A stretch of 64,000 bases of DNA from a virus. Lineage: Duplodnaviria > Caudoviricetes. The notes under the pieces were generated by a model. That model was not told where the DNA came from. It saw nothing but the letters and a program-made list of their open reading frames with translations, and did no database searches. The first letter of the stretch is position 1. Each line of letters starts with the position of its first letter. Of this stretch, positions 1 through 64,000 are shown in pieces. The stretch covers positions 45,564 through 109,563 of the IMG/VR virus record IMGVR_UViG_3300020379_000218; one strand, written 5' to 3'. Position numbers and translations under genes: made by a program.

Positions 1-860
1 CAAGAATTGGTATTAACTGGAACAGATACGGCGGAATTAAAATGTATCAAACAACTCACTCAAATGGTGGACACTCTTGTACACACATTTTAGATGGTGA
101 AGGATATATGTGGTTCACAGGTTATACAACTTCAGGCGCTTGGCCGATTGGTTCTCCTGGTTATACAGGAACACACCACATTGGTTCATTCAGAAGAGAA
201 GGTCACTTCTTAAATGGTGATATTGATTACTTCTGGTGCGGTGGAGATGAAAACAAATGGTTATATATCAGACAGAAAACTACTGGTATGTTATGGGTCC
301 ACGATGGTAACTACGGAACAGATGGTGGTCGTGGTCAATCAGTTGAGTCCAATGGATATTGGTATCAATCAGGTGGTCACCCAGGAAGTTTCTTACATAT
401 GAAAGGTCCTAAATGGGCAGTCAATGTATGTGATGTAGGTATGAGTAGAGCTGATGGTTCTTATATGTACTCTTTCCCAATGATACTTGATGACGAAGGT
501 TTAATTTGGGGTGGTGCTCCATATTCAAACAATGAACACGGTTTAGGTGGAGATTCATCTAATAGTGACCAATGGACAAACGGTGGTAGAAACGATACAC
601 AAGGTGCAATGGAAGACAATGAAATGTTTAGAACAAGAAAAAGAATTGTATTCCAACCTGCCGGTGGACATAGATGGACAGATTTATTCTATTCAGGAAC
701 TGGTTCTTCAAATATACCAAGAGCTCTTAACCAAAGAGGTCAAGTATACTGGACTGGTTATGACGGAAGTACTTCGGTAACTCAACACTACGATTATTAT
801 TCAGAAGGTGCTGATAGTAACCAGGCACAATACTTCTTCCACTTGGGTCCTAGAGACTAA
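1..860 (+). CDS. C-terminal part of a Gly/Trp/Tyr-rich repeat (RCC1-like beta-propeller) protein, probably virion structural; 5'-truncated
   Basis: Frame open from position 3 (RIGINWNRYGGIKM...); recurring blade-like motifs ILDGEGYMWFTGY, ILDDEGLIWGG, LNQRGQVYWTGY. Confidence 0.5.
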   Translation, partial: RIGINWNRYGGIKMYQTTHSNGGHSCTHILDGEGYMWFTGYTTSGAWPIGSPGYTGTHHIGSFRREGHFLNGDIDYFWCGGDENKWLYIRQKTTGMLWVHDGNYGTDGGRGQSVESNGYWYQSGGHPGSFLHMKGPKWAVNVCDVGMSRADGSYMYSFPMILDDEGLIWGGAPYSNNEHGLGGDSSNSDQWTNGGRNDTQGAMEDNEMFRTRKRIVFQPAGGHRWTDLFYSGTGSSNIPRALNQRGQVYWTGYDGSTSVTQHYDYYSEGADSNQAQYFFHLGPRD

Positions 861-868
861 TATAAATA
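861..868 (+). promoter_or_regulatory. T4-type late promoter upstream of the heme/bilin cassette
   Basis: Exact TATAAATA right after the stop codon, followed by hairpin AAGACTT-AAT-AAGTCTT (879-895). Confidence 0.7.
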
Positions 869-913
869 ATTATACAATAAGACTTAATAAGTCTTTTACA
901 TTAAACAATTGAG

Positions 914-1699
914 GTGAAAATGCAGGAAGTAGAAAAGTTTGTAGAACTGGCTCGTAAGAAGTTTGATTCACAACCATTCATAGAAGACTATCTAAATAAA
1001 AAACTTAAATACAAAGAACTTGTTGGTACATACTTGTACAATCAATGGGTCTATACTTGTCAAATAGAAGGACTATGCAAAGACGCAGGTCTACTTGAAG
1101 ACATAAAAGAAATTTGTATTAAAGAAAATCTAGCAGAAGCGTGGAAAGCAGAATGGCCTTATGACGCTGACGATATATCAAAACCTTGGGTAGAACCATC
1201 TGTAATGTACGCAACGCAAAGTTGGTGTGATGAGATACACAAGATAAAAGAAAATAAAGATTTATTACTTGCACATTTATATGCTTCGCATAGTGAGATA
1301 ATGGTTAATCAAGGCACTTCTGTCCTCAAAGAAAGACTTACAAAAAAATTTGAAGAAGCATATAAGAATAACGCTGACGCAATGTTAGAAGTTGTTAAGT
1401 TATCTTGGGACTTTAAAATTAATCTCGCACACGATTTAGAAGCACACAAAGACCATATGGAAGAAGTCTTACCTAGAATTGCAATGTTTAAAATTGCAGC
1501 CAAAGAGATTAGTGAAGATAAAAGTGGTATCAATGATTTATCTGCTGGCGCTAGAGACGAGGCAGAAGATAATAGAATAAGAGCTGAATTGATGGCAAAC
1601 CAAGTGTGGGTTAAAGAAATGGATGTCAATGATGTACCTGAAGAATATAAAGCAGATGTACAAGCAGAATTGAAAAAACGAGAAGTTGCTAATAAATGA
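914..1699 (+). CDS. Heme oxygenase-fold protein, catalytically degenerate paralog
   Basis: Aligns by eye with the next ORF (SQPF/RQHF, YLYNQ/YLFNQ, LLAHLY/IAAHIY) but has Arg at the proximal His position and no GDLSGG; GTG start with GAGG overlap. Confidence 0.6.
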   Translation: MKMQEVEKFVELARKKFDSQPFIEDYLNKKLKYKELVGTYLYNQWVYTCQIEGLCKDAGLLEDIKEICIKENLAEAWKAEWPYDADDISKPWVEPSVMYATQSWCDEIHKIKENKDLLLAHLYASHSEIMVNQGTSVLKERLTKKFEEAYKNNADAMLEVVKLSWDFKINLAHDLEAHKDHMEEVLPRIAMFKIAAKEISEDKSGINDLSAGARDEAEDNRIRAELMANQVWVKEMDVNDVPEEYKADVQAELKKREVANK

Positions 1700-2355
1700 A
1701 AACATTAAAAGAACTTACTTGGGAACATCACAAAGAAGCAGAAAGACAACACTTTGTTAAAGTATTAATGTCAGGTAAAATATTAGAAGAAGTCTACGCT
1801 GTTTATCTATTCAATCAACATCAAGCATATAACATATTAGAAGCGATAGCAATGTCGGAAGGTTTCTTTGATGATATGCCACAATTAAGAAGAGCACCTG
1901 AAATAAAAAAAGACTTTGATGAATTGTGGACTTGGAATCATCAACCTTGGTTATGTGAAAGTACAAAGAGATATGTTTATCATTGTCAAAATGAATTGAT
2001 GGACTCTCCTGAAAAAATAGCTGCACACATATATGTTAGACATATGGGAGACTTATCTGGTGGTCAAATGATTAAAAGAAAAACACCAGGTAGTAATAAA
2101 TATTACGATTTCAATTTTAAAAAAATTGATGATGGAGTACAAAGATATAAAAGTGTACAAGAACTAAAAGACGCATTAAGATTAAAAGTGGATAGTTATC
2201 AAAAGTATTCAGACGCAAGTACACTAACAGAAAATGTAAATAATGTTGTATACGAAGCAAGAGTTTGTTTTAGTTTTGCAACAGAATTATTTAAAGAAAT
2301 GATGAGTTTTATTAAAAATAATGAAAAGAGGTTTGGCGATGGAACGAAGAAGTAG
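1696..2355 (+). CDS. hemO: Heme oxygenase
   Basis: LKELTWEHHKEAE proximal-His helix; AHIYVRHMGDLSGGQMI distal helix; EARVCF. Confidence 0.93.
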   Translation: MKTLKELTWEHHKEAERQHFVKVLMSGKILEEVYAVYLFNQHQAYNILEAIAMSEGFFDDMPQLRRAPEIKKDFDELWTWNHQPWLCESTKRYVYHCQNELMDSPEKIAAHIYVRHMGDLSGGQMIKRKTPGSNKYYDFNFKKIDDGVQRYKSVQELKDALRLKVDSYQKYSDASTLTENVNNVVYEARVCFSFATELFKEMMSFIKNNEKRFGDGTKK

Positions 2356-3040
2356 AATATGGGAAATGCTAGAGCAACACACTCATAGCATTATTGCAAA
2401 TTTTGAAAGAGAAGGTGAAGAAATATTTGAACCTACAATGAAGAAGTTTAATAGACCAGAAGAAGGTTGGGTCAATAGAGTATGGGCAACACCAGAGGCA
2501 AGAAGATGTCATTTAGATGTTGTTGACGCTAGAGACGAAAAAGGTTTATATATGTTTCATTGTTGTGTATTTCCTAAACTTACAAGTACTGCGCCAATAT
2601 ATGGATTAGATGTAATCGCTGGTGCAAAAAAGGTTACAGGTTTCTTCCACGACTTTTCGCCACTTGCAAAGAAAGACCACTCAATGGTAGATTGGTTTGT
2701 AAAAGAAGCAAGTCTTTATACACCATCAAAACCTAGACCATTACCTGATTGGGCAATGAAAATTTTTAGTCCAGGTATGATTGCAGCTGGTAATATTAAT
2801 ACAGAAAAAGAATTGACACAAGCATTAAGTATGGCACAATCTAACTTAGGAGTTTATTTCACTTTATTAAGAAGAGAAAAAGAACAAGGAGATATACAGG
2901 AAATAAAAGACGCACAAAATAGATACGCAAAACATCAACGAGAAAATCCTCATACTCCTAGAGTTATGTTAAGTTTAGGATTGCCAGAAGATGATGTTAA
3001 AGAGTTTTGTTCAGACGCCTTATTCCCATATGTAGAATAA
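2339..3040 (+). CDS. pcyX: Ferredoxin-dependent bilin reductase, PcyX-like
   Basis: WVNRVW, RRCHLDVVD, HCCVFP, PIYGLDVIAG, FHDFSP, QNRYAKHQRENPHT motifs; sits between hemO and hemA. Confidence 0.85.
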   Translation: MERRSRIWEMLEQHTHSIIANFEREGEEIFEPTMKKFNRPEEGWVNRVWATPEARRCHLDVVDARDEKGLYMFHCCVFPKLTSTAPIYGLDVIAGAKKVTGFFHDFSPLAKKDHSMVDWFVKEASLYTPSKPRPLPDWAMKIFSPGMIAAGNINTEKELTQALSMAQSNLGVYFTLLRREKEQGDIQEIKDAQNRYAKHQRENPHTPRVMLSLGLPEDDVKEFCSDALFPYVE

Positions 3041-4233
3041 TGGAACATTTAGATAAATTTAAGGCAGTAATAAAAGATTTAAAAGATGACGGTAGATACC
3101 GTGTCTTCAATGATATTCTACGAACTAGAGGCGATTATCCTAACGCAATCTGGTATTCAAAATACTCAATCAAAAAAATAGTTAACTGGTGTTCAAATGA
3201 TTATCTAGGTATGGGACAACACTCTTATGTGCTAGATAGTATGAAAACAGCACTGGAGACGAGCGGAGCGGGCGCTGGAGGGACGAGAAACATATCCGGC
3301 ACTACTCACTATCACATTGCTTTAGAACACGAATTAACTCAATTACACAAGAAAGAAAGTGCGTTATTATTCACTTCAGCATACAATGCTAATCAAACAA
3401 CTTTAGAAACAATGGGCAAGATTATGCCTGACTTGTTGTTTATATCAGACGCACAAAATCACTCTTCAATCATACAAGGTTTAAGGCATAGTAAATGTAG
3501 AAAAGAAATATTTAAACATAATGATGTACAAGATTTAGAAAGTATATTAATGTCTAACCCAGGACCTAAATGTGTTGTATTTGAAAGTGTATATTCTATG
3601 GACGGTGATATTGCACCTGTAAAAGAAATTGTTGAAGTATGTAAAAAATATAATGCAATAACTTTTATAGATGAAGTACACGCTGTTGGTCTTTACGGTC
3701 CTACAGGTGCTGGTATTTGTGAGAGAGACGGTATTGAAGTAGATATTATTAACGGAACATTAGCCAAGGCCTACGGTGTACAAGGTGGATACATTGCAGG
3801 AAAGAGAGAGTTTATAGACGCAATAAGAAGTATGGCAAGTGCGTTTATATTTACAACTAGTTTATCTCCAGTATTATGCGCTGGTGCATTGACTAGTATA
3901 AAATATGTCAAAGACCATCCTGAATTAAGAATGAAATTACAGGAGAGAGCATTAAAAACAAAAGAAGAACTTGAAAGAATAGGTATAGAAGTGATGAAAA
4001 ACGATAGTCATATTGTACCTGTAATTATAGGTGACGCTAAAAAATGTAAAGCAGTTTCAGATGAATTACTTTACAAAAATGGTATCTATGTTCAACCAAT
4101 TAATTATCCTACGGTTGCTGTTGGTACTGAAAGATTAAGATTTACTCCAACACCATTTCATACAGACGCAATGATATTTGATATGGTAGTTAAAGTAAAA
4201 TCTGCTATGAGAAGATGTGGCAATAAGAAATGA
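3040..4233 (+). CDS. hemA: 5-aminolevulinate synthase (Shemin/C4 pathway)
   Basis: NWCSNDYLGM, GAGAGGTRNISGT, DEVHAVGLYG, GTLAKAYG (PLP Lys), YVQPINYPTV; TAATG coupling to pcyX. Confidence 0.95.
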   Translation: MEHLDKFKAVIKDLKDDGRYRVFNDILRTRGDYPNAIWYSKYSIKKIVNWCSNDYLGMGQHSYVLDSMKTALETSGAGAGGTRNISGTTHYHIALEHELTQLHKKESALLFTSAYNANQTTLETMGKIMPDLLFISDAQNHSSIIQGLRHSKCRKEIFKHNDVQDLESILMSNPGPKCVVFESVYSMDGDIAPVKEIVEVCKKYNAITFIDEVHAVGLYGPTGAGICERDGIEVDIINGTLAKAYGVQGGYIAGKREFIDAIRSMASAFIFTTSLSPVLCAGALTSIKYVKDHPELRMKLQERALKTKEELERIGIEVMKNDSHIVPVIIGDAKKCKAVSDELLYKNGIYVQPINYPTVAVGTERLRFTPTPFHTDAMIFDMVVKVKSAMRRCGNKK

Positions 4234-4424
4234 ATATAACAGAAGAGATTGATTGGTTAATTGTTGATGGTGCAAACGGATTAGAAATCTTATGGTTTAT
4301 GTTAAAACACGAACCATTTTTACAAGGACTCATAGTTTTCGGCATATTGTTAGTGATATTGTGTTGGTATTTAGATAAAAAAGACGATAAAGACACGAAA
4401 TGGGATTGCGACCCTCACGGATAA
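4230..4424 (+). CDS. Small single-pass membrane protein
   Basis: Hydrophobic stretch FLQGLIVFGILLVILCWYL; ATGA overlap with hemA. Confidence 0.55.
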   Translation: MNITEEIDWLIVDGANGLEILWFMLKHEPFLQGLIVFGILLVILCWYLDKKDDKDTKWDCDPHG

Positions 4425-4425
4425 T

Positions 4426-4433
4426 TATAAATA
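4426..4433 (+). promoter_or_regulatory. Late promoter for neck genes
   Basis: Exact TATAAATA upstream of gp13. Confidence 0.8.
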
Positions 4434-4458
4434 TTGCTAAAAGATAAAGGAAATAACT

Positions 4459-5265
4459 ATGGCTCAACCTAATACAAGACAGACACTTATCGCATATGCT
4501 AAACGAGCATTAGGGCATCCTGTTATTGAGATTAATGTAGATGATGACCAAATAGATGATAGAGTTGACGAAGCACTACAATACTATCAACAATATCACT
4601 ATGACGGTATCAAAAGAGTATACTTAAAATACGAATACACTCAAACAGACAAAACTAGAATACTAGCAGATAGCTCAGAAGGTGCAACAAAAAATTCTGT
4701 AACCACAACTTGGAAATCAGGCAACAACTATATCGTTGTACCTGAAAGTGTAATATCGGTTACAAACATATTTCCTTTTTCTAATAAAGGAAACTTAAAC
4801 TTATTTGATGTAAGATACCAATTAAGATTAAATGACCTTTATGATTTTTCATCTACAAGTGTTATTAACTATGACATTGTGATGAGACAATTAGATTTCC
4901 TAGACCATATATTAGTTGGTGAAAAACCATTAAGATTTAATCAACACGACAATAGATTATACATTGATATGGACTGGGCAAACGATTTACAAGTCGGTGA
5001 GTATCTAGTAATTGACGCATATAGAAAATTAGACCCAGACACTTATACAGATGTATATGATGATATATGGTTGAAGAGATACACAACTGCATTAGTAAAA
5101 AAACAATGGGGTGCCAACCTATCAAAATTTAATGGAGTAGCAATGATTGGTGGAGTTACCTTGAACGGACAACAAATTTATTCTGAAGCATTACAAGATG
5201 TTGAAAAACTTGAAACTGAAATCAGAAATTCGTTTGAGTTAAACCCAGCAATGTTAATAGGATAA
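4459..5265 (+). CDS. gp13: Neck protein gp13
   Basis: RALGHPVIEINVDDDQIDDRVDEAL, KQWGANLSKF, GGVTLNG; T4 synteny. Confidence 0.93.
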   Translation: MAQPNTRQTLIAYAKRALGHPVIEINVDDDQIDDRVDEALQYYQQYHYDGIKRVYLKYEYTQTDKTRILADSSEGATKNSVTTTWKSGNNYIVVPESVISVTNIFPFSNKGNLNLFDVRYQLRLNDLYDFSSTSVINYDIVMRQLDFLDHILVGEKPLRFNQHDNRLYIDMDWANDLQVGEYLVIDAYRKLDPDTYTDVYDDIWLKRYTTALVKKQWGANLSKFNGVAMIGGVTLNGQQIYSEALQDVEKLETEIRNSFELNPAMLIG

Positions 5266-5272
5266 AAATACA

Positions 5273-6112
5273 ATGGCCGTTAATCATTACTTTCAAGGCG
5301 GCGATGGCATAGGTAGTCAAAATGAGAAAAGATTAATAGAAGATTTAATCGTTGAAAATTTAAAAATCTATGGTCACGCTGTTTACTATTTACCTAGGAC
5401 TCTAGTCAATAGAGATTTAATTTTAGGCGAAGATTCTGCGTCTAGGTTTGATGAGTCATATCTAGTTGAAATGTACTTTGAAACGGTTGAAGGATTCCAA
5501 GGCGAACAAGAAATAATTAGTAAGTTTGGTTTAGAAGTTAGAGACGATACAACTTTTGTAATTGCGAAGAGAAGATTCCAAGAACAAGTTGATGACCCAG
5601 CAAACTTAATGGTAGATGGTAGACCTAACGAAGGTGATGTAATTTACTATCCTTTAATGAATAAGTTTTTTGAAGTTGCGTTTGTAGAAGACCAGGAACC
5701 TTTCTTTCAATTAGGAAACTTACCTGTATACAAATTAAGATGTAAAACTTTTGAATATTCTAGTGAAGAATTTAATACTGGTGTTTCTGATATTGATACT
5801 GCTGATGATAGAAAATCACTTGATACAAGTTTACAACATCAATTCAGACTTGAAGATGGTACATTAAATCAATCTTCATACAATGGTTTCTTATTATTAG
5901 AAACAGGAGACAAACACGGTAATCCACAATACTTAATTAATGAAGACTATGACGACACTACTACAGACGGAGACGCCGCTACAAGTATACAAACTAAATC
6001 TGTATATGCTGATAATTTAGATTTAGATACTGAAGCAGGTTTTGATACTGCAACGGTTTCAGATGACATATTAGACTTTACAGAAAGCAACCCATTTGGA
6101 GATGTTAAATAA
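5273..6112 (+). CDS. gp14: Neck protein gp14
   Basis: EQEIISKFGLEVRDD, RPNEGDVIYYP, EPFFQLG; synteny. Confidence 0.93.
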   Translation: MAVNHYFQGGDGIGSQNEKRLIEDLIVENLKIYGHAVYYLPRTLVNRDLILGEDSASRFDESYLVEMYFETVEGFQGEQEIISKFGLEVRDDTTFVIAKRRFQEQVDDPANLMVDGRPNEGDVIYYPLMNKFFEVAFVEDQEPFFQLGNLPVYKLRCKTFEYSSEEFNTGVSDIDTADDRKSLDTSLQHQFRLEDGTLNQSSYNGFLLLETGDKHGNPQYLINEDYDDTTTDGDAATSIQTKSVYADNLDLDTEAGFDTATVSDDILDFTESNPFGDVK

Positions 6113-6924
6113 TGTTCGGTACACATTTTTATAACGAAGGATTAAGAAAGTTAACTATTGCGTTTGGTCAAATCTTTAATAAGATTGTAGTACAAACTAA
6201 AGACGCAAATGATAGTGTTGTAAAAAGATTTACGGTGCCTCTTGCATATGCACCAAAAGAAAAGTTTATTACAAGATTAACTCAACAACCAGATTTACAA
6301 GACCAACAATTTTCAACTATATTACCTCGTATGGGTTTTGAAATATCAGGTATACAATATGACCCTAGTAGAAAATTAAATAAACTACAAAAGACAAGAA
6401 CACAAACAGATGAAGGTAATACATCTAATCAACAAAACAAGATGAAGTTTAATTATACTCCTGTACCATATAATATAACTTACTCTTTGTTTATTTTTAC
6501 TGCTACTGCTGAAAATGGTTTACAAATTTTAGAACAAATAGTTCCGTACTTTCAACCTGATTATACGGTTACTATAAATATGATACCAGACTTAAATATC
6601 AAGCGTGATGTACCTATTGTTATAGGTGATATTAATTACGAAGATAATTATGATGGTGACTTTAATACAAGAAGAGCAGTAATTTATACAATTAATTTTA
6701 CTGCAAAAACTTATCTATATGGTCCGTCAACACATCAAGGTGTTGTAAGAAAAGTACAATCAGATTTAGGTTCGGATCCTGTAAATAAAGCAAGAGAAGA
6801 AAGAATTGTAATTACACCAAATCCATCTTCTGCAAAACCAGGTGATGACTTTGGATTTACGACAACTATATCATTCTTTAATGATGGTAAGAAATATGAC
6901 CCATCAACAGGAAGTGATACATAA
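6112..6924 (+). CDS. gp15: Tail sheath stabilizer/terminator gp15
   Basis: VPLAYAPKEKF, LPRMGFE, PVPYN, QILEQIVPYFQP. Confidence 0.93.
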   Translation: MFGTHFYNEGLRKLTIAFGQIFNKIVVQTKDANDSVVKRFTVPLAYAPKEKFITRLTQQPDLQDQQFSTILPRMGFEISGIQYDPSRKLNKLQKTRTQTDEGNTSNQQNKMKFNYTPVPYNITYSLFIFTATAENGLQILEQIVPYFQPDYTVTINMIPDLNIKRDVPIVIGDINYEDNYDGDFNTRRAVIYTINFTAKTYLYGPSTHQGVVRKVQSDLGSDPVNKAREERIVITPNPSSAKPGDDFGFTTTISFFNDGKKYDPSTGSDT

Positions 6925-6936
6925 TGAGAGGCGAAA

Positions 6937-7569
6937 ATGAAACGAGAAGATGTATTAGTAATAGACAATGTTTTACCAGAAGTTGTAAATAATAGTTTCT
7001 GTCAAAACATTTATAGATTAGGTTATATTATATCAATGGATATATTGCCTAGTCAAACAGACAATAAAGGTATTATGAAAGACGATAATACTTTTTCATC
7101 AATGCAAATGGTTCATAGAGTATACTTGCATAACGAACCAGCAAATATGCCAAAAAATCCTGCAATGGAACCAGTAAAACATTCTTTATCTGAAATGGTT
7201 GGTAAAGCAGGTCTGTTAACTAAAGACTTTGATAAAGTAGAATTGTTAAGAGCAAAATTTAATTTAATGTTTCCACATCCTGACTTTAAAGATGGTCAGT
7301 ATAATATGGCACATATTGATGATGAACAAGAAGAGCATTTAGTTTGTATTTACTATCCTGAAGATACAGATGGTGATACAATATTGTTCAATGAGTTTTT
7401 TAATAAAGATAAGAAACCAGAAAAACTAACTATTCATAAGAGGGTTACACCAAAAGCAAATCGTTGTGTAATATTTAATGGTTGGAGATTTCACGCAAGT
7501 AGTAATCCAGTTGCATATAATAAACGAATAGTTTTAAATACAAATTTTAGGATAACAAACAATGGGTAA
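6937..7569 (+). CDS. 2OG-Fe(II) oxygenase family protein
   Basis: HxD (AHID), distal His (RFHAS), RIVLN. Confidence 0.75.
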   Translation: MKREDVLVIDNVLPEVVNNSFCQNIYRLGYIISMDILPSQTDNKGIMKDDNTFSSMQMVHRVYLHNEPANMPKNPAMEPVKHSLSEMVGKAGLLTKDFDKVELLRAKFNLMFPHPDFKDGQYNMAHIDDEQEEHLVCIYYPEDTDGDTILFNEFFNKDKKPEKLTIHKRVTPKANRCVIFNGWRFHASSNPVAYNKRIVLNTNFRITNNG

Positions 7570-8050
7570 ACTAGAAGACAAAGTAAATGATATTTTAGGT
7601 ATCAAAGAAGAGAGTACTCCTGTATCAGATTTAATGATACAAGAGAAACAAGTACCTGTGCCTAGAAATGAAGACCCAAAGAAAGACGATATAGATAACG
7701 ATTACAAATATAGTAGAGAGAACTATTATAATTTAATTGAAAGAGGACAAGACGCAATACAAGGCATTTTAGATGTTGCAAAAGAAGGGCAACACCCTAG
7801 AGCATACGAAGTCGCTGGTGCATTAATTAAAAATGTAGCCGACACCGTTGATAAATTACAAGACTTACAAAGTAAATTATCTAAACTAAAAGATGTACCA
7901 AATAAGACAACTAACAATATTAAAAATGCTTTGTTTGTAGGTTCTACAGCAGAATTACAAAAACATTTAAAAGATAAAAAGTTTGACGAAAACAATAGAG
8001 ATACTAAAGACGACCCTTTCAAAGGTACTACTATTGAAGGCAAAGATTAA
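7562..8050 (+). CDS. gp16: Terminase small subunit gp16
   Basis: DYKYSRENYY, HPRAYEV, ALFVGSTAELQK. Confidence 0.93.
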   Translation: MGKLEDKVNDILGIKEESTPVSDLMIQEKQVPVPRNEDPKKDDIDNDYKYSRENYYNLIERGQDAIQGILDVAKEGQHPRAYEVAGALIKNVADTVDKLQDLQSKLSKLKDVPNKTTNNIKNALFVGSTAELQKHLKDKKFDENNRDTKDDPFKGTTIEGKD

Positions 8051-8052
8051 TT

Positions 8053-9684
8053 ATGAGTACAGACGCATATTTAGGCAACCCTAATCTAAAGAAAGTAAAC
8101 ACACCACAAGAGTTTACTGCTGAAGAGATTAGCGAATTTAAAAAATGTGAAAAGGATCCGTTATACTTTATGATGAAGTATGTACAGATTGTTTCACTTG
8201 ACGAAGGTTTAGTGCCTTTTAATATGTACGACTTTCAAAAGAAGATTGTAGAAACTATACATAATAATAGATTTACAATTTGCAAACTACCTAGACAATC
8301 AGGTAAATCAACAACAACGATTTCGTATCTATTACATTATGCGTTATTTAATCCTAATTGTAATATTGCAATTCTTGCCAACAAATCTTCAACTGCAAGA
8401 GATATATTAGGTAGACTACAACTTGCATATGAGAACTTACCAAAGTGGTTACAACAAGGCGTATTAAACTGGAACAAAGGTAATATAGAATTAGAGAATG
8501 GAAGTAAAGTAGTAGCAGCCGCAACATCTTCAAGTGCTGTCCGAGGAGGTTCATATAACATTATCTTCCTTGACGAGTTTGCTTTCGTACCTACAACTAT
8601 TGCCGAACAATTTTTTAGTTCCGTTTATCCTACAATTACTTCTGGTAAATCAACTAAAGTAATTATTGTATCAACTCCACACGGAATGAATCAATTCTAT
8701 AAATTGTGGGTTGACGCTGAAAACGGACAAAACGATTATGTACCGATTGAAGTACACTGGTCAGAAGTACCAGGTAGAGACGCAAAGTGGAAAGAAGAGA
8801 CAATAAGAAACACTAGTGAAAGTCAATTTGCTAGTGAGTTTGAGTGTGAATTTTTAGGTAGTATTGATACACTAATCAGTCCTGCTAAAATCAAAGCGAC
8901 ACCGTATAAAACACCACTTAAAACAAATGGACGATTGAGTATCTTTGAAGAACCTGTAAAAGGCCATACTTACTTATGTACGGTTGATGTTGCCAGAGGT
9001 ACACTAAAAGATTTCTCAGCATTTATTATATTTGATGTAACCGAATTACCATATAGAGTTGTTGCAACATTTAGAGACAATGAGATTAAACCTATATTGT
9101 TTCCTGAAATGATTGCGAAAGTCTGTACACAATATAACAAAGCACACATACTTGTTGAAGTTAACGATATTGGTGCTCAGATTTCAGATGGTTTACATTT
9201 TGAAATAGAGTATGACAATATATTAATGACTACACAAAAAGGTAGAGCAGGTCAAATACTAGGTGCTATGTTTAGTCAAAGAGGTTCACAATTAGGTGTT
9301 CGTATGACTAAACAAATTAAGAAGATGGGAACTGCAAACATTAAAGCGATTATTGAGAGTGATAAACTCGTTATCAATGACTTTAATATTGTAGGTGAAA
9401 TGTCTACTTACACAAGAAAAAATCAATCTTGGCAAGCAGAAGAAGGCTGTAATGACGACTATATGACTTGTTTAGTTATATTAGGTTGGGTTGCAAACCA
9501 AAGATATTTCAAAGAAATGACTGATAGAAATATCAGAGCAGAAATGTACAAAGAGCAAGAGAAGTTAATTGAGCAAGATATGGCACCATTTGGGTTCGTA
9601 GATGATGGTACTCCTGAAGAAGAAAAACCGTTTTCAGACGAATATGGTCAGGTCTGGCATCCCGTGGTACGCAAAGGAAGTTAA
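8053..9684 (+). CDS. gp17: Terminase large subunit gp17
   Basis: YLGNPNLK, PRQSGKST Walker A, IIFLDEFAF Walker B, VSTPHG, nuclease DVARG and NDD. Confidence 0.97.
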   Translation: MSTDAYLGNPNLKKVNTPQEFTAEEISEFKKCEKDPLYFMMKYVQIVSLDEGLVPFNMYDFQKKIVETIHNNRFTICKLPRQSGKSTTTISYLLHYALFNPNCNIAILANKSSTARDILGRLQLAYENLPKWLQQGVLNWNKGNIELENGSKVVAAATSSSAVRGGSYNIIFLDEFAFVPTTIAEQFFSSVYPTITSGKSTKVIIVSTPHGMNQFYKLWVDAENGQNDYVPIEVHWSEVPGRDAKWKEETIRNTSESQFASEFECEFLGSIDTLISPAKIKATPYKTPLKTNGRLSIFEEPVKGHTYLCTVDVARGTLKDFSAFIIFDVTELPYRVVATFRDNEIKPILFPEMIAKVCTQYNKAHILVEVNDIGAQISDGLHFEIEYDNILMTTQKGRAGQILGAMFSQRGSQLGVRMTKQIKKMGTANIKAIIESDKLVINDFNIVGEMSTYTRKNQSWQAEEGCNDDYMTCLVILGWVANQRYFKEMTDRNIRAEMYKEQEKLIEQDMAPFGFVDDGTPEEEKPFSDEYGQVWHPVVRKGS

Positions 9685-9820
9685 TGAAGATCCCCTATTT
9701 CATAAATATAAACGATTGAGAAATTTGAATATGGGCGTATGAATAATACGAATTTTGAACAAAGGTAAACATTATGTATTTTTATAAAAATACAAACAAT
9801 AAAATAGAGGAGAAAACCTA

Positions 9821-11755
9821 ATGGCATTTCAAGTATCACCAGGTGTTCTCGTACAAGAAAAGGATTTAACTAACATAATTCCTGCTGTTTCTACTAGTAT
9901 CGGAGCATATGCTTTCAATTCTAGCAGAGGTCCAGTTGGAGAGGTAACGCTTATCTCTTCTGAACAAGAACTTGTTAGTATCTTTGGAAAACCAACTGCA
10001 AGCAACTTTGAAGAGTATTTTACTGCTTCATCTTTCCTTCAGTATTCCAATGCTCTGAAAGTTGTACGAACAGAAAACTCTGGAATTTTAAACGCTGTAA
10101 CCAACGGTGGTTCAGCAGTATTGGTCAAAAATACTGACCAGTATAACTCAACATACTTAGCAGATGGTTCATACACTGGTTTATCCGGTAGAGAGTTTGT
10201 CGCTAGATTTGCAGGTGCATATGGAAACGGTTTAGAAGTTTCTGTTTGTCCTTCATTACAAGCCTATGAAGTAGCGGTGGTAACAACCGTTAATGATAGT
10301 GCTGTATCTATCGGCGATACAACTATAACAATGACAAGTGGAACTAACATTAATGTTGGTGACATTTTAAGCTTTTCAACAACAGCAGCAACTTCAGATT
10401 ATGATGACGGAATAGAGTACGAGGTAACAGCCGTATCTACTAATGATGTTACCATAAAGAAAAAAGTTGGTACTGGAGGTTTAACTAGAGTTATCGTAGA
10501 TGGCGCTAATGTTAGACGAAGATGGAAATATTACGACCAAGTAAGTGGTGCACCTGGAACATCTCCAGATGTAGCAGCTGCTGGTGGTAGTGATGACGAA
10601 TTGCACATTGTAGTAGTAGATTCTGACGGAACAATTAGTGGAACTAAAGGTGAAGTTTTAGAAGTATACGAAAAAGTATCAAAAGCAAAAGACGCCAAAG
10701 ACGCAGGTGGTTCAAATAATTTCTATCCAGAAGTTATTTACAGAAAATCATCTTTCATCTATTGGGGTGACCATAACACAAACGGAACTAATTGGGGTGA
10801 CGCAAAAGCAAATAAAGCATTCACTGCTGTTTCTGGTCCTATCGCATTATCATTTACAGGTGGTGCTGACGGAACGGTAACTGACGGTGTAAGAAAAACT
10901 GCATTTGAATTATTCCAAGATTCAGAATCCGTTGATGTTGGTTTGATTATGGCAGGTAATGCTAGTGCAAACTTAATCGGTGATTTAATTACAATCGCTG
11001 AAACAAGAAAAGATTGTGTAGTATTTGCTAGTCCACAAAGAAGTGATGTAGTTAATATTGCTTCTGCGATTACTCAAACTAATAATGTGCTTGGATTCTT
11101 TAATGCAATCCAATCATCTAGTTATGTTATCTTTGATAGTGGTTACAAATATATGTACGACAGATACAATGATGTCTACAGATATGTACCATTAAACGGT
11201 GATATGGCTGGCTTGGCTGCAAGAACTGATTTAACTAATGACGCTTGGTTTAGTCCTGCTGGATTAAATAGAGGTATTATTAGAGGAGCAGTTAAACTTG
11301 CTTATAATCCTAATCAAACACAAAGAGACGAATTGTACAGAGCGAGAGTAAACCCAGTTGTTTCTTTCCCTGGACAAGGAATTATCTTGTTTGGTGATAA
11401 GACAGGATTATCAACACCAAGTGCATTTGATAGAATCAATGTAAGAAGATTGTTTATCGTTTTAGAAAAGGCGATTGCTACAGCTTCTAAATTCCAACTC
11501 TTTGAATTCAATGATGAGTTTACAAGAGCGAACTTTAGAAACCTAGTAGAACCTTTTTTAAGAGAAGTACAAGGTAGACGAGGTATCACAGACTTTTTAG
11601 TAGTGTGTGATGAAACTAACAACACAGGCGAAGTAATTGATAGAAACGAATTTATTGCTGAAATCTATATCAAACCAGCAAGAAGTATCAACTTTATCAC
11701 ATTATCTTTCGTTGCAACAAGAACTGGCGTGGCTTTTGAAGAAGTCGCAGGTTAA
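9821..11755 (+). CDS. gp18: Tail sheath protein gp18
   Basis: SPGVLVQEKD, WFSPAG, FDRINVRRLF, PARSINFI; late-promoter variant CATAAATA at 9701. Confidence 0.97.
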   Translation: MAFQVSPGVLVQEKDLTNIIPAVSTSIGAYAFNSSRGPVGEVTLISSEQELVSIFGKPTASNFEEYFTASSFLQYSNALKVVRTENSGILNAVTNGGSAVLVKNTDQYNSTYLADGSYTGLSGREFVARFAGAYGNGLEVSVCPSLQAYEVAVVTTVNDSAVSIGDTTITMTSGTNINVGDILSFSTTAATSDYDDGIEYEVTAVSTNDVTIKKKVGTGGLTRVIVDGANVRRRWKYYDQVSGAPGTSPDVAAAGGSDDELHIVVVDSDGTISGTKGEVLEVYEKVSKAKDAKDAGGSNNFYPEVIYRKSSFIYWGDHNTNGTNWGDAKANKAFTAVSGPIALSFTGGADGTVTDGVRKTAFELFQDSESVDVGLIMAGNASANLIGDLITIAETRKDCVVFASPQRSDVVNIASAITQTNNVLGFFNAIQSSSYVIFDSGYKYMYDRYNDVYRYVPLNGDMAGLAARTDLTNDAWFSPAGLNRGIIRGAVKLAYNPNQTQRDELYRARVNPVVSFPGQGIILFGDKTGLSTPSAFDRINVRRLFIVLEKAIATASKFQLFEFNDEFTRANFRNLVEPFLREVQGRRGITDFLVVCDETNNTGEVIDRNEFIAEIYIKPARSINFITLSFVATRTGVAFEEVAG

Positions 11756-11774
11756 GGAAGAGGAGAAATAAAAA

Positions 11775-12302
11775 ATGGCAAACATTAATGACTTCAAAAC
11801 TAAACTTGCTGGCGGCGGCGCTAGAGCGAACCAATTTAAGGTTACTATGCCTTTTCCTGGTTATGCACAAGTTGGTGGAGAAACAGAAGAGTTAGCATTC
11901 TTATGTAATGCTACATCTATTCCTGCAATGAGTATTGGAACTACAACGGTTAACTTCCGTGGTAGACCAGTGTATCTAGCAGCTGATAGAAATTTTGAAC
12001 CTTGGAATATTACGGTACTTAACGATACTAACTTCAAATTAAGAGACGCTTTTGAAAGATGGCAAAATGGTATCAATAATATGTCTGATAACGAAGGATT
12101 AGTTAATCCAGTAGATTATCAAGTAGACGCATTTATTGACCACCTTGACAGAAATGGCTCTACTATTAAATCATACACATTAAGAGGTTGTTTTCCAACT
12201 TCTATCGGTGCTATTGATTTGAATATGGAACCAACAGAAGCAGTTGAAACTTTTGAAGTATCGTTTAGATACTTATTCTTTGAAGCAAGAACGACTACTT
12301 AA
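11775..12302 (+). CDS. gp19: Tail tube protein gp19
   Basis: GGARANQF, FRGRPV, WNITVLND, FERWQNGIN. Confidence 0.95.
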   Translation: MANINDFKTKLAGGGARANQFKVTMPFPGYAQVGGETEELAFLCNATSIPAMSIGTTTVNFRGRPVYLAADRNFEPWNITVLNDTNFKLRDAFERWQNGINNMSDNEGLVNPVDYQVDAFIDHLDRNGSTIKSYTLRGCFPTSIGAIDLNMEPTEAVETFEVSFRYLFFEARTTT

Positions 12303-12349
12303 TAGTTGAATAAATATATAATAAAAAGTAAAATTGTGAGGAAATTATA

Positions 12350-13873
12350 ATGGCGGAACTTTTCGGTTTTCAAATTACTAGAGTTAAAGATACTCCAGAC
12401 CCGAAGCAAAGTTTTACTCAACCGAAGGCAGATGACGGTACACAAACCGTCGCTGCCGGCGGTTATTTCGGTCAGTACCTTGATATGGAAGGTAATGCGA
12501 AAACTGAGCAAGACTTAATCAGAAGGTATAGAGAGATTTCAATCCATCCTGAATGTGATATGGCTGTTGAAGATATTGTCAACGAGGCTATTGTCGCAAA
12601 CGAGATTGATAAAGATCCGGTGCGAGTAGATTTATCTGACACAGACTTTAGCGATAAAGTCAAGCGTAAGGTAGAAGACGAGTTTAAAGAAATACTAAGG
12701 TTAATGAATTTTAGTACTAAAGGACACGACATATTCAGAAGATGGTATGTTGATGGAAGAATTTACTATCATAAAATTATTGATAGAGAATCACCTGTAA
12801 AAGGTATAACAGAATTAAGATATATTGATCCTCGTAAAATTAAAAAAATACGAGAGATTAAAAAAGGTCGTCCAGTTGCTATGGCAAACATACAAGTGAT
12901 ACACGACTATAACGAATATTTTTTATATAATGAAAAAGGTGTTGCAGGACCTGGTATGGCTGCTGGTGGTATTAAGATTGCCACAGACGCTATCTCATTT
13001 TGTCCAAGTGGATTAGTAGACTTGAACAAAAATATGGTTATGGGTTATATGCACAAGGCAATTAAACCAGTTAATCAATTAAGAATGATTGAAGACGCTG
13101 TTGTTATTTACAGAATTGCAAGAGCACCTGAAAGAAGAATATTTAAAATTGATGTAGGTAATTTACCTAAAGTAAAAGCAGAGCAATATCTCCGTGATGT
13201 AATGGCAAGATACAGAAATAAACTTGTCTATGACGCAAGTACAGGAGAGATTAGAGACGACAGAAATTATATGTCTATGCTTGAAGACTTTTGGTTACCA
13301 AGTAGAGAAGGTGGTAGAGGTACAGATATTTCTACATTACCTGGTGGACAAAATCTTGGTGAAGTAGCAGATATTGAATACTTCCAAAAGAAACTCTACA
13401 GAAGTTTAAATGTACCAGTAAGTAGATTAGAAGGAAGTCAAGGTTTCAATCTAGGTAGAACAACTGAAATCACAAGAGACGAACTTAAATTTACAAAATT
13501 TGTACATAGATTAAGAAAGAAGTTTACAGATTTATTTAATGACTTGCTAAGAACTCAATTAGTTTTAAAAGCAGTTATAAATGAAGAAGATTGGCAATCT
13601 ATTGCTCAAAAAATCAAATATGATTTTATAGCAGATGGTCATTTCTCGGAACTAAAAGACGCTGAACTATTAAGAGAAAGAATAGCATTAGCGAATGATG
13701 TTAGAGATTATGTTGGTAAATATTTTAGTGTTAACTTTGTTAGACGAAATATTTTAAAACAATCTGAAAGAGAAATTGTTATGATTGACAATGAAATTAA
13801 GAAAGAAATTGATGATGGTATTATCGCAGCTCCACAAACAAATGTCGGTGCTGATGATGACGGCATTATGTAA
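12350..13873 (+). CDS. gp20: Portal vertex protein gp20
   Basis: FRRWYVDGR, YRIARAPERRIF, EDFWLPSREGGRGT, EITRDELKF. Confidence 0.97.
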   Translation: MAELFGFQITRVKDTPDPKQSFTQPKADDGTQTVAAGGYFGQYLDMEGNAKTEQDLIRRYREISIHPECDMAVEDIVNEAIVANEIDKDPVRVDLSDTDFSDKVKRKVEDEFKEILRLMNFSTKGHDIFRRWYVDGRIYYHKIIDRESPVKGITELRYIDPRKIKKIREIKKGRPVAMANIQVIHDYNEYFLYNEKGVAGPGMAAGGIKIATDAISFCPSGLVDLNKNMVMGYMHKAIKPVNQLRMIEDAVVIYRIARAPERRIFKIDVGNLPKVKAEQYLRDVMARYRNKLVYDASTGEIRDDRNYMSMLEDFWLPSREGGRGTDISTLPGGQNLGEVADIEYFQKKLYRSLNVPVSRLEGSQGFNLGRTTEITRDELKFTKFVHRLRKKFTDLFNDLLRTQLVLKAVINEEDWQSIAQKIKYDFIADGHFSELKDAELLRERIALANDVRDYVGKYFSVNFVRRNILKQSEREIVMIDNEIKKEIDDGIIAAPQTNVGADDDGIM

Positions 13874-13893
13874 TAGTATATAGGAGATAAAAA

Positions 13894-14229
13894 ATGGCAG
13901 ACAATGATAAACCTAATTATGTAGATACTTTTGTATCGCAATTGCAAAAAGGTAATAACACGGAAGCAGGAGACGCTTTCAAAGACGCATTAAGAGATAA
14001 AGTTGGAGACGCATTAGACACAAGTAGAAAAGAATATGCTTCTTCATTATTTCAAAGTGCAGCTGATGTTATGACTGGCACAACTACTCCAGTAGCAGAT
14101 ACGACAGACGCAGCTGCTGAGCATAGTGATAGTAAACCTGAAGTTGCGGATGCTTTACCACAAAGTGCTACACAAGACGAAGTACAACAAGCATTTAATC
14201 AGGCAACACCTGATAACACAGGAGAGTAA
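13894..14229 (+). CDS. Small acidic prohead core protein (gp67 position)
   Basis: Directly after gp20, acidic, AGGAG RBS. Confidence 0.55.
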   Translation: MADNDKPNYVDTFVSQLQKGNNTEAGDAFKDALRDKVGDALDTSRKEYASSLFQSAADVMTGTTTPVADTTDAAAEHSDSKPEVADALPQSATQDEVQQAFNQATPDNTGE

Positions 14230-14231
14230 AA

Positions 14232-14468
14232 ATGGCATTAACGGTATCAAGTATTGTAGGTAATACATCTGGATTCATTAAGAACGATAGATACAATTCT
14301 CTATCGCCTGCAATGAAAACAGCGGTAGAATCTTTAGTCGCAGGACTAGACGCAATAGACTGGTCGCAACCACAAGATTTAGTAAACATTATTGAAACTA
14401 AAATTAGTGAAGTTGCAGCTGGTGACAGCGATGTAGAAACTGCTTTGACAACTTATTTTTCGGAGTAA
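14232..14468 (+). CDS. Hypothetical protein in head module
   Basis: GGAG RBS, tight packing. Confidence 0.55.
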   Translation: MALTVSSIVGNTSGFIKNDRYNSLSPAMKTAVESLVAGLDAIDWSQPQDLVNIIETKISEVAAGDSDVETALTTYFSE

Positions 14469-14471
14469 TTT

Positions 14472-14813
14472 ATGGCATTAAGTATCTCAACAAAAGTTGA
14501 CGATACCACAAAGGCTATAATTAACGCTAGTGGTGCGGACAACGAAAGCGGAACTTTATATTCTGCTGGGCAAAATGTATCGCTGGCAAATGTATATTAT
14601 GAAATTAGAGGAACAGGCACAGCGACTCTTAAACTCGGAGACCATTCTTTAAGTTTAACTGGGTTTGGTAATTGGGGTTTAAAAGAAGGCGAACCTCGTA
14701 AAGTAATTGAACAAGATTTAAACTCTTCAACTACTTTAGAAATTACTACAGACGCTAATGTGTCAAAATTTAATATGGCTGTAGAAGTACAGAAAGAGAC
14801 GGAGACAAAATAA
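14472..14813 (+). CDS. Hypothetical beta-rich head-module protein (paralog of next gene)
   Basis: GGAG RBS; shares motifs with 14815-15210. Confidence 0.55.
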   Translation: MALSISTKVDDTTKAIINASGADNESGTLYSAGQNVSLANVYYEIRGTGTATLKLGDHSLSLTGFGNWGLKEGEPRKVIEQDLNSSTTLEITTDANVSKFNMAVEVQKETETK

Positions 14814-14814
14814 A

Positions 14815-15210
14815 ATGGCAGATTTGGTTACACAACAAATTATATCAGATACGGCAGGAGTTAAGTATGTTGTAAAACAAACTAACTATTCAGACGGCAC
14901 AGGTGAAACAAACACCGTGATTGCTAATCCTACTACTTCTAATTTTATGACAGCAGATGGAACAAAAGAGATTGCAAAAGTGTGGTATTCTATTAATACT
15001 GCAAACCGAAAATCAGCAGTAGAGATTGCTTGGGGAGGCGCTACTGAAAATACAACTGCATTGTTATTGTCTGGACAAGGGTATTTAGACTTTAGAACTG
15101 CGGGAAATGATATTACTAATAATGCAACAAGTCCTAATGGATTTGTCTATTTGACAACAAAAGACTTTGCTTTAAACGATAATTACACGATTGTTGTTGA
15201 ATTTAGATAA
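14815..15210 (+). CDS. Hypothetical beta-rich virion protein
   Basis: GGAG RBS; Thr/Asn/Gly-rich; between gp20 and gp21. Confidence 0.6.
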   Translation: MADLVTQQIISDTAGVKYVVKQTNYSDGTGETNTVIANPTTSNFMTADGTKEIAKVWYSINTANRKSAVEIAWGGATENTTALLLSGQGYLDFRTAGNDITNNATSPNGFVYLTTKDFALNDNYTIVVEFR

Positions 15211-15217
15211 AAAATAT

Positions 15218-15225
15218 TATAAATA
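15218..15225 (+). promoter_or_regulatory. Late promoter (gp21)
   Basis: Exact TATAAATA. Confidence 0.8.
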
Positions 15226-15250
15226 TTAGGAAAGAGAGAGATAAACAACT

Positions 15251-15898
15251 ATGAAACTTATTACAGAAACTCTGGAAAATGTAGAGTACATTACAGAAGA
15301 AACTAATGGCAAAACGAATTATAAGATTCGTGGTGTATTTCTACAATCTGAAATCAAAAACAGAAATGGAAGAGTTTATCCTAAAGATACATTAACACAA
15401 GAAGTTAATAGATACAATAGAGAATTTGTGGAACAGAAAAGAGCGTTTGGTGAATTAGGACATCCTGATGGACCAACGGTCAACTTGGAGAGAGTTAGTC
15501 ATATGATTACAAAACTCTATCCAGATGGCAACAACTTTATCGGTGAAGCAAAAGTAATGGACACACCCTACGGAAAGATTGTAAAAAATCTTATAGATGA
15601 AGGCGCTAAATTAGGCGTTTCTTCTCGTGGTATGGGTTCATTAGAGAGAAGTAGAAGTGGTGAAGCTAGGGTCGGAAACGACTTCTATCTTGCTACTGCT
15701 GCCGACATTGTGGCGGATCCAAGTGCTCCTGACGCTTTCGTAGAAGGAATTATGGAAGGTAAAGAGTGGATTTGGGACAATGGTGTTATTAAAGAAAAAG
15801 ATATAGAAGAATATAAACAATACATTAAGGAAGCAAAAAGACTAAAAATCGCTGAAGCGAAAGCTGAGGTATTTAGTAAGTTCCTTAAAGGATTGTAA
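15251..15898 (+). CDS. gp21: Prohead protease gp21
   Basis: MKLITE, NRNGRVYP, GELGHP, GVSSRGMGS, DIVADPSAPDA. Confidence 0.96.
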   Translation: MKLITETLENVEYITEETNGKTNYKIRGVFLQSEIKNRNGRVYPKDTLTQEVNRYNREFVEQKRAFGELGHPDGPTVNLERVSHMITKLYPDGNNFIGEAKVMDTPYGKIVKNLIDEGAKLGVSSRGMGSLERSRSGEARVGNDFYLATAADIVADPSAPDAFVEGIMEGKEWIWDNGVIKEKDIEEYKQYIKEAKRLKIAEAKAEVFSKFLKGL

Positions 15899-15901
15899 TA
15901 T

Positions 15902-15909
15902 TATAAATA
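15902..15909 (+). promoter_or_regulatory. Late promoter (gp22-gp23)
   Basis: Exact TATAAATA. Confidence 0.8.
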
Positions 15910-15968
15910 TCTTATAACAAAACAAGAAAATAATTATTTTTTTTAAAAGAAATAAGGAGAACTTCAAT

Positions 15969-17147
15969 ATGGCCGAGACAGAAAAACAAGTTGCCGAAAT
16001 GACAGCTCCAGACGCTCCTAAAAAGAACGCCGTAGCTGCTGAAACTTCACCGTTAAAAAATGACGCTGAAGATTTAGGTGCTGCTGTAGTAAAACCTACA
16101 GATAGCAATCCAGACGCAACAAAAAAAGTTAAAGAAGTTTCAGGTGACGCACAGCAAAAAAACGCTGGTTCTGCTGAACCAATGCCTTCTGTAAAGAAGG
16201 AAGAAACTGCTTCTGAAGGCGAGAAGATTTCCGAGGGAGAAATGCCTGACGGTCTGAAAAAATTCCTAGATAAAAAGAAAGAAAAAGAAGAAACTAAAAA
16301 AGAAGGCTATAAGATGAAAAAAGAATCTGAAGCTGAAAAAGTGGACTCTAAATCTGAAAAATCTGAGGAAACAGCTGACCAGAAAGCAAAAGATGTTGAT
16401 GTAAAAGAACACATTGACGCTTTGACCTCTGGCGAATCAGACTTGTCGGAAGAATTTAAAACGAAAGCTGCTACTATTTTTGAAGCTGCGATTAAATCTA
16501 AAGTAAAAGAAATCGCTGAAGAAATGGAAGTAGACTACAATAAGAAATTTGAAGAAGAAAGTGCTAAAGCAAAATCTGAACTTGTTGAAAAAGTTGACAA
16601 TTACTTAAACTATGTTGTAAACGAGTGGATGAAAGAAAACGAACTTGCTATTGAAAAAGGTATCAAGGGAGAAATTGCTGAGGACTTCATCAACGGTCTG
16701 AAAAAACTTTTTGAAGACCATTATATTGATGTACCTGATGAAAAATATGATGTGTTAGAAGACCAAGCTTCAAAAATTGAGTCGTTAGAGAAAAAACTAA
16801 ACGAACAGATTGCGAAGAATGTTGACTTGAATAGTAAGGCTAACTTACTTGAAAAATCTGACATTTTAGCTGATGTTGCTTCTGATTTAACAGATGTCTC
16901 TAAAGAGAAATTTGCTAAACTTACAGAAGAAGTTGAATTTTCAACGGCTGAAGATTTTAGAAACAAGGTAACTACTATCAAAGAAAGTTATTTTGGTGCT
17001 AAAAAAGAAGCTAATTCTGACAGCGAAGTAGATAATGCGGTAGCTGATAATGCTGGTGTAGACAATACGCAAGACTTATCTAGTGCAATGGCTGCTTATA
17101 CTACCGCTATTAGTAAAACAAAAGACATTAAATTGTCTATAAAATAA
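15969..17147 (+). CDS. gp22: Prohead core scaffold gp22
   Basis: LSEEFKTKAATIFEAA, VDNYLNYVVNEWMKEN; charged coiled coil. Confidence 0.93.
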   Translation: MAETEKQVAEMTAPDAPKKNAVAAETSPLKNDAEDLGAAVVKPTDSNPDATKKVKEVSGDAQQKNAGSAEPMPSVKKEETASEGEKISEGEMPDGLKKFLDKKKEKEETKKEGYKMKKESEAEKVDSKSEKSEETADQKAKDVDVKEHIDALTSGESDLSEEFKTKAATIFEAAIKSKVKEIAEEMEVDYNKKFEEESAKAKSELVEKVDNYLNYVVNEWMKENELAIEKGIKGEIAEDFINGLKKLFEDHYIDVPDEKYDVLEDQASKIESLEKKLNEQIAKNVDLNSKANLLEKSDILADVASDLTDVSKEKFAKLTEEVEFSTAEDFRNKVTTIKESYFGAKKEANSDSEVDNAVADNAGVDNTQDLSSAMAAYTTAISKTKDIKLSIK

Positions 17148-17169
17148 TAATAGGAGAGAGGAACAAGAT

Positions 17170-18510
17170 ATGTACTTATCTGAAAACTACCAAAAAAAGT
17201 GGCAGCCAGTATTAGAGCATCCTGATTTACCAAAAATCACGGATACTTATAAACGAGCTGTTACCAGTGTTATCCTTGAGAACCAAGAGAAAGCACTAAA
17301 AGAAGACGCTCAGTTTATGACTGAAACTGCGCCTACTAACTCAACAGGTTCTTCAATCGCTAACTGGGATCCAATTTTGATTTCATTAGTAAGAAGAGCA
17401 ATGCCAAACCTTATCGCTTACGATATTGCTGGCGTTCAACCTATGAGCGGTCCTACTGGTCTTATATTTGCAATGAGAAGCAGATACAAAGCTCAGGACG
17501 GTACTGAAGCATTATTTGATGAAGCAGAATCACAATTCTCAGCTGCAGGAACTAAAGCAAACATTCCTGGTTCAGCTGGTACTTCTTCTGCTGGAGAAAC
17601 TAACCCTGCTGTACTTAACGACTCATCACCTGGAGCATACACTGCTGAAGGTGGAATGTCTACTGCTAACGCAGAAGCATTAGGAGACGGTTCAACATCT
17701 GGATACGAGCAATTTGCTGAAATGGCATTCTCAATTGAGAAGTCAACGGTAACTGCTAAGTCAAGAGCATTGAAAGCCGAGTACACAATGGAACTTGCAC
17801 AAGACCTTAAAGCTATTCACGGTTTAGACGCTGAGTCTGAACTTGCGAATATTCTTTCTGCTGAAATCCTTGCTGAAATCAATAGAGAAGTTGTAAGAAC
17901 TATCTATGTAAATTCAGAAAAAGGTGCTCAGACTGACACAACTACTGCTGGTATCTTTGATTTAGATACTGACTCAAACGGTAGATGGTCTGTTGAAAGA
18001 TTTAAAGGACTTATGTTCCAATTAGAAAGAGACGCTAACGCTATCGCACAAAGAACAAGAAGAGGAAAAGGTAACATAATTATCTGTTCTTCTGATGTTG
18101 CTAGTGCATTACAAATGGCTGGTGTTTTAGACTATACACCTGCATTAAACAACAATTTATCTGTTGATGACGCAGGAAACACTTTTGCTGGAGTATTAAA
18201 CGGCAGATTTAAAGTGTACATTGATCCATATTCAGCGAACCAAGCTAGCAAACAATTCTATGTTGTTGGTTACAAAGGTACTTCACCTTATGACGCTGGT
18301 ATGTTCTACTGCCCTTATGTACCATTACAAATGGTTAGAGCAGTTGGTCAGGACACTTTCCAACCGAAAATCGGTTTCAAAACTAGATACGGCCTACAAG
18401 CAAATCCTTTTGCTGAAGCTTCTTCTAGTACAGACGCTGTAATTGACGGTGCTGGTGCTGCTAACGCTAACAGATACTACAGAAAAGTACAAATCGTTAA
18501 CCTTGCGTAA
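17170..18510 (+). CDS. gp23: Major capsid protein gp23
   Basis: LISLVRRAMPNLIAYD, GVQPMSGPTGLIFAMR, AKSRALKAEY, FQPKIGFKTRYG; predicted maturation site FMTE|T. Confidence 0.98.
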   Translation: MYLSENYQKKWQPVLEHPDLPKITDTYKRAVTSVILENQEKALKEDAQFMTETAPTNSTGSSIANWDPILISLVRRAMPNLIAYDIAGVQPMSGPTGLIFAMRSRYKAQDGTEALFDEAESQFSAAGTKANIPGSAGTSSAGETNPAVLNDSSPGAYTAEGGMSTANAEALGDGSTSGYEQFAEMAFSIEKSTVTAKSRALKAEYTMELAQDLKAIHGLDAESELANILSAEILAEINREVVRTIYVNSEKGAQTDTTTAGIFDLDTDSNGRWSVERFKGLMFQLERDANAIAQRTRRGKGNIIICSSDVASALQMAGVLDYTPALNNNLSVDDAGNTFAGVLNGRFKVYIDPYSANQASKQFYVVGYKGTSPYDAGMFYCPYVPLQMVRAVGQDTFQPKIGFKTRYGLQANPFAEASSSTDAVIDGAGAANANRYYRKVQIVNLA

Positions 18511-18545
18511 TTGCAAATAACGATTGTATAGTAGACAATCTTACG

Positions 18546-18577
18546 AAAAAAGGCGATGTAAAAGTCGCCTTTTTTTT
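18546..18577 (+). terminator. Intrinsic terminator after gp23, potentially bidirectional
   Basis: AAAAAAGGCGA-tgtaaaag-TCGCCTTTTTTTT. Confidence 0.9.
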
Positions 18578-18629
18578 AGCCCAAATTATAATATTAGTAT
18601 ATTCAGATTTTATTATATACATCAAATGC

Positions 18630-18660
18630 TTGACACAAAAACATCTTTATGTTATAAATA
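18630..18660 (+). promoter_or_regulatory. Composite sigma70/late promoter of the alkB-like gene
   Basis: TTGACA(18630)-17 nt-TATAAATA(18653). Confidence 0.7.
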
Positions 18661-18719
18661 ATATTAATAAGATAAACGAGTTATCTTTGCAATTAATGTC
18701 TGAAAGGACAGGAGGCATT

Positions 18720-19784
18720 ATGTTAAAGTTATTAACTAATGTCCGTTATTTCATTGCACCAGTATTAATAATCACAACAGCAATATCAATATTGTATGGC
18801 GGTCTATTTGCGTGGACTGGCGTTGCGTTATTAGGTGTTGGAATAATACTAGATACATTAATCACAAAGCAGACGAAAGGTGCCGTTGATGAAAACGGAG
18901 AAACACTAGGTATTGCTTGGTTGCAAAACACGGTTATGTATCTTATGTTACCTGTGTTTATATTTCTACAATGTGCTGTCGCATACAAAATTTTTAGCGG
19001 TATCACAGGACTAGAACTTGTAGGCACTACCTTATCAGCTGGTATCTTTTTAGGTATCGGTATCATCTACGGACACGAACTATCGCATACGAAAGGTTTT
19101 GCTTTTGTTATTAGTAGATGGATGATGGCGTTAAGTGGGTCAGCACATTTCTGTTATGCTCATTGTTATAATCATCATTTAGAACTTGCGACAGAAGACG
19201 ACCCAGCGACTGCTCCTCGTGGTCGTACAATCTATGGACATTATCTACTTTCATATCTTGGTCAATCAAAGTTTCTTTTTGAAATGGAGAAAGCAAGATT
19301 ACAAAGACTAGATAAATCTTTTATCTGTTTTGATAACAGATGGATTAGAGGTTATCTAATGTCCGTACCTACCGTAGCACTTTTCTTTATGGCAGGTGGT
19401 TGGGTAGGTATTACTTGTCTCGCTGTAATGTGGGTAATTTCAAACTTTGAATTAGAAGCTTTGAACTATCTGGAACATTATGGTTTGATAAGAGTAAAAT
19501 CTCAACCTATTGATTACAGACACAATTGGGACAATTCAACATTGTTTACTTCTTGGTTCTTTATTGAAATCGGAAGACAAGCAGACCACCACGATAGAGG
19601 GGAAACTCACTTCTGGGAACTTGATGATGTTGGCGCTCCTAATACAGGTGTTGGATATTTCACTCTATTTACAATTGCATTAATACCACCATTGTTTAGA
19701 AAGTTTATGAAGAAACATTTAGACAAATGGGATAGAGATTATGCAAGTAAAGAAGAACAAGAAATCGCAAAACAACTAGTCTAA
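18720..19784 (+). CDS. alkB: AlkB/XylM-family membrane di-iron monooxygenase/desaturase
   Basis: His boxes HELSH, AHCYNHH, NYLEHYG, QADHH; DPATAPRG; several TM helices; GGAGG RBS supports start at 18720. Confidence 0.85.
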   Translation: MLKLLTNVRYFIAPVLIITTAISILYGGLFAWTGVALLGVGIILDTLITKQTKGAVDENGETLGIAWLQNTVMYLMLPVFIFLQCAVAYKIFSGITGLELVGTTLSAGIFLGIGIIYGHELSHTKGFAFVISRWMMALSGSAHFCYAHCYNHHLELATEDDPATAPRGRTIYGHYLLSYLGQSKFLFEMEKARLQRLDKSFICFDNRWIRGYLMSVPTVALFFMAGGWVGITCLAVMWVISNFELEALNYLEHYGLIRVKSQPIDYRHNWDNSTLFTSWFFIEIGRQADHHDRGETHFWELDDVGAPNTGVGYFTLFTIALIPPLFRKFMKKHLDKWDRDYASKEEQEIAKQLV

Positions 19785-19790
19785 TATCGG

Positions 19791-19812
19791 TCCCCTAGTT
19801 TTTACTAGGGGA
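19791..19812 (+). terminator. Hairpin/terminator after the alkB-like gene
   Basis: TCCCCTAGT-TTTT-ACTAGGGGA perfect 9-bp stem; weak U tail. Confidence 0.6.
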
Positions 19813-19823
19813 TTATTAGGTCG

Positions 19824-19831
19824 TATAAATA
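19824..19831 (+). promoter_or_regulatory. Late promoter (gp3)
   Basis: Exact TATAAATA. Confidence 0.75.
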
Positions 19832-19836
19832 GTAGT

Positions 19837-20460
19837 ATGACTATTACAGATTCAATTAAGCGACAACCAACGCAACTTGACTATGCAAGTCCAACGCAAT
19901 TCAAGTTTAGTATAAACAAACTTCCAAAGGTTGAATACTTTTGTACAGAAGTTAATATCCCTAGTTTGCAAATGAGTAATGCTACACAGGTTACTCCTTT
20001 GAGAGATATACCTTTACCTGGTACAAAACTTGACTTTGGTGATTTAGTACTTACATTTATGGTAGACGAAAAGTTAGAGAACTATGAAGAAGTATTTGGT
20101 TGGTTAAGAGGTCTTGGTTTTCCTGAAGACCACAACGATTATGGTGTATTAGTCAACGCAGGAAGAGATAGATTTCCTACTGCCGGCAAAGGTAACATTA
20201 ATAAAAATGCTGGTAGAGAAGGTAGCGCAATACCTCAAGGACCTATATTATCAGACGCAACACTTACCATACTATCTGCAAAGAACAACCCAATCAAAGA
20301 AGTGAGATTTAAAGACATATTTCCTGTATCTATTACAGGTGTCAACTATAGTCAACAAGCAAGTGATGTACAATACTTGACTAGTAGTGTGTCATTTAAA
20401 TATCAGACATATACTTTTGCTGAACCTGGCAAGGATCCAAAAGTAAACTTTACAGCATAG
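19837..20460 (+). CDS. gp3: Tail completion/tube terminator gp3
   Basis: YASPTQFKF, FMVDEKLENY, SDATLTIL, FKDIFPVS; synteny gp23-gp3-uvsY. Confidence 0.85.
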   Translation: MTITDSIKRQPTQLDYASPTQFKFSINKLPKVEYFCTEVNIPSLQMSNATQVTPLRDIPLPGTKLDFGDLVLTFMVDEKLENYEEVFGWLRGLGFPEDHNDYGVLVNAGRDRFPTAGKGNINKNAGREGSAIPQGPILSDATLTILSAKNNPIKEVRFKDIFPVSITGVNYSQQASDVQYLTSSVSFKYQTYTFAEPGKDPKVNFTA

Positions 20461-20464
20461 AAGC

Positions 20465-20493
20465 TTGACAAATTACTAGATTTAGTATATACT
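20465..20493 (+). promoter_or_regulatory. Sigma70-type promoter (uvsY)
   Basis: TTGACA-17-TATACT. Confidence 0.75.
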
Positions 20494-20524
20494 TTATATA
20501 AATCTAACAAACGGATACTAGATT

Positions 20525-20953
20525 ATGACATTAGAAGAATTACAAGAATTAGCAGATAAAAAATTAAAAATCAATGATACTGAGCTTGATATTGAAGCTC
20601 TTAAAACACCACAATTACATAATGAATTTTTGAAACACTACAATAAGTTTAATCTTTTACTTACTAAAACAGAAAGTGAGTTAAGGATTATTAAATTACA
20701 TAAGTGGGAATATTACACAGGGAAAGCAGACCCAGCAGTTTATCAAACTAAACCATTCAATTTAAAAATTCTAAAGCAAGATGTTGATAAGTACATTGAA
20801 GCAGATGAAGATTACATTAAGATTAAACAAAAAGTTGACTACTTAAAAACTATATGTGATTTTCTGGACAAAACAATCAAACAAATATCAAATCGTGGAT
20901 TCCTAATCAAGGATGCTATTGAATGGCGTAAGTTTACTTCTGGCGCTATTTAA
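20525..20953 (+). CDS. uvsY: Recombination mediator UvsY
   Basis: KWEYYTGKA, YIEADED, IKDAIEWRKF. Confidence 0.92.
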   Translation: MTLEELQELADKKLKINDTELDIEALKTPQLHNEFLKHYNKFNLLLTKTESELRIIKLHKWEYYTGKADPAVYQTKPFNLKILKQDVDKYIEADEDYIKIKQKVDYLKTICDFLDKTIKQISNRGFLIKDAIEWRKFTSGAI

Positions 20954-20956
20954 TAG

Positions 20957-22438
20957 ATGGTAGAAAATCGTTATATTATATTAGAAAAGAAAGACGAAGT
21001 ATATCTTTCAATTGAAGCCGAGAGCGACATTCGTAGAGAACTATCGGAGTTTTTTACTTTTGAAGTACCTGGTTATAAGTTTATGCCTCAATATAGAAAT
21101 AGATATTGGGACGGAAAGATAAGACTATTTAAGTATGCAAGTGGTGAGATATACTATGGTCTTTTACCTTATGTTAGAAAATTTTGTGAAGATAACAATA
21201 TACAAGTTGTTTCTAAAATTAAAGAACAAAGTAAACCATTAGATAAGATAGAGTGTGCTAAATTTTGTAAAGCATTAAACATACCTTTAACTATTAGAGA
21301 TTATCAATTCAATGCTTTCTATCACGCTATACAAGAAGATAGATGTTTATTACTATCGCCAACTGCTAGTGGTAAATCACTTATTGCATATCTAATATTG
21401 CGATTTCAACTATTACGATTAAAAGAAAAGAAAGCAAATAAGATATTAATTATTGTACCTACAACATCATTAGTAGAACAATTGTATAAAGACTTTGGCG
21501 ACTATGGTTATAATACTAAACATATACATAGAATATATCAAGGACACGATAAAGATACTACAAAGAAAGTTATCATATCTACTTGGCAGTCTATTTACAA
21601 ACTACCTAAAAAGTGGTTTGCACAATTTGGTTGTATACTTGGTGACGAAGCACATTTATTTAAATCCCAGTCCCTAACAAGTATAATGACAAAGATGACT
21701 AATTGTAAGTATAGAATAGGTATGACAGGTACACTTGATGGTAGTAAGACACATAAACTAGTATTAGAAGGTTTATTTGGTGCTGTAAATAGAGTTGCAA
21801 GTACAACTGATTTAATAGAAAAGAAACAACTAGCAGAATTTAAGATACATTGTTTAATACTTAAACACGGAAAGAATAGTAAAGACTTTTTAAAAGATAA
21901 GAACTACCAAGAAGAAATGGACTTCTTGTGTGCTAGTAAAGCAAGAAATAAATATATAACGAACTTGACAAATGGTCTACAAGGTAATACTTTATTGTTA
22001 TTTCAATATGTAGAGAAACACGGAAGAGTATTACAAGAACTTATAGAAAAGAAAGTAGAAGATGGTCGTAAAGTCTTCTTTGTATTTGGAGGAGTATCAG
22101 CAGATGATAGAGAACAAATTAGGGCAATTACTGAAAAGTCGGATAACGCAATTATTATCGCCAGTTATGGAACATTTTCCACTGGTATTAATATACGAAA
22201 CTTACATAATATTATTTTTTCTAGTCCTAGTAAGAGTAGGATAAGAAATCTACAATCTATTGGTCGTGGTTTACGACTAGGAGATAACAAAGTAAATGCG
22301 ACACTATACGATATATCAGATGATGTATCATATGGAGAAAAAGAAAATTACACATTGCAACACTTCCGAGAAAGAATAAATATATACAATGAAGAGAACT
22401 TTGATTATGAAATTCACAATGTGGAACTAAAGGAGTAA
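20957..22438 (+). CDS. uvsW: DNA helicase UvsW
   Basis: WDGKIRLF, SPTASGKS, DEAH, TGT, QSIGRGLR. Confidence 0.96.
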   Translation: MVENRYIILEKKDEVYLSIEAESDIRRELSEFFTFEVPGYKFMPQYRNRYWDGKIRLFKYASGEIYYGLLPYVRKFCEDNNIQVVSKIKEQSKPLDKIECAKFCKALNIPLTIRDYQFNAFYHAIQEDRCLLLSPTASGKSLIAYLILRFQLLRLKEKKANKILIIVPTTSLVEQLYKDFGDYGYNTKHIHRIYQGHDKDTTKKVIISTWQSIYKLPKKWFAQFGCILGDEAHLFKSQSLTSIMTKMTNCKYRIGMTGTLDGSKTHKLVLEGLFGAVNRVASTTDLIEKKQLAEFKIHCLILKHGKNSKDFLKDKNYQEEMDFLCASKARNKYITNLTNGLQGNTLLLFQYVEKHGRVLQELIEKKVEDGRKVFFVFGGVSADDREQIRAITEKSDNAIIIASYGTFSTGINIRNLHNIIFSSPSKSRIRNLQSIGRGLRLGDNKVNATLYDISDDVSYGEKENYTLQHFRERINIYNEENFDYEIHNVELKE

Positions 22439-22440
22439 GT

Positions 22441-22911
22441 ATGCCAGATAAAACAGACAGAAATCCTGACGGAACTACCTCAATCAAAATCGTAAAGATT
22501 ATGAATGGCGCTGATATTGTATGCGTTATTCCTGCTACGGTAGACCAGCAAAAATCGCCGTTGCTGACATTAGACAAACCATTAGAAATAAAATATGTTC
22601 CACAAATTACTAACATTGGTGTTAAAGATTATATAGCACTAGTGAAGTGGGCAGCTTACACAAACGACCAACTGGTCACAATTCCCAAAGACAAGATATT
22701 GACGATTACTAACGCTAGTGAAGAAATGATTAAATCTTACAAGCAAGTGATACACGACTACACTAACCACGATAAAGTGATGAGACGAGAAGACAATCCG
22801 AGAACTGAAAGACTTATGGATAGAGAAATGATGAGACAAGATGAACTTGACGAATATGAAGAGATATTTGAGGCCTTTAATGATGTTAAAAAGAAAAGTA
22901 CAATTCACTAA
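22441..22911 (+). CDS. Conserved T4-like hypothetical protein (uvsW-gp55 interval)
   Basis: AGGAG RBS; IKIVKIMNGADIV N-terminus. Confidence 0.65.
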   Translation: MPDKTDRNPDGTTSIKIVKIMNGADIVCVIPATVDQQKSPLLTLDKPLEIKYVPQITNIGVKDYIALVKWAAYTNDQLVTIPKDKILTITNASEEMIKSYKQVIHDYTNHDKVMRREDNPRTERLMDREMMRQDELDEYEEIFEAFNDVKKKSTIH

Positions 22912-22952
22912 ACGCTACTCTATAGACTCTATCTCTCAGCGGCAACACGCTG

Positions 22953-22981
22953 ATAATAACATAGGAAATTTAATCTGTCAA
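22953..22981 (-). promoter_or_regulatory. Antisense sigma70-type promoter
   Basis: Minus strand GC-TTGACA(22981-22976)-17-TATTAT(22958-22953). Confidence 0.5.
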
Positions 22982-23017
22982 GCGCCTATGCCAGAAACTG
23001 GAAATTTTCACAGGTGC

Positions 23018-23046
23018 TTGACCTTTGAAACAAAATATAGTATAGT
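23018..23046 (+). promoter_or_regulatory. Sigma70-type promoter (gp55)
   Basis: TTGACC-17-TATAGT. Confidence 0.6.
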
Positions 23047-23055
23047 GAGAACATA

Positions 23056-23643
23056 ATGACAACTACAGAAACAAAAAAGAAAAGAGTACGAATCCCTGCC
23101 AAAAAAGAGCACTATGTAAATAACAAAGAGTTTCTTCAGGCGATGATTGAGTACAAAGAGAAATGCAAAAAAGCAGAAGCGAGAGGACGAAAGAATCCTC
23201 CGGTTACGAATTACATAGGTGAATGTTTTTTAAAGATTGCAAACCATTTATCATACAGACCTAACTTTATTAATTATACATTTAGAGACGATATGATTTC
23301 TGATGGCATAGAGAATTGTTTACAATATCTAGGTAACTTTAATCCAGAAAAATCAAACAATCCTTTTGCCTATTTTACACAAATTATCTATTATGCGTTT
23401 GTTAGAAGAATACAGAAAGAGAAAAAACAAACAACAATCAAACACAAACTTATTCAGGATGCCAACTATGATGATATGACATTGCAACCTGGAGACGATA
23501 GAGATTTTAAAAATCAGTTTACAGAATTCTTACAAAAGAACTTACCTGTACAAGAACCAACAAGTGAACCAGCACCCACGAAACCAAAAGGTGCAAAACT
23601 AAAGAGAACTAGAAAAGCAAAGATTAATTTAGAGAACTTTTAA
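23056..23643 (+). CDS. gp55: Late-transcription sigma factor gp55
   Basis: HYVNNKEF, YIGECFLKIA, DMISDGIENC, NPFAYFTQI. Confidence 0.96.
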   Translation: MTTTETKKKRVRIPAKKEHYVNNKEFLQAMIEYKEKCKKAEARGRKNPPVTNYIGECFLKIANHLSYRPNFINYTFRDDMISDGIENCLQYLGNFNPEKSNNPFAYFTQIIYYAFVRRIQKEKKQTTIKHKLIQDANYDDMTLQPGDDRDFKNQFTEFLQKNLPVQEPTSEPAPTKPKGAKLKRTRKAKINLENF

Positions 23644-23645
23644 TT

Positions 23646-24707
23646 ATGAAGATAGCGTTATTGAATGATACTCACTTCGGTGCGAGAAGTGATAGTCCTG
23701 CATTTATCAAATATTTTAACCGGTTTTATGACGAGATATTTTTCCCATACCTAGAAGAACACAAGATAACAACACTTATTCATTTAGGTGATGTTGTTGA
23801 TAGAAGAAAGTTTATTAACTTTAATACAGCACATAACTTTCAAAATAAATTCTGGAAAAGACTATGGGATATGAAAATAGATACTCATATTATACTTGGC
23901 AACCACGATACTTATTATAAGAATACAAACTCTATTAATAGTATGCAACAATTGATTACTACTTTTGATGGTATCAATGAACCATTTATATATGAGAAAC
24001 CAAAGACGGTTGAGTTTGATGGTCTACCTATACTATTCGTTCCTTGGATATGTCCAGAGAATGAAGAAGAAAGTCTATACGAAATAGAAAATTCACAAGC
24101 ACAAATTTGTATGGGTCACCTTGAAGTTAAAGGTTTTGAAATGCACAAAGGACACTTCCAAGAACACGGACTAGAGATAGACTTATTTAAAAGATTTGAC
24201 AAAGTATTATCTGGTCACTATCATAGAAAATCAGATAATGGTACTATCTACTATCTAGGTACACAATACGAAATTACTTGGTCAGATTATCAATGCCCTA
24301 AAGGTTTTCATATATTTGATACAGATACTAGAGAACTTACAAGAGTGCCTAATCCTATTAATATGTTTAAGAAGATAACATATAACGATAAGAAAAATAA
24401 CTATGCAAATATGGATATATCTGAATACGAAGATTGTTTTGTAAAAGTTATAGTAGAAGAAAAACAAGATGTAAATATGTTTGGTGAGTTTATAGACAGA
24501 TTACATAATGAGATACATACACACGAAGTTAATGTCATAGAAGATAGTTATAATATAAATTCAACTGCCAATATTAATATTGTAGACCAAGGTGAAGATA
24601 CTTTAACCTTCTTACAAAATTATATTAATAGTTTAGATACTGAACTAGATAAGCACAAGATGAATACAATAGTTAAAGACTTATATAATGAGGTGCAAGA
24701 TAAGTGA
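23646..24707 (+). CDS. gp47: Recombination nuclease gp47 (Mre11/SbcD-like)
   Basis: DTHFG, HLGD, GNHD, SGHYH. Confidence 0.96.
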   Translation: MKIALLNDTHFGARSDSPAFIKYFNRFYDEIFFPYLEEHKITTLIHLGDVVDRRKFINFNTAHNFQNKFWKRLWDMKIDTHIILGNHDTYYKNTNSINSMQQLITTFDGINEPFIYEKPKTVEFDGLPILFVPWICPENEEESLYEIENSQAQICMGHLEVKGFEMHKGHFQEHGLEIDLFKRFDKVLSGHYHRKSDNGTIYYLGTQYEITWSDYQCPKGFHIFDTDTRELTRVPNPINMFKKITYNDKKNNYANMDISEYEDCFVKVIVEEKQDVNMFGEFIDRLHNEIHTHEVNVIEDSYNINSTANINIVDQGEDTLTFLQNYINSLDTELDKHKMNTIVKDLYNEVQDK

Positions 24708-26419
24708 TAATTTTTCATAATATAACCTGGAAGAATTTTCTTTCAACAGGCAATACACCAATCAGCGTAAATTTAAGAGAAGCACCTACGACATTAATCA
24801 TAGGTAGTAATGGGTCAGGTAAATCAACTTTACTAGACGCATTGTGTTTTGCTCTCTTCAATAAACCTTTTAGAATTATTAAGAAAGACCAGATGGTAAA
24901 TACTATCAACAATGCTGATACACTTGTTGAAGTTTATTTTAGTATAGGTCCTAAAAAGTATAAAGTACGAAGAGGTATTAAACCTAACATATTTGAAATA
25001 TACCAAGACGGCATTTTATTAAATCAGGATGCCTCTTCTATAGATTATCAAAAGTACCTAGAACAAAATATAATGAAACTAAATTACAGGTCATTTTGTC
25101 AAGTTGTAATTTTAGGTTCTTCTTCATATGAACCATTTATGAAGATGAGAGCAAGTTATAGGCGTGATGTTATTGAAGAGATACTTGATATTAAAGTATT
25201 TGCAAGTATGAACTTATTATTAAGAAGTAAACAACAAGACTTAACAAAAGAGATTACTACATTAAGACACCAAGTAGACTTGATTGAAAACAAAGTTGAC
25301 TTACAAGAGAAACATTATAATGAATTACAAGGTAGAGATACAGACGCTATATCTAAAAAGAAAGAAGACATAGAGAAAGCACAAGAACATAAAAGAGATT
25401 ATATGTTGCGTATCAGTAGTCTTAATGAAGAGATTACAAAGAACAAACTAAAACTAGAAGGCACAGAAGAAACTAAAAGTAAATTTCTTCAATTACAGAA
25501 ACTAGAAAGTAAGATTGATACAAACTTAAAGACACATAAAAAGGCACTTAAATTCTTTGAAGAGAATACTAATTGTCCTGTTTGTACACAAGAACTTGAA
25601 CCTGGTTTCAAACAAGAGAAAGTAAACGAAGAGAAGGCTGCTGTAGATAAGTTAAACGAAGGTTATAAAAAACTATTAACTGAAATTACTAATACAGAAG
25701 AGAAGATATTAAATATAGACAAAGTATCTGAAACTATTAGAAGTATAGAAACTAATGTTGCAAAACTAAACACAAGTGTTGATGAACTTAAAAGACATAG
25801 TGATAGAATACAAAACGAGATTGACTTGTTATCTGTAGAGGATGCTTCAGGCCTAAATATAAAAGAAGAGATTGTTAGACTAAAACAAGAGTTAGTCAAA
25901 ACAAAAGAAGATAGAGACAAAGTTATTGATGAGAAAAAATATGTTGATGTATTAAGACAGATTGTAGACGATAGTGGTGCTAGAGCACAGATTATTAAGA
26001 AGTATATACCAGTTATGAATACACTTATTAATCAGTATCTACAATCAATGGACTTCTTTATATCTTTCCATTTAGATGAAGAGTTTAAAGAAACGGTTAA
26101 GAGTAGACATATGGATTCTTTTAACTACAATAATTTTAGTGAAGGTGAAAAGATGAGAATAGACTTGTCATTACTATTCACTTGGAGAAGTATTGCGAAG
26201 ATGAAGAACTCCGTCAATACTAACTTATTAATACTTGATGAGATATTTGATAGTAGTTTAGATGGTCAAGGAACAGATGATTTCTTTAAGATTATCAAAA
26301 CACTTACAAAAGAAAATATCTTTATCATATCGCATAAAGGAGATATAATGTTTGACAAGTTTACAAATATAATTAAATTTGAGAAATACCAAAACTTTAC
26401 GAGGTTAGAAAATGTCTAA
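24704..26419 (+). CDS. gp46: Recombination ATPase gp46 (Rad50/SbcC-like)
   Basis: GSNGSGKST, CPVC zinc hook, FSEGEK, LILDE, ISH. Confidence 0.96.
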   Translation: MIIFHNITWKNFLSTGNTPISVNLREAPTTLIIGSNGSGKSTLLDALCFALFNKPFRIIKKDQMVNTINNADTLVEVYFSIGPKKYKVRRGIKPNIFEIYQDGILLNQDASSIDYQKYLEQNIMKLNYRSFCQVVILGSSSYEPFMKMRASYRRDVIEEILDIKVFASMNLLLRSKQQDLTKEITTLRHQVDLIENKVDLQEKHYNELQGRDTDAISKKKEDIEKAQEHKRDYMLRISSLNEEITKNKLKLEGTEETKSKFLQLQKLESKIDTNLKTHKKALKFFEENTNCPVCTQELEPGFKQEKVNEEKAAVDKLNEGYKKLLTEITNTEEKILNIDKVSETIRSIETNVAKLNTSVDELKRHSDRIQNEIDLLSVEDASGLNIKEEIVRLKQELVKTKEDRDKVIDEKKYVDVLRQIVDDSGARAQIIKKYIPVMNTLINQYLQSMDFFISFHLDEEFKETVKSRHMDSFNYNNFSEGEKMRIDLSLLFTWRSIAKMKNSVNTNLLILDEIFDSSLDGQGTDDFFKIIKTLTKENIFIISHKGDIMFDKFTNIIKFEKYQNFTRLENV

Positions 26420-27302
26420 AGATTTAAAAGATAATCCTACTACTGCTGTTCATACAGGCGACAGACAAAGAATGACGGTTGCTGAAGAAGAAAAATTTAA
26501 AGATGATATAATGAAACAAGCAGAAGAACAGATTAAAGCAGGTGATGTTGAAATTGCAAAAGAAGGTGAGTGGGTTGACCACGCCAACATCAAAGAAAAA
26601 CTAGAAAAGATGAGAGACGAAGATAAGGCAAAAGAAGGTGTCGTAGAGGATATGACAGATAAGAATAAGTCTGTTGAAATCAGAAAAGGCATTGACCCTA
26701 AATCGTTTCAGTACGAATTATTACCACCACAGGATCCTAGAGTTAGACAACCTGTAGCACCTTTCAAAGATGAAATGCTAGAAGAGTATGGTCTAAAAAG
26801 TAGACAAGAACTTGTTGATGGTATGTTTGCTCTTATGCACAAATATGGTGGTATCGGTTTGAGTGCGATACAAATAGGTTTACCATTTAATATGTTTGTT
26901 GCAGGAGACCACGAATCAATAGAAAAGGGGTTAAAGATAGCGGCCTTTAATCCTGTTATTATACAAGCAAGTGAAGAAGAAGTACTAATGAAAGAGGGAT
27001 GCTTGACTTTTCCTTTCTTATTTGTTAGTATTAAAAGACCTCGTAAATGTGTTATGAAATACGAAGATGAGAACAAAGATTTAAAAGAAGCACATTTAGA
27101 TGGAATGATGAGTAGAGTTTGTCAACACGAATACGACCATCAAACAGGTACATTGATGGTACAGAAAGTTAGTAAACTAAAACTAGACTTAGCATATAAA
27201 AAAGCAGAAAAGGAGATGAAGAAGTGGAGACGCTATCAGGAAGCAATCAAGTCCAGTCAGCCAGTGAAAATATCAAACCCTGGCAAAAAGGATTTGAGTT
27301 AA
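26412..27302 (+). CDS. def: Peptide deformylase with long acidic N-terminal extension
   Basis: GIGLSAIQIG, EGCLT, QHEYDH. Confidence 0.92.
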   Translation: MSKDLKDNPTTAVHTGDRQRMTVAEEEKFKDDIMKQAEEQIKAGDVEIAKEGEWVDHANIKEKLEKMRDEDKAKEGVVEDMTDKNKSVEIRKGIDPKSFQYELLPPQDPRVRQPVAPFKDEMLEEYGLKSRQELVDGMFALMHKYGGIGLSAIQIGLPFNMFVAGDHESIEKGLKIAAFNPVIIQASEEEVLMKEGCLTFPFLFVSIKRPRKCVMKYEDENKDLKEAHLDGMMSRVCQHEYDHQTGTLMVQKVSKLKLDLAYKKAEKEMKKWRRYQEAIKSSQPVKISNPGKKDLS

Positions 27303-28426
27303 GTTATTTAAAAGATTTAGAAAAGAGATTTAATTCTTACAACGAATATGCTCAGCACGAAATGAGCAAGTTTAAAAAGAATAATATAGCAGACGCCTTG
27401 TCAAAAGATGAGATACAACTTCTAGGCAAAGGTTTAATACACTTCTCAAAAGTAAAAGTAAAATCAAACATCTTTATGTTCCCAGGTGTACTAATCGGTA
27501 CTAAACTACCTGGCGATATTCATATTAAACATTTAGGTTATACAGAAGAATTTGATAAAAGAAATATTATCACTACATTAATGGAAGACGCTCAATACAC
27601 TAATAACAATGTGTGGTTGTTTATTAACGAAGAGAGTGGACCTGATAAACATATTGCAACAGAAACAGGATTTGAGAAAGTCGGTACGAAGTATAATTCA
27701 GTTGCAGATATTATAGGTGTTTATTTTAGACACGCTAGTAATGTATTAGAAGATAGACAACACCCTAAAGTACCTGTCTATGAGAACTATACATTGAAAC
27801 CTATGAATGTATCATTTAAAGATATTACAACACAACTTGCAAAACAACTACACGAAATGGAAGTTGAGTTTACTAATCACTATTCAAACTACAATAAAGC
27901 AAAGTCTTGGAGTGCAATCTCATTAAGAGGTTATAAACCAGACTATAAGTTTATTACAAAACCTGTAGAAATGAATAAGAAGTGGAAAGAAGAAAACAAA
28001 GATGAACATTTTGAATTACAAGATACAGACTGGAGACAGAAGTTTCCTTTAGTAGAAAAGATATTAGATGTATTTGAAACAGAAATACATAGAGTTAGAT
28101 TTATGAATTTGAAACCAGGTGGTGGAGAATTACAAAGACATACAGACCAAGTAGACCCAGACATAGGAATTGCAGATGGTAGATTAATGAGAATACATAT
28201 ACCTATCAAAACAAATCCAGATGTAGAGTTTACAAGTTGGTCTATATCAGGTTCTAAAGTGATGACTAATATGGAAGAAGGAAGTTGCTGGTACCTAGAT
28301 ATTAGAAAACCACATATGGCAATTAACAATGGTGAAGACTGGAGAACACATTTAGTTATTGATGTAGTTGCTAATGATAAAGTGAGAAGTTTATTTAATG
28401 CTGACGCCCATAGAAAAATACGATAA
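27224..28426 (+). CDS. Fusion of a putative GNAT-like domain and an AspH-type 2OG-Fe(II) hydroxylase
   Basis: C-terminal RVRFMNL, HTD, RIHIPI, KPHMAIN, RTHLVID; N-terminal VWLFINEE...GFEKVG; AGGAG then GTG start. Confidence 0.7.
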   Translation: METLSGSNQVQSASENIKPWQKGFELSYLKDLEKRFNSYNEYAQHEMSKFKKNNIADALSKDEIQLLGKGLIHFSKVKVKSNIFMFPGVLIGTKLPGDIHIKHLGYTEEFDKRNIITTLMEDAQYTNNNVWLFINEESGPDKHIATETGFEKVGTKYNSVADIIGVYFRHASNVLEDRQHPKVPVYENYTLKPMNVSFKDITTQLAKQLHEMEVEFTNHYSNYNKAKSWSAISLRGYKPDYKFITKPVEMNKKWKEENKDEHFELQDTDWRQKFPLVEKILDVFETEIHRVRFMNLKPGGGELQRHTDQVDPDIGIADGRLMRIHIPIKTNPDVEFTSWSISGSKVMTNMEEGSCWYLDIRKPHMAINNGEDWRTHLVIDVVANDKVRSLFNADAHRKIR

Positions 28427-29297
28427 TATATATTACAAACGAGACGATTTGTTTGCACCATATGGAGATGTCAATGGTGGTAAAATGCGACAGACAATTG
28501 CCTTGTTTGAAAAGTATAAAGATAAGATAAGAAATGAACACAATAACGGAGTTATACAATCTGTTTCAGTACATAGTCCTACCGCTAGTGTTATCAGTAG
28601 AGTTGCGAAAGAGTATGGTTTTAAATCTATATTTGCAGTTGGTGGTACTAAACCTGAAACATTACAGAAACGCCATATAATGCACCTTGCACAATACTAT
28701 GGTGGCGAGATAAGAATAGTTGCAGGACACGGTATCAATAGTGTACTTGCAAAGAGAACTAAAGATATTATAGAAAAAGAAAAATATTTCTATACTTCTT
28801 TTGATAAATGGATTATGGAAGAACCTGAATTAATGTTAGAAACAAATGGCGAACAAGTGCAAAATCTACCAGATGAAATAGACAATTTAGTTATGAGTTG
28901 TGGTGTAGGTATTCAGATGTCTGCTGTTATGTATGGATTAAAGAAGTATAATAAGAAAGTAAAAAGAGTTATCGGTGTCGGTGTAGGACCTGATAGAACA
29001 AAGAATATAAGAAGTTATTTTGGATTAGAACAGAATGATTATCCTTTTGAATTTCACACACCAAAAACAAGTTATAGTACTCCTCTGAAAACTACAATAA
29101 CAAATCCTAACTACACGGATTCAGAAGAGTACTATCCATCAGAAAAATCATTTATGTTAGATGACTTATACGAAGCAAAAGCACATAAATGGATGTGTGA
29201 GAATATAAACATTTACGAAGGTACAAATGTCTTCTGGTGTGTCGGTAGAAGATTAAATCAAAACGAAGTACACGATATAACTGGAGGTATACAATGA
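28398..29297 (+). CDS. Fold-type II PLP enzyme (ACC deaminase/D-cysteine desulfhydrase-like)
   Basis: LTPIE, YYKRDDL, NGGKMR (PLP Lys), CGVGIQ phosphate loop, LDDLYEAKA. Confidence 0.8.
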   Translation: MLTPIEKYDNIYYKRDDLFAPYGDVNGGKMRQTIALFEKYKDKIRNEHNNGVIQSVSVHSPTASVISRVAKEYGFKSIFAVGGTKPETLQKRHIMHLAQYYGGEIRIVAGHGINSVLAKRTKDIIEKEKYFYTSFDKWIMEEPELMLETNGEQVQNLPDEIDNLVMSCGVGIQMSAVMYGLKKYNKKVKRVIGVGVGPDRTKNIRSYFGLEQNDYPFEFHTPKTSYSTPLKTTITNPNYTDSEEYYPSEKSFMLDDLYEAKAHKWMCENINIYEGTNVFWCVGRRLNQNEVHDITGGIQ

Positions 29298-29833
29298 AAT
29301 ACGATATGACAACTTTCTTTAAAGATGGTTTCTATACTGGTGATGTAGATATAAATGTACAACTATTTGATGATATAAAGTTTCCTAATATAGACTACAA
29401 TCCTGAAGACTTAAAACTACCTGATAATGTAAAACAAGAGATTAAGAAAGTACAAGAACAACTAGAAGAAGTTATATCAGAAACATATCCTAAATTTGAA
29501 CTTACAGAAGAACCTGGTTTATGGAACGGAGTAACCAAAGAGAATAATGAATTTCACAATGACTTTGTTGCAGGAGATAAATTCAATTCAAACATATTAG
29601 TATACCTAGATGAAGGTAACGATATGAATGAAAACTATATTGAGATTGCAGGTGAAGACATTTTAGATAAAGATGGCACACCATATGGTGTAAGTAAGTG
29701 TAGAATATTCTGTAGACCAGGACAATTTGTCTGGTTAAATCAATCACCTCAATTTGAACATAGAGCAAACAACGGAAGTGGGAATAGAAGATTGATACAC
29801 TTTGCATACTATATACCGGAGATTAAAAAATGA
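29294..29833 (+). CDS. Putative 2OG-Fe(II) oxygenase
   Basis: FHND, ILVYL, FEHRA, NRRLIHF. Confidence 0.6.
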   Translation: MKYDMTTFFKDGFYTGDVDINVQLFDDIKFPNIDYNPEDLKLPDNVKQEIKKVQEQLEEVISETYPKFELTEEPGLWNGVTKENNEFHNDFVAGDKFNSNILVYLDEGNDMNENYIEIAGEDILDKDGTPYGVSKCRIFCRPGQFVWLNQSPQFEHRANNGSGNRRLIHFAYYIPEIKK

Positions 29834-30525
29834 AAGATGTAATTAATAAGTTTCATCACGGTGACGCTTTTGATATATTTCCTAAAGTACCAGATAGAAG
29901 TATTGACTTAACATTTACAAGTCTACCTGATATATCACAAGGTCCGTGGGGCAAAGACATAGAACAATACCAAGAGTTTCAAAATAGAAGTTGCGACCAG
30001 ATGGCAAGAATTACGAAAGATGAAGGCTTCGTAGTTATATCGCAAACAGATAGAAAGATTAACGGAGAGATATTACCTAATCATATAACATATTACAATG
30101 CAATGTTAAGAAATGGTTTTGCATTGAAAGACTATAAGATTATGGTAAGAAATCATCCTGTTGATAAAAGAGATATGTATTACTTCAACTATCAACACAC
30201 ACTTGTATTTACTAAAAAAGGTACAATCAAAAGAAGTGGTGATTGGTTAAAGAACATATTAGTATATGATACAAAGAGATTAGGAAATGTAAAAGGTCCT
30301 TTTAATCTCTATGTATGGAACGATAACTTTATTAAACTTGTGGTTGATTATCTATCAAAAGAGAATGAAATAGTATTTGACCCATTTGCAGGTAGTGGAA
30401 TAGTACCTTGGATTGCAAAAGAAATGAGAAGACGATATATAGGTATTGAACTAGATAAAGAGGTTTTTGATAAATCTTACTTTAATCGTTTAGACCTGCT
30501 TGACAAGTTTGGGAAAGTAGTATAG
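29830..30525 (+). CDS. Beta-class amino-DNA-methyltransferase-like protein with altered catalytic motif
   Basis: HGDAF, DLTFTSLPD (in place of TSPPY/DPPY), VFDPFAGSG, YIGIELD. Confidence 0.75.
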   Translation: MKDVINKFHHGDAFDIFPKVPDRSIDLTFTSLPDISQGPWGKDIEQYQEFQNRSCDQMARITKDEGFVVISQTDRKINGEILPNHITYYNAMLRNGFALKDYKIMVRNHPVDKRDMYYFNYQHTLVFTKKGTIKRSGDWLKNILVYDTKRLGNVKGPFNLYVWNDNFIKLVVDYLSKENEIVFDPFAGSGIVPWIAKEMRRRYIGIELDKEVFDKSYFNRLDLLDKFGKVV

Positions 30526-30528
30526 AAT
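30500..30528 (+). promoter_or_regulatory. Sigma70-type promoter within the MTase 3' end
   Basis: TTGACA-17-TAGAAT. Confidence 0.65.
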
Positions 30529-30535
30529 GTCTATT

Positions 30536-30691
30536 ATGAATAAAAAAGAAAAAATATACGAAAGGAATCCGAACACAGGTGTTATTCGTTGGCGTTATGT
30601 AGGCGAGAGTCCTGATAAGTTTGGGTGGCCGAACTATGGCAGAATATTGCGAGAAGGAAAAAAGAAGAAGAACACTAATAACATTAAGTAA
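30536..30691 (+). CDS. Small basic protein (51 aa, not in ORF track)
   Basis: MNKKEKIYERNPNTGVIRWRYVGESPDKFGWPNYGRIL...; fills the gap after the promoter, probably leaderless. Confidence 0.55.
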   Translation: MNKKEKIYERNPNTGVIRWRYVGESPDKFGWPNYGRILREGKKKKNTNNIK

Positions 30692-30692
30692 G

Positions 30693-30842
30693 ATGAAAAT
30701 GAAAACACAACACAAAGTAGATAGAACAGATTATCAGGATGTAGCAGATTGTATAAGAAGTGACCAAGTACCTGCTAGTGCTATTGCAGAATACTTTACT
30801 GATAAAAGATTTTACAAGTGGTACAAAAAGAAATACTTATGA
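30693..30842 (+). CDS. Small hypothetical protein
   Basis: MKMKTQHKVDRTDYQDVADCIRSDQVP...; abuts both neighbours. Confidence 0.55.
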   Translation: MKMKTQHKVDRTDYQDVADCIRSDQVPASAIAEYFTDKRFYKWYKKKYL

Positions 30843-31123
30843 AAAAAGAGAGCATAGAAGACTTTTTAAAAAGAGGTGGTAAAGTAGAGAAGTTAAGACC
30901 TGGGTTTCCATTAGATGTCGGAAGTTTAGACAAGTCAAAGAAACCTAGATTTAATAAACAAGAAGTTGAGAGTGGCAAAGATAAAGGCACAGCGCCTATG
31001 CCAGACTTAACAAGTATCAGAAAACAGGAAGCATACAATGGCAACACGGTTACATATTCAGATAGTGTGCCTGTAAATGAACCTGGTAAAGGTACTGGTA
31101 AATCAGATATGAGTGGTAAATAA
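30839..31123 (+). CDS. Hypothetical protein with a SutA-like FLxRGGKV motif
   Basis: MKKESIEDFLKRGGKVEKL; ATGA overlap with upstream gene. Confidence 0.55.
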   Translation: MKKESIEDFLKRGGKVEKLRPGFPLDVGSLDKSKKPRFNKQEVESGKDKGTAPMPDLTSIRKQEAYNGNTVTYSDSVPVNEPGKGTGKSDMSGK

Positions 31124-32308
31124 ATGAAGAAATTAACAGATGTAAAAGGTAGTGCTAGTTTAGAAGATATAATGTCTGCCCAAGGCGTAGAAGTCAAAGG
31201 CGAAGAGAACATTACTAGTAAAGGAAATCTAAAAGGTTTTACAGAAGATGAAACTCAACTAGAAGAGAACATAAACGAAGTTTATAACTTCTGGCAAGAA
31301 AGAGGTTTTCCTTACTACAATACAGACCCAACTTGGCGAAAAGAAAAGATGGCGAAACTACAGGCTGTTAATTGTAAAGATTTATTAACTAAAGATAATG
31401 TAATTAAACCACACCAAGAAGGTCTATCACTTGCTTGGTCTTATATGCCACATAGTTTTGGTATCAGATGTGGTAAGATGAGAACTCCTATGGAGATATA
31501 TGAAGATGAAGAACACTTTAAGAAAGGTATCAAAAAACTATTAACTGGTTCTTTCTTTGGTAAGTATTCAGTAAGTGATTTAAAACCTGCCTCAAAGACA
31601 AAGAATGTATTAGAAATGTTTAAAGAAGGTATCACAACATACAGGTCAGAGGAATCAAAACATAAAGCAGAAAGTGTAATGAGAAGTCTATTAAGAAGAT
31701 ATACAGGAACTCAATGTGTATCTAATTTCAGACCTACAGCAGCTGCTTGTTTATATCAGAATTTTATGAAACCAGGCGAACTAGTCTGGGATATGTCAAT
31801 GGGTTATGGTGGTCGTATACTAGGTGCGATTATATCAGATGTTAATTATGTAGGTACTGACCCAGCAACATTAACATTTAAAGGACTATGTGAGATTAAA
31901 GAAGACCACGCTAGACCTAATAGACAATACTTCTTAAATAAGAAAGGTAGTGAAGTCTTTATACCTAAAGAAAATAGTTTAGACTTTGCCTTTACAAGTC
32001 CACCTTATTTCAATTGGGAACAATATTCAGATGACGCTGAACAATCATTTAAAAACTTTAGTACTAATGAAGACTGGAATAATGGCTTCTTACGAAAGAC
32101 TATACAGAATGTTTTTACTGGTTTGAAACCAGGTAAGTATATGGGTCTTAATGTAGCGAACATTAAATCACATAAAACCTTTGAAGATGATACCGTGCGA
32201 ATCGCCGTTGAGGAAGGCTTTGAACATACTGATACATACAAGTTGCAGTTGTCTTCACAAGAGAGTGGCGCTAAATACGAACCAGTGTTTATATTCAGAA
32301 AACCCTAA
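31124..32308 (+). CDS. DNA amino-methyltransferase (SPPY type)
   Basis: SNFRPTAA, WDMSMGYGGR, GTDP, FTSPPYF. Confidence 0.85.
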   Translation: MKKLTDVKGSASLEDIMSAQGVEVKGEENITSKGNLKGFTEDETQLEENINEVYNFWQERGFPYYNTDPTWRKEKMAKLQAVNCKDLLTKDNVIKPHQEGLSLAWSYMPHSFGIRCGKMRTPMEIYEDEEHFKKGIKKLLTGSFFGKYSVSDLKPASKTKNVLEMFKEGITTYRSEESKHKAESVMRSLLRRYTGTQCVSNFRPTAAACLYQNFMKPGELVWDMSMGYGGRILGAIISDVNYVGTDPATLTFKGLCEIKEDHARPNRQYFLNKKGSEVFIPKENSLDFAFTSPPYFNWEQYSDDAEQSFKNFSTNEDWNNGFLRKTIQNVFTGLKPGKYMGLNVANIKSHKTFEDDTVRIAVEEGFEHTDTYKLQLSSQESGAKYEPVFIFRKP

Positions 32309-32465
32309 AATCCCGACATACAAACATACACGGGACTACCGGAAACCCTATCCTCCGCCCTCCTAGCCCCTCGTTTTTTTAACATTTAGGGCATATTAGT
32401 ACAGATATATCAAAAACCCTCATATTTACACGCTAAAAAAAATTTAAAAAATGCTCGGAAAGTGC

Positions 32466-32494
32466 TTGACATATGTATTGGTCTATGGTATTAT
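32466..32494 (+). promoter_or_regulatory. Strong early promoter with A-tract UP element
   Basis: GC-TTGACA-17-TATTAT; near-repeat at 34901. Confidence 0.8.
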
Positions 32495-32525
32495 GTATGT
32501 ATAAATGAAAAAGGACACTAACATT

Positions 32526-34841
32526 ATGAATAAATCAACTATCAATTTTGACCAGAAGTCATCATTAGCAAAATTACTTGCTACAGAAAATCTACAAGTA
32601 CAACACGACAATGTAAAAACTGCTTCTTTTAATTTAGAAGACAGGATACTTACAATACCAGTTTTCAAAAAACCTGAAGGTGCTGTATATGATATGTTGA
32701 TTGCACACGAAGTTGCTCACGCTTTACATACGCCAACTAAAGAATGGCAGACTTCTGTAGTTGTGAATAAAGAATTAAGAGATTATATTAATGTCCTAGA
32801 AGATTGCAGAATTGATAAGATAATCAAAAAACAATATCCTGGTGTAGTACAAGACTATAAAGATGGTTTCAAAATATTATGGTCAGATAACTTCTTTGGT
32901 TGTAATGATAAAGATTTAGATACTGAATTAATGTTGATTGATAAAATCAACCTATTCTATAAGTCTTCTGAAACTTTACCATTTGATTTAAATAATGTTG
33001 AAAAGTTATGGTTCAATGAAGTTGAGAAAGTTGTTACCTTTGATGATGTTGTTGAACTTGCAAAAAAGATTGCTGACTTTCAGAAAAAAGAAAACGAAAA
33101 ATTACAAAAGTTACCAGACTTTGATAGTCATCCTTTGACTTTAATGTATGGTGAAAAAGAAGAAAAGGACGAAGAAGAAAAAAATGATAATCAATCCTCA
33201 AATTCGCAACCTCAATCGTCTGAACAATCTAACGAAGAACAGACGGAGAGTGGAGAAGATACACAAAACAAACCAGAACAATCTGAAAACTCCGAAGAAA
33301 AAAACGGAGAAGGAAACGATAAATCAGACGACAAAAAAGAAGACGATAAATCTGGTGATTTAGAAAAGGTTACTGGTAATCCTGACGGTGCCGGTGCTGA
33401 TAAAAAGATTAATATGCCTTTGAAGTCTATTACTACTGAAAAGGCTGAAGAGAATACTCAAAAAGATTATGTGAATACCGAACATAGAGGTTATTCATAT
33501 ATGAATTTACCAGAAGCAAATTTAGATGATATTATTGTTTCTCCTAAAAAATGGTTAAAAGAAAACATCAAAAATGCTAATCAGTATAAATCAACTTATG
33601 TTGACAATATGGCAAGATTTAAAACTTTCCATAGAGATAGTAAAAAGACTATTCAGTATCTTGTAAAAGAATTTGAAATGAAGAAGTCTGCTGATGGTTA
33701 TAAAAGAATGACTACTGATAAAACTGGTATCATTGACCCATTGAAATTAAAAGACTACAAATTTTCAGAAGACATTTTCAAAAGAATGTCTGTTATTCCT
33801 GACGCTAAAAACCACGGTATGATTTTATTACTTGATTGGTCAGGTAGTATGGCAAATGTAATTGATAAAACAACTGAACAATTATGTCAGTTAGTTTGGT
33901 TCGTAAAACAAATTAATATACCTTTCAAAGTATATTTCTTTTCAGATAAGATTGACTTTTCAGATGAGCAAGTATACGGTAGAGACAGATGGTCTACTAT
34001 GAGAGAAAGAAGAAAACTAATGAAGTCATTTAAATACAAAGCAGGTGACGCTCATTTTGATGATTTTAATTTAGTTGAAGTTGCAAACCACACTATGAAA
34101 AAAGGTGAACTTGAACAATCTCTAATGTTCTTGTGGTCATATTCAAAATACTACAATGACGGAAGAAGATGGACTAGAGACGGTGAGTATATTGAGTATC
34201 TTTATCCACCATCTGCTTTTCACTTATGTTCAACACCTTTGAATGAAGCACTTGCTACAATGTATAGAATTATACCAGTGTTCAAACAAAAATATCAAGT
34301 TGACAAAATGTCATTAATTACTTTGACAGATGGTCACTCTAATAATGATAACAAGTCTACTTACAAAACTTGTGAAGAAGGTCTTGGAATTAAAAGAGAC
34401 GGTTATGGTAAGAAAGCATTATTAAAGATTGGTACAAAGTATATTCAATCAAAAGGTAATACAACTTCTTTATTACTTCAAGGACTTAAAAAGAAATTCA
34501 ATATTACAACTATCGGTTTCTTCATTGTTAAAACTAGAAGAAGTTGGGAGTTTGAAAGATACCTTGGAGTTGACCATATAAAAGACTACTCTTTAAGAGA
34601 ACAAAAGATTATGACTTTGAAAAAAGAGTTTAGTAAGAATAAATCTTGTTCTACAATGCAAGAAGGATATAATGAATTTTATCTTATTAATGGTAAGGAT
34701 ATGTCAGTACAAAATGCTAACCTTAATGAGTTAAAAGAAGACGCTAAGAAAGGTGATATTAAGAGAATATTCACTAAATCAATGAAATCCAGAACGGTAT
34801 CCAGAGTGCTGTTAAGTAAATTTATCAGACAGGTTGCCTAA
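32526..34841 (+). CDS. HExxH metallopeptidase plus vWA domain protein (CobT-like partner of MoxR ATPase)
   Basis: AHEVAH, NVLEDCRI, acidic linker, MIDAS DWSGS, STPLNEAL, LTDG. Confidence 0.85.
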   Translation: MNKSTINFDQKSSLAKLLATENLQVQHDNVKTASFNLEDRILTIPVFKKPEGAVYDMLIAHEVAHALHTPTKEWQTSVVVNKELRDYINVLEDCRIDKIIKKQYPGVVQDYKDGFKILWSDNFFGCNDKDLDTELMLIDKINLFYKSSETLPFDLNNVEKLWFNEVEKVVTFDDVVELAKKIADFQKKENEKLQKLPDFDSHPLTLMYGEKEEKDEEEKNDNQSSNSQPQSSEQSNEEQTESGEDTQNKPEQSENSEEKNGEGNDKSDDKKEDDKSGDLEKVTGNPDGAGADKKINMPLKSITTEKAEENTQKDYVNTEHRGYSYMNLPEANLDDIIVSPKKWLKENIKNANQYKSTYVDNMARFKTFHRDSKKTIQYLVKEFEMKKSADGYKRMTTDKTGIIDPLKLKDYKFSEDIFKRMSVIPDAKNHGMILLLDWSGSMANVIDKTTEQLCQLVWFVKQINIPFKVYFFSDKIDFSDEQVYGRDRWSTMRERRKLMKSFKYKAGDAHFDDFNLVEVANHTMKKGELEQSLMFLWSYSKYYNDGRRWTRDGEYIEYLYPPSAFHLCSTPLNEALATMYRIIPVFKQKYQVDKMSLITLTDGHSNNDNKSTYKTCEEGLGIKRDGYGKKALLKIGTKYIQSKGNTTSLLLQGLKKKFNITTIGFFIVKTRRSWEFERYLGVDHIKDYSLREQKIMTLKKEFSKNKSCSTMQEGYNEFYLINGKDMSVQNANLNELKEDAKKGDIKRIFTKSMKSRTVSRVLLSKFIRQVA

Positions 34842-34900
34842 TGGGGGAGAAATCGTTGAAAAATATGATGAAAAAAAATGAAAAAATGCTCACTTTTTGC

Positions 34901-34929
34901 TTGACATATGCTAAAAAGTGTGGTATTAT
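34901..34929 (+). promoter_or_regulatory. Strong early promoter
   Basis: GC-TTGACA-17-TATTAT with upstream A tracts. Confidence 0.8.
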
Positions 34930-34961
34930 GTATGTATAAAATGAAGAAAGGACAAAACACT

Positions 34962-36209
34962 ATGTTAAAACTAAATGATAAACAACTTGAATTCGTAAAT
35001 GAGTGTTCAAAGTTGTTCCCTAATAAAGATACTTTAGATAATGCTGAATTATTGTCAGTATCTAAATCTCTTGGAATGAATTTCAAACCACAATGGTTGG
35101 TTAGAAATCCAGATTTAAGAGTTGGTAGAGGTCAATACAAAATCCCGATGAACGGTGAGATTACTTCTACTGCCAAAGTTATTCCTAATATCTTAAATGA
35201 TGATAAGAAGGCACCTGCTGATGATACTGAAAAGGTTGTTGCTACTGATACTAAATCAGAAGCTGCATATGTTGTATCTTCACTAGTTGACAATCTTGTT
35301 CCTAAAAAAGATGAGACTTTTGTTTCATTTGGAAATCATCCTGATGTTAGAAATATCATAAAATCAAAACAATTTTATCCGATATTCATTACTGGTCTTT
35401 CTGGTAACGGTAAGACTTTTTCAGTTGTTCAGGCTGCTGCCGAAGCAAAAAGAGAACTGATAAGAGTTAACATTACAATTGAGACCGATGAAGATGATTT
35501 ACTCGGAGGATACAGATTAAGAGACGGTCAAACCGTTTGGCAAAATGGTCCTGTTATTGAAGCAATGGAAAGAGGTGCAATCCTTTTACTTGATGAAGTT
35601 GACCTTGCTTCTAATAAGATTATGTGTCTACAACCAATCCTTGAAGGTAACGGAGTTTATGTTAAGAAGATTAACAAATTCGTTAAACCAAATATTGGTT
35701 TCAATGTAGTCGCTACTGCCAACACTAAAGGTCAAGGAAGTGATGATGGTAAGTTTATCGGTACTAACATACTGAACGAAGCTTTCCTAGAAAGATTTCC
35801 TGTAACCTTTGAACAGCAGTATCCTGCTGCCAAAACTGAACAAAAGATACTTAACAATACTCTTGCTCAAACTGGTAAGAAAGATGAAAAGTATGTTGAG
35901 AAGTTATCTACTTGGGCAGATGTAATCAGAAAAACCTACTTTGACGGTGGGGTTGATGAGATTATATCAACAAGAAGATTAGTCCACATTGTTCAAGCAT
36001 ATTCAATCTTTGGTAATAAGATGAAGGCTATTGAATTGTGTACTAACAGATTTGATAACGATACAAAAGCTTCTTTTGTTGACTTATACACCAAAGTGGA
36101 CGCTGGGGCAACTGCTGAAAGCATTGCCGAAATGCAGAAACAAGAGGCGTTAAAGGAACAAATGATGTCCAATGATAGTGAGGAAGAAGACGAGGAAGAC
36201 CTTGTCTAA
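34962..36209 (+). CDS. cobS: CobS-like MoxR AAA+ ATPase
   Basis: GLSGNGKT, DEDDLLGG, LLLDEVD, TANTKG, NEAFLERF, ISTRRL. Confidence 0.9.
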   Translation: MLKLNDKQLEFVNECSKLFPNKDTLDNAELLSVSKSLGMNFKPQWLVRNPDLRVGRGQYKIPMNGEITSTAKVIPNILNDDKKAPADDTEKVVATDTKSEAAYVVSSLVDNLVPKKDETFVSFGNHPDVRNIIKSKQFYPIFITGLSGNGKTFSVVQAAAEAKRELIRVNITIETDEDDLLGGYRLRDGQTVWQNGPVIEAMERGAILLLDEVDLASNKIMCLQPILEGNGVYVKKINKFVKPNIGFNVVATANTKGQGSDDGKFIGTNILNEAFLERFPVTFEQQYPAAKTEQKILNNTLAQTGKKDEKYVEKLSTWADVIRKTYFDGGVDEIISTRRLVHIVQAYSIFGNKMKAIELCTNRFDNDTKASFVDLYTKVDAGATAESIAEMQKQEALKEQMMSNDSEEEDEEDLV

Positions 36210-36233
36210 AAAATCTATCCATAGTGTGGTCCT

Positions 36234-36267
36234 TGGAGAGAGGTGTAGTGGCCTCTCTCCACTTTTT
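36234..36267 (+). terminator. Intrinsic terminator after cobS
   Basis: TGGAGAGAGGT-gtagtg-GCCTCTCTCCA followed by CTTTTT. Confidence 0.75.
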
Positions 36268-36295
36268 CACACTAGAATAAATATGAAGGATAACT

Positions 36296-36568
36296 ATGAA
36301 ATATAATGAAGATAAAATAATTAAAGAAATAAAAGACTATGTTGAAGGTACATATGGTGAACACTATAGTACTACAAAAGATGGTTTTCAAGTCCAAGAT
36401 ATGTTAAGGCACTTGAATATAGATAAAGACTTTTGCCAGGCTAATGCAATTAAATATTTGTGTAGATATGGTAAGAAGGCAGGTAGAAATAGAAAGGATT
36501 TGTTAAAAGCAATCCACTATGTTATTCTATTGATGTCTAGTGAAGACAACGATAAAGGTAAAAAATGA
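36296..36568 (+). CDS. DUF3310-like protein
   Basis: HY...FCQANAIKYLCRYGKK...DLLKAIHY. Confidence 0.75.
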   Translation: MKYNEDKIIKEIKDYVEGTYGEHYSTTKDGFQVQDMLRHLNIDKDFCQANAIKYLCRYGKKAGRNRKDLLKAIHYVILLMSSEDNDKGKK

Positions 36569-36777
36569 GTACAGATGTTTTAGGATACAGCTCACACGAT
36601 TGGCGTAAACATACAGATGACGCTGTTATTGAAGATGGTGAACACATTTTAAAAGTAAATGATAGTAGGGTATTATTTAAAAACCCAAAAACATTGAAAG
36701 AGGAAAATGTTGATGTGTCCAGATTGATTAGAGTTTTTGTAAATAATAGAGACGACTTGAAAAGGAGTGTTAAATGA
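36565..36777 (+). CDS. Hypothetical protein
   Basis: ATGA overlaps on both sides. Confidence 0.6.
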   Translation: MSTDVLGYSSHDWRKHTDDAVIEDGEHILKVNDSRVLFKNPKTLKEENVDVSRLIRVFVNNRDDLKRSVK

Positions 36778-37424
36778 TGAGTATGAAATTTAAAGTACAA
36801 GTGAAAACTCAAACTTTGAGGTATAGTTTAAATCAAGGTTATGAGATTGTTGCCTTTCCTATGAAAGATAGTCAGATACAAAATTTATTACAGACCAAGT
36901 TTTGTTATTTTTTCGGTACAGGAGATTATAATTTACCACCTACAATAGGTCATAGACGAGAAGGTGAGGTTGTTCGTGCCAACTCAAAAGACTTACACAA
37001 ATGGTTAACAGAAGATATGGGAAAGTACTTTCCTAATAATGAAATGCTTATGAATAAAATGAGTAAGAACGGATTTAAGAGAGGGTTTGATATGAGAGAC
37101 CCTTGGGTAAACATACCTATCAACCATCAAGGTACTAAAGGTTGGTTGAAGAAGACAGGTCAGATTACCGATAAAACTGAATTAGAACACCTACGACATA
37201 TGGGTACTTCTAAATACTCTTCTAATGTAGCAGATACGGTATATAGAGATAACAAAAATAAAATAGATACAAATGTTATGGGTAAAAAAGGTACCGTTGG
37301 TGAGAATGTAATTACAAATTACTTTAAAAAACAACCAGGTGTTATATCAGTTGTACCAAGTGGTGATGTATATGCCAAGTGGGATTTAGAAATAGAGTAT
37401 GAAAAGATGAAGGAGGTAATATAA
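36774..37424 (+). CDS. Hypothetical protein
   Basis: 216 aa, AGGAG RBS, no motif recognised. Confidence 0.6.
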   Translation: MMSMKFKVQVKTQTLRYSLNQGYEIVAFPMKDSQIQNLLQTKFCYFFGTGDYNLPPTIGHRREGEVVRANSKDLHKWLTEDMGKYFPNNEMLMNKMSKNGFKRGFDMRDPWVNIPINHQGTKGWLKKTGQITDKTELEHLRHMGTSKYSSNVADTVYRDNKNKIDTNVMGKKGTVGENVITNYFKKQPGVISVVPSGDVYAKWDLEIEYEKMKEVI

Positions 37425-37634
37425 GTGGGTATACTAGTAACCGTTCGTAATGGTAACTTGGAACAAGCAATGAGAGTGCTTAAGAAAAAAGTTGCTAAAG
37501 AAGGTTTAGTTAAAGAGCTGCGTCAACGACAATACTATGAGAAACCTAGTGATAAGAAAATCCGTAAAAAGAAAGAAAACACTAGAGCGTGGATGAAAAA
37601 GCAGAAAAAACTAAAAGCACAAAGAGGATATTAA
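37425..37634 (+). CDS. rpsU: Ribosomal protein bS21
   Basis: VTVRNGNLEQAMRVLKKK, RQYYEKPS; AGGAGG RBS, GTG start. Confidence 0.93.
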   Translation: MGILVTVRNGNLEQAMRVLKKKVAKEGLVKELRQRQYYEKPSDKKIRKKKENTRAWMKKQKKLKAQRGY

Positions 37635-37675
37635 AGAATTTGTCCTCCTCTCTTATGAGAGTGTATATATAATAT

Positions 37676-37851
37676 GTTAGGCTATTCGTAAGACCTAATG
37701 AGGACAAAGGGTGCCGTAATTACCCAATACAGATAGAGTATTAAATACGGTGTCGCTAGAGTTTTTTTGGGGTGTCCCTGTGGTTCTTCTCTTTAAAAAA
37801 GAACCTAAAGCGCTGAGAGTTTTGGCAGTATACTCTTTAAAGAAACTGCCA
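37676..37851 (+). ncRNA. Putative structured ncRNA with a 5' hairpin and three H-type pseudoknots
   Basis: ORF-free gap with nested complementary pairs (see findings); TATATATAAT element at 37664-37673. Confidence 0.55.
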
Positions 37852-37858
37852 CTTTAAT

Positions 37859-38080
37859 ATGAGACGAGAAAAGAAGTTGAATGAATTTGATATTGAGGCA
37901 AAGACTTCAGGTGGTGCAGTATTTGAGTTAGGTGTAAAAACCTCTAAAGAAAGCACAGCGATTAGAAGACTTGCTGAACCTTTAATGAATAAACATTGGA
38001 AAGGTCAGGTAACTAATTTACATAGAATATATAAAGTTGCCGCCTATCTATTAAAAAGAAGTAAAAGGCTTGACAAATGA
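37859..38080 (+). CDS. Hypothetical protein
   Basis: 73-aa ORF; weak RBS. Confidence 0.5.
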   Translation: MRREKKLNEFDIEAKTSGGAVFELGVKTSKESTAIRRLAEPLMNKHWKGQVTNLHRIYKVAAYLLKRSKRLDK

Positions 38081-38101
38081 GATATAATGATTATATAAAT
38101 A
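38070..38101 (+). promoter_or_regulatory. Composite sigma70/late promoter for Hsp20
   Basis: TTGACA(38070) and TATAAATA(38094); leader hairpin GAGAAC...GTTCTC (38107-38128). Confidence 0.65.
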
Positions 38102-38163
38102 ACTATGAGAACGCCATAATGGGTTCTCTAAACATTAACTTTGCTTAACAATAGGAGGTTACA

Positions 38164-38610
38164 ATGACCAATCACAGAGCAATTTCATTTTTTAACAATT
38201 TAAGACCTATGACCGTAGGGTTTGATGATGTATTTAATAGTTTTGAAACTATGTTAGATACTACAGACTTCGGTAATAGAGTCCCTAACTTTCCACCTTA
38301 CAATATCGTAAAGACTGGAGACTTTACTTACGACATAGAGTTGGCATTAGCAGGATACTCAAAAGCAGATGTATCTGTTGATTATGCCGATAGTGTTTTA
38401 TCTATCAAATCTTTACATAAAGACGAAGATAGTAAAAAAGGTCCTGAGGTTATACACAAAGGTATTGCGAAAAGACATTTTAGTAGGTCTTTCACAATCG
38501 CTGATGATGTAGAAATCAAAGGTGCCGAACTCAAAGACGGACTTTTAAAAGTCAGTTTAGAGAAGATTGTTCCAGATAGTAAGAAACCTAGAACAATCAA
38601 AATCAAATAG
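38164..38610 (+). CDS. hsp20: Small heat shock protein (IbpA-like)
   Basis: FPPYNI, IELALAG, HKGIAKRHFSRSF, AELKDGLL. Confidence 0.95.
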   Translation: MTNHRAISFFNNLRPMTVGFDDVFNSFETMLDTTDFGNRVPNFPPYNIVKTGDFTYDIELALAGYSKADVSVDYADSVLSIKSLHKDEDSKKGPEVIHKGIAKRHFSRSFTIADDVEIKGAELKDGLLKVSLEKIVPDSKKPRTIKIK

Positions 38611-38769
38611 TGGTTGAATAAGATTCACACATATTTGGTTATAACAACACAGACAGGAGAATAGGATTTAGGCGATGGGAAGCGCCAGATAGAATTCAAC
38701 CATCGCCTATTGACTTGTTTCTCGTATTATGTTATATTAACTGAATTGAATTAACACATAAGGATAATT

Positions 38770-39315
38770 ATGATAAATGGAATGAAAATACCAAAGGTCA
38801 CTTTTAGAGTAAGAGAAGGTGACGAAGTTGAAACAGATGGCGGTTGTGCTATCGGCGGTCAATGGCTGAACAAGACAACAGACGATTACTTCAAAGGTAA
38901 GAGAGTTGTGTTATTCAGTTTACCAGGTGCATTTACACCTACTTGTTCTTCACAGCAATTGCCTGGGTTTGAAGAACACTATGATACAATCACAAAATTT
39001 TCAGTAGACGAAGTTTATTGTATTTCAGTAAACGATAGTTTTGTAATGAATGCTTGGGCAGACCATATGGGTATTGAAAAAGTAAAAATGATACCAGATG
39101 GTTCAGGCAATCTTACACGATTTATGGGAATGCTAATTGGCAAAAACCATTTAGGTTTCGGTAATAGAAGTTGGAGATATATGGCAGTTATCAATGACGG
39201 AGTTGTTGAGAAATGGTTCCAAGAACCAGGTATCAATAATGAAGGAACAGATGATGACCCATATGTGGAATCAACACCTGAAAAAATGTTAGACTACTTA
39301 CGACATAGTGAGTAG
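38770..39315 (+). CDS. Peroxiredoxin (Prx5 family)
   Basis: LPGAFTPTCS, SVNDSFVMNAW, RSWRY; promoter TTGACT-17-TATATT at 38710. Confidence 0.92.
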   Translation: MINGMKIPKVTFRVREGDEVETDGGCAIGGQWLNKTTDDYFKGKRVVLFSLPGAFTPTCSSQQLPGFEEHYDTITKFSVDEVYCISVNDSFVMNAWADHMGIEKVKMIPDGSGNLTRFMGMLIGKNHLGFGNRSWRYMAVINDGVVEKWFQEPGINNEGTDDDPYVESTPEKMLDYLRHSE

Positions 39316-39319
39316 GCTA

Positions 39320-39348
39320 TTGACAAAGACGACCCTATGATATATAAT
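39320..39348 (+). promoter_or_regulatory. Consensus sigma70 promoter (gp45)
   Basis: TTGACA-17-TATAAT. Confidence 0.85.
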
Positions 39349-39374
39349 GTTTATAATTTAATGAAGGAGAATAT

Positions 39375-40043
39375 ATGATGAACTTATCAAACGATACACT
39401 TGCATTGTTAAAAAACTTTGCAAACATTAATCAAAATATTTTAATTAAACCAGGTAAGAAATTAAATACAATTTCTACTATGAAAAATATTTTGGCAACA
39501 GCAGATATTAAAGAAGACTTTGAACAGCAGTTTGCTATCTATGACTTACCAGAGTTTTTAAGAACGGTTGATTTATTTGAACAACCTAACTTAAAATTCA
39601 ATGGTGGTTCTAGTGTAGGAATCTCTGGTAAAGACGGAAGGTCAGCAAGTAAATATACTTTCGCTGATGAATCTGTTATCGTTGCACCTACCAAAACTAT
39701 ATCAATGCCTGATACAGAAGTTTCTTTTGTATTTAAGAAAGCAGATATGGAAAGACTTATGAAAGGTGTGGTTACTCTTAACTTACCTGACATATCAGTT
39801 ATTGGTGATGGTAAGAATATGACACTTGTTGCAGAAGATAGAAAGAACAAAGCTTCTAACAAGTTTGATATCCAAGTTGGTACTACTGACAAAACATTTA
39901 AGGCATTTTTCAAAGCAGAAAACTTTAAAATGTTAACAGATGATTATGATGTTGCAATCTCAAAACAAAAGATTTCACATTTTGTTAATAGAACAAGACC
40001 AGTACAATATTGGATTGCATTAGAGCCAGAAAGTGAATTCTAA
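39375..40043 (+). CDS. gp45: Sliding clamp gp45
   Basis: LKNFANINQNI, FAIYDLPEFL, YWIALE. Confidence 0.95.
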   Translation: MMNLSNDTLALLKNFANINQNILIKPGKKLNTISTMKNILATADIKEDFEQQFAIYDLPEFLRTVDLFEQPNLKFNGGSSVGISGKDGRSASKYTFADESVIVAPTKTISMPDTEVSFVFKKADMERLMKGVVTLNLPDISVIGDGKNMTLVAEDRKNKASNKFDIQVGTTDKTFKAFFKAENFKMLTDDYDVAISKQKISHFVNRTRPVQYWIALEPESEF

Positions 40044-40134
40044 TAAACACTATAAATTTGTTGAGAAATATAAACTTGACACTTGGGCGTTTATTATATT
40101 CATTGCAGTATTGGCTATTATTGCATTGATTTAA
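40033..40134 (+). CDS. Possible 33-aa membrane peptide (not in ORF track)
   Basis: GTG start; MNSNKHYKFVEKYKLDTWAFIIFIAVLAIIALI fills the gp45-gp44 gap. Confidence 0.4.
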   Translation: MNSNKHYKFVEKYKLDTWAFIIFIAVLAIIALI

Positions 40135-40156
40135 ATTAAATTATGAGGTATATATT

Positions 40157-41101
40157 ATGGCAGACTTTTTGTGGGTTGAGAAATACCGACCGAAAACAAT
40201 TGAAGAGTGTATCTTACCAGAAGATATAAAATCAACTTTTCAAAACTTTTTAAAACAAGGCGAGATTAGTAATCTACTCTTATCAGGTACAGCAGGTACA
40301 GGTAAGACAACGGTTGCTCGTGCCTTGTGTGAAGAGTTAAAATGTGATTATATGATTATCAATGGGTCAGACGAAGGTAGACAAATTGATACATTAAGAA
40401 CTAAAATTCAACAATTCGCTAGTACGGTGTCTTTAACAGAAGACGCTAATCATAAAGTTGTGATTGTTGATGAAGCAGATTATATGAATGCTGATAGTGT
40501 TCAACCTGCTTTGAGAAACTTTATAGAAACCTTTTACAAGAATTGTAGATTTATCTTCACTTGTAATTTCAAAAACAAAATCATACCAGCATTACATAGT
40601 CGTTGTACGGTAGTAGACTTCAAAATTGTCAATGGGCAGAAGAAGAAGTGTGCTGACGCTATGATGTTAAGACTAGGTAAGGTACTGAATGATGAGAATA
40701 TACCATACGATAAGAAAGTTTTGGCAGAATTAATTATCAAATATTTTCCTGATTTCAGAAGAACTATCAACGAACTTCAAAGATATTCAGTTAGAGGTAA
40801 GATTGATAGTGGTATATTATTCACATTATCAGAAGCAAATAACAAAGAACTAGTCGCTACATTAAAAGAAAAAAGATTTAATGATATGCGAAAGTGGGTT
40901 ATTCAGAATATAGATAAAGAACCTACAAGTATGTTCCGTAATATTTACGAGGTATTACAGAAAGCACTTGACCCTAAATCTATCCCACAGGCAGTTTTAG
41001 TTATTGCAGGTTATCAGTACAAGGCGGCTTTTGTCGCAGACCAAGAAATCAATATGGTCGCTTGTCTTACCGAGATAATGGCAAATTGTAAGTTTAAATA
41101 A
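40157..41101 (+). CDS. gp44: Clamp loader large subunit gp44
   Basis: LWVEKYRP, GTAGTGKT, VDEAD, LHSRC, FPDFRR. Confidence 0.96.
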   Translation: MADFLWVEKYRPKTIEECILPEDIKSTFQNFLKQGEISNLLLSGTAGTGKTTVARALCEELKCDYMIINGSDEGRQIDTLRTKIQQFASTVSLTEDANHKVVIVDEADYMNADSVQPALRNFIETFYKNCRFIFTCNFKNKIIPALHSRCTVVDFKIVNGQKKKCADAMMLRLGKVLNDENIPYDKKVLAELIIKYFPDFRRTINELQRYSVRGKIDSGILFTLSEANNKELVATLKEKRFNDMRKWVIQNIDKEPTSMFRNIYEVLQKALDPKSIPQAVLVIAGYQYKAAFVADQEINMVACLTEIMANCKFK

Positions 41102-41496
41102 TGGCTTACGAACTCAAAGATTACCTGAATAGTATTAATTTTACTAAACAGGATGTGATGAAGACAGACGATATTACCTGGGAAAAGAAGTATCCTGCGT
41201 TTATCGTAAACAAGTGTTTATCATACCATTACGATACCTTAATCGCTGCCAACGAAATGAATGGGTATCATTTTCTTCCCAATAATATGCAATATCAATT
41301 TTTACTAAATATAGTAAGAAAGAAAAAGCGTTTTGCGAAATGGATGAAAGCAGAAAAGCTTAAAGATATAGAGTATGTAAAAGAGTATTATGGCTATAGT
41401 AATGAGAAAGCTAAAACCGCTCTAAGCATATTGACTAAAAACGATATTGAACATATAAAAAAATCCTTGAATAAGGGTGGGAGAAAAAGAAAATGA
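41101..41496 (+). CDS. gp62: Clamp loader small subunit gp62
   Basis: YPAFIVNKCLS, VKEYYGYSNEKA; synteny. Confidence 0.92.
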   Translation: MAYELKDYLNSINFTKQDVMKTDDITWEKKYPAFIVNKCLSYHYDTLIAANEMNGYHFLPNNMQYQFLLNIVRKKKRFAKWMKAEKLKDIEYVKEYYGYSNEKAKTALSILTKNDIEHIKKSLNKGGRKRK

Positions 41497-41939
41497 CAGA
41501 CAATGTAAAATGGTCACCGGAAGATATGCTAGAGGTCACAATCAAGCAACCTGACGATTTCCTAAAAGTAAGAGAGACATTAACAAGAATAGGTGTTGCT
41601 AGTCGTAAAGACAAAACACTATTTCAAAGTTGCCACATATTACACAAACAAGGCAAGTATTACATAGTACACTTCAAAGAACTATTTGCTTTAGATGGTA
41701 AGAAAGCAACCTTAACAGACAATGATATTCAGCGTAGAAATACTATTGCAGTATTACTAACAGATTGGAACTTAATTACGATAGTAAAACCAGAGGCTGC
41801 TGAAAACAAAGCACCACTATCACAAATTAAAGTGCTACCTTTCAAAGAAAAGAAAGAATGGAATCTTTCTGCCAAGTATAATATTGGTAAGAAGTTAGAC
41901 GAAAAAACCGAAGACAAAGTTTCAAATGAAGGTAAATAA
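41493..41939 (+). CDS. regA: Translational repressor RegA
   Basis: DDFLKVRETLTRIG, QSCHILHKQGKYYIVHFKELF. Confidence 0.96.
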   Translation: MTDNVKWSPEDMLEVTIKQPDDFLKVRETLTRIGVASRKDKTLFQSCHILHKQGKYYIVHFKELFALDGKKATLTDNDIQRRNTIAVLLTDWNLITIVKPEAAENKAPLSQIKVLPFKEKKEWNLSAKYNIGKKLDEKTEDKVSNEGK

Positions 41940-43432
41940 TGCAAGTAAAACAATTCAGCGACTTCCTATCTGAACAAACATTAGATAGAGAAAACAAACC
42001 AATAACTATTGCAGTTATCACAAAGACAAATCCTAATCTCAAAAAGAGAAAGGTTGGTGGTAAAGAAAGTAAAGAGTTAACGGTTAAGTTGATTGATGAA
42101 GCTTGCCAAGCAGTAAATCTAAAGTGTGTAGTTATTGAAACTAGACACGCAATTATCACAGGTAAAGACGAAGAAAAGAATACTTTGACCGTATATAACT
42201 ATGACGGCAAAGATAACGAACATACATTTATAGGTAAAGATACCGTTTGTATTACTAGAGCAGGTTCTGTAGAAGACGAAAGTGGTTTATCAATCGTTTC
42301 TGCTTTTCAAAACTCTGGTTCATTTATGTGTAATACAAGAAATGCAATGTTAACTTGTAATAACAAATTGACTACTGCTTTATTATTTGAAAAGTTTGGT
42401 ATACCAACACCGAAGACAGCGTTTGTATCTAACGAGAAAAACATAGATGACGCTTTAGAACTAATTGGTGGTGTAGATAAGTTTCCAGTAATATTAAAAA
42501 CACTAACAGGTACACAAGGTATCGGAGTTGTAAAGGTAGAGAGTTATGATTCTCTAGTTTCAACTATTCAAGCATTGTGGAAACATAATGCAGAATTACT
42601 AATACAAGAATTTATGCCTAGTGATTTTGATATTAGAACTTTCGTAGTAGATAACAAGATATTTGCAAGTACAAAAAGAATTCAAGGCTCAGACGATTTT
42701 AGAACTAATACTCATAGAGGTGCTGAAGCAGTACCATATAAGTTAAAAGACGAGGAAATAGAGGTCATACTCCGTGCTAGCAGGGCGTCAAAGGCGTATC
42801 TTTGTGGAGTTGACCATATCATACATAAAGGCAAACCTTATGTATTAGAAGTAAATGGTTCACCAGGAACTGGTGCAGAATATGAAGGATATATCTATAA
42901 AGACTTCTATTCGGATCCAGAAACAAAAGGTTCAATTAAAGGTGCTCAACTTGTAAAGAATTTAATCAAGTGGGTATCAGATAGAAAGAATTGGGATAGA
43001 CAATCTATTGCTGAAGTAGGTTGGTTAGAAACAATAGAAGTCGGCGACATTGGTAAAATGAGAGCGAAGATGGACACTGGTAACGGTGCTCACGCTTGTT
43101 CAATGCACGCTGAGAATATTAAAGTAGAAGGTAAAAAGGTAACCTGGAAGTACAACGGCAAGACATATTCGGCACCGAAGTACGGGGAATCAAAAGTCTT
43201 TCGTGCTAACGCAGAAGGTGAAGAACCATCAGAAGTTAGAACAACGGTACTACTTGACCTTACCTTTAACGGTTTCACATATCCTGATATTGAATTCGGA
43301 CTTGACCAAAGACCAAGGTCTGGTTCCGATGTTCTACTTAATAGAGAAGTAATCAGAATGTTCAATGCGTCTGTTAATCCTAATAGAACATTTGTACTAT
43401 CAAAAAGATTACCGCCTATTGACAAAGACTAA
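41939..43432 (+). CDS. rimK: RimK-family ATP-grasp ligase fused to a RimK-associated (RimB-like) aspartyl protease
   Basis: FPVILK, GTQGIGV, LIQEF, DFRTN, LEVNGSPG; C-terminal AKMDTGNG and LLNRE. Confidence 0.85.
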   Translation: MQVKQFSDFLSEQTLDRENKPITIAVITKTNPNLKKRKVGGKESKELTVKLIDEACQAVNLKCVVIETRHAIITGKDEEKNTLTVYNYDGKDNEHTFIGKDTVCITRAGSVEDESGLSIVSAFQNSGSFMCNTRNAMLTCNNKLTTALLFEKFGIPTPKTAFVSNEKNIDDALELIGGVDKFPVILKTLTGTQGIGVVKVESYDSLVSTIQALWKHNAELLIQEFMPSDFDIRTFVVDNKIFASTKRIQGSDDFRTNTHRGAEAVPYKLKDEEIEVILRASRASKAYLCGVDHIIHKGKPYVLEVNGSPGTGAEYEGYIYKDFYSDPETKGSIKGAQLVKNLIKWVSDRKNWDRQSIAEVGWLETIEVGDIGKMRAKMDTGNGAHACSMHAENIKVEGKKVTWKYNGKTYSAPKYGESKVFRANAEGEEPSEVRTTVLLDLTFNGFTYPDIEFGLDQRPRSGSDVLLNREVIRMFNASVNPNRTFVLSKRLPPIDKD

Positions 43433-43456
43433 CAATTAACATATAATGGAGATATT

Positions 43457-43756
43457 ATGAAAAAAGATATAAAAATTGTAAGAATAATTACAGGTGAGGA
43501 TATCATTGGCGATTTTAGTCAAGGTAACGGTGAGGTCAAAGTCAAACAACCATACATCATTTATCCAACATCAGCGCCTAAACCAGGCGAAGCAATTAAA
43601 TTTGGTATGTTCACATATATTCCATATGCTGAAACAGAAGAAATAACTTTTAAAGACGATAAGATTATAACGGTAGTAGAACCTAAACAGGATTTACTTG
43701 CGTCATATGAGCAATCAGTTTCTAAAATAATTCAAGGACCAGGTTTAATAACTTAA
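43457..43756 (+). CDS. Conserved hypothetical protein
   Basis: IKIVRIITGEDII; promoter TTGACA-17-TATAAT at 43419-43447. Confidence 0.65.
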   Translation: MKKDIKIVRIITGEDIIGDFSQGNGEVKVKQPYIIYPTSAPKPGEAIKFGMFTYIPYAETEEITFKDDKIITVVEPKQDLLASYEQSVSKIIQGPGLIT

Positions 43757-44121
43757 TGAGTGATAGTGTCCAAACAAAGGATACTATAACAATTCATTTC
43801 ATTAGTAAAGACGGAAATAAACAAGAAGTTATAGTACCACCAGGTTATACAATTATGGAGGCAGCAAGGACTTTTGCTGAACCATCAATTGATGAAATAC
43901 CAGGCGATTGTGGTGGGTGTACTGCTTGTGGAACTTGCCATATTAATATTAAAGAGGACATTGACAAAGTGGGTCGGGTAGAGTATAATAGTTTAGAAAA
44001 TGAGATATTAGAAACAAATATGGAATATGATAGAATGTATTCCAGATTAGGTTGTAATGTTATGTTAGAGAAAAAACATAATGGTTTAAAAATATATTTG
44101 AGAAGTATGGAGTCCGTATAG
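43756..44121 (+). CDS. fdx: [2Fe-2S] ferredoxin, adrenodoxin/ISC type
   Basis: CGGCTACGTCH and SRLGC. Confidence 0.9.
   Translation: MSDSVQTKDTITIHFISKDGNKQEVIVPPGYTIMEAARTFAEPSIDEIPGDCGGCTACGTCHINIKEDIDKVGRVEYNSLENEILETNMEYDRMYSRLGCNVMLEKKHNGLKIYLRSMESV
43961..43989 (+). promoter_or_regulatory. Consensus sigma70 promoter inside the ferredoxin gene, facing gp43
   Basis: TTGACA-17-TATAAT. Confidence 0.7.
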
Positions 44122-46613
44122 TGAATTTTTATAAAGATGTAATTGAACATAGAGGTAAGTTATTAGTCCGTGGTATACTAGACGGCAAAGAATTTAAAGA
44201 GAAGGTAGCATTTAGACCAACTCTATATGCACAAACACAAGAGAATACAAATCATAGAACTTTACAAGGTAACAATCTAAAACCTATTACCTTTGATAGT
44301 ATCAGGTCAGCAAGAGATTTCAGAAGAAACTATGCAACTTCTAATAGTCCGTTGTATGGTAATGATAGATGGCACTTTCAATATATCAGTAAAGAATATC
44401 CAGAGAATATTGAGTTTGATAAGAACTTAATTAAAATCTTTACTATTGATATTGAGACAACTGCTGATGGTGGTTTTCCTGATGTAGAAAATCCGACAGA
44501 AGAGATACTATGTTTGACTATTAAAAATCAATCTAACAAACAAATTATTACTTGGGGTACAAGACCATATCTTGCAAAACAAGAAAATGTAACCTATATA
44601 GAATGTAAATCAGAAAAACAATTACTGATGGAGTTTTTTAAATTCTGGATGAAGAATTATCCTGATGTTATTACAGGTTGGAATACTAAATTTTTTGATA
44701 TACCATATCTATGTAATAGAACTAAAAGACTTGTAGGTGACAAAGTTATTAATAAGTTATCGCCTTGGGGTTTGATTGAAGAAGAGAAACTAACCGTAAG
44801 AGGTAGACAACAAACTATATTTAAGATTATGGGTATATCTAATTTAGATTACCTAGACTTATATGTAAAATTTATTCCGACTAGACAAGAAAGTTATAAA
44901 CTTGATTATATCGCAAAGGTAGAATTAGGTAGTGATGGTAAAGATAATAACCCATACGATACTTTTAGAGAATGGTATACGAATGACTTTCAATCTTTTG
45001 TTGATTACAATATCAAAGATGTTGAACTCGTTGACCAACTAGAAGATAAGTTAAGATTGATTGAACTTATCTTAACAATGGCCTATGAGGCAAAGATTAA
45101 TTATACAGATGTATTTTCAGAAGTTAGACTTTGGGATACATTGATTTACAATCATCTATTAAAAGAGAATATACATATCCCACCTCGTACTGATAATGTT
45201 AAAGAAGAAAAATATGTCGGTGCATATGTTAAACCACCACAAGTCGGTCAACATAAATGGATTGTATCTTTTGATATTAACTCACTATATCCTCACTTGA
45301 TTATGCAGTATAATATTAGTCCTGAAAAGATGATTGGTGTTAAACCTAATGGTATATCTGTAGACAAGTTATTGAAACACGCTACACCTCTTACACATTT
45401 ACAAACACAAGGTGCAACTATCACACCTAATGGTGCAATGTTTAAAACAGATAGTCAAGGTTTCTTACCGAAGATTATGGAAAGTATGTACAATGATAGA
45501 GTGCATTACAAACAATTAGAATTTAAAGCAAAACAAGAATATCAAAAAACAAAAGACCCAATCTATGAAAAAGAAATATCTCGTTGTCATAATATTCAAT
45601 GGGCGAAAAAGATTTCTTTGAATAGTGCCTATGGTGCAATCGGTAATCAGTATTTTAGATTTTACAATGTCAATCAAGCGTCAGCGATTACAACTGCTGG
45701 GCAGTTTATTATTCAGTATGTTGAACAAAAAGTAAATGAATTGATGAATGATATACTACAGACAAAAGGTAAGAAAGATTATATTGTTGCGTCTGATACA
45801 GATTCAATTTACCTTTGTTTAGATAGATTAGTAGAAAAGGTATGTAAAGATAAAACAAAAGAACAGAAGTTAAACTTTGTTGATAAGGTTGCAAAACAAA
45901 AGATAGAACCATTTATTGAAAAATGTTTTGAAGAAGTATCTAGTTATACAAATGCCTTTCAACAGAAGATGGTTATGAAACGAGAAGTTATCGCAGACAA
46001 AGGTATCTGGACTGCCAAGAAAAGATATATGTTGAATGTGTTAGACGAAGAAGGTTTTAGATATGAAGAACCTAAACTAAAGATTATGGGTATTGAGGCA
46101 GTAAAATCTTCAACACCAGAAGTCTGTAGAAAAGGTATTAAAGAAGCAATCAGAATTATTATGAACAAAGATGAAGACGCATTACATAATTATATTTCAA
46201 ACTTTAAAGAAGAGTATTTGAAATATGAACCTGAACAGATTGCGTTTCCTAGAAGTTGTAATAATTTAAGAAAGTATTTTAGTCCTAGTGATATATTCAT
46301 TAAAGGCACACCTATACATATTAAAGGTAGTCTGATATATAACTGGCACTTAAAAAATCAAAACCTAGACCAGAAGTATCCTTTGATACAAGAAGGTGAT
46401 AAAATTAAATTTATATTGTTGAAAGAACCTAATCCTTTCAAGTTTAATGTATGTGCTTATCTATCTACATTACCTAGAGAGTTTAATCTGAAAGACTATA
46501 TAGATTACGAGGTTCAATTTGAAAAGACTTTCCTTGACCCAATGAGATTTATACTTGGTGCGATAGGTTGGAATGCAGAACCTCAAGCAAGTCTGGAGGC
46601 TTTCTTCGGATAA
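44121..46613 (+). CDS. gp43: DNA polymerase gp43 (family B)
   Basis: DIET exonuclease motif, SFDINSLYP, KISLNSAYG, SDTDS; no intein seen. Confidence 0.98.
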   Translation: MNFYKDVIEHRGKLLVRGILDGKEFKEKVAFRPTLYAQTQENTNHRTLQGNNLKPITFDSIRSARDFRRNYATSNSPLYGNDRWHFQYISKEYPENIEFDKNLIKIFTIDIETTADGGFPDVENPTEEILCLTIKNQSNKQIITWGTRPYLAKQENVTYIECKSEKQLLMEFFKFWMKNYPDVITGWNTKFFDIPYLCNRTKRLVGDKVINKLSPWGLIEEEKLTVRGRQQTIFKIMGISNLDYLDLYVKFIPTRQESYKLDYIAKVELGSDGKDNNPYDTFREWYTNDFQSFVDYNIKDVELVDQLEDKLRLIELILTMAYEAKINYTDVFSEVRLWDTLIYNHLLKENIHIPPRTDNVKEEKYVGAYVKPPQVGQHKWIVSFDINSLYPHLIMQYNISPEKMIGVKPNGISVDKLLKHATPLTHLQTQGATITPNGAMFKTDSQGFLPKIMESMYNDRVHYKQLEFKAKQEYQKTKDPIYEKEISRCHNIQWAKKISLNSAYGAIGNQYFRFYNVNQASAITTAGQFIIQYVEQKVNELMNDILQTKGKKDYIVASDTDSIYLCLDRLVEKVCKDKTKEQKLNFVDKVAKQKIEPFIEKCFEEVSSYTNAFQQKMVMKREVIADKGIWTAKKRYMLNVLDEEGFRYEEPKLKIMGIEAVKSSTPEVCRKGIKEAIRIIMNKDEDALHNYISNFKEEYLKYEPEQIAFPRSCNNLRKYFSPSDIFIKGTPIHIKGSLIYNWHLKNQNLDQKYPLIQEGDKIKFILLKEPNPFKFNVCAYLSTLPREFNLKDYIDYEVQFEKTFLDPMRFILGAIGWNAEPQASLEAFFG

Positions 46614-46753
46614 TGACGACATACGATTTATTTACAATCTGGTTGTTATGTCTGATAGGTTTTCAGATAGGAGAAAGGATAGCACACACAAGAATATCTT
46701 TGGCGACTTTCTTATTATGTGTTATATTAACTAAAATATTATTGATGAGTTAA
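46613..46753 (+). CDS. Small hydrophobic protein
   Basis: TAATG coupling to gp43; two hydrophobic segments. Confidence 0.45.
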   Translation: MTTYDLFTIWLLCLIGFQIGERIAHTRISLATFLLCVILTKILLMS

Positions 46754-46756
46754 CAT

Positions 46757-47248
46757 ATGAAATTATTTAAAGACAAGACAGATGACTTTTTTAGATGGTT
46801 AAAAGGAACCGAACTAGTTGAACTAGATGATATAGATGTATCAGAGGATCCTGTAAGACCAGAGTTAACATTAGGTTGGCGTATCTCTAAAGGTAGAAAA
46901 ATATTTGGATTAAAGTACGAAGAAAATATAGAAGGTATAATTTGTATTGCGTTTACAAATGACATACCATCAAATGTAAAAGAATTAGATATGATGTCTG
47001 AACTTGCAGACCTAAAGAACGAGAAACGAATTGCAATTGCATATACGGTATGGTCTCGTAAGAGAGGTGCAGGTAAAGAGATTATCAGTAAGGTATTAGA
47101 ATATGCAAAAGCAAACTATATTGAAAGAGTGATTACATTATCACCTCTTACACCTATGGCAACACACTTTCATATTCGTAATGGTGCAAAACAAATATCA
47201 ATCAATAAGGAAACGCAGAACTTTGAGTATAAACTTTCCAGTAAATAA
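46757..47248 (+). CDS. Putative GNAT-like protein
   Basis: AYTVWSRKRGAGKEII (acyl-CoA loop-like), TLSP, FHIRNGA. Confidence 0.55.
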   Translation: MKLFKDKTDDFFRWLKGTELVELDDIDVSEDPVRPELTLGWRISKGRKIFGLKYEENIEGIICIAFTNDIPSNVKELDMMSELADLKNEKRIAIAYTVWSRKRGAGKEIISKVLEYAKANYIERVITLSPLTPMATHFHIRNGAKQISINKETQNFEYKLSSK

Positions 47249-47771
47249 AAAGTATAAGGTAATATATGCTGACCCACCTTGGTCATTTAAATCATTTAGT
47301 CCTAAAGGTGATGACAGAAATCCTAATCAGCATTATCAAACATTAGAACTTAAAGATATAACAGACTTACCTGTAAAACAAATTGCAGATGACAATTGTA
47401 CTTTATTAATGTGGGTTGTAGACCATAGTTTAGATTTAGCGTTTGATGTTATAGACGCCTGGGGTTTCCAATACAAGACGGTAGGATTTACTTGGGCAAA
47501 AACAAATAAGAATAAACTAGGTTTCTTCACAGGTTTAGGATACTGGACAAGAGGTAATCCTGAAATGTGTTTACTTGCAACAAAAGGTAAACCTAAAAGA
47601 AAATCAAAATCAGTACCACAATTAGTCGTATCAAATAGAGAACGACATAGTAAAAAACCAGATATTATGTATCAACACATAGAAAATTTATTATCAGGTC
47701 CTTACATTGAACTTTTTGCTAGACAAAGAAGAGAAGGTTGGGATGCCTGGGGAAATCAAATAGAGGCTTGA
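47181..47771 (+). CDS. MT-A70 family adenine methyltransferase (true start possibly TTG at 47223)
   Basis: IYADPPW, AWGFQY, GLGYWTRGNPE, HSKKP, IELFAR, GWDAWGNQ. Confidence 0.9.
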   Translation: MVQNKYQSIRKRRTLSINFPVNKKYKVIYADPPWSFKSFSPKGDDRNPNQHYQTLELKDITDLPVKQIADDNCTLLMWVVDHSLDLAFDVIDAWGFQYKTVGFTWAKTNKNKLGFFTGLGYWTRGNPEMCLLATKGKPKRKSKSVPQLVVSNRERHSKKPDIMYQHIENLLSGPYIELFARQRREGWDAWGNQIEA

Positions 47772-47773
47772 CA

Positions 47774-47869
47774 ATGGCGATATTTTATAGTATATTACTC
47801 TTAACAATTATATTTTTAATACCAATAAGTTTACTAATAATGTGGAATGATGAAGACCCTAAACCTTAA
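47774..47869 (+). CDS. Possible 31-aa membrane peptide overlapping a promoter
   Basis: AGAGG RBS; MAIFYSILLLTIIFLIPISLLIMWNDEDPKP; TTGACA(47768)-17-TATATT overlaps. Confidence 0.4.
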   Translation: MAIFYSILLLTIIFLIPISLLIMWNDEDPKP

Positions 47870-49082
47870 AGATTACGCAGATGAAAATGGTTTGCCTATT
47901 ATGGACACTATCCAGTTTGATAGATGGACAGAAGAACTAGGTAAAGAAAAATTTAGAGAATTACTAGCAGAATATATTGCTACTGAAAGACCAAAGTTTC
48001 CTCTCAAACAAATATCATATGAAGATATGAGAAAAAGTATTATTGACTTATCAAAGTTTGATACTTCAAAGATATGTACGCCTAAAGAACAGATTGAAAA
48101 GAAAGTATTTGAGAAGTATGATGATTACGAATATGGTTTTGATAAGTATGGTCTAGGATTGATTGACGCTCCTAGTACATATAATATATCATCTAATTAT
48201 TTTCATCAACATTTAAGATTAAATTGTAGTAGTTATGGTTTCAAAGCACCTATAGATGTATGGCAAAATGGTAATGCAAAAGATGTATGGCGTTGTCTAG
48301 GTCCTATATGGCGTGGTATTAATAGTGAAAGACATTTAAAAGAAGGTACTTATATTAGTGCATTTAGATTAGGTACATATATTGCAACACAATTTAAACC
48401 TGTTGTTGCGAAAACTTTATATGATATGACAAATGCAAGAACGGTATTAGATACCTCTTGTGGTTGGGGTGATAGACTTGCAGGTTTCTTTTCTAGTAGT
48501 GCAGAAGAATATTATGGTTGCGACCCAAACCCTAACACATATAAACAATATATGAAACAGATTGAAGAGTATAGTAAATTCTTTCCTAATAAAAAAGTTA
48601 AGATATATAATTGTGGTGCAGAAGATTTACCTTATGATGAATTACCAGATATAGATTGTGCCTTTACAAGTCCACCATACTTTAGTACTGAACAATATAA
48701 TAAAGGTGGTGATAAAGAAGAAAATCAATCGTGGTTTAAATTCAACGAATACGAGAAGTGGAGAGACGACTTCTATTTACCTGTTGCAGAAAAGACTATG
48801 AGTAAATCAAAGTTTATGTTAGTCAACATTATGGATCCAAAGATTAAGAATGTTAGATATAGGTCAAGTGATGAATTGATAAATAGTCATAGAGAAAAGT
48901 TTTTAGGTCAAATTGGTATGGTTATTATGCAAAGACCTCAAGGTAATGCTAAGTTTAAAACTAAAGAAGAACTGAACGAATTTATGGCAATGAAATATAT
49001 TGAGAATGTTTGGTGTTTCGGTCCTAAAGATTATGATTTCTTCTCTTCTAGTAGAAAAGGTACATTAGAAAACTTTTTATGA
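47847..49082 (+). CDS. DNA amino-methyltransferase (SPPY type)
   Basis: TQFKPVVAK, LDTSCGWGDRL, GCDPN, FTSPPYF. Confidence 0.85.
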   Translation: MMKTLNLKDYADENGLPIMDTIQFDRWTEELGKEKFRELLAEYIATERPKFPLKQISYEDMRKSIIDLSKFDTSKICTPKEQIEKKVFEKYDDYEYGFDKYGLGLIDAPSTYNISSNYFHQHLRLNCSSYGFKAPIDVWQNGNAKDVWRCLGPIWRGINSERHLKEGTYISAFRLGTYIATQFKPVVAKTLYDMTNARTVLDTSCGWGDRLAGFFSSSAEEYYGCDPNPNTYKQYMKQIEEYSKFFPNKKVKIYNCGAEDLPYDELPDIDCAFTSPPYFSTEQYNKGGDKEENQSWFKFNEYEKWRDDFYLPVAEKTMSKSKFMLVNIMDPKIKNVRYRSSDELINSHREKFLGQIGMVIMQRPQGNAKFKTKEELNEFMAMKYIENVWCFGPKDYDFFSSSRKGTLENFL

Positions 49083-49396
49083 TAGGAATGATAAAAGAAA
49101 AAGAATATAACGATTTAAAACCATACTGGGATTATCAAAGAAAAGTTGCATACAATAAAGAACAAGTGTTCAAAATGGTTGCAGGCTTTGAAGGTAGAGT
49201 ATTATCCCACGATGGACCTGTTTCATTAGACGAGTTTAGAACAAACTTGTGGAACAAGATACCATCAGAAGAGTATGAAGACCCACCGAAAGATTGGGTA
49301 CCGGAAGATGAGAATTTACGATTAGAAAACGAAGTATACAAGCCTGGTCGTAAAGTTATTCTCAAAGCAAAACAAGCACAGGCTGTTGACAAATAA
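49079..49396 (+). CDS. Hypothetical protein
   Basis: ATGA overlap; 105 aa. Confidence 0.6.
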   Translation: MIGMIKEKEYNDLKPYWDYQRKVAYNKEQVFKMVAGFEGRVLSHDGPVSLDEFRTNLWNKIPSEEYEDPPKDWVPEDENLRLENEVYKPGRKVILKAKQAQAVDK

Positions 49397-49423
49397 GCAA
49401 CATTAGTATAATATGGAGTAATT

Positions 49424-50437
49424 ATGAGTGATTTTTTAAAAGATATAATTAAAGAGACTGGCAACGAATATGCCACACTTGCAAGTGAAGGTGTGGATGC
49501 TGGTGATGTATCAAACTTTGTTGATACAGGTTGTTATTCATTAAACGCCTTATTATCTGGTACCATTCACGGTGGTATGCCTGGTAATAAAATTACAGCA
49601 ATCGCTGGCGAGGCTGCAACAGGAAAGACTTTCTTTGCATTAGGTATCTGTAAACATTTTTTAGATAACGATAAAGACGCAGGTGTTATTTACTTTGAAA
49701 GTGAAAGTGCCGTATCTAAAAATATGATTGAAGATAGAGGTGTAGATAGTAAAAGATTTGTCGTAGTACCTGTAGCAACCGTACAAGAATTTAGAGCTCA
49801 AGCAATCAAAGTTGTAGACAAGTATCTGGAACAACCAGAAGATAAAAGAAAACCTATTATGTTTGTATTAGATAGTTTAGGTATGTTATCTACTACAAAA
49901 GAAATGCAAGACACAGCAGAAGGTAAAGAGACTAGAGATATGACAAGGTCTCAAATTGTGAAGTCTACATTTAGAGTATTAACTTTGAAACTTGGTAAAG
50001 CAAACATTCCTATGATTATGACCAATCACACCTATGATGTTATTGGTTCAATGTTCCCTCAAAAAGAAATGGGTGGTGGTAGTGGTCTTAAATATGCTGC
50101 CTCATCTATCATCTATCTTGGTAAGAGAAAAGTAAAAGACGGCACAGAAGTTGTCGGTAATATTATTCATTGTAAAAATTACAAGTCAAGGTTGACAAAA
50201 GAAAATGCACAAATTGATGTTATGTTAACTTATGAAAAAGGCCTTGACAAATATTATGGTCTATTAGATATTGCAGTTGAAGAAGGTATCTTCAAAAAAG
50301 TATCTACTAGAATTGAAACGCCTGATGGTAAAAAAGTATTCGGTAAGAATATAATTGAAAATCCTGAAGAGTATTTTACAAAAGAAGTATTAGAGAAGAT
50401 AGATGAAGCAACAAAACGAAAATTCCTCTACGGATAA
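49424..50437 (+). CDS. uvsX: RecA-like recombinase UvsX
   Basis: [24 protein letters not shown]; promoter TTGACA-17-TATAAT at 49386-49414. Confidence 0.96.
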
Positions 50438-50720
50438 AAGATACACCTTTGCACAAAGACCAGGAGACGATTATAGTTGTATAAAAATCGTTGAAGGTAA
50501 GTACAAAGATGTCATATACAAGTATGGCAAGGTACAATTTGCGAAAGATGAAAACGCAGATGGTAAGTTGCCTTTGCAGTTTGAATGGACTCTATTAAAG
50601 AAACCAGAAGAACTGGACTTGGATATTGACAAAGAAGCATTTTTGCAGTATATTGGAGATATATTAGTAGAACTTTTAGAAGAGAGAGTAAATGATGGAA
50701 CAATCCTTGATGACAAATAG
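50403..50720 (+). CDS. Conserved hypothetical protein in the gp40 position
   Basis: Between uvsX and gp41; [13 protein letters not shown]. Confidence 0.6.
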
Positions 50721-52077
50721 ACTTGAAGACACAATCTTAACAAACTTAATATTCAATGAAGAGTATAGTAGAAAAGTATTGCCTTTTCTTAAAGATGAAT
50801 ATTTTGGCACAAGAAGTGATAAAATTTTATTTGCCTCAATTGAAGAGTTTATAACTAAATATAATAATCTTCCTACAAAAGAGACCTTGATTATAGAATT
50901 AAACAATCGGAAAGATATAAACGAGGAAGAGTTTAAGGCTATACGAACAACGATAAACGGATTAACTCCGCAAGAAAATGATATACAATGGTTGTTTGAC
51001 ACTACGGAGAAATTCTGTAAAGACAAGGCGGTAAACAATGCAGTACTTAACGGCATTAAAATCTTGGATGGAAAAGACCAGAAAAGAACTCCAGAGGCCA
51101 TTCCTTCAATTTTATCTGAAGCTCTTGCTGTGTCTTTTGATAATCATATTGGGCACGATTACATTGGGGATGCAGATGATAGATTTGATTATTACCACAG
51201 GAAAGAATTAAGACTTCCTTTTGATTTACAATATTTTAATCGTATAACTAAAGGCGGTGTTCCGCAGAAAACTTTAAATGTTTGTCTTGCAGGTACAGGT
51301 GTAGGTAAATCTTTGTTTATGTGTCACCTCGCCGCCTCTAGTTTACTTGAAGGTAAGAATGTATTATACATTACACTTGAAATGGCAGAAGAAAGAATTG
51401 CCGAAAGAATTGACGCAAACTTATTAGATGTAACCACAGACGACTTACACGCTTTACCTAAACAAATGTTTGATGATAGAATTGAGAAGTTAAAGAAGAG
51501 AAGTCCTGGTACATTAATTGTCAAAGAATATCCTACAGCGTCTGCTCATAGTGGACATTTCAAAGCATTATTAAATGAACTTGCATTAAAGAAAAGTTTT
51601 AAACCTGATGTATTGATGATTGACTATCTTAACATATGTGCTTCTAGTAGATTTAAAGGTGGTAATATATCATCTTATTTCTATATCAAAGCAATCGCCG
51701 AAGAGTTAAGAGGTCTTGCTGTTGAGTTTAAATTACCTATATTTACTGCCACTCAAACAACTAGAAGTGGTTTTGTATCTACAGACATTGGTCTGGAAGA
51801 TACTTCTGAAAGTTTTGGTCTACCGGCAACTGCTGACTTTATGTTTGCTTTGATGTCTAGTGAAGAACTAGATAGTCTTAATCAGATGAAAGTAAAACAA
51901 TTGAAGAACAGATATAGTGACCCAGCAATCAATCGTAGTTTTATTATCGGCGTTGATAGAAGTAAGATGAGATTGTATGATGTAGAGCAAAAGGCACAAA
52001 ACATTGTAGACGCCAATCAGGAGAAAGATATTGCTGAAACAGACCCTTACGACAAGTTTTCAGACTTTAAAGTTTAA
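50710..52077 (+). CDS. gp41: Replicative helicase gp41
   Basis: AGTGVGKS, ITLEMAEE, IDYLNI, TATQTTR, SESFGLP, LKNRY. Confidence 0.96.
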   Translation: MTNRLEDTILTNLIFNEEYSRKVLPFLKDEYFGTRSDKILFASIEEFITKYNNLPTKETLIIELNNRKDINEEEFKAIRTTINGLTPQENDIQWLFDTTEKFCKDKAVNNAVLNGIKILDGKDQKRTPEAIPSILSEALAVSFDNHIGHDYIGDADDRFDYYHRKELRLPFDLQYFNRITKGGVPQKTLNVCLAGTGVGKSLFMCHLAASSLLEGKNVLYITLEMAEERIAERIDANLLDVTTDDLHALPKQMFDDRIEKLKKRSPGTLIVKEYPTASAHSGHFKALLNELALKKSFKPDVLMIDYLNICASSRFKGGNISSYFYIKAIAEELRGLAVEFKLPIFTATQTTRSGFVSTDIGLEDTSESFGLPATADFMFALMSSEELDSLNQMKVKQLKNRYSDPAINRSFIIGVDRSKMRLYDVEQKAQNIVDANQEKDIAETDPYDKFSDFKV

Positions 52078-52081
52078 ACTT

Positions 52082-52345
52082 ATGCCTAGAAAATCAACTA
52101 AACCTATCAAACAAAAACAAAGTAGAATGCTTGAGAAAGGCGAGAAACTTCATTACACTAAAGTAATGATTAAGAAAAAAGGAAAGATTTACTGGAGAGT
52201 TATAGAAAAACCTACCAATGTAATAGTAAAAGATTTCTTTTTTGAAAAAGACGCCAGAGCATTAGTTAGATTTCAAAACAAACACCGTGTATGGGAAGTC
52301 AATGGTGGTATCCCACACTTTCTTTGTGAATTAAATCCAAAATAA
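52082..52345 (+). CDS. Small basic hypothetical protein
   Basis: MPRKSTKP...; follows gp41. Confidence 0.55.
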   Translation: MPRKSTKPIKQKQSRMLEKGEKLHYTKVMIKKKGKIYWRVIEKPTNVIVKDFFFEKDARALVRFQNKHRVWEVNGGIPHFLCELNPK

Positions 52346-52368
52346 TTTATTTTTTGCTCGTTTTTTGC

Positions 52369-52397
52369 TTGACACTATGCTGTATGCGTGTTATAGT
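52369..52397 (+). promoter_or_regulatory. Early promoter module
   Basis: T tracts then GC-TTGACA-17-TATAGT, then AAAAGGA RBS. Confidence 0.75.
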
Positions 52398-52429
52398 ATA
52401 CACATAATCAAACAGAAAAGGACTAAATT

Positions 52430-52711
52430 ATGAACTTTCCACTTAAAAATACTAACGACCAAATCAACTTCTTGTCTGCTGACAACGGAGAAATTCAAAT
52501 ACAGACCGAACAAGGTCTTATCTACAACACAGCGAAAGTAGAAACTATCGCTAAAATCATTAAGAACCATACCATTCCTATGGACGGTGTTATGTCTTCT
52601 TCATCTATGGACTTTGCAGATGAATATGGATTTAAGACTTGGGACGGCGCTCAGAAGTTGTGGCAAGCTGCCTGTGATATGGTTGCAAACGAAATACTAG
52701 AAACAGCATAA
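52430..52711 (+). CDS. Hypothetical early protein
   Basis: Own promoter and RBS; SSSMDFADEYGF. Confidence 0.65.
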   Translation: MNFPLKNTNDQINFLSADNGEIQIQTEQGLIYNTAKVETIAKIIKNHTIPMDGVMSSSSMDFADEYGFKTWDGAQKLWQAACDMVANEILETA

Positions 52712-52727
52712 AGGATAATCCAAGTGA

Positions 52728-52804
52728 GGCCTCGTAGCTCAACTGGATAGAGCACCAGTCTTCTAAACTGGATGTTGCAGGTTCAAGTCCTGCCGAGGTC
52801 GCCA
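52728..52804 (+). tRNA. tRNA-Arg (anticodon TCT)
   Basis: Acceptor GGCCTCG/CGAGGTC, D arm GCTC/GAGC, anticodon stem CCAGT-CTTCTAA-ACTGG, T arm GCAGG-TTCAAGT-CCTGC, encoded CCA. Confidence 0.96.
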
Positions 52805-52867
52805 GCTTGACAAATCCATAAATATGTAGTAGTATTAATCATTATATAAACTTTTATGGAGATATAA

Positions 52868-54286
52868 ATGGCAGTTTTTAAGAAAGACGACTTTATCAGA
52901 CAAGGGCAACCTTACCGTGCCAAAAGTGGTAAGTATGCAGGTAAAACTAGGTTTGAAATTGTTGAGTTAATGATTAAGAACAAAGAGAGATTTGTAGAAG
53001 GTGCTACTTCTTCTGGTCGTAAACTAGAAGGTATGTCTGTAGTATCTAAAAAAGGTGAATGGCCTTGTGTGATTAAAGTTAAATCAGATACAGGTAATAA
53101 GTCAGAAGAAATCTCACTTACTAAAGTTTACAAGTCGCCACTCTTCGGAGGTGGTGGAGGTTCTGGAGGTGGTGCAGCTGTAACCGCAGTAACCGAAAGT
53201 GGTCAATGTTATTATTGTTCACTAGCATTTAATGTAGTACGAGGACCTATTAAATTAGAACATTGTACAGACGAGAACTTTACAAAGGCTGCTCGTTATG
53301 TTCAAGCAACCGTATCGTACAAAGCATTTAAAGATAGAGTACCATCTGATTGGATTGAAAGTGGTACATTTATAAAAACAGCAAATGTAGTTTATAAAAA
53401 GTATTCAAGTAAAATTTCTGGTGCAACATACTTTCATAGAGGTAGTCCTTTTATGGCAAAAGTATATGCAGCCAAAAAAGAAGTAGTGCGATTAGATAAA
53501 GCAATGGCACAAAAAGATGGTAGAGCACCTGCCGCTCCTGGTAGTTTTTCAGATGACAAATGGAATCCAGGTGATATATGGATGACGACAATGAGTCCTG
53601 GTGCAGACCCATTAATGCAGTTTAAAAAAGATTGGGGTGTATTAAATCAAGCAGTACTAGATAAGGCTGGTAGATTGAATACTCCTAGAACTTTCTTATT
53701 AGGTATCTCTCTAAAGAAATTAGGTAGTACCGTTAAGTTAGAAGAATACAATGCTCCTGATAGAGTGAAGTTAGTATCACACCCATTTAAGAGATTTGTA
53801 TTTGGAAGAAATAATGATTTCTTTTCGTCAATTGATATGTATATGTACATAGGTCAAGCGAATGTTCAGTTTAGAGCATTTAATTCTACTTCAAGTTGGC
53901 AAGGAGAAATAAAAGGATTGAGTGCTGCCGGTGGTAAAATCGGTGGTGGTAATTTGAATTTTTATTGCGAGAAACACATACGAAAATCTATAGGTCAACA
54001 AGGCATAATGAACGGTTGGAGAGAAACACCTAGTAATCAAGTCAAGTTAAATGATATGTATTACCTATATAAGAAGTATGCGAAGAATCCTTGTGATGTA
54101 AAACAATTTATCAAACAATGTTTAGAAAAAGGTGGTAGTTTTATATTCAGTAAGAATATGTGCCTTCTCTTTTTAGACACAATGATGTCGGCAACCTCTA
54201 CACAAAGAAATAAAGTATGTACAGATATTATAAAATATGCAGCTTCTAGTACTGATTTATCATCTTTTTATGTGAAGGTGTCATAA
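52868..54286 (+). CDS. Putative PD-(D/E)xK-like nuclease
   Basis: TESGQC, DKWNPGDIW, LLGISLKK. Confidence 0.55.
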   Translation: MAVFKKDDFIRQGQPYRAKSGKYAGKTRFEIVELMIKNKERFVEGATSSGRKLEGMSVVSKKGEWPCVIKVKSDTGNKSEEISLTKVYKSPLFGGGGGSGGGAAVTAVTESGQCYYCSLAFNVVRGPIKLEHCTDENFTKAARYVQATVSYKAFKDRVPSDWIESGTFIKTANVVYKKYSSKISGATYFHRGSPFMAKVYAAKKEVVRLDKAMAQKDGRAPAAPGSFSDDKWNPGDIWMTTMSPGADPLMQFKKDWGVLNQAVLDKAGRLNTPRTFLLGISLKKLGSTVKLEEYNAPDRVKLVSHPFKRFVFGRNNDFFSSIDMYMYIGQANVQFRAFNSTSSWQGEIKGLSAAGGKIGGGNLNFYCEKHIRKSIGQQGIMNGWRETPSNQVKLNDMYYLYKKYAKNPCDVKQFIKQCLEKGGSFIFSKNMCLLFLDTMMSATSTQRNKVCTDIIKYAASSTDLSSFYVKVS

Positions 54287-54290
54287 GACT

Positions 54291-54298
54291 TATAAATA
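54291..54298 (+). promoter_or_regulatory. Late promoter heading the 54366-63331 operon
   Basis: Exact TATAAATA in the intergenic gap. Confidence 0.75.
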
Positions 54299-54365
54299 TA
54301 AGAGACGAAGTGAGTATTATATTGATGGATAGTTTATTTGTATATGGAAAAAATGAAGGACAACA

Positions 54366-55580
54366 ATGTTTAGTTTTAAAGGATATTCTAGCTCAGGTAC
54401 GAACACACACCTAGAGCATTTAGAAGACGAAATTATTAATAACGGAGCCAAAGGCGGTAGAAACGCAATAGCATTTTTACAATCTTTGCAGAAAATGTTA
54501 ACAGGTAATGTTAGCAATAGAGTAAATGTAACCGTTAAGTGGGACGGTGCTCCTGCGATAGTATGTGGAATCAATCCTGAAAACGGCAAATTCTTTGTCG
54601 GTACAAAATCTGTATTCAATAAAACTCCTAAAATCAATTACACTTCAGCAGACATTAATAGAAATCACCCAGGTGGTGTCGGTGCAAAATTACAAGTTGC
54701 ATTGAGAGAATTAAAAAAATTGGGTATAAGAGGTATCGTACAAGGCGATTGTCTCTTTACCAATGAAGATAAGAAAGTGGCAAACATAGATGGACAATCT
54801 ATGATTACCTTTACTCCTAACACAATAACATATGCTATGCCTGTTGCTAGTGCTGTCGGTCGTAAGATTGCTCGTGCTAGAATGGGCATAGTGTTCCATA
54901 CACAATATACAGGTTCAAAGATGTCTGAACTAAATGCCAACTATGGATATGTTAAAGGTATTAGAAGTGGTAGTGTATGGGTACCATCAGCAGAATATAA
55001 AGACGCAAGTGGTAGTGCCAGTTTCAATCGTGGAGAAGTTGCCAAGTTTAATGCACAATTAAGAATGGCACAAGGAAGTTTATCTAAAGCAGGTCCTATG
55101 TTAAATCAGTTTGATAGTAGAGACCCGAATAGTGTAGGTTTTAAATTAAAAACTTATTTCAATAGTATCGTAAGAGGTACACAAGGTATGGGAAGTGTTA
55201 AATCATTAGTAGATGGTTTTGGTCCATACTATGAGAATTTTATCAATGCAGAAATAGACGCAAGAAAAACAGCAAAAGGTAAAGAAAAATTTAAACAAGC
55301 AAAAGAAGAGAATATGAAATTTATTGCAAGAAATAAACAAGCACTTTATTTTGCAATTGCAACATATGTAACCTTACAGAATTGCAAAAACATTGTACTA
55401 CAAAAACTAGCACAGATACAATCAATCGGACATTTTTTAAGAACTGATAATGGTTATAAGGTAACATCACCTGAAGGTTATGTTGCAACAGATAAGATTG
55501 GTAATGTAGTTAAACTTGTAGACAGATTAGAATTTAGTAGAGCAAACTTTACTATTGCAAAAGATTGGGTGAAAGGATAA
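54366..55580 (+). CDS. Conserved T4-like protein with ligase-type nucleotidyltransferase motifs
   Basis: NTHLEHLED; TVKWDG (KxDG), VQGD, EGYV, VKLVDR. Confidence 0.6.
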   Translation: MFSFKGYSSSGTNTHLEHLEDEIINNGAKGGRNAIAFLQSLQKMLTGNVSNRVNVTVKWDGAPAIVCGINPENGKFFVGTKSVFNKTPKINYTSADINRNHPGGVGAKLQVALRELKKLGIRGIVQGDCLFTNEDKKVANIDGQSMITFTPNTITYAMPVASAVGRKIARARMGIVFHTQYTGSKMSELNANYGYVKGIRSGSVWVPSAEYKDASGSASFNRGEVAKFNAQLRMAQGSLSKAGPMLNQFDSRDPNSVGFKLKTYFNSIVRGTQGMGSVKSLVDGFGPYYENFINAEIDARKTAKGKEKFKQAKEENMKFIARNKQALYFAIATYVTLQNCKNIVLQKLAQIQSIGHFLRTDNGYKVTSPEGYVATDKIGNVVKLVDRLEFSRANFTIAKDWVKG

Positions 55581-55581
55581 T

Positions 55582-56181
55582 ATGGACACATTTAAACAAT
55601 ACCTATTTAATTATTTAAATGAAGCAAAACAAACCAGAGTTATCATAATGGGTGGTCCTGGAAGTGGTAAATCAACTTATAGTGAATACATTATAAGACA
55701 CTTCGGTATCAAACATATTTACCCAGGTGGTTTATTAAGAAAAGAAATTGATAAAGGTGGTCCTGAAGGACAAAAGATTAAGAACTTATTAGACCAAGGT
55801 AAGTTTGCACCTAACGAAACGGTATTAAAATTAGTTAAGAAAGCATTACAAGAGAAAGACGCTTCAAAAGGTTATGTGTTAGATGGTTATCCTAGATATA
55901 TGCAACAAGTAAGAGATATGGAACAAAATGGTATCGCTTATGATGTTGTTGTATTCCTTGATGTGAGTAAAGAAGAAGTTATTAAGAGACTTACAAAGAG
56001 AGGAAGAAAAGATGATAAGCCAGATATTATTAATGATAGAATCCAGTTATACAAAAAAGAGACAGGACCTGCCATTGAACATTTTAGGAAAAGACCTGGG
56101 TTTATATCTGTCAAAGCAGAAGGAAAAGAACCTGGCGATATTGCGAAAGACATTATTAAGGAGATAGAAAATGCAATTTAA
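55582..56181 (+). CDS. adk: Adenylate/NMP kinase, short LID
   Basis: GGPGSGKST, GGLLRKE, LDGYPR, RGRKDD. Confidence 0.9.
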   Translation: MDTFKQYLFNYLNEAKQTRVIIMGGPGSGKSTYSEYIIRHFGIKHIYPGGLLRKEIDKGGPEGQKIKNLLDQGKFAPNETVLKLVKKALQEKDASKGYVLDGYPRYMQQVRDMEQNGIAYDVVVFLDVSKEEVIKRLTKRGRKDDKPDIINDRIQLYKKETGPAIEHFRKRPGFISVKAEGKEPGDIAKDIIKEIENAI

Positions 56182-56488
56182 TGAATATCAAACTCTCGCT
56201 GCCAACACAGCAATATATCCACTTGCAAGTAAGGTAACTTATCCTGCATTAGGATTATGTGGTGAAGCAGGTGAAGTCGCAGAAAAAGTTAAGAAGAATA
56301 TTAGAGACGGTGCAAGTGAAACATTTAAAGAAGATATGAAAAAAGAACTAGGTGATGTACTATGGTATGTATCAGCACTCGCTAGAGATTTAGATATTAC
56401 ACTTGAAGATGTTGCAAATGCAAACTTAAAAAAATTAGAAGATAGAAAGAATAGAAACAAAATTAAAGGTAGTGGAGATGACCGATAA
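56171..56488 (+). CDS. mazG: MazG-like NTP pyrophosphohydrolase
   Basis: LGLCGEAGEVAEKVKK, KELGDVLWY, NLKKL. Confidence 0.9.
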   Translation: MQFNEYQTLAANTAIYPLASKVTYPALGLCGEAGEVAEKVKKNIRDGASETFKEDMKKELGDVLWYVSALARDLDITLEDVANANLKKLEDRKNRNKIKGSGDDR

Positions 56489-56768
56489 GTATAGACCTTT
56501 ACCAGATAATATTACAATTAAATTATCGCCCATAGAAGGTTTTGGTTTATTCGCTACAAAGAAGATTGATAAGATGACAGATTTAGGTATATCTCATTTA
56601 ACTATGGGAAGAGAATTATATAGAACACCACTTGGTGGTTTCTTAAATCATAGTGATAAACCTAATTGTCAAAAGATAGAAGTTGATGGAAAATATTATG
56701 TACAAACACTAACAGATATTAAAAAAGGAGAAGAGTTAACTTTAAAGTATACTCTATATAAAGTATGA
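56478..56768 (+). CDS. Minimal SET-domain methyltransferase
   Basis: SPIEGFGLFA, FLNHSDKPNC, IKKGEELTLKY. Confidence 0.88.
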   Translation: MTDKYRPLPDNITIKLSPIEGFGLFATKKIDKMTDLGISHLTMGRELYRTPLGGFLNHSDKPNCQKIEVDGKYYVQTLTDIKKGEELTLKYTLYKV

Positions 56769-57439
56769 AGACTTTTAAAGCACTAATACAAGAAGGCGTT
56801 TACGACCCAGGTATATTCAAAGCGTTCTTCCTTGCAGGTGGTCCAGGTTCTGGTAAATCATATGTTACCAATAGAACAACTGGAGGTATGGGTTTGAAGT
56901 TAGTAAACTCCGATATAAGATTTGAAAAATATTTAACAAAGGCAGGTCTCTCATTGAAAATGCCTGACAAAGAAGCAGACGCTAGAGACCCATTAAGACA
57001 AAGAGCAAAACAGGTTACTGGTGACCAGATGGACTTATATATTAGAAATAGATTAGGTCTAGTCATTGACGCTACTGGTAGAGACTATAACATTATTAAT
57101 AAACAAAGAAGTATGTTAAGAATGTTAGGTTACGATACTTATATGATGTTCGTAAATACTTCACTAGAAGTTGCATTAGCAAGAAACAAAGTAAGAACAA
57201 GAAGCGTACCACCTGAAATCGCAAAGAAAAGTTGGTCTGTCGTACAAAGTAATATCGGTAGATTTCAAAACTTATTTGGTGGTCAGAATATGATTGTTGT
57301 TGATAATAATAACGCAAGTGAAGATACATTAAATAAAGTATACACACGAATTAGAGGTTTAGTTAACAAACCTGTCCAGAATTTTGTTGCAAAAAGATGG
57401 ATAGAAAACGAGTTATCTAAAAAGAAAAATGCCAGATAA
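56765..57439 (+). CDS. Zeta-toxin/polynucleotide-kinase-like P-loop kinase
   Basis: LAGGPGSGKS, VNSD, LVIDATG, RNKVRTRSVP. Confidence 0.8.
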   Translation: MKTFKALIQEGVYDPGIFKAFFLAGGPGSGKSYVTNRTTGGMGLKLVNSDIRFEKYLTKAGLSLKMPDKEADARDPLRQRAKQVTGDQMDLYIRNRLGLVIDATGRDYNIINKQRSMLRMLGYDTYMMFVNTSLEVALARNKVRTRSVPPEIAKKSWSVVQSNIGRFQNLFGGQNMIVVDNNNASEDTLNKVYTRIRGLVNKPVQNFVAKRWIENELSKKKNAR

Positions 57440-60386
57440 TTTTCAAAAGAAACATAGAATGGACTATGTAAAAGAATTATTGAAGAAGTGCAAGTCTGTA
57501 GCAGAAGACTTGAATGATTTAACACACCCTAAAGTAGAACCAAAACCTGTACAAAATATTGTAGGTGATTGGAAGAAAATAGATGTAGCACCACCTACAG
57601 AAAACGATAGTCCAGAAACTAAAAGAGAAATGGAAATGATGACTGAACTATTTAAAGAAAGAAATAGTGCAGTTGAGAAAAGTGTAGAGAACCACGACCA
57701 AGAAGTATTTTATGGTATAGAAAAATACCTAATGCAATACAACCTTGAATATAATATGAAAGATATTAAAGAGTTGAAAAAAGCAGGTAGTGGTGTAGTA
57801 AGACATTATAAAAACAAATTTCAAAGACCAAGACCATATGAACTTGCAGAAGCAATGAATATGAAGTTTGATAGTATGGAGTTAATTTCAGATAGTATGA
57901 AAACTCCTGCGTATCCATCTGGTCATAGTTTACAAAGTAGACTACTTGCAGAATACTATGGTAAATTATATCCTAAACATAAAGATAATCTAATAGAACT
58001 TGCTGATGAATGTGGTTATGGTAGAGTTGTTGCAGGTTGGCATTATCCATCTGACCATTTAGTTTCTGTAAAAATTGCTCAGGAATTAATCAATATGGTT
58101 AATATTCAGGAAAGTATTATAGATATTCCTAGAAAAACATATGCACCAGGTGTATTTGATGACGAAGATACAAACAATCCTAAATTAAAACCAAGTGTAG
58201 TAAAACAAATACAAGACCAAATTAAAGTATTTGCAAAAGATTATCCAGTAATTAAGTATGGTTTAATCGGTTCTATATTAACAAAGAGATATAGAAATGA
58301 CGCAGATTTAGATATTAATGTATTGTTTGATGTACCAGTAGAAAAAAGAGAAGAAGAAAGAGTTAATCTTTCACAAAAATATTTAAGTGCAAAGAATCCT
58401 AATAGTGTGAATGGTAAATTAATACCAGGCACAAAACATCCTATTAACTATTATTTCTTAACAGACGAAGAAACATATAAATCACAAGAGAAGAAAGCAG
58501 ACGCAGTATTTTCAATTACTAGAAATGTATTTGTAAAAAGACCAGATGACTTTACTTTTAATGTAAGTGATTATATTGATGACTTCAATAAGAAAGTACA
58601 AGAAATAGATGTAGTCAAAGGTGAATTAAAAAGAGACATTATTGACTATGACGAATTACAAGAATTAGGTCCTAACGATATAGAAAACTTACAAGGTAGA
58701 ATAGAAAGTAAGTTAGAAGAAATAGAAAACGATATAGAGGACATAATAAAAATTGGTGACGGAGTTGACGCAGATAGACGAAGTGCGTTTGACAAAGATA
58801 TGTCGCCAGACGAAATCAGAAAGTATGGTATAAAAAATAGATTGCCTAAAAATGTAATCTATAAGATGTTAGAGAAATATCATTACATTACTTTCTATAA
58901 GAAGTGCAAGAAGATTTTAGATGACGGCGAGGTAACAGACGCTGAAATAGATAGTCTAAAAACTGAAGCAGTAGGCACACCTAAAAAACATATAGCATTT
59001 ACATTTGGTAGATTTAATCCACCAACGATAGGCCACGAAAAGTTAATTAACAAAGTGGCGTCTGTAGGTGCTAATGATTATCTCATTGTGCCAAGTGGTT
59101 CGCAAGACCCAAAGAAAAATCCATTAAAAGTTAACGACAAGATTAGAGTTATGAAGTCTATGTTTCCTAGACACGCAAGTAAGATAAAACAAATTACTGG
59201 TGCTAGAACAGCGATTGAAGTTGTTAATAAATTAAATGGCAAAGCAAACGAAATAACAATGGTAGTTGGTTCAGATAGAGTAAGAGAATTTGAAACACTA
59301 CTTAAAAAGTACAACGGTGTACAAGCAAGAGGAACTAATTACGAGTTTGATAAAATCAATATCGTATCTGCTGGCGAAAGAGACCCAGACGCTGAAGGCG
59401 CTATGGGAATGTCAGCAAGTAAAATGAGAGACGCTGCCACTAAAGGTGATTTAGTATCTTTCAAAAAAGGTTTACCAACTACATTTAGAGACAAAGAAAA
59501 ATTATTTGGTCTAATTAGAAAAGGTATGAACTTGGCTGCTGGTTATGGTCCTGGTTTAGGAACATATAAACCTATGACAAGTATTGAAAACTTTACTCAA
59601 TGGCAATTGAGAGACTTGTATATCCGTGAACAAATATTTAACATAAATGATATGGCTGAAGACCAAGAACAAGAAATTACAGGTAAAGTAATTCGTAGAA
59701 GTACGAACTATATTGTGTTAGAAGATAATAATTCTAACTTACATAAATGTTGGATTTGGAATTGTATTCCACAATCTTTCATAGACGAGACTAAACTACA
59801 CGAAATTAATTTAAATGTTGATTATGGTTTTGAAGCCGTGTCGGAAACGGAAGTCAAAATGAACAACGAAGAATATGGTAAGAAATTACCACAAGATAAA
59901 GATGTAAAAGATAAGAAAGGTACTCAACCGAAGAAGTACTATAAAGATATGAAGAAAGGTGAGAAAGACAAAAGAGCTGCTCACTTTGCAAAACAAAAAT
60001 ATAAGAAGTCTGATGGAGACAAAGATTATAAGGCTGCACCAGGCGACAAAGACGCAAAGACTAAAACTAGTGTACATACGAAGAAGTATCAACAGATGTA
60101 TGGTAAAGAAGCGTATGAGATAGGTAAAGATTGGGCTAATCATACTAAAGATATGACACCTGGAGAGACTAGTCCAGAGCGTCCTATAACGGCAAAAGAG
60201 CGTGCTGAACAAAGTCCAGAGAGAATTAATGCAGAAGATATACAGAAATGGGCTTCTTCAAGTGAGACTATTGATAAATATAAGAAACGATACGGCGAAG
60301 AGTATCAAAAAGAATTAGATGAAGCTGTGAATAAAATGGAGGAAAGATTGAAAGTACAATCTTTTAAAGAGTATGTTAAGATTTAG
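57429..60386 (+). CDS. Multidomain protein: PAP2 phosphatase, Pol-beta nucleotidyltransferase, HIGH-type cytidyltransferase-like domain and C-terminal modules
   Basis: KNKFQRPRP, PSGH, GRVVAGWHYPSD; IGS...DADLD; FGRFNPPTIGH and MSASKMR. Confidence 0.85.
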   Translation: MPDNFQKKHRMDYVKELLKKCKSVAEDLNDLTHPKVEPKPVQNIVGDWKKIDVAPPTENDSPETKREMEMMTELFKERNSAVEKSVENHDQEVFYGIEKYLMQYNLEYNMKDIKELKKAGSGVVRHYKNKFQRPRPYELAEAMNMKFDSMELISDSMKTPAYPSGHSLQSRLLAEYYGKLYPKHKDNLIELADECGYGRVVAGWHYPSDHLVSVKIAQELINMVNIQESIIDIPRKTYAPGVFDDEDTNNPKLKPSVVKQIQDQIKVFAKDYPVIKYGLIGSILTKRYRNDADLDINVLFDVPVEKREEERVNLSQKYLSAKNPNSVNGKLIPGTKHPINYYFLTDEETYKSQEKKADAVFSITRNVFVKRPDDFTFNVSDYIDDFNKKVQEIDVVKGELKRDIIDYDELQELGPNDIENLQGRIESKLEEIENDIEDIIKIGDGVDADRRSAFDKDMSPDEIRKYGIKNRLPKNVIYKMLEKYHYITFYKKCKKILDDGEVTDAEIDSLKTEAVGTPKKHIAFTFGRFNPPTIGHEKLINKVASVGANDYLIVPSGSQDPKKNPLKVNDKIRVMKSMFPRHASKIKQITGARTAIEVVNKLNGKANEITMVVGSDRVREFETLLKKYNGVQARGTNYEFDKINIVSAGERDPDAEGAMGMSASKMRDAATKGDLVSFKKGLPTTFRDKEKLFGLIRKGMNLAAGYGPGLGTYKPMTSIENFTQWQLRDLYIREQIFNINDMAEDQEQEITGKVIRRSTNYIVLEDNNSNLHKCWIWNCIPQSFIDETKLHEINLNVDYGFEAVSETEVKMNNEEYGKKLPQDKDVKDKKGTQPKKYYKDMKKGEKDKRAAHFAKQKYKKSDGDKDYKAAPGDKDAKTKTSVHTKKYQQMYGKEAYEIGKDWANHTKDMTPGETSPERPITAKERAEQSPERINAEDIQKWASSSETIDKYKKRYGEEYQKELDEAVNKMEERLKVQSFKEYVKI

Positions 60387-60912
60387 TGATTACGCAAACA
60401 AGATAACTACTAGTTTACACTATCACATAGAGAACAACATACCTCTTGCTGAAAACATTTATAGAGTACACAGCGAAGAGTTTTATGCCTTGTTTAGAGA
60501 AGCAAGACACTTATATAATGAAGGCCTTTTACAATGCGATAGTGAATGGGATGTAAAATTGTTAGAAACTAATATCGGAGAATTTGCCGATTACGAAGGT
60601 ATGAAAGTACCTTTAGATTGTCCGATACAAGAAGAAGACGAAAAGAATCCGCCTTTAAACAAACCAAAAAAAGGTGGACCTAAAAAGTTTTATGTCTTTG
60701 TAAGAGACGGTGAAAAGATTAAAAAGGTAACTTGGGGAGACACAACTGGTTTAAAAGTCAAATTGAATGACAAAGAAGCCAGAAAATCTTTTGCAGCTAG
60801 GCACAGATGTGACCAGCAGAAAGATAGAACAAAAGCCGCATATTGGGCTTGTAATCTTCCGAGATATGCGAAGTCATTAGGACTATCGGGAGGTGGTAAC
60901 TTTTACTGGTAG
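60373..60912 (+). CDS. Conserved hypothetical protein
   Basis: LNKPKKGGPKKFYVFV, ARKSFAARHRC, AAYWAC. Confidence 0.65.
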   Translation: MLRFSDYANKITTSLHYHIENNIPLAENIYRVHSEEFYALFREARHLYNEGLLQCDSEWDVKLLETNIGEFADYEGMKVPLDCPIQEEDEKNPPLNKPKKGGPKKFYVFVRDGEKIKKVTWGDTTGLKVKLNDKEARKSFAARHRCDQQKDRTKAAYWACNLPRYAKSLGLSGGGNFYW

Positions 60913-60915
60913 GAG

Positions 60916-61197
60916 GTGACGATGGAATTTTATGATATGCGACCAGATGAAACGGCGACGGAAGATGTATTTCAACGAAGTTTCAATCAGGATGCCAAAG
61001 AAGAAAATTTAGTTTGGCATAGAGATAAAAGAGATAGAGAGATAAGAATTATTGCAGGAGTAAATTGGAAATTACAAATGGACAATCAACTCCCAGTCGT
61101 TATGAAAGTCGGAGATGTTTTCAACATACCTAAGGAAACATTTCATAGAGTACATAAAGGTGAAGGTAGACTAATAATAGAAATAAAGGAATCTTAG
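60916..61197 (+). CDS. Cupin-fold protein
   Basis: WHRD, IPKETFHRV; AGGAG RBS. Confidence 0.7.
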   Translation: MTMEFYDMRPDETATEDVFQRSFNQDAKEENLVWHRDKRDREIRIIAGVNWKLQMDNQLPVVMKVGDVFNIPKETFHRVHKGEGRLIIEIKES

Positions 61198-61206
61198 GAG
61201 AATAAA

Positions 61207-63024
61207 ATGACAAGATATACGCAATCAATGAGAGCCGCATTAGAAGAGGTGTGGGCAAATGATATTCAAATTGATGAAGGCAAAATGAAGACTATCGCAA
61301 CTCTCTTTGACCAGGGTAAATCTGCCGAAGACATTGCAAAGAAAATGAAGTTGCCACTAGCAACTATCAAAACAATTCTAGGTGAAGAAGATATTAAAGA
61401 AGATAATCTTTTAGAGTTTACAGACGCTCAAATTGCAAAACTTAAAAAAGAATATTCAGGACTTGCAGGTAAAAGAATTTCACTTGCGAGAGCAAACCAA
61501 TTAAGAAATATCTTTGATAGAATTGCAGATGTTCAATTACCTAAACTCTTCAAAGCAGACATTCCTTTTATTAGTGCTATGGCAGTATCTCGTATGATAC
61601 AAAAAGGTATCAAAGTACCTAAAGGTGTTAAACTAACAGCATTTGAAAATAAATCTTGGGACCAAGTTATTTCAGAATATACAGAATATGTTGAGTATAT
61701 GGCAAAGAACTCTGGTGAAGCAAGTAAGATTGCCTCTATGTTTAAAGGTAAAACTGGTGGTGGAGAAATTTCTAAATCTGGTTCAGAAGTTAGAATTGAT
61801 AGTGCAAAAGATGTTGAACCTATACACAACACGGTAATGAAAAACTTTCCTGATACTAGAATACTTACAAAAGAAGATGACGAATTAAAAGAAGGTACTG
61901 GAACTATCAAAGGTTTTAGAGACGACAAAGAAAAATCAAATATGATTTCACTTGCGAAACAACACGGACTTAAAGTTTCAGATGTTGCAGGTGGTATACA
62001 ATTAAAAGGTAATATGAGAAAGATATTAGATATGCAGTTGGCTGCTGGTTCACACTTGAAGACAGAAAGTTTAGATGAAGCAGTACTTGCTGGTAGAGAT
62101 TACAAATATACAGGTAAAGGTCCTGTAGAAATCAGTAAAGCAAACTTTAAAAAGATTTCAAAAGACTTTAAGAAGACAACACCAGGGCAAGAAATGATGG
62201 TAGTACTTGACCCTAAAACACACGGCACGGTACTTGCACCTGTTAAGTTTACAGAAGAAACAGAAAACGGTGAAGTAGATAGTGGTAAGATTAAATTAAA
62301 AGATTTAATTGGTAAGAAAGAAGACAAGAAAGAAGATAATAAAGAAAAGACTAAAGATACAATTGATGGTTTAAAAGACCAAATTCATATGTTGAAAACA
62401 AAATTAGAAAACGAAAAGAATAAGGCAATCAAACCTGAACCAAATCCTGATACAGGTGAAGTTCCTCTCCAAGTTGGTATTGCACATAAGATATTAAGAG
62501 ATAAAGAAAAAGCTGAAACAAAAAAGAAATCTGTAGATGAAGGCTTCGCTTCAGACGCACAAAGAAAAGCTGCGTTTGCAAACGGATATAAAGAAAAAGG
62601 TAAAGACAAAAAAGAAGATACAGACTTAACTAAAGACCAAATCAAACAAGTACACAAAAAGGCAGATGAATTACCGAAGAAGAAATTTAAAGACGCTTAT
62701 GGTAAAAAAGGTGATAGTGTAAGATATGGTACAGCAACTAATATAGTTAAGAAGAAATTAAATATAGAGAATAAAGACCATCCTGCTAAAATGAAGTACG
62801 AACAGATAGAAGGTCTTAAAAAGAAAGCAGAAAAATCTGGAATGCCATATGGTATTCTAAAGAAAGTTTACGATAGAGGAATGGCTGCCTGGAAAGGTGG
62901 ACATAGACCTGGTGCTAGTCAACATCAATGGGCATTTGCTAGAGTAAATTCATTCATAACAAAATCAAGTGGAACTTGGGGTGGGGCAGACAAAGACCTT
63001 GCCGCTAAAGTAAAAGGAAAGTAA
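61207..63024 (+). CDS. Lys/Glu-rich modular protein, probable internal head polyprotein
   Basis: Short modules separated by hydrophobic-x-E sites; C-terminal VYDRGMAAW...WAFARVNSF domain. Confidence 0.6.
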   Translation: MTRYTQSMRAALEEVWANDIQIDEGKMKTIATLFDQGKSAEDIAKKMKLPLATIKTILGEEDIKEDNLLEFTDAQIAKLKKEYSGLAGKRISLARANQLRNIFDRIADVQLPKLFKADIPFISAMAVSRMIQKGIKVPKGVKLTAFENKSWDQVISEYTEYVEYMAKNSGEASKIASMFKGKTGGGEISKSGSEVRIDSAKDVEPIHNTVMKNFPDTRILTKEDDELKEGTGTIKGFRDDKEKSNMISLAKQHGLKVSDVAGGIQLKGNMRKILDMQLAAGSHLKTESLDEAVLAGRDYKYTGKGPVEISKANFKKISKDFKKTTPGQEMMVVLDPKTHGTVLAPVKFTEETENGEVDSGKIKLKDLIGKKEDKKEDNKEKTKDTIDGLKDQIHMLKTKLENEKNKAIKPEPNPDTGEVPLQVGIAHKILRDKEKAETKKKSVDEGFASDAQRKAAFANGYKEKGKDKKEDTDLTKDQIKQVHKKADELPKKKFKDAYGKKGDSVRYGTATNIVKKKLNIENKDHPAKMKYEQIEGLKKKAEKSGMPYGILKKVYDRGMAAWKGGHRPGASQHQWAFARVNSFITKSSGTWGGADKDLAAKVKGK

Positions 63025-63025
63025 T

Positions 63026-63331
63026 ATGTCATATTTAAAAAGTAAACCTGGTTCAGTAGAAGAAGCGATAACAGCTGCAGTAATGCAAGAGAAGTTATCT
63101 CCTAAACAACAGAAACTAGATAAGAACAATAACGGTAAGATAGATGGTTCTGACCTTGCAAAATTAAGAGCAAAGAAAGAAGATAATACTGGAGATACGG
63201 TATTACCTAAATCACAGGAACCAAAAGACCCTATGAACATCAAGTCTAAAGAACCTGAAAAGAAAACTACTGAAAATCAGACAAAATCTGACAAGATAGA
63301 TGTTAATCCAAAGATAGATTATCAAGCATAA
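63026..63331 (+). CDS. Small EF-hand-like protein
   Basis: LDKNNNGKIDGSDL. Confidence 0.65.
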   Translation: MSYLKSKPGSVEEAITAAVMQEKLSPKQQKLDKNNNGKIDGSDLAKLRAKKEDNTGDTVLPKSQEPKDPMNIKSKEPEKKTTENQTKSDKIDVNPKIDYQA

Positions 63332-63355
63332 TCGTATTTTTTTTCATTTTTTTGC

Positions 63356-63384
63356 TTGACAAGGCTGATTTTTTATGTTAGTAT
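63356..63384 (+). promoter_or_regulatory. Early promoter module
   Basis: T tracts then GC-TTGACA-17-TAGTAT, then AAAAGGA RBS. Confidence 0.7.
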
Positions 63385-63413
63385 AAAGCATAATGAGAAA
63401 AGGATTAAACACT

Positions 63414-64000
63414 ATGAAATACAAAGAACTACGACAAGATGTAGTACATCAAGTCAAAAAAATATCACTTACAAACGAAGCATTTAGACAAGACAATAAG
63501 AAGTTGCCTCGTATCTATTGTGATATGGACGGTGTTCTTTGTAATTTTGAACAGGCTGCTGAAAAAGCAGTTAAAATGCCATTATCACAATGGGCATTAG
63601 AACCTAGAAAAAAATTTAAAACAATAAGAGATAAGTGGCAACCAATAATGCAGACTAAAAATTTCTGGTCTACATTACCTTGGAACCCAGGTGGTCAAAG
63701 ACTATGGTCATTTATTAATAAGTATGACCCACATATCTTATCTGCTTATGTAGAACAAACTACAGACCCTAATTGTATACCTGGCAAAAGTAAATGGGCT
63801 AGAACAAAATTAGGAATGTCTGGTAGTAAAGTGAATTTAGTAAAAAGAAGAGAAAAACAAAACTTTGCTAAAGTTGGTGGTATGCCAACAATTCTGATTG
63901 ACGACTATATAAAAAACATAAATCAGTTTAGAAGTAGAGGTGGTATCGGTATTCATCATACAAGTACTGCTAAAACTATCAATGAACTAAAGAAACTTGG
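63414..64000 (+). CDS. HAD-family 5'(3')-deoxyribonucleotidase-like protein, 3'-truncated (not in ORF track)
   Basis: Manual translation: IYCDMDGVL, ILSA, GKSKW, LIDDY, GGIGIHH; no stop before window end. Confidence 0.85.
   Translation, partial: MKYKELRQDVVHQVKKISLTNEAFRQDNKKLPRIYCDMDGVLCNFEQAAEKAVKMPLSQWALEPRKKFKTIRDKWQPIMQTKNFWSTLPWNPGGQRLWSFINKYDPHILSAYVEQTTDPNCIPGKSKWARTKLGMSGSKVNLVKRREKQNFAKVGGMPTILIDDYIKNINQFRSRGGIGIHHTSTAKTINELKKL

What the first reader, a model, noticed from the sequence alone, without database searches (positions are those of the whole stretch)
57429..60386. Three-enzyme polyprotein with gp21-like sites at the domain junctions
Seen: PAP2 phosphatase, Pol-beta nucleotidyltransferase and HIGH-type nucleotidyltransferase domains share one ORF. 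The junctions read NIQE|S (E228) and LKTE|A (E513), with FIDE|T and KLHE|I (E787, E792) before the tail and SVAE|D near the N-terminus. Known: marine T4-like phages usually have a cytidyltransferase gene in this neighbourhood. Inference: extra enzyme modules were added to a packaged scaffold and are released by the prohead protease, a polyprotein strategy in a dsDNA phage.
Basis: partly seen in the sequence, partly recalled or inferred. Interest (0 to 1): 0.8.

Follow-up and report, generated by a model that had tools for sequence, protein, structure and literature searches.

The report
Capsid-cargo enzyme fusion with cleavage-type junctions
A marine T4-like phage joins three enzymes into one late protein whose joints are the remains of the short "load me into the head and cut here" tags that T4 uses, so the enzymes are probably packed into the capsid, cut apart and injected with the DNA, though no cleavage has been shown.

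Summary
ORF 57429-60386 (985 aa) carries a PAP2 acid phosphatase, a Pol-beta-type nucleotidyltransferase (NTase), an HxGH adenylyl/cytidylyltransferase (CTase) and a lysine-rich tail.

Raw motif counting does not support the idea: (L/I)xE occurs 11 times against 10.7 expected. Comparative data do.
- Each module also exists as a separate gene. Its product starts with a roughly 10-residue leader (logo M-K-T-F-K-Q-F-L-x-E|S). This matches the T4 capsid targeting sequence (CTS) MKTYQEFIAE at its four functional positions and ends exactly at the fusion junction.
- In 33 non-redundant fusions, junction 1 keeps Glu at P1 and a hydrophobic P3 in 33/33. Junction 2 keeps Glu in 33/33 and a hydrophobic P3 in 29/33.
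- The window's own LKTE|A is one of the exceptions at junction 2.
- In the AlphaFold model, all five quoted sites lie in confidence dips between folded units.
- The operon has a T4-type late promoter.
- Published virion proteomes contain homologs of the CTase.

I read it as concatenated capsid cargo, probably cut at E228 and less surely at E513 (confidence 0.5). E26, E787 and E792 are not conserved. Cleavage, packaging and substrates are untested. This scan has already noted CTS-tagged enzymes on other genomes. Novelty: new variant of a known kind.

The parts
57429..60386 (+). 985-aa three-enzyme fusion ORF (P0001). It overlaps the upstream kinase gene by 11 nt.
57429..57506 (+). N-terminal 26 residues. 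Predicted helix 3-29 with low confidence, ending SVAE|D. It is not a typical CTS and is conserved only in the closest relatives.
57516..58091 (+). PAP2 class-A acid phosphatase module (residues 30-221). Motifs KX6RP, PSGH and RX5HX3D are present.
58104..58115 (+). Junction 1, I-Q-E228|S. A canonical (L/I)xE site in a coil linker with pLDDT about 72-77.
58113..58961 (+). Nucleotidyltransferase module (residues 229-511): minimal Pol-beta (MNT-like) core plus helical bundle.
58956..58970 (+). Junction 2, L-K-T-E513|A. Glu-Ala is invariant in the family, but P3 is Lys here. It sits at a helix end, in a block with pLDDT about 60.
58989..59771 (+). HxGH (TIGH) adenylyl/cytidylyltransferase module with a NadD/NMNAT/PPAT-like fold (residues 521-about 700), plus a helix and a small beta domain (residues 742-781).
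59778..59807 (+). FIDE787|T and KLHE792|I at the start of a disordered stretch. Poorly conserved.
59808..60383 (+). Lysine-rich tail, partly disordered, with a more confident helix at residues 935-975.
54291..54298 (+). T4-type late promoter motif TATAAATA at the head of the tightly packed operon 54366-63331.
56765..57439 (+). Zeta/AAA_33-type P-loop kinase starting with the CTS-like leader MKTFKALIQE|G. It is fused in frame to the target's family in relative P0009.
55582..56181 (+). Adenylate kinase with an N-terminal extension, MDTFKQYLFNYLNE|A.
15251..15898 (+). gp21-type prohead protease. Its N-terminus MKLITE|T aligns with T4 LLIE|T. Its C-terminus holds YIKE|A and KIAE|A.

Best explanation
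The ORF is a late-expressed chain of three autonomous enzyme modules plus a basic tail. The modules are a PhoN-like PAP2 phosphatase, an MNT-like Pol-beta nucleotidyltransferase with a helical bundle, and a NadD/NMNAT-like HxGH adenylyltransferase. Each module belongs to a family of capsid cargo proteins of marine T4-like phages.

Shown here:
- The modules occur as separate genes. Their products begin with a roughly 10-residue leader that matches the T4 capsid targeting sequence at the two targeting positions (aromatic 4 and 7) and the two processing positions (I/L 8 and Glu 10).
- That leader ends exactly at the residue that forms the junction in the fusion.
- Fusions keep the processing determinants (hydrophobic P3, Glu P1, Ser/Ala P1') at both junctions.
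- The junctions are flexible linkers in the model.

Inferred:
- The protein is made late and incorporated into the prohead core.
- The gp21-type protease (15251-15898) cuts it after E228 (likely) and after E513 (less likely in this phage, where P3 is Lys).
- The freed enzymes stay in the head and enter the host with the DNA.
- There they act on nucleotides, NAD-type cofactors or RNA ends before any phage gene is expressed.

The substrates are unknown.
For: (1) Module boundaries. Stand-alone proteins match query residues about 20-225, 226-511 and 514 onwards.

(2) Leaders.
- 89 of 95 stand-alone NTase modules have Glu at the junction-equivalent position. The modal leader length is 10. The logo is M-K-T/K-F-K/R-Q/E-F/Y-I/L-x-E|S.
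- The T4 CTS is MKTYQEFIAE (PMC8442874). Residues 4 and 7 drive targeting and residues 8 and 10 drive processing (PMC9026906, sec. 2.6).
- A relaxed CTS pattern hits 38/95 NTase, 5/12 CTase and 3/7 PAP2 stand-alone proteins against 2/115 genome ORFs.

(3) The same leader sits on unrelated folds, so it is a portable tag and not part of a fold.
- In the window: adenylate kinase and Zeta-like kinase.
- In cultured phages: Syn9 gp184 MKKFSAFLSE|A, Melnitz gp18 MKKFSEIIE|A, DUF6267 and DUF5824 proteins.

(4) Fusion junctions in 33 non-redundant relatives.
- Junction 1: Glu 33/33, hydrophobic P3 33/33, Ser/Ala P1' 33/33, aromatics at P7 and P4 0/33.
- Junction 2: Glu 33/33, Ala 32/33, hydrophobic P3 29/33.
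- Some fusions embed a whole leader with its Met, for example MKTFKTFIE|S.
- The four-module relative P0009 has canonical sites at all four boundaries.

(5) AlphaFold model. pLDDT is 80.7 but pTM is 0.40. The five quoted sites lie in confidence dips (66, 72, 60, 57-44). The other eight (L/I)xE motifs lie in blocks of 85-95.

(6) The machinery is present: gp21-type protease, scaffold, and an MCP with an aligned FMTE|T maturation site. The late promoter TATAAATA is at 54291, as it is before the protease and scaffold genes.

(7) NMNAT-like/cytidylyltransferase homologs were detected in four cyanophage virion proteomes (PMC9602691, PMC10665884).
Against: - The (L/I)xE count in the protein is what chance gives.
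- The window's own N-terminus is a 26-residue helix ending V-A-E|D. It is not a typical CTS and is not conserved, so how this particular protein would be targeted is open.
- Junction 2 is K-T-E here, which is not canonical.
- E787 and E792 are poorly conserved.
- Glu-Ser-Ile-Ile-Asp and Glu-Ala run straight into conserved module residues, so part of the junction conservation could be structural.
- T4 internal proteins are cut only once.
- The proteomics authors themselves warn of possible contamination by abundant proteins.
- There is no proteomic or biochemical evidence for this phage.
Confidence: 0.5

Rival explanations
1. The protein is packaged but not cut between modules. It is loaded into the head as one multidomain enzyme, like T4 Alt, trimmed at most at its ends. 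The junction motifs are inherited linker sequence from the gene fusions.
For: - T4 internal proteins are cut once, and Alt is a large enzyme trimmed only at its termini (PMC8442874, PMC9026906).
- Junction 2 is non-canonical in this phage.
- The conserved residues after each Glu belong to the modules.
Against: - Hydrophobic P3 and Glu P1 are kept in 33/33 fusions at junction 1 while the neighbouring targeting positions decayed.
- Leaderless or Asp-at-P1 stand-alone modules exist, so Glu is not needed for the fold.
- The junctions are flexible and exposed in the model.
Confidence: 0.2
2. The protein is not packaged at all. It is an ordinary cytoplasmic multifunctional enzyme of late infection, and the leader-like junctions are fossils of the fused genes.
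For: - There is no motif enrichment.
- The protein's own N-terminus is not CTS-like.
- Neighbouring MazG and SET genes in the same operon have no leader.
- The proteomics papers admit possible carry-over (PMC10665884).
Against: - The leader matches the T4 CTS at all four functional positions and occurs on many unrelated folds.
- Homologs of the CTase turn up repeatedly in virion proteomes (PMC9602691, PMC10665884).
- The gene sits behind a late promoter shared with head genes.
Confidence: 0.2
3. Internal translation start at the junction. Met223 (M-V-N-I-Q-E|S) is used as a second start, giving a separate NTase-CTase protein with its own mini-leader beside the full-length chain.
For: - An AGGA lies 10 nt upstream of the Met223 codon. 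Only 2 of 28 in-frame Met codons have such a motif.
- Stand-alone NTase-CTase proteins start with six-residue leaders such as MKTFKE|S.
- T4 gene 21 itself has an internal start.
Against: - The spacing and strength of the motif are weak.
- Most fusion relatives have no Met at that exact position, or have it at varying offsets.
- This does not exclude cleavage.
Confidence: 0.07

Closest known systems
T4 internal proteins IPI, IPII, IPIII with their capsid targeting sequence (MKTYQEFIAE)
   Same: - A roughly 10-residue N-terminal leader with aromatics at positions 4 and 7, I/L at 8 and Glu at 10.
- The genome has a gp21-type protease and a scaffold core.
- The cargo is basic and lysine-rich.
   Different: - T4 IPs are small non-enzymatic or anti-restriction proteins cut once.
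- Here the cargo is enzymes and several are chained in one ORF.
- The leader-derived sites are internal.
- This protein's own N-terminus is atypical.
T4 Alt (packaged and injected ADP-ribosyltransferase, trimmed by gp21 at both ends)
   Same: A large enzyme carried in the head and delivered with the DNA. Processing by the prohead protease after Glu.
   Different: Alt is a single enzyme. No internal cut separates functional modules. The folds are unrelated.
Processed head and ejection proteins of giant phages phiKZ, 201phi2-1 and SPN3US
   Same: Many head proteins are cut after Glu at short motifs by a gp21-related protease. The protease trims its own C-terminus (PMC5694885). The window protease has IKE|A and IAE|A near its C-terminus.
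   Different: Their motif is (A/S/G)xE. Their propeptides are often over 100 residues long and are discarded. They are not chains of recognisable enzymes.
Virion-associated NMNAT-like/cytidylyltransferase proteins of cyanomyoviruses (S-SCSM1 ORF91, S-CBWM1, S-CREM2 ORF154; family of Syn9 gp184)
   Same: Homologous to residues about 520-830. Found in purified virions by mass spectrometry.
   Different: They are single-module proteins. The papers give no loading mechanism and mention no CTS. The PAP2 and NTase modules are absent from all 50,697 deposited phage records searched.

Membership tests
T4-type CTS cargo (internal-protein-like) | N-terminal propeptide of 10-19 residues with targeting residues (aromatic 4 and 7) | tested here: inconclusive
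   Met for stand-alone homologs of all three modules and for the two upstream kinases. The target's own N-terminus (26 residues, F5, Y13) is atypical.
T4-type CTS cargo (internal-protein-like) | Processing site with hydrophobic P3, any residue at P2, and Glu at P1 | tested here: met
   IQE228|S is canonical and kept in 33/33 relatives. KTE513|A is not canonical here, but 29/33 relatives have a hydrophobic P3.
T4-type CTS cargo (internal-protein-like) | The phage has a gp21-type protease and a scaffold core | tested here: met
   phrog_207 at 7e-78 and phrog_237 at 1.5e-84, plus alignment to T4 gp21 and gp23.
T4-type CTS cargo (internal-protein-like) | Present in the mature head and actually cleaved | not testable with these tools
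   Only literature on homologs of the CTase in cyanophage virions (PMC9602691, PMC10665884).
PAP2 / class-A acid phosphatase | Motifs KX6RP, PSGH and SRX5HX3D, and a Pfam score above the cut-off | tested here: met
   KNKFQRPRP, YPSGHS and GRVVAGWHYPSD (Gly in place of Ser) read. PF01569 scores 38.7 against 27.2. PDB acid phosphatases at 1.4e-7. Foldseek TMt about 0.65.
Pol-beta nucleotidyltransferase superfamily | The hG[GS]x9-13Dh[DE]h signature and the fold | tested here: met
   IGSILTKRYRNDADLDINV. G56, D68 and D70 are invariant or nearly invariant in 51 sequences. PF01909 scores 21.4 against 21.0, which is borderline. 1ylq gives Z 8.1 with rmsd 2.9 over 90 residues, and 2rff gives TMt 0.56.
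HIGH-motif (CTP_transf_like) nucleotidyltransferases, NadD/NMNAT/PPAT group | The (H/T)xGH motif and the Rossmann fold | tested here: met
   FGRFNPPTIGH. PF01467 scores 35.4 against 21. Foldseek gives NadD, NadM and PPAT at TMt 0.6-0.7.
HIGH-motif (CTP_transf_like) nucleotidyltransferases, NadD/NMNAT/PPAT group | Substrate (NMN/NaMN, phosphopantetheine or a CTP acceptor) | not testable with these tools
   No sequence match to any solved member at E below 0.1. The names in databases are automatic.
Viral polyprotein (several mature enzymes released from one ORF by the viral protease) | Cleavage between functional modules, demonstrated experimentally | not testable with these tools
   Only site conservation and linker position.

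The most novel reading that the evidence does not exclude
This is a true polyprotein in a tailed dsDNA phage. The prohead protease cuts the chain at leader-derived junctions inside the capsid. That releases three separate, ready-made enzymes (four in relatives such as P0009), which are injected with the DNA as a pre-expression toolkit for nucleotide, NAD or RNA-end chemistry. The whole late operon 54366-63331, and its counterparts in pelagiphages and cyanophages, would be a cargo locus that evolves by shuffling CTS-tagged modules.
Probability: 0.35. Interest if true: 0.8.

Novelty: new variant of a known kind. Interest (0 to 1): 0.62.

Why it matters
T4-like phages are among the most abundant viruses in the ocean. 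What they carry into the cell besides DNA is almost unknown.

If the reading holds, three things follow.
- The T4 capsid-targeting system, studied only in coliphage T4, is the general loading route for a large and shuffling repertoire of enzymes in pelagiphages and cyanophages.
- It explains why 'cytidyltransferase/NMNAT-like' proteins keep turning up in cyanophage virion proteomes.
- It shows a polyprotein-like strategy in a tailed phage.

It also gives a simple sequence rule for predicting injected proteins from metagenomes: leader M-K-T-F-K-Q-F-L-x-E, or its remnant hydrophobic-x-E|S/A at module joints. And it points to early, pre-transcriptional host manipulation or counter-defence chemistry that can be tested in cultured systems such as Melnitz, Mosig, Syn9 and S-CREM2.

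Tried and rejected
- **Motif enrichment.** The count of (L/I)xE against 5000 shuffles shows none, 11 against 10.7.
- **Strict 10-residue CTS pattern.** It hits 28/95 NTase modules but 0/12 CTase and 0/7 PAP2 stand-alone proteins, because those leaders are one residue shorter or longer. Only a relaxed pattern separates them from background.
- **Genomic context of stand-alone NTase modules.** They are not flanked by PAP2 and CTase genes. A simple 'three adjacent genes lost their stops' history is not shown for these lineages.
- **Function of the neighbours.** PDB sequence searches with the Zeta-like kinase and DUF6267 gave nothing useful. PADLOC gave only a weak PDC-S09 hit on the NTase core.
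- **Structure search of the NTase module without Foldseek.** It returned mostly generic helical bundles. Only the minimal NTase core is informative.
- **Literature.** A search for Syn9 gp184 in virion data found nothing. No paper in the library joins 'capsid targeting sequence' with cyanophages apart from a T4 review.
- **Frameshift idea.** I considered a programmed frameshift joining the kinase to the target through the A-rich overlap at about 57416-57439. It would need a +1 shift, and I did not pursue it.
- **Complex prediction.** I did not run a protease-substrate complex prediction, because enzyme-substrate pairs are a poor use of that test.
Full report
**1. What is there**

The window is part of a 110-kb contig of an uncultured marine T4-like phage. 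Its major capsid protein is 79% identical to that of Pelagibacter phage Mosig, 75% to Methylophilales phage Melnitz and 72% to HTVC008M.

ORF 57429-60386 (+) encodes 985 residues. Pfam finds three domains:
- PAP2, residues 126-217, above its cut-off.
- NTP_transf_2/Polbeta, residues 264-321, just at its cut-off.
- CTP_transf_like, residues 525-628, above its cut-off.

PHROGs named 'cytidyltransferase' cover residues 517-827. The catalytic signatures can be read in the sequence:
- PAP2: KX6RP, PSGH and RX5HX3D.
- Pol-beta NTase: G-S-x10-D-L-D.
- HIGH-type NTase: T-I-G-H.

**2. The simple version of the argument fails**

The T4 protease motif (L/I)-x-E occurs 11 times. Shuffled sequences of the same composition give 10.7 +/- 2.9. 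LKTE and SVAE do not fit the motif. The mere presence of such tetrapeptides therefore says nothing.

**3. Module boundaries**

I ran an exhaustive profile-free search of 1.8 billion representative proteins with the N-terminal half. It shows that residues 226-511 exist as a separate protein of about 285-300 aa in very many sequences, and residues about 20-225 as a separate protein of about 210-220 aa.

A second search shows the same for the CTase part. E228 and E513 are thus the real joints between autonomous modules.

The modules also occur in other orders and combinations:
- CTase followed later by PAP2.
- Kinase, NTase and CTase.
- NTase and CTase.
- Fusions with DUF5824.
- A four-module chain with the upstream Zeta-like kinase in front (P0009).

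The three-module form itself has thousands of relatives in marine metagenomes. Its N-terminal half has no match in 50,697 deposited phage genomes.

**4. The key result: leaders**

The separate NTase modules begin with leaders such as MKTFKQFLYE|S, MKTFKEFLKE|S and MRAFRKFIAE|S.
- Over 95 such proteins, 89 have Glu at the position that corresponds to E228.
- The commonest leader length is 10.
- The logo is M-K-(T/K)-F-(K/R)-(Q/E)-(F/Y)-(I/L)-x-E | S-(I/V)-(I/V)-D.

The T4 capsid targeting sequence is MKTYQEFIAE (PMC8442874, section 'Encapsidation'). In it, residues 4 and 7 carry targeting and residues 8 and 10 carry processing. Asp at position 10 blocks cutting but not loading (PMC9026906, section 2.6). 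All four functional positions and the length agree.

Other separate modules carry similar leaders:
- CTases start MKKFSELIE|A, MRKFIELTE|A and MKKFKEITE|A. The Glu lies a few residues before the first strand of the Rossmann fold.
- Separate PAP2 proteins often start MSFKTFCEYILQE|Y or MSFKNYLRE|N.

In cultured phages the same tag heads several proteins:
- Syn9 gp184: MKKFSAFLSE|A.
- Melnitz gp18: MKKFSEIIE|A.
- The DUF6267 proteins of Melnitz and C48C1.
- A small basic protein.
- A DUF5824 protein.

In the window it heads the two genes just upstream, the Zeta-like kinase (MKTFKALIQE|G) and the adenylate kinase (MDTFKQYLFNYLNE|A). In each it is an extension before the P-loop strand.

A relaxed pattern for the tag hits 38/95, 5/12 and 3/7 of the separate NTase, CTase and PAP2 proteins. 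It hits only 2/115 ORFs of this genome, and one of those two is the neighbouring kinase. A tag that sits on at least eight unrelated folds is a portable signal, not part of a fold.

**5. The junctions of the fusions**

I compared 33 full-length relatives that are less than 88% identical to each other.

| Position | Junction 1 | Junction 2 |
|---|---|---|
| P1 = Glu | 33/33 | 33/33 |
| P3 hydrophobic | 33/33 (F, L, M, I) | 29/33 |
| P1' | Ser/Ala 33/33 | Ala 32/33 |
| Aromatic at P7 and P4 | 0/33 | 0/33 |

The four exceptions at junction 2 are the window's own subgroup (LKTE, LKNE).

Several fusions still hold a whole leader with its Met at junction 1, for example ...KEMKTFKTFIE|SIIDIPR. In P0009 all four boundaries are canonical: IQE|G, IRE|S, LQE|S and LKE|A.

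Processing positions are kept while the aromatic targeting positions are absent. This is what one expects if downstream modules ride in on the chain and only need to be cut free. It is suggestive, not proof.

Some separate modules lack the leader or have Asp at P1. The Glu is therefore not needed for folding.

**6. Structure**

The AlphaFold model of the whole protein has mean pLDDT 80.7 but pTM 0.40 (58-sequence alignment). That means confident domains without a fixed mutual arrangement.
- E26, E228, E513 and E787/E792 fall in confidence dips (about 66, 72, 60 and 57-44).
- E228 is in a coil after the last PAP2 helix.
- E513 is at the end of the last helix of the NTase module, five residues before the first CTase strand.
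- The other eight (L/I)xE motifs lie in blocks of pLDDT 85-95.

Fold neighbours:
- PAP2 module: PhoN/PhoC class-A acid phosphatases.
- CTase module: NadD, NadM and PPAT.
- Middle module, folded alone at pLDDT 95.5: a minimal (MNT-like) nucleotidyltransferase core plus a helical bundle, with only loose likeness to ANT/LinB and CD-NTase enzymes.

**7. Machinery and timing**

The window has a portal, a gp21-type protease, a scaffold and an MCP. I read the reference sites from the T4 record:
- gp23: FLTE|A.
- gp24: LLRE|S.
- gp67: LIE|A.
- gp21: LLIE|T.

The window MCP aligns with FMTE|T, and the protease N-terminus aligns with LITE|T. The protease C-terminus holds YIKE|A and KIAE|A. This fits the C-terminal self-trimming known for this protease family (PMC5694885).

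TATAAATA occurs nine times, always on the + strand. It lies before the protease (15218) and the scaffold (15902), and at 54291 at the head of the tightly packed operon that contains the target.

**8. Outside evidence**

NMNAT-like/cytidylyltransferase proteins were found by mass spectrometry in virions of S-SCSM1, S-CBWM1, another estuarine Synechococcus phage and S-CREM2. The authors caution about carry-over (PMC9602691; PMC10665884). Neither paper mentions a CTS. In the paper library no paper other than a T4 review holds both 'capsid targeting sequence' and 'cyanophage'.

**9. Verdict**

The best reading is a chain of capsid cargo enzymes whose joints are leader-derived protease sites.
- Cutting at E228 is likely.
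- Cutting at E513 is doubtful in this phage.
- E26, E787 and E792 are weak.
- How this particular chain is targeted is open, because its own N-terminus is not a typical CTS. Relatives solve this with the kinase's leader (P0009) or with MKFKDFID-type starts.

The rivals cannot be excluded without proteomics. They are packaging without internal cuts, no packaging at all, and an internal start at Met223.

What the enzymes do is unknown. A nucleotide, NAD or RNA-end toolkit acting before phage gene expression is a reasonable guess from the folds and from the neighbouring kinases, MazG and the KxDG protein DUF6267. None of it was tested.

**10. Relation to earlier notes of this scan**

I found the leader lead, before opening the notes. 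The notes show that first readers flagged CTS-like N-termini in this same operon. Follow-up agents had reached similar readings on other genomes, among them a CTS-tagged nucleotidyltransferase of a cyanophage and a triple-enzyme chain in a jumbo phage. The theme is therefore not new to the scan.

Noticed in passing
54366-55580: DUF6267 protein (PF19782, 8e-123) with a KWDG motif typical of ligase/capping-type nucleotidyltransferases. PHROG 455 shows that in other phages it is fused to the cytidyltransferase. Relatives in Melnitz and C48C1 start with full CTS-like leaders. The window copy keeps F4 and Y7 but has no hydrophobic-x-E.
   Followed up: partly
61207-63024: 605-aa protein whose C-terminal 70 residues are DUF5824. 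This matches the C-terminal end of PHROG 3041 ('cytidyltransferase'), so it is another module that is fused to the CTase elsewhere (for example P0115).
   Followed up: partly
41939-43432: 497-aa ORF starting MQVKQFSDFLSE|Q. It is the only other N-terminal hit of the core motif F-x-x-F-L-x-E in the 110-kb contig, and it lies far from the cargo operon.
   Followed up: no
15251-15898: The prohead protease carries the CTS-like core Y-K-Q-Y-I-K-E|A, followed by K-I-A-E|A, 12-27 residues from its C-terminus. These are candidate self-trimming sites.
   Followed up: partly
57416-57439: The kinase gene and the target overlap by 11 nt within an A-rich run (AAAAAGAAAAATG). In relative P0009 the two are one in-frame ORF joined by LGIRE|S.
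   Followed up: partly
58082-58097: An AGGA lies 10 nt upstream of the in-frame Met223 codon at junction 1. Only 2 of 28 in-frame Met codons of the ORF have such a motif. This is a possible internal start.
   Followed up: partly
56171-56768: A small MazG-type pyrophosphohydrolase and a 98-aa SET-domain protein sit between the two tagged kinases. They have no leader.
   Followed up: no
L005:401-679: In a metagenomic contig that carries a stand-alone NTase module, a 92-aa neighbour starts MSLTYQEFIQRLDE|S. Its TYQEFI is identical to the core of the T4 CTS.
   Followed up: no
window, 9 sites (861, 4426, 6573, 15218, 15902, 18653, 19824, 38094, 54291): All nine TATAAATA motifs are on the + strand, and most lie just upstream of gene starts. 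The total count is not above chance, so the strand and the position carry the signal.
   Followed up: partly
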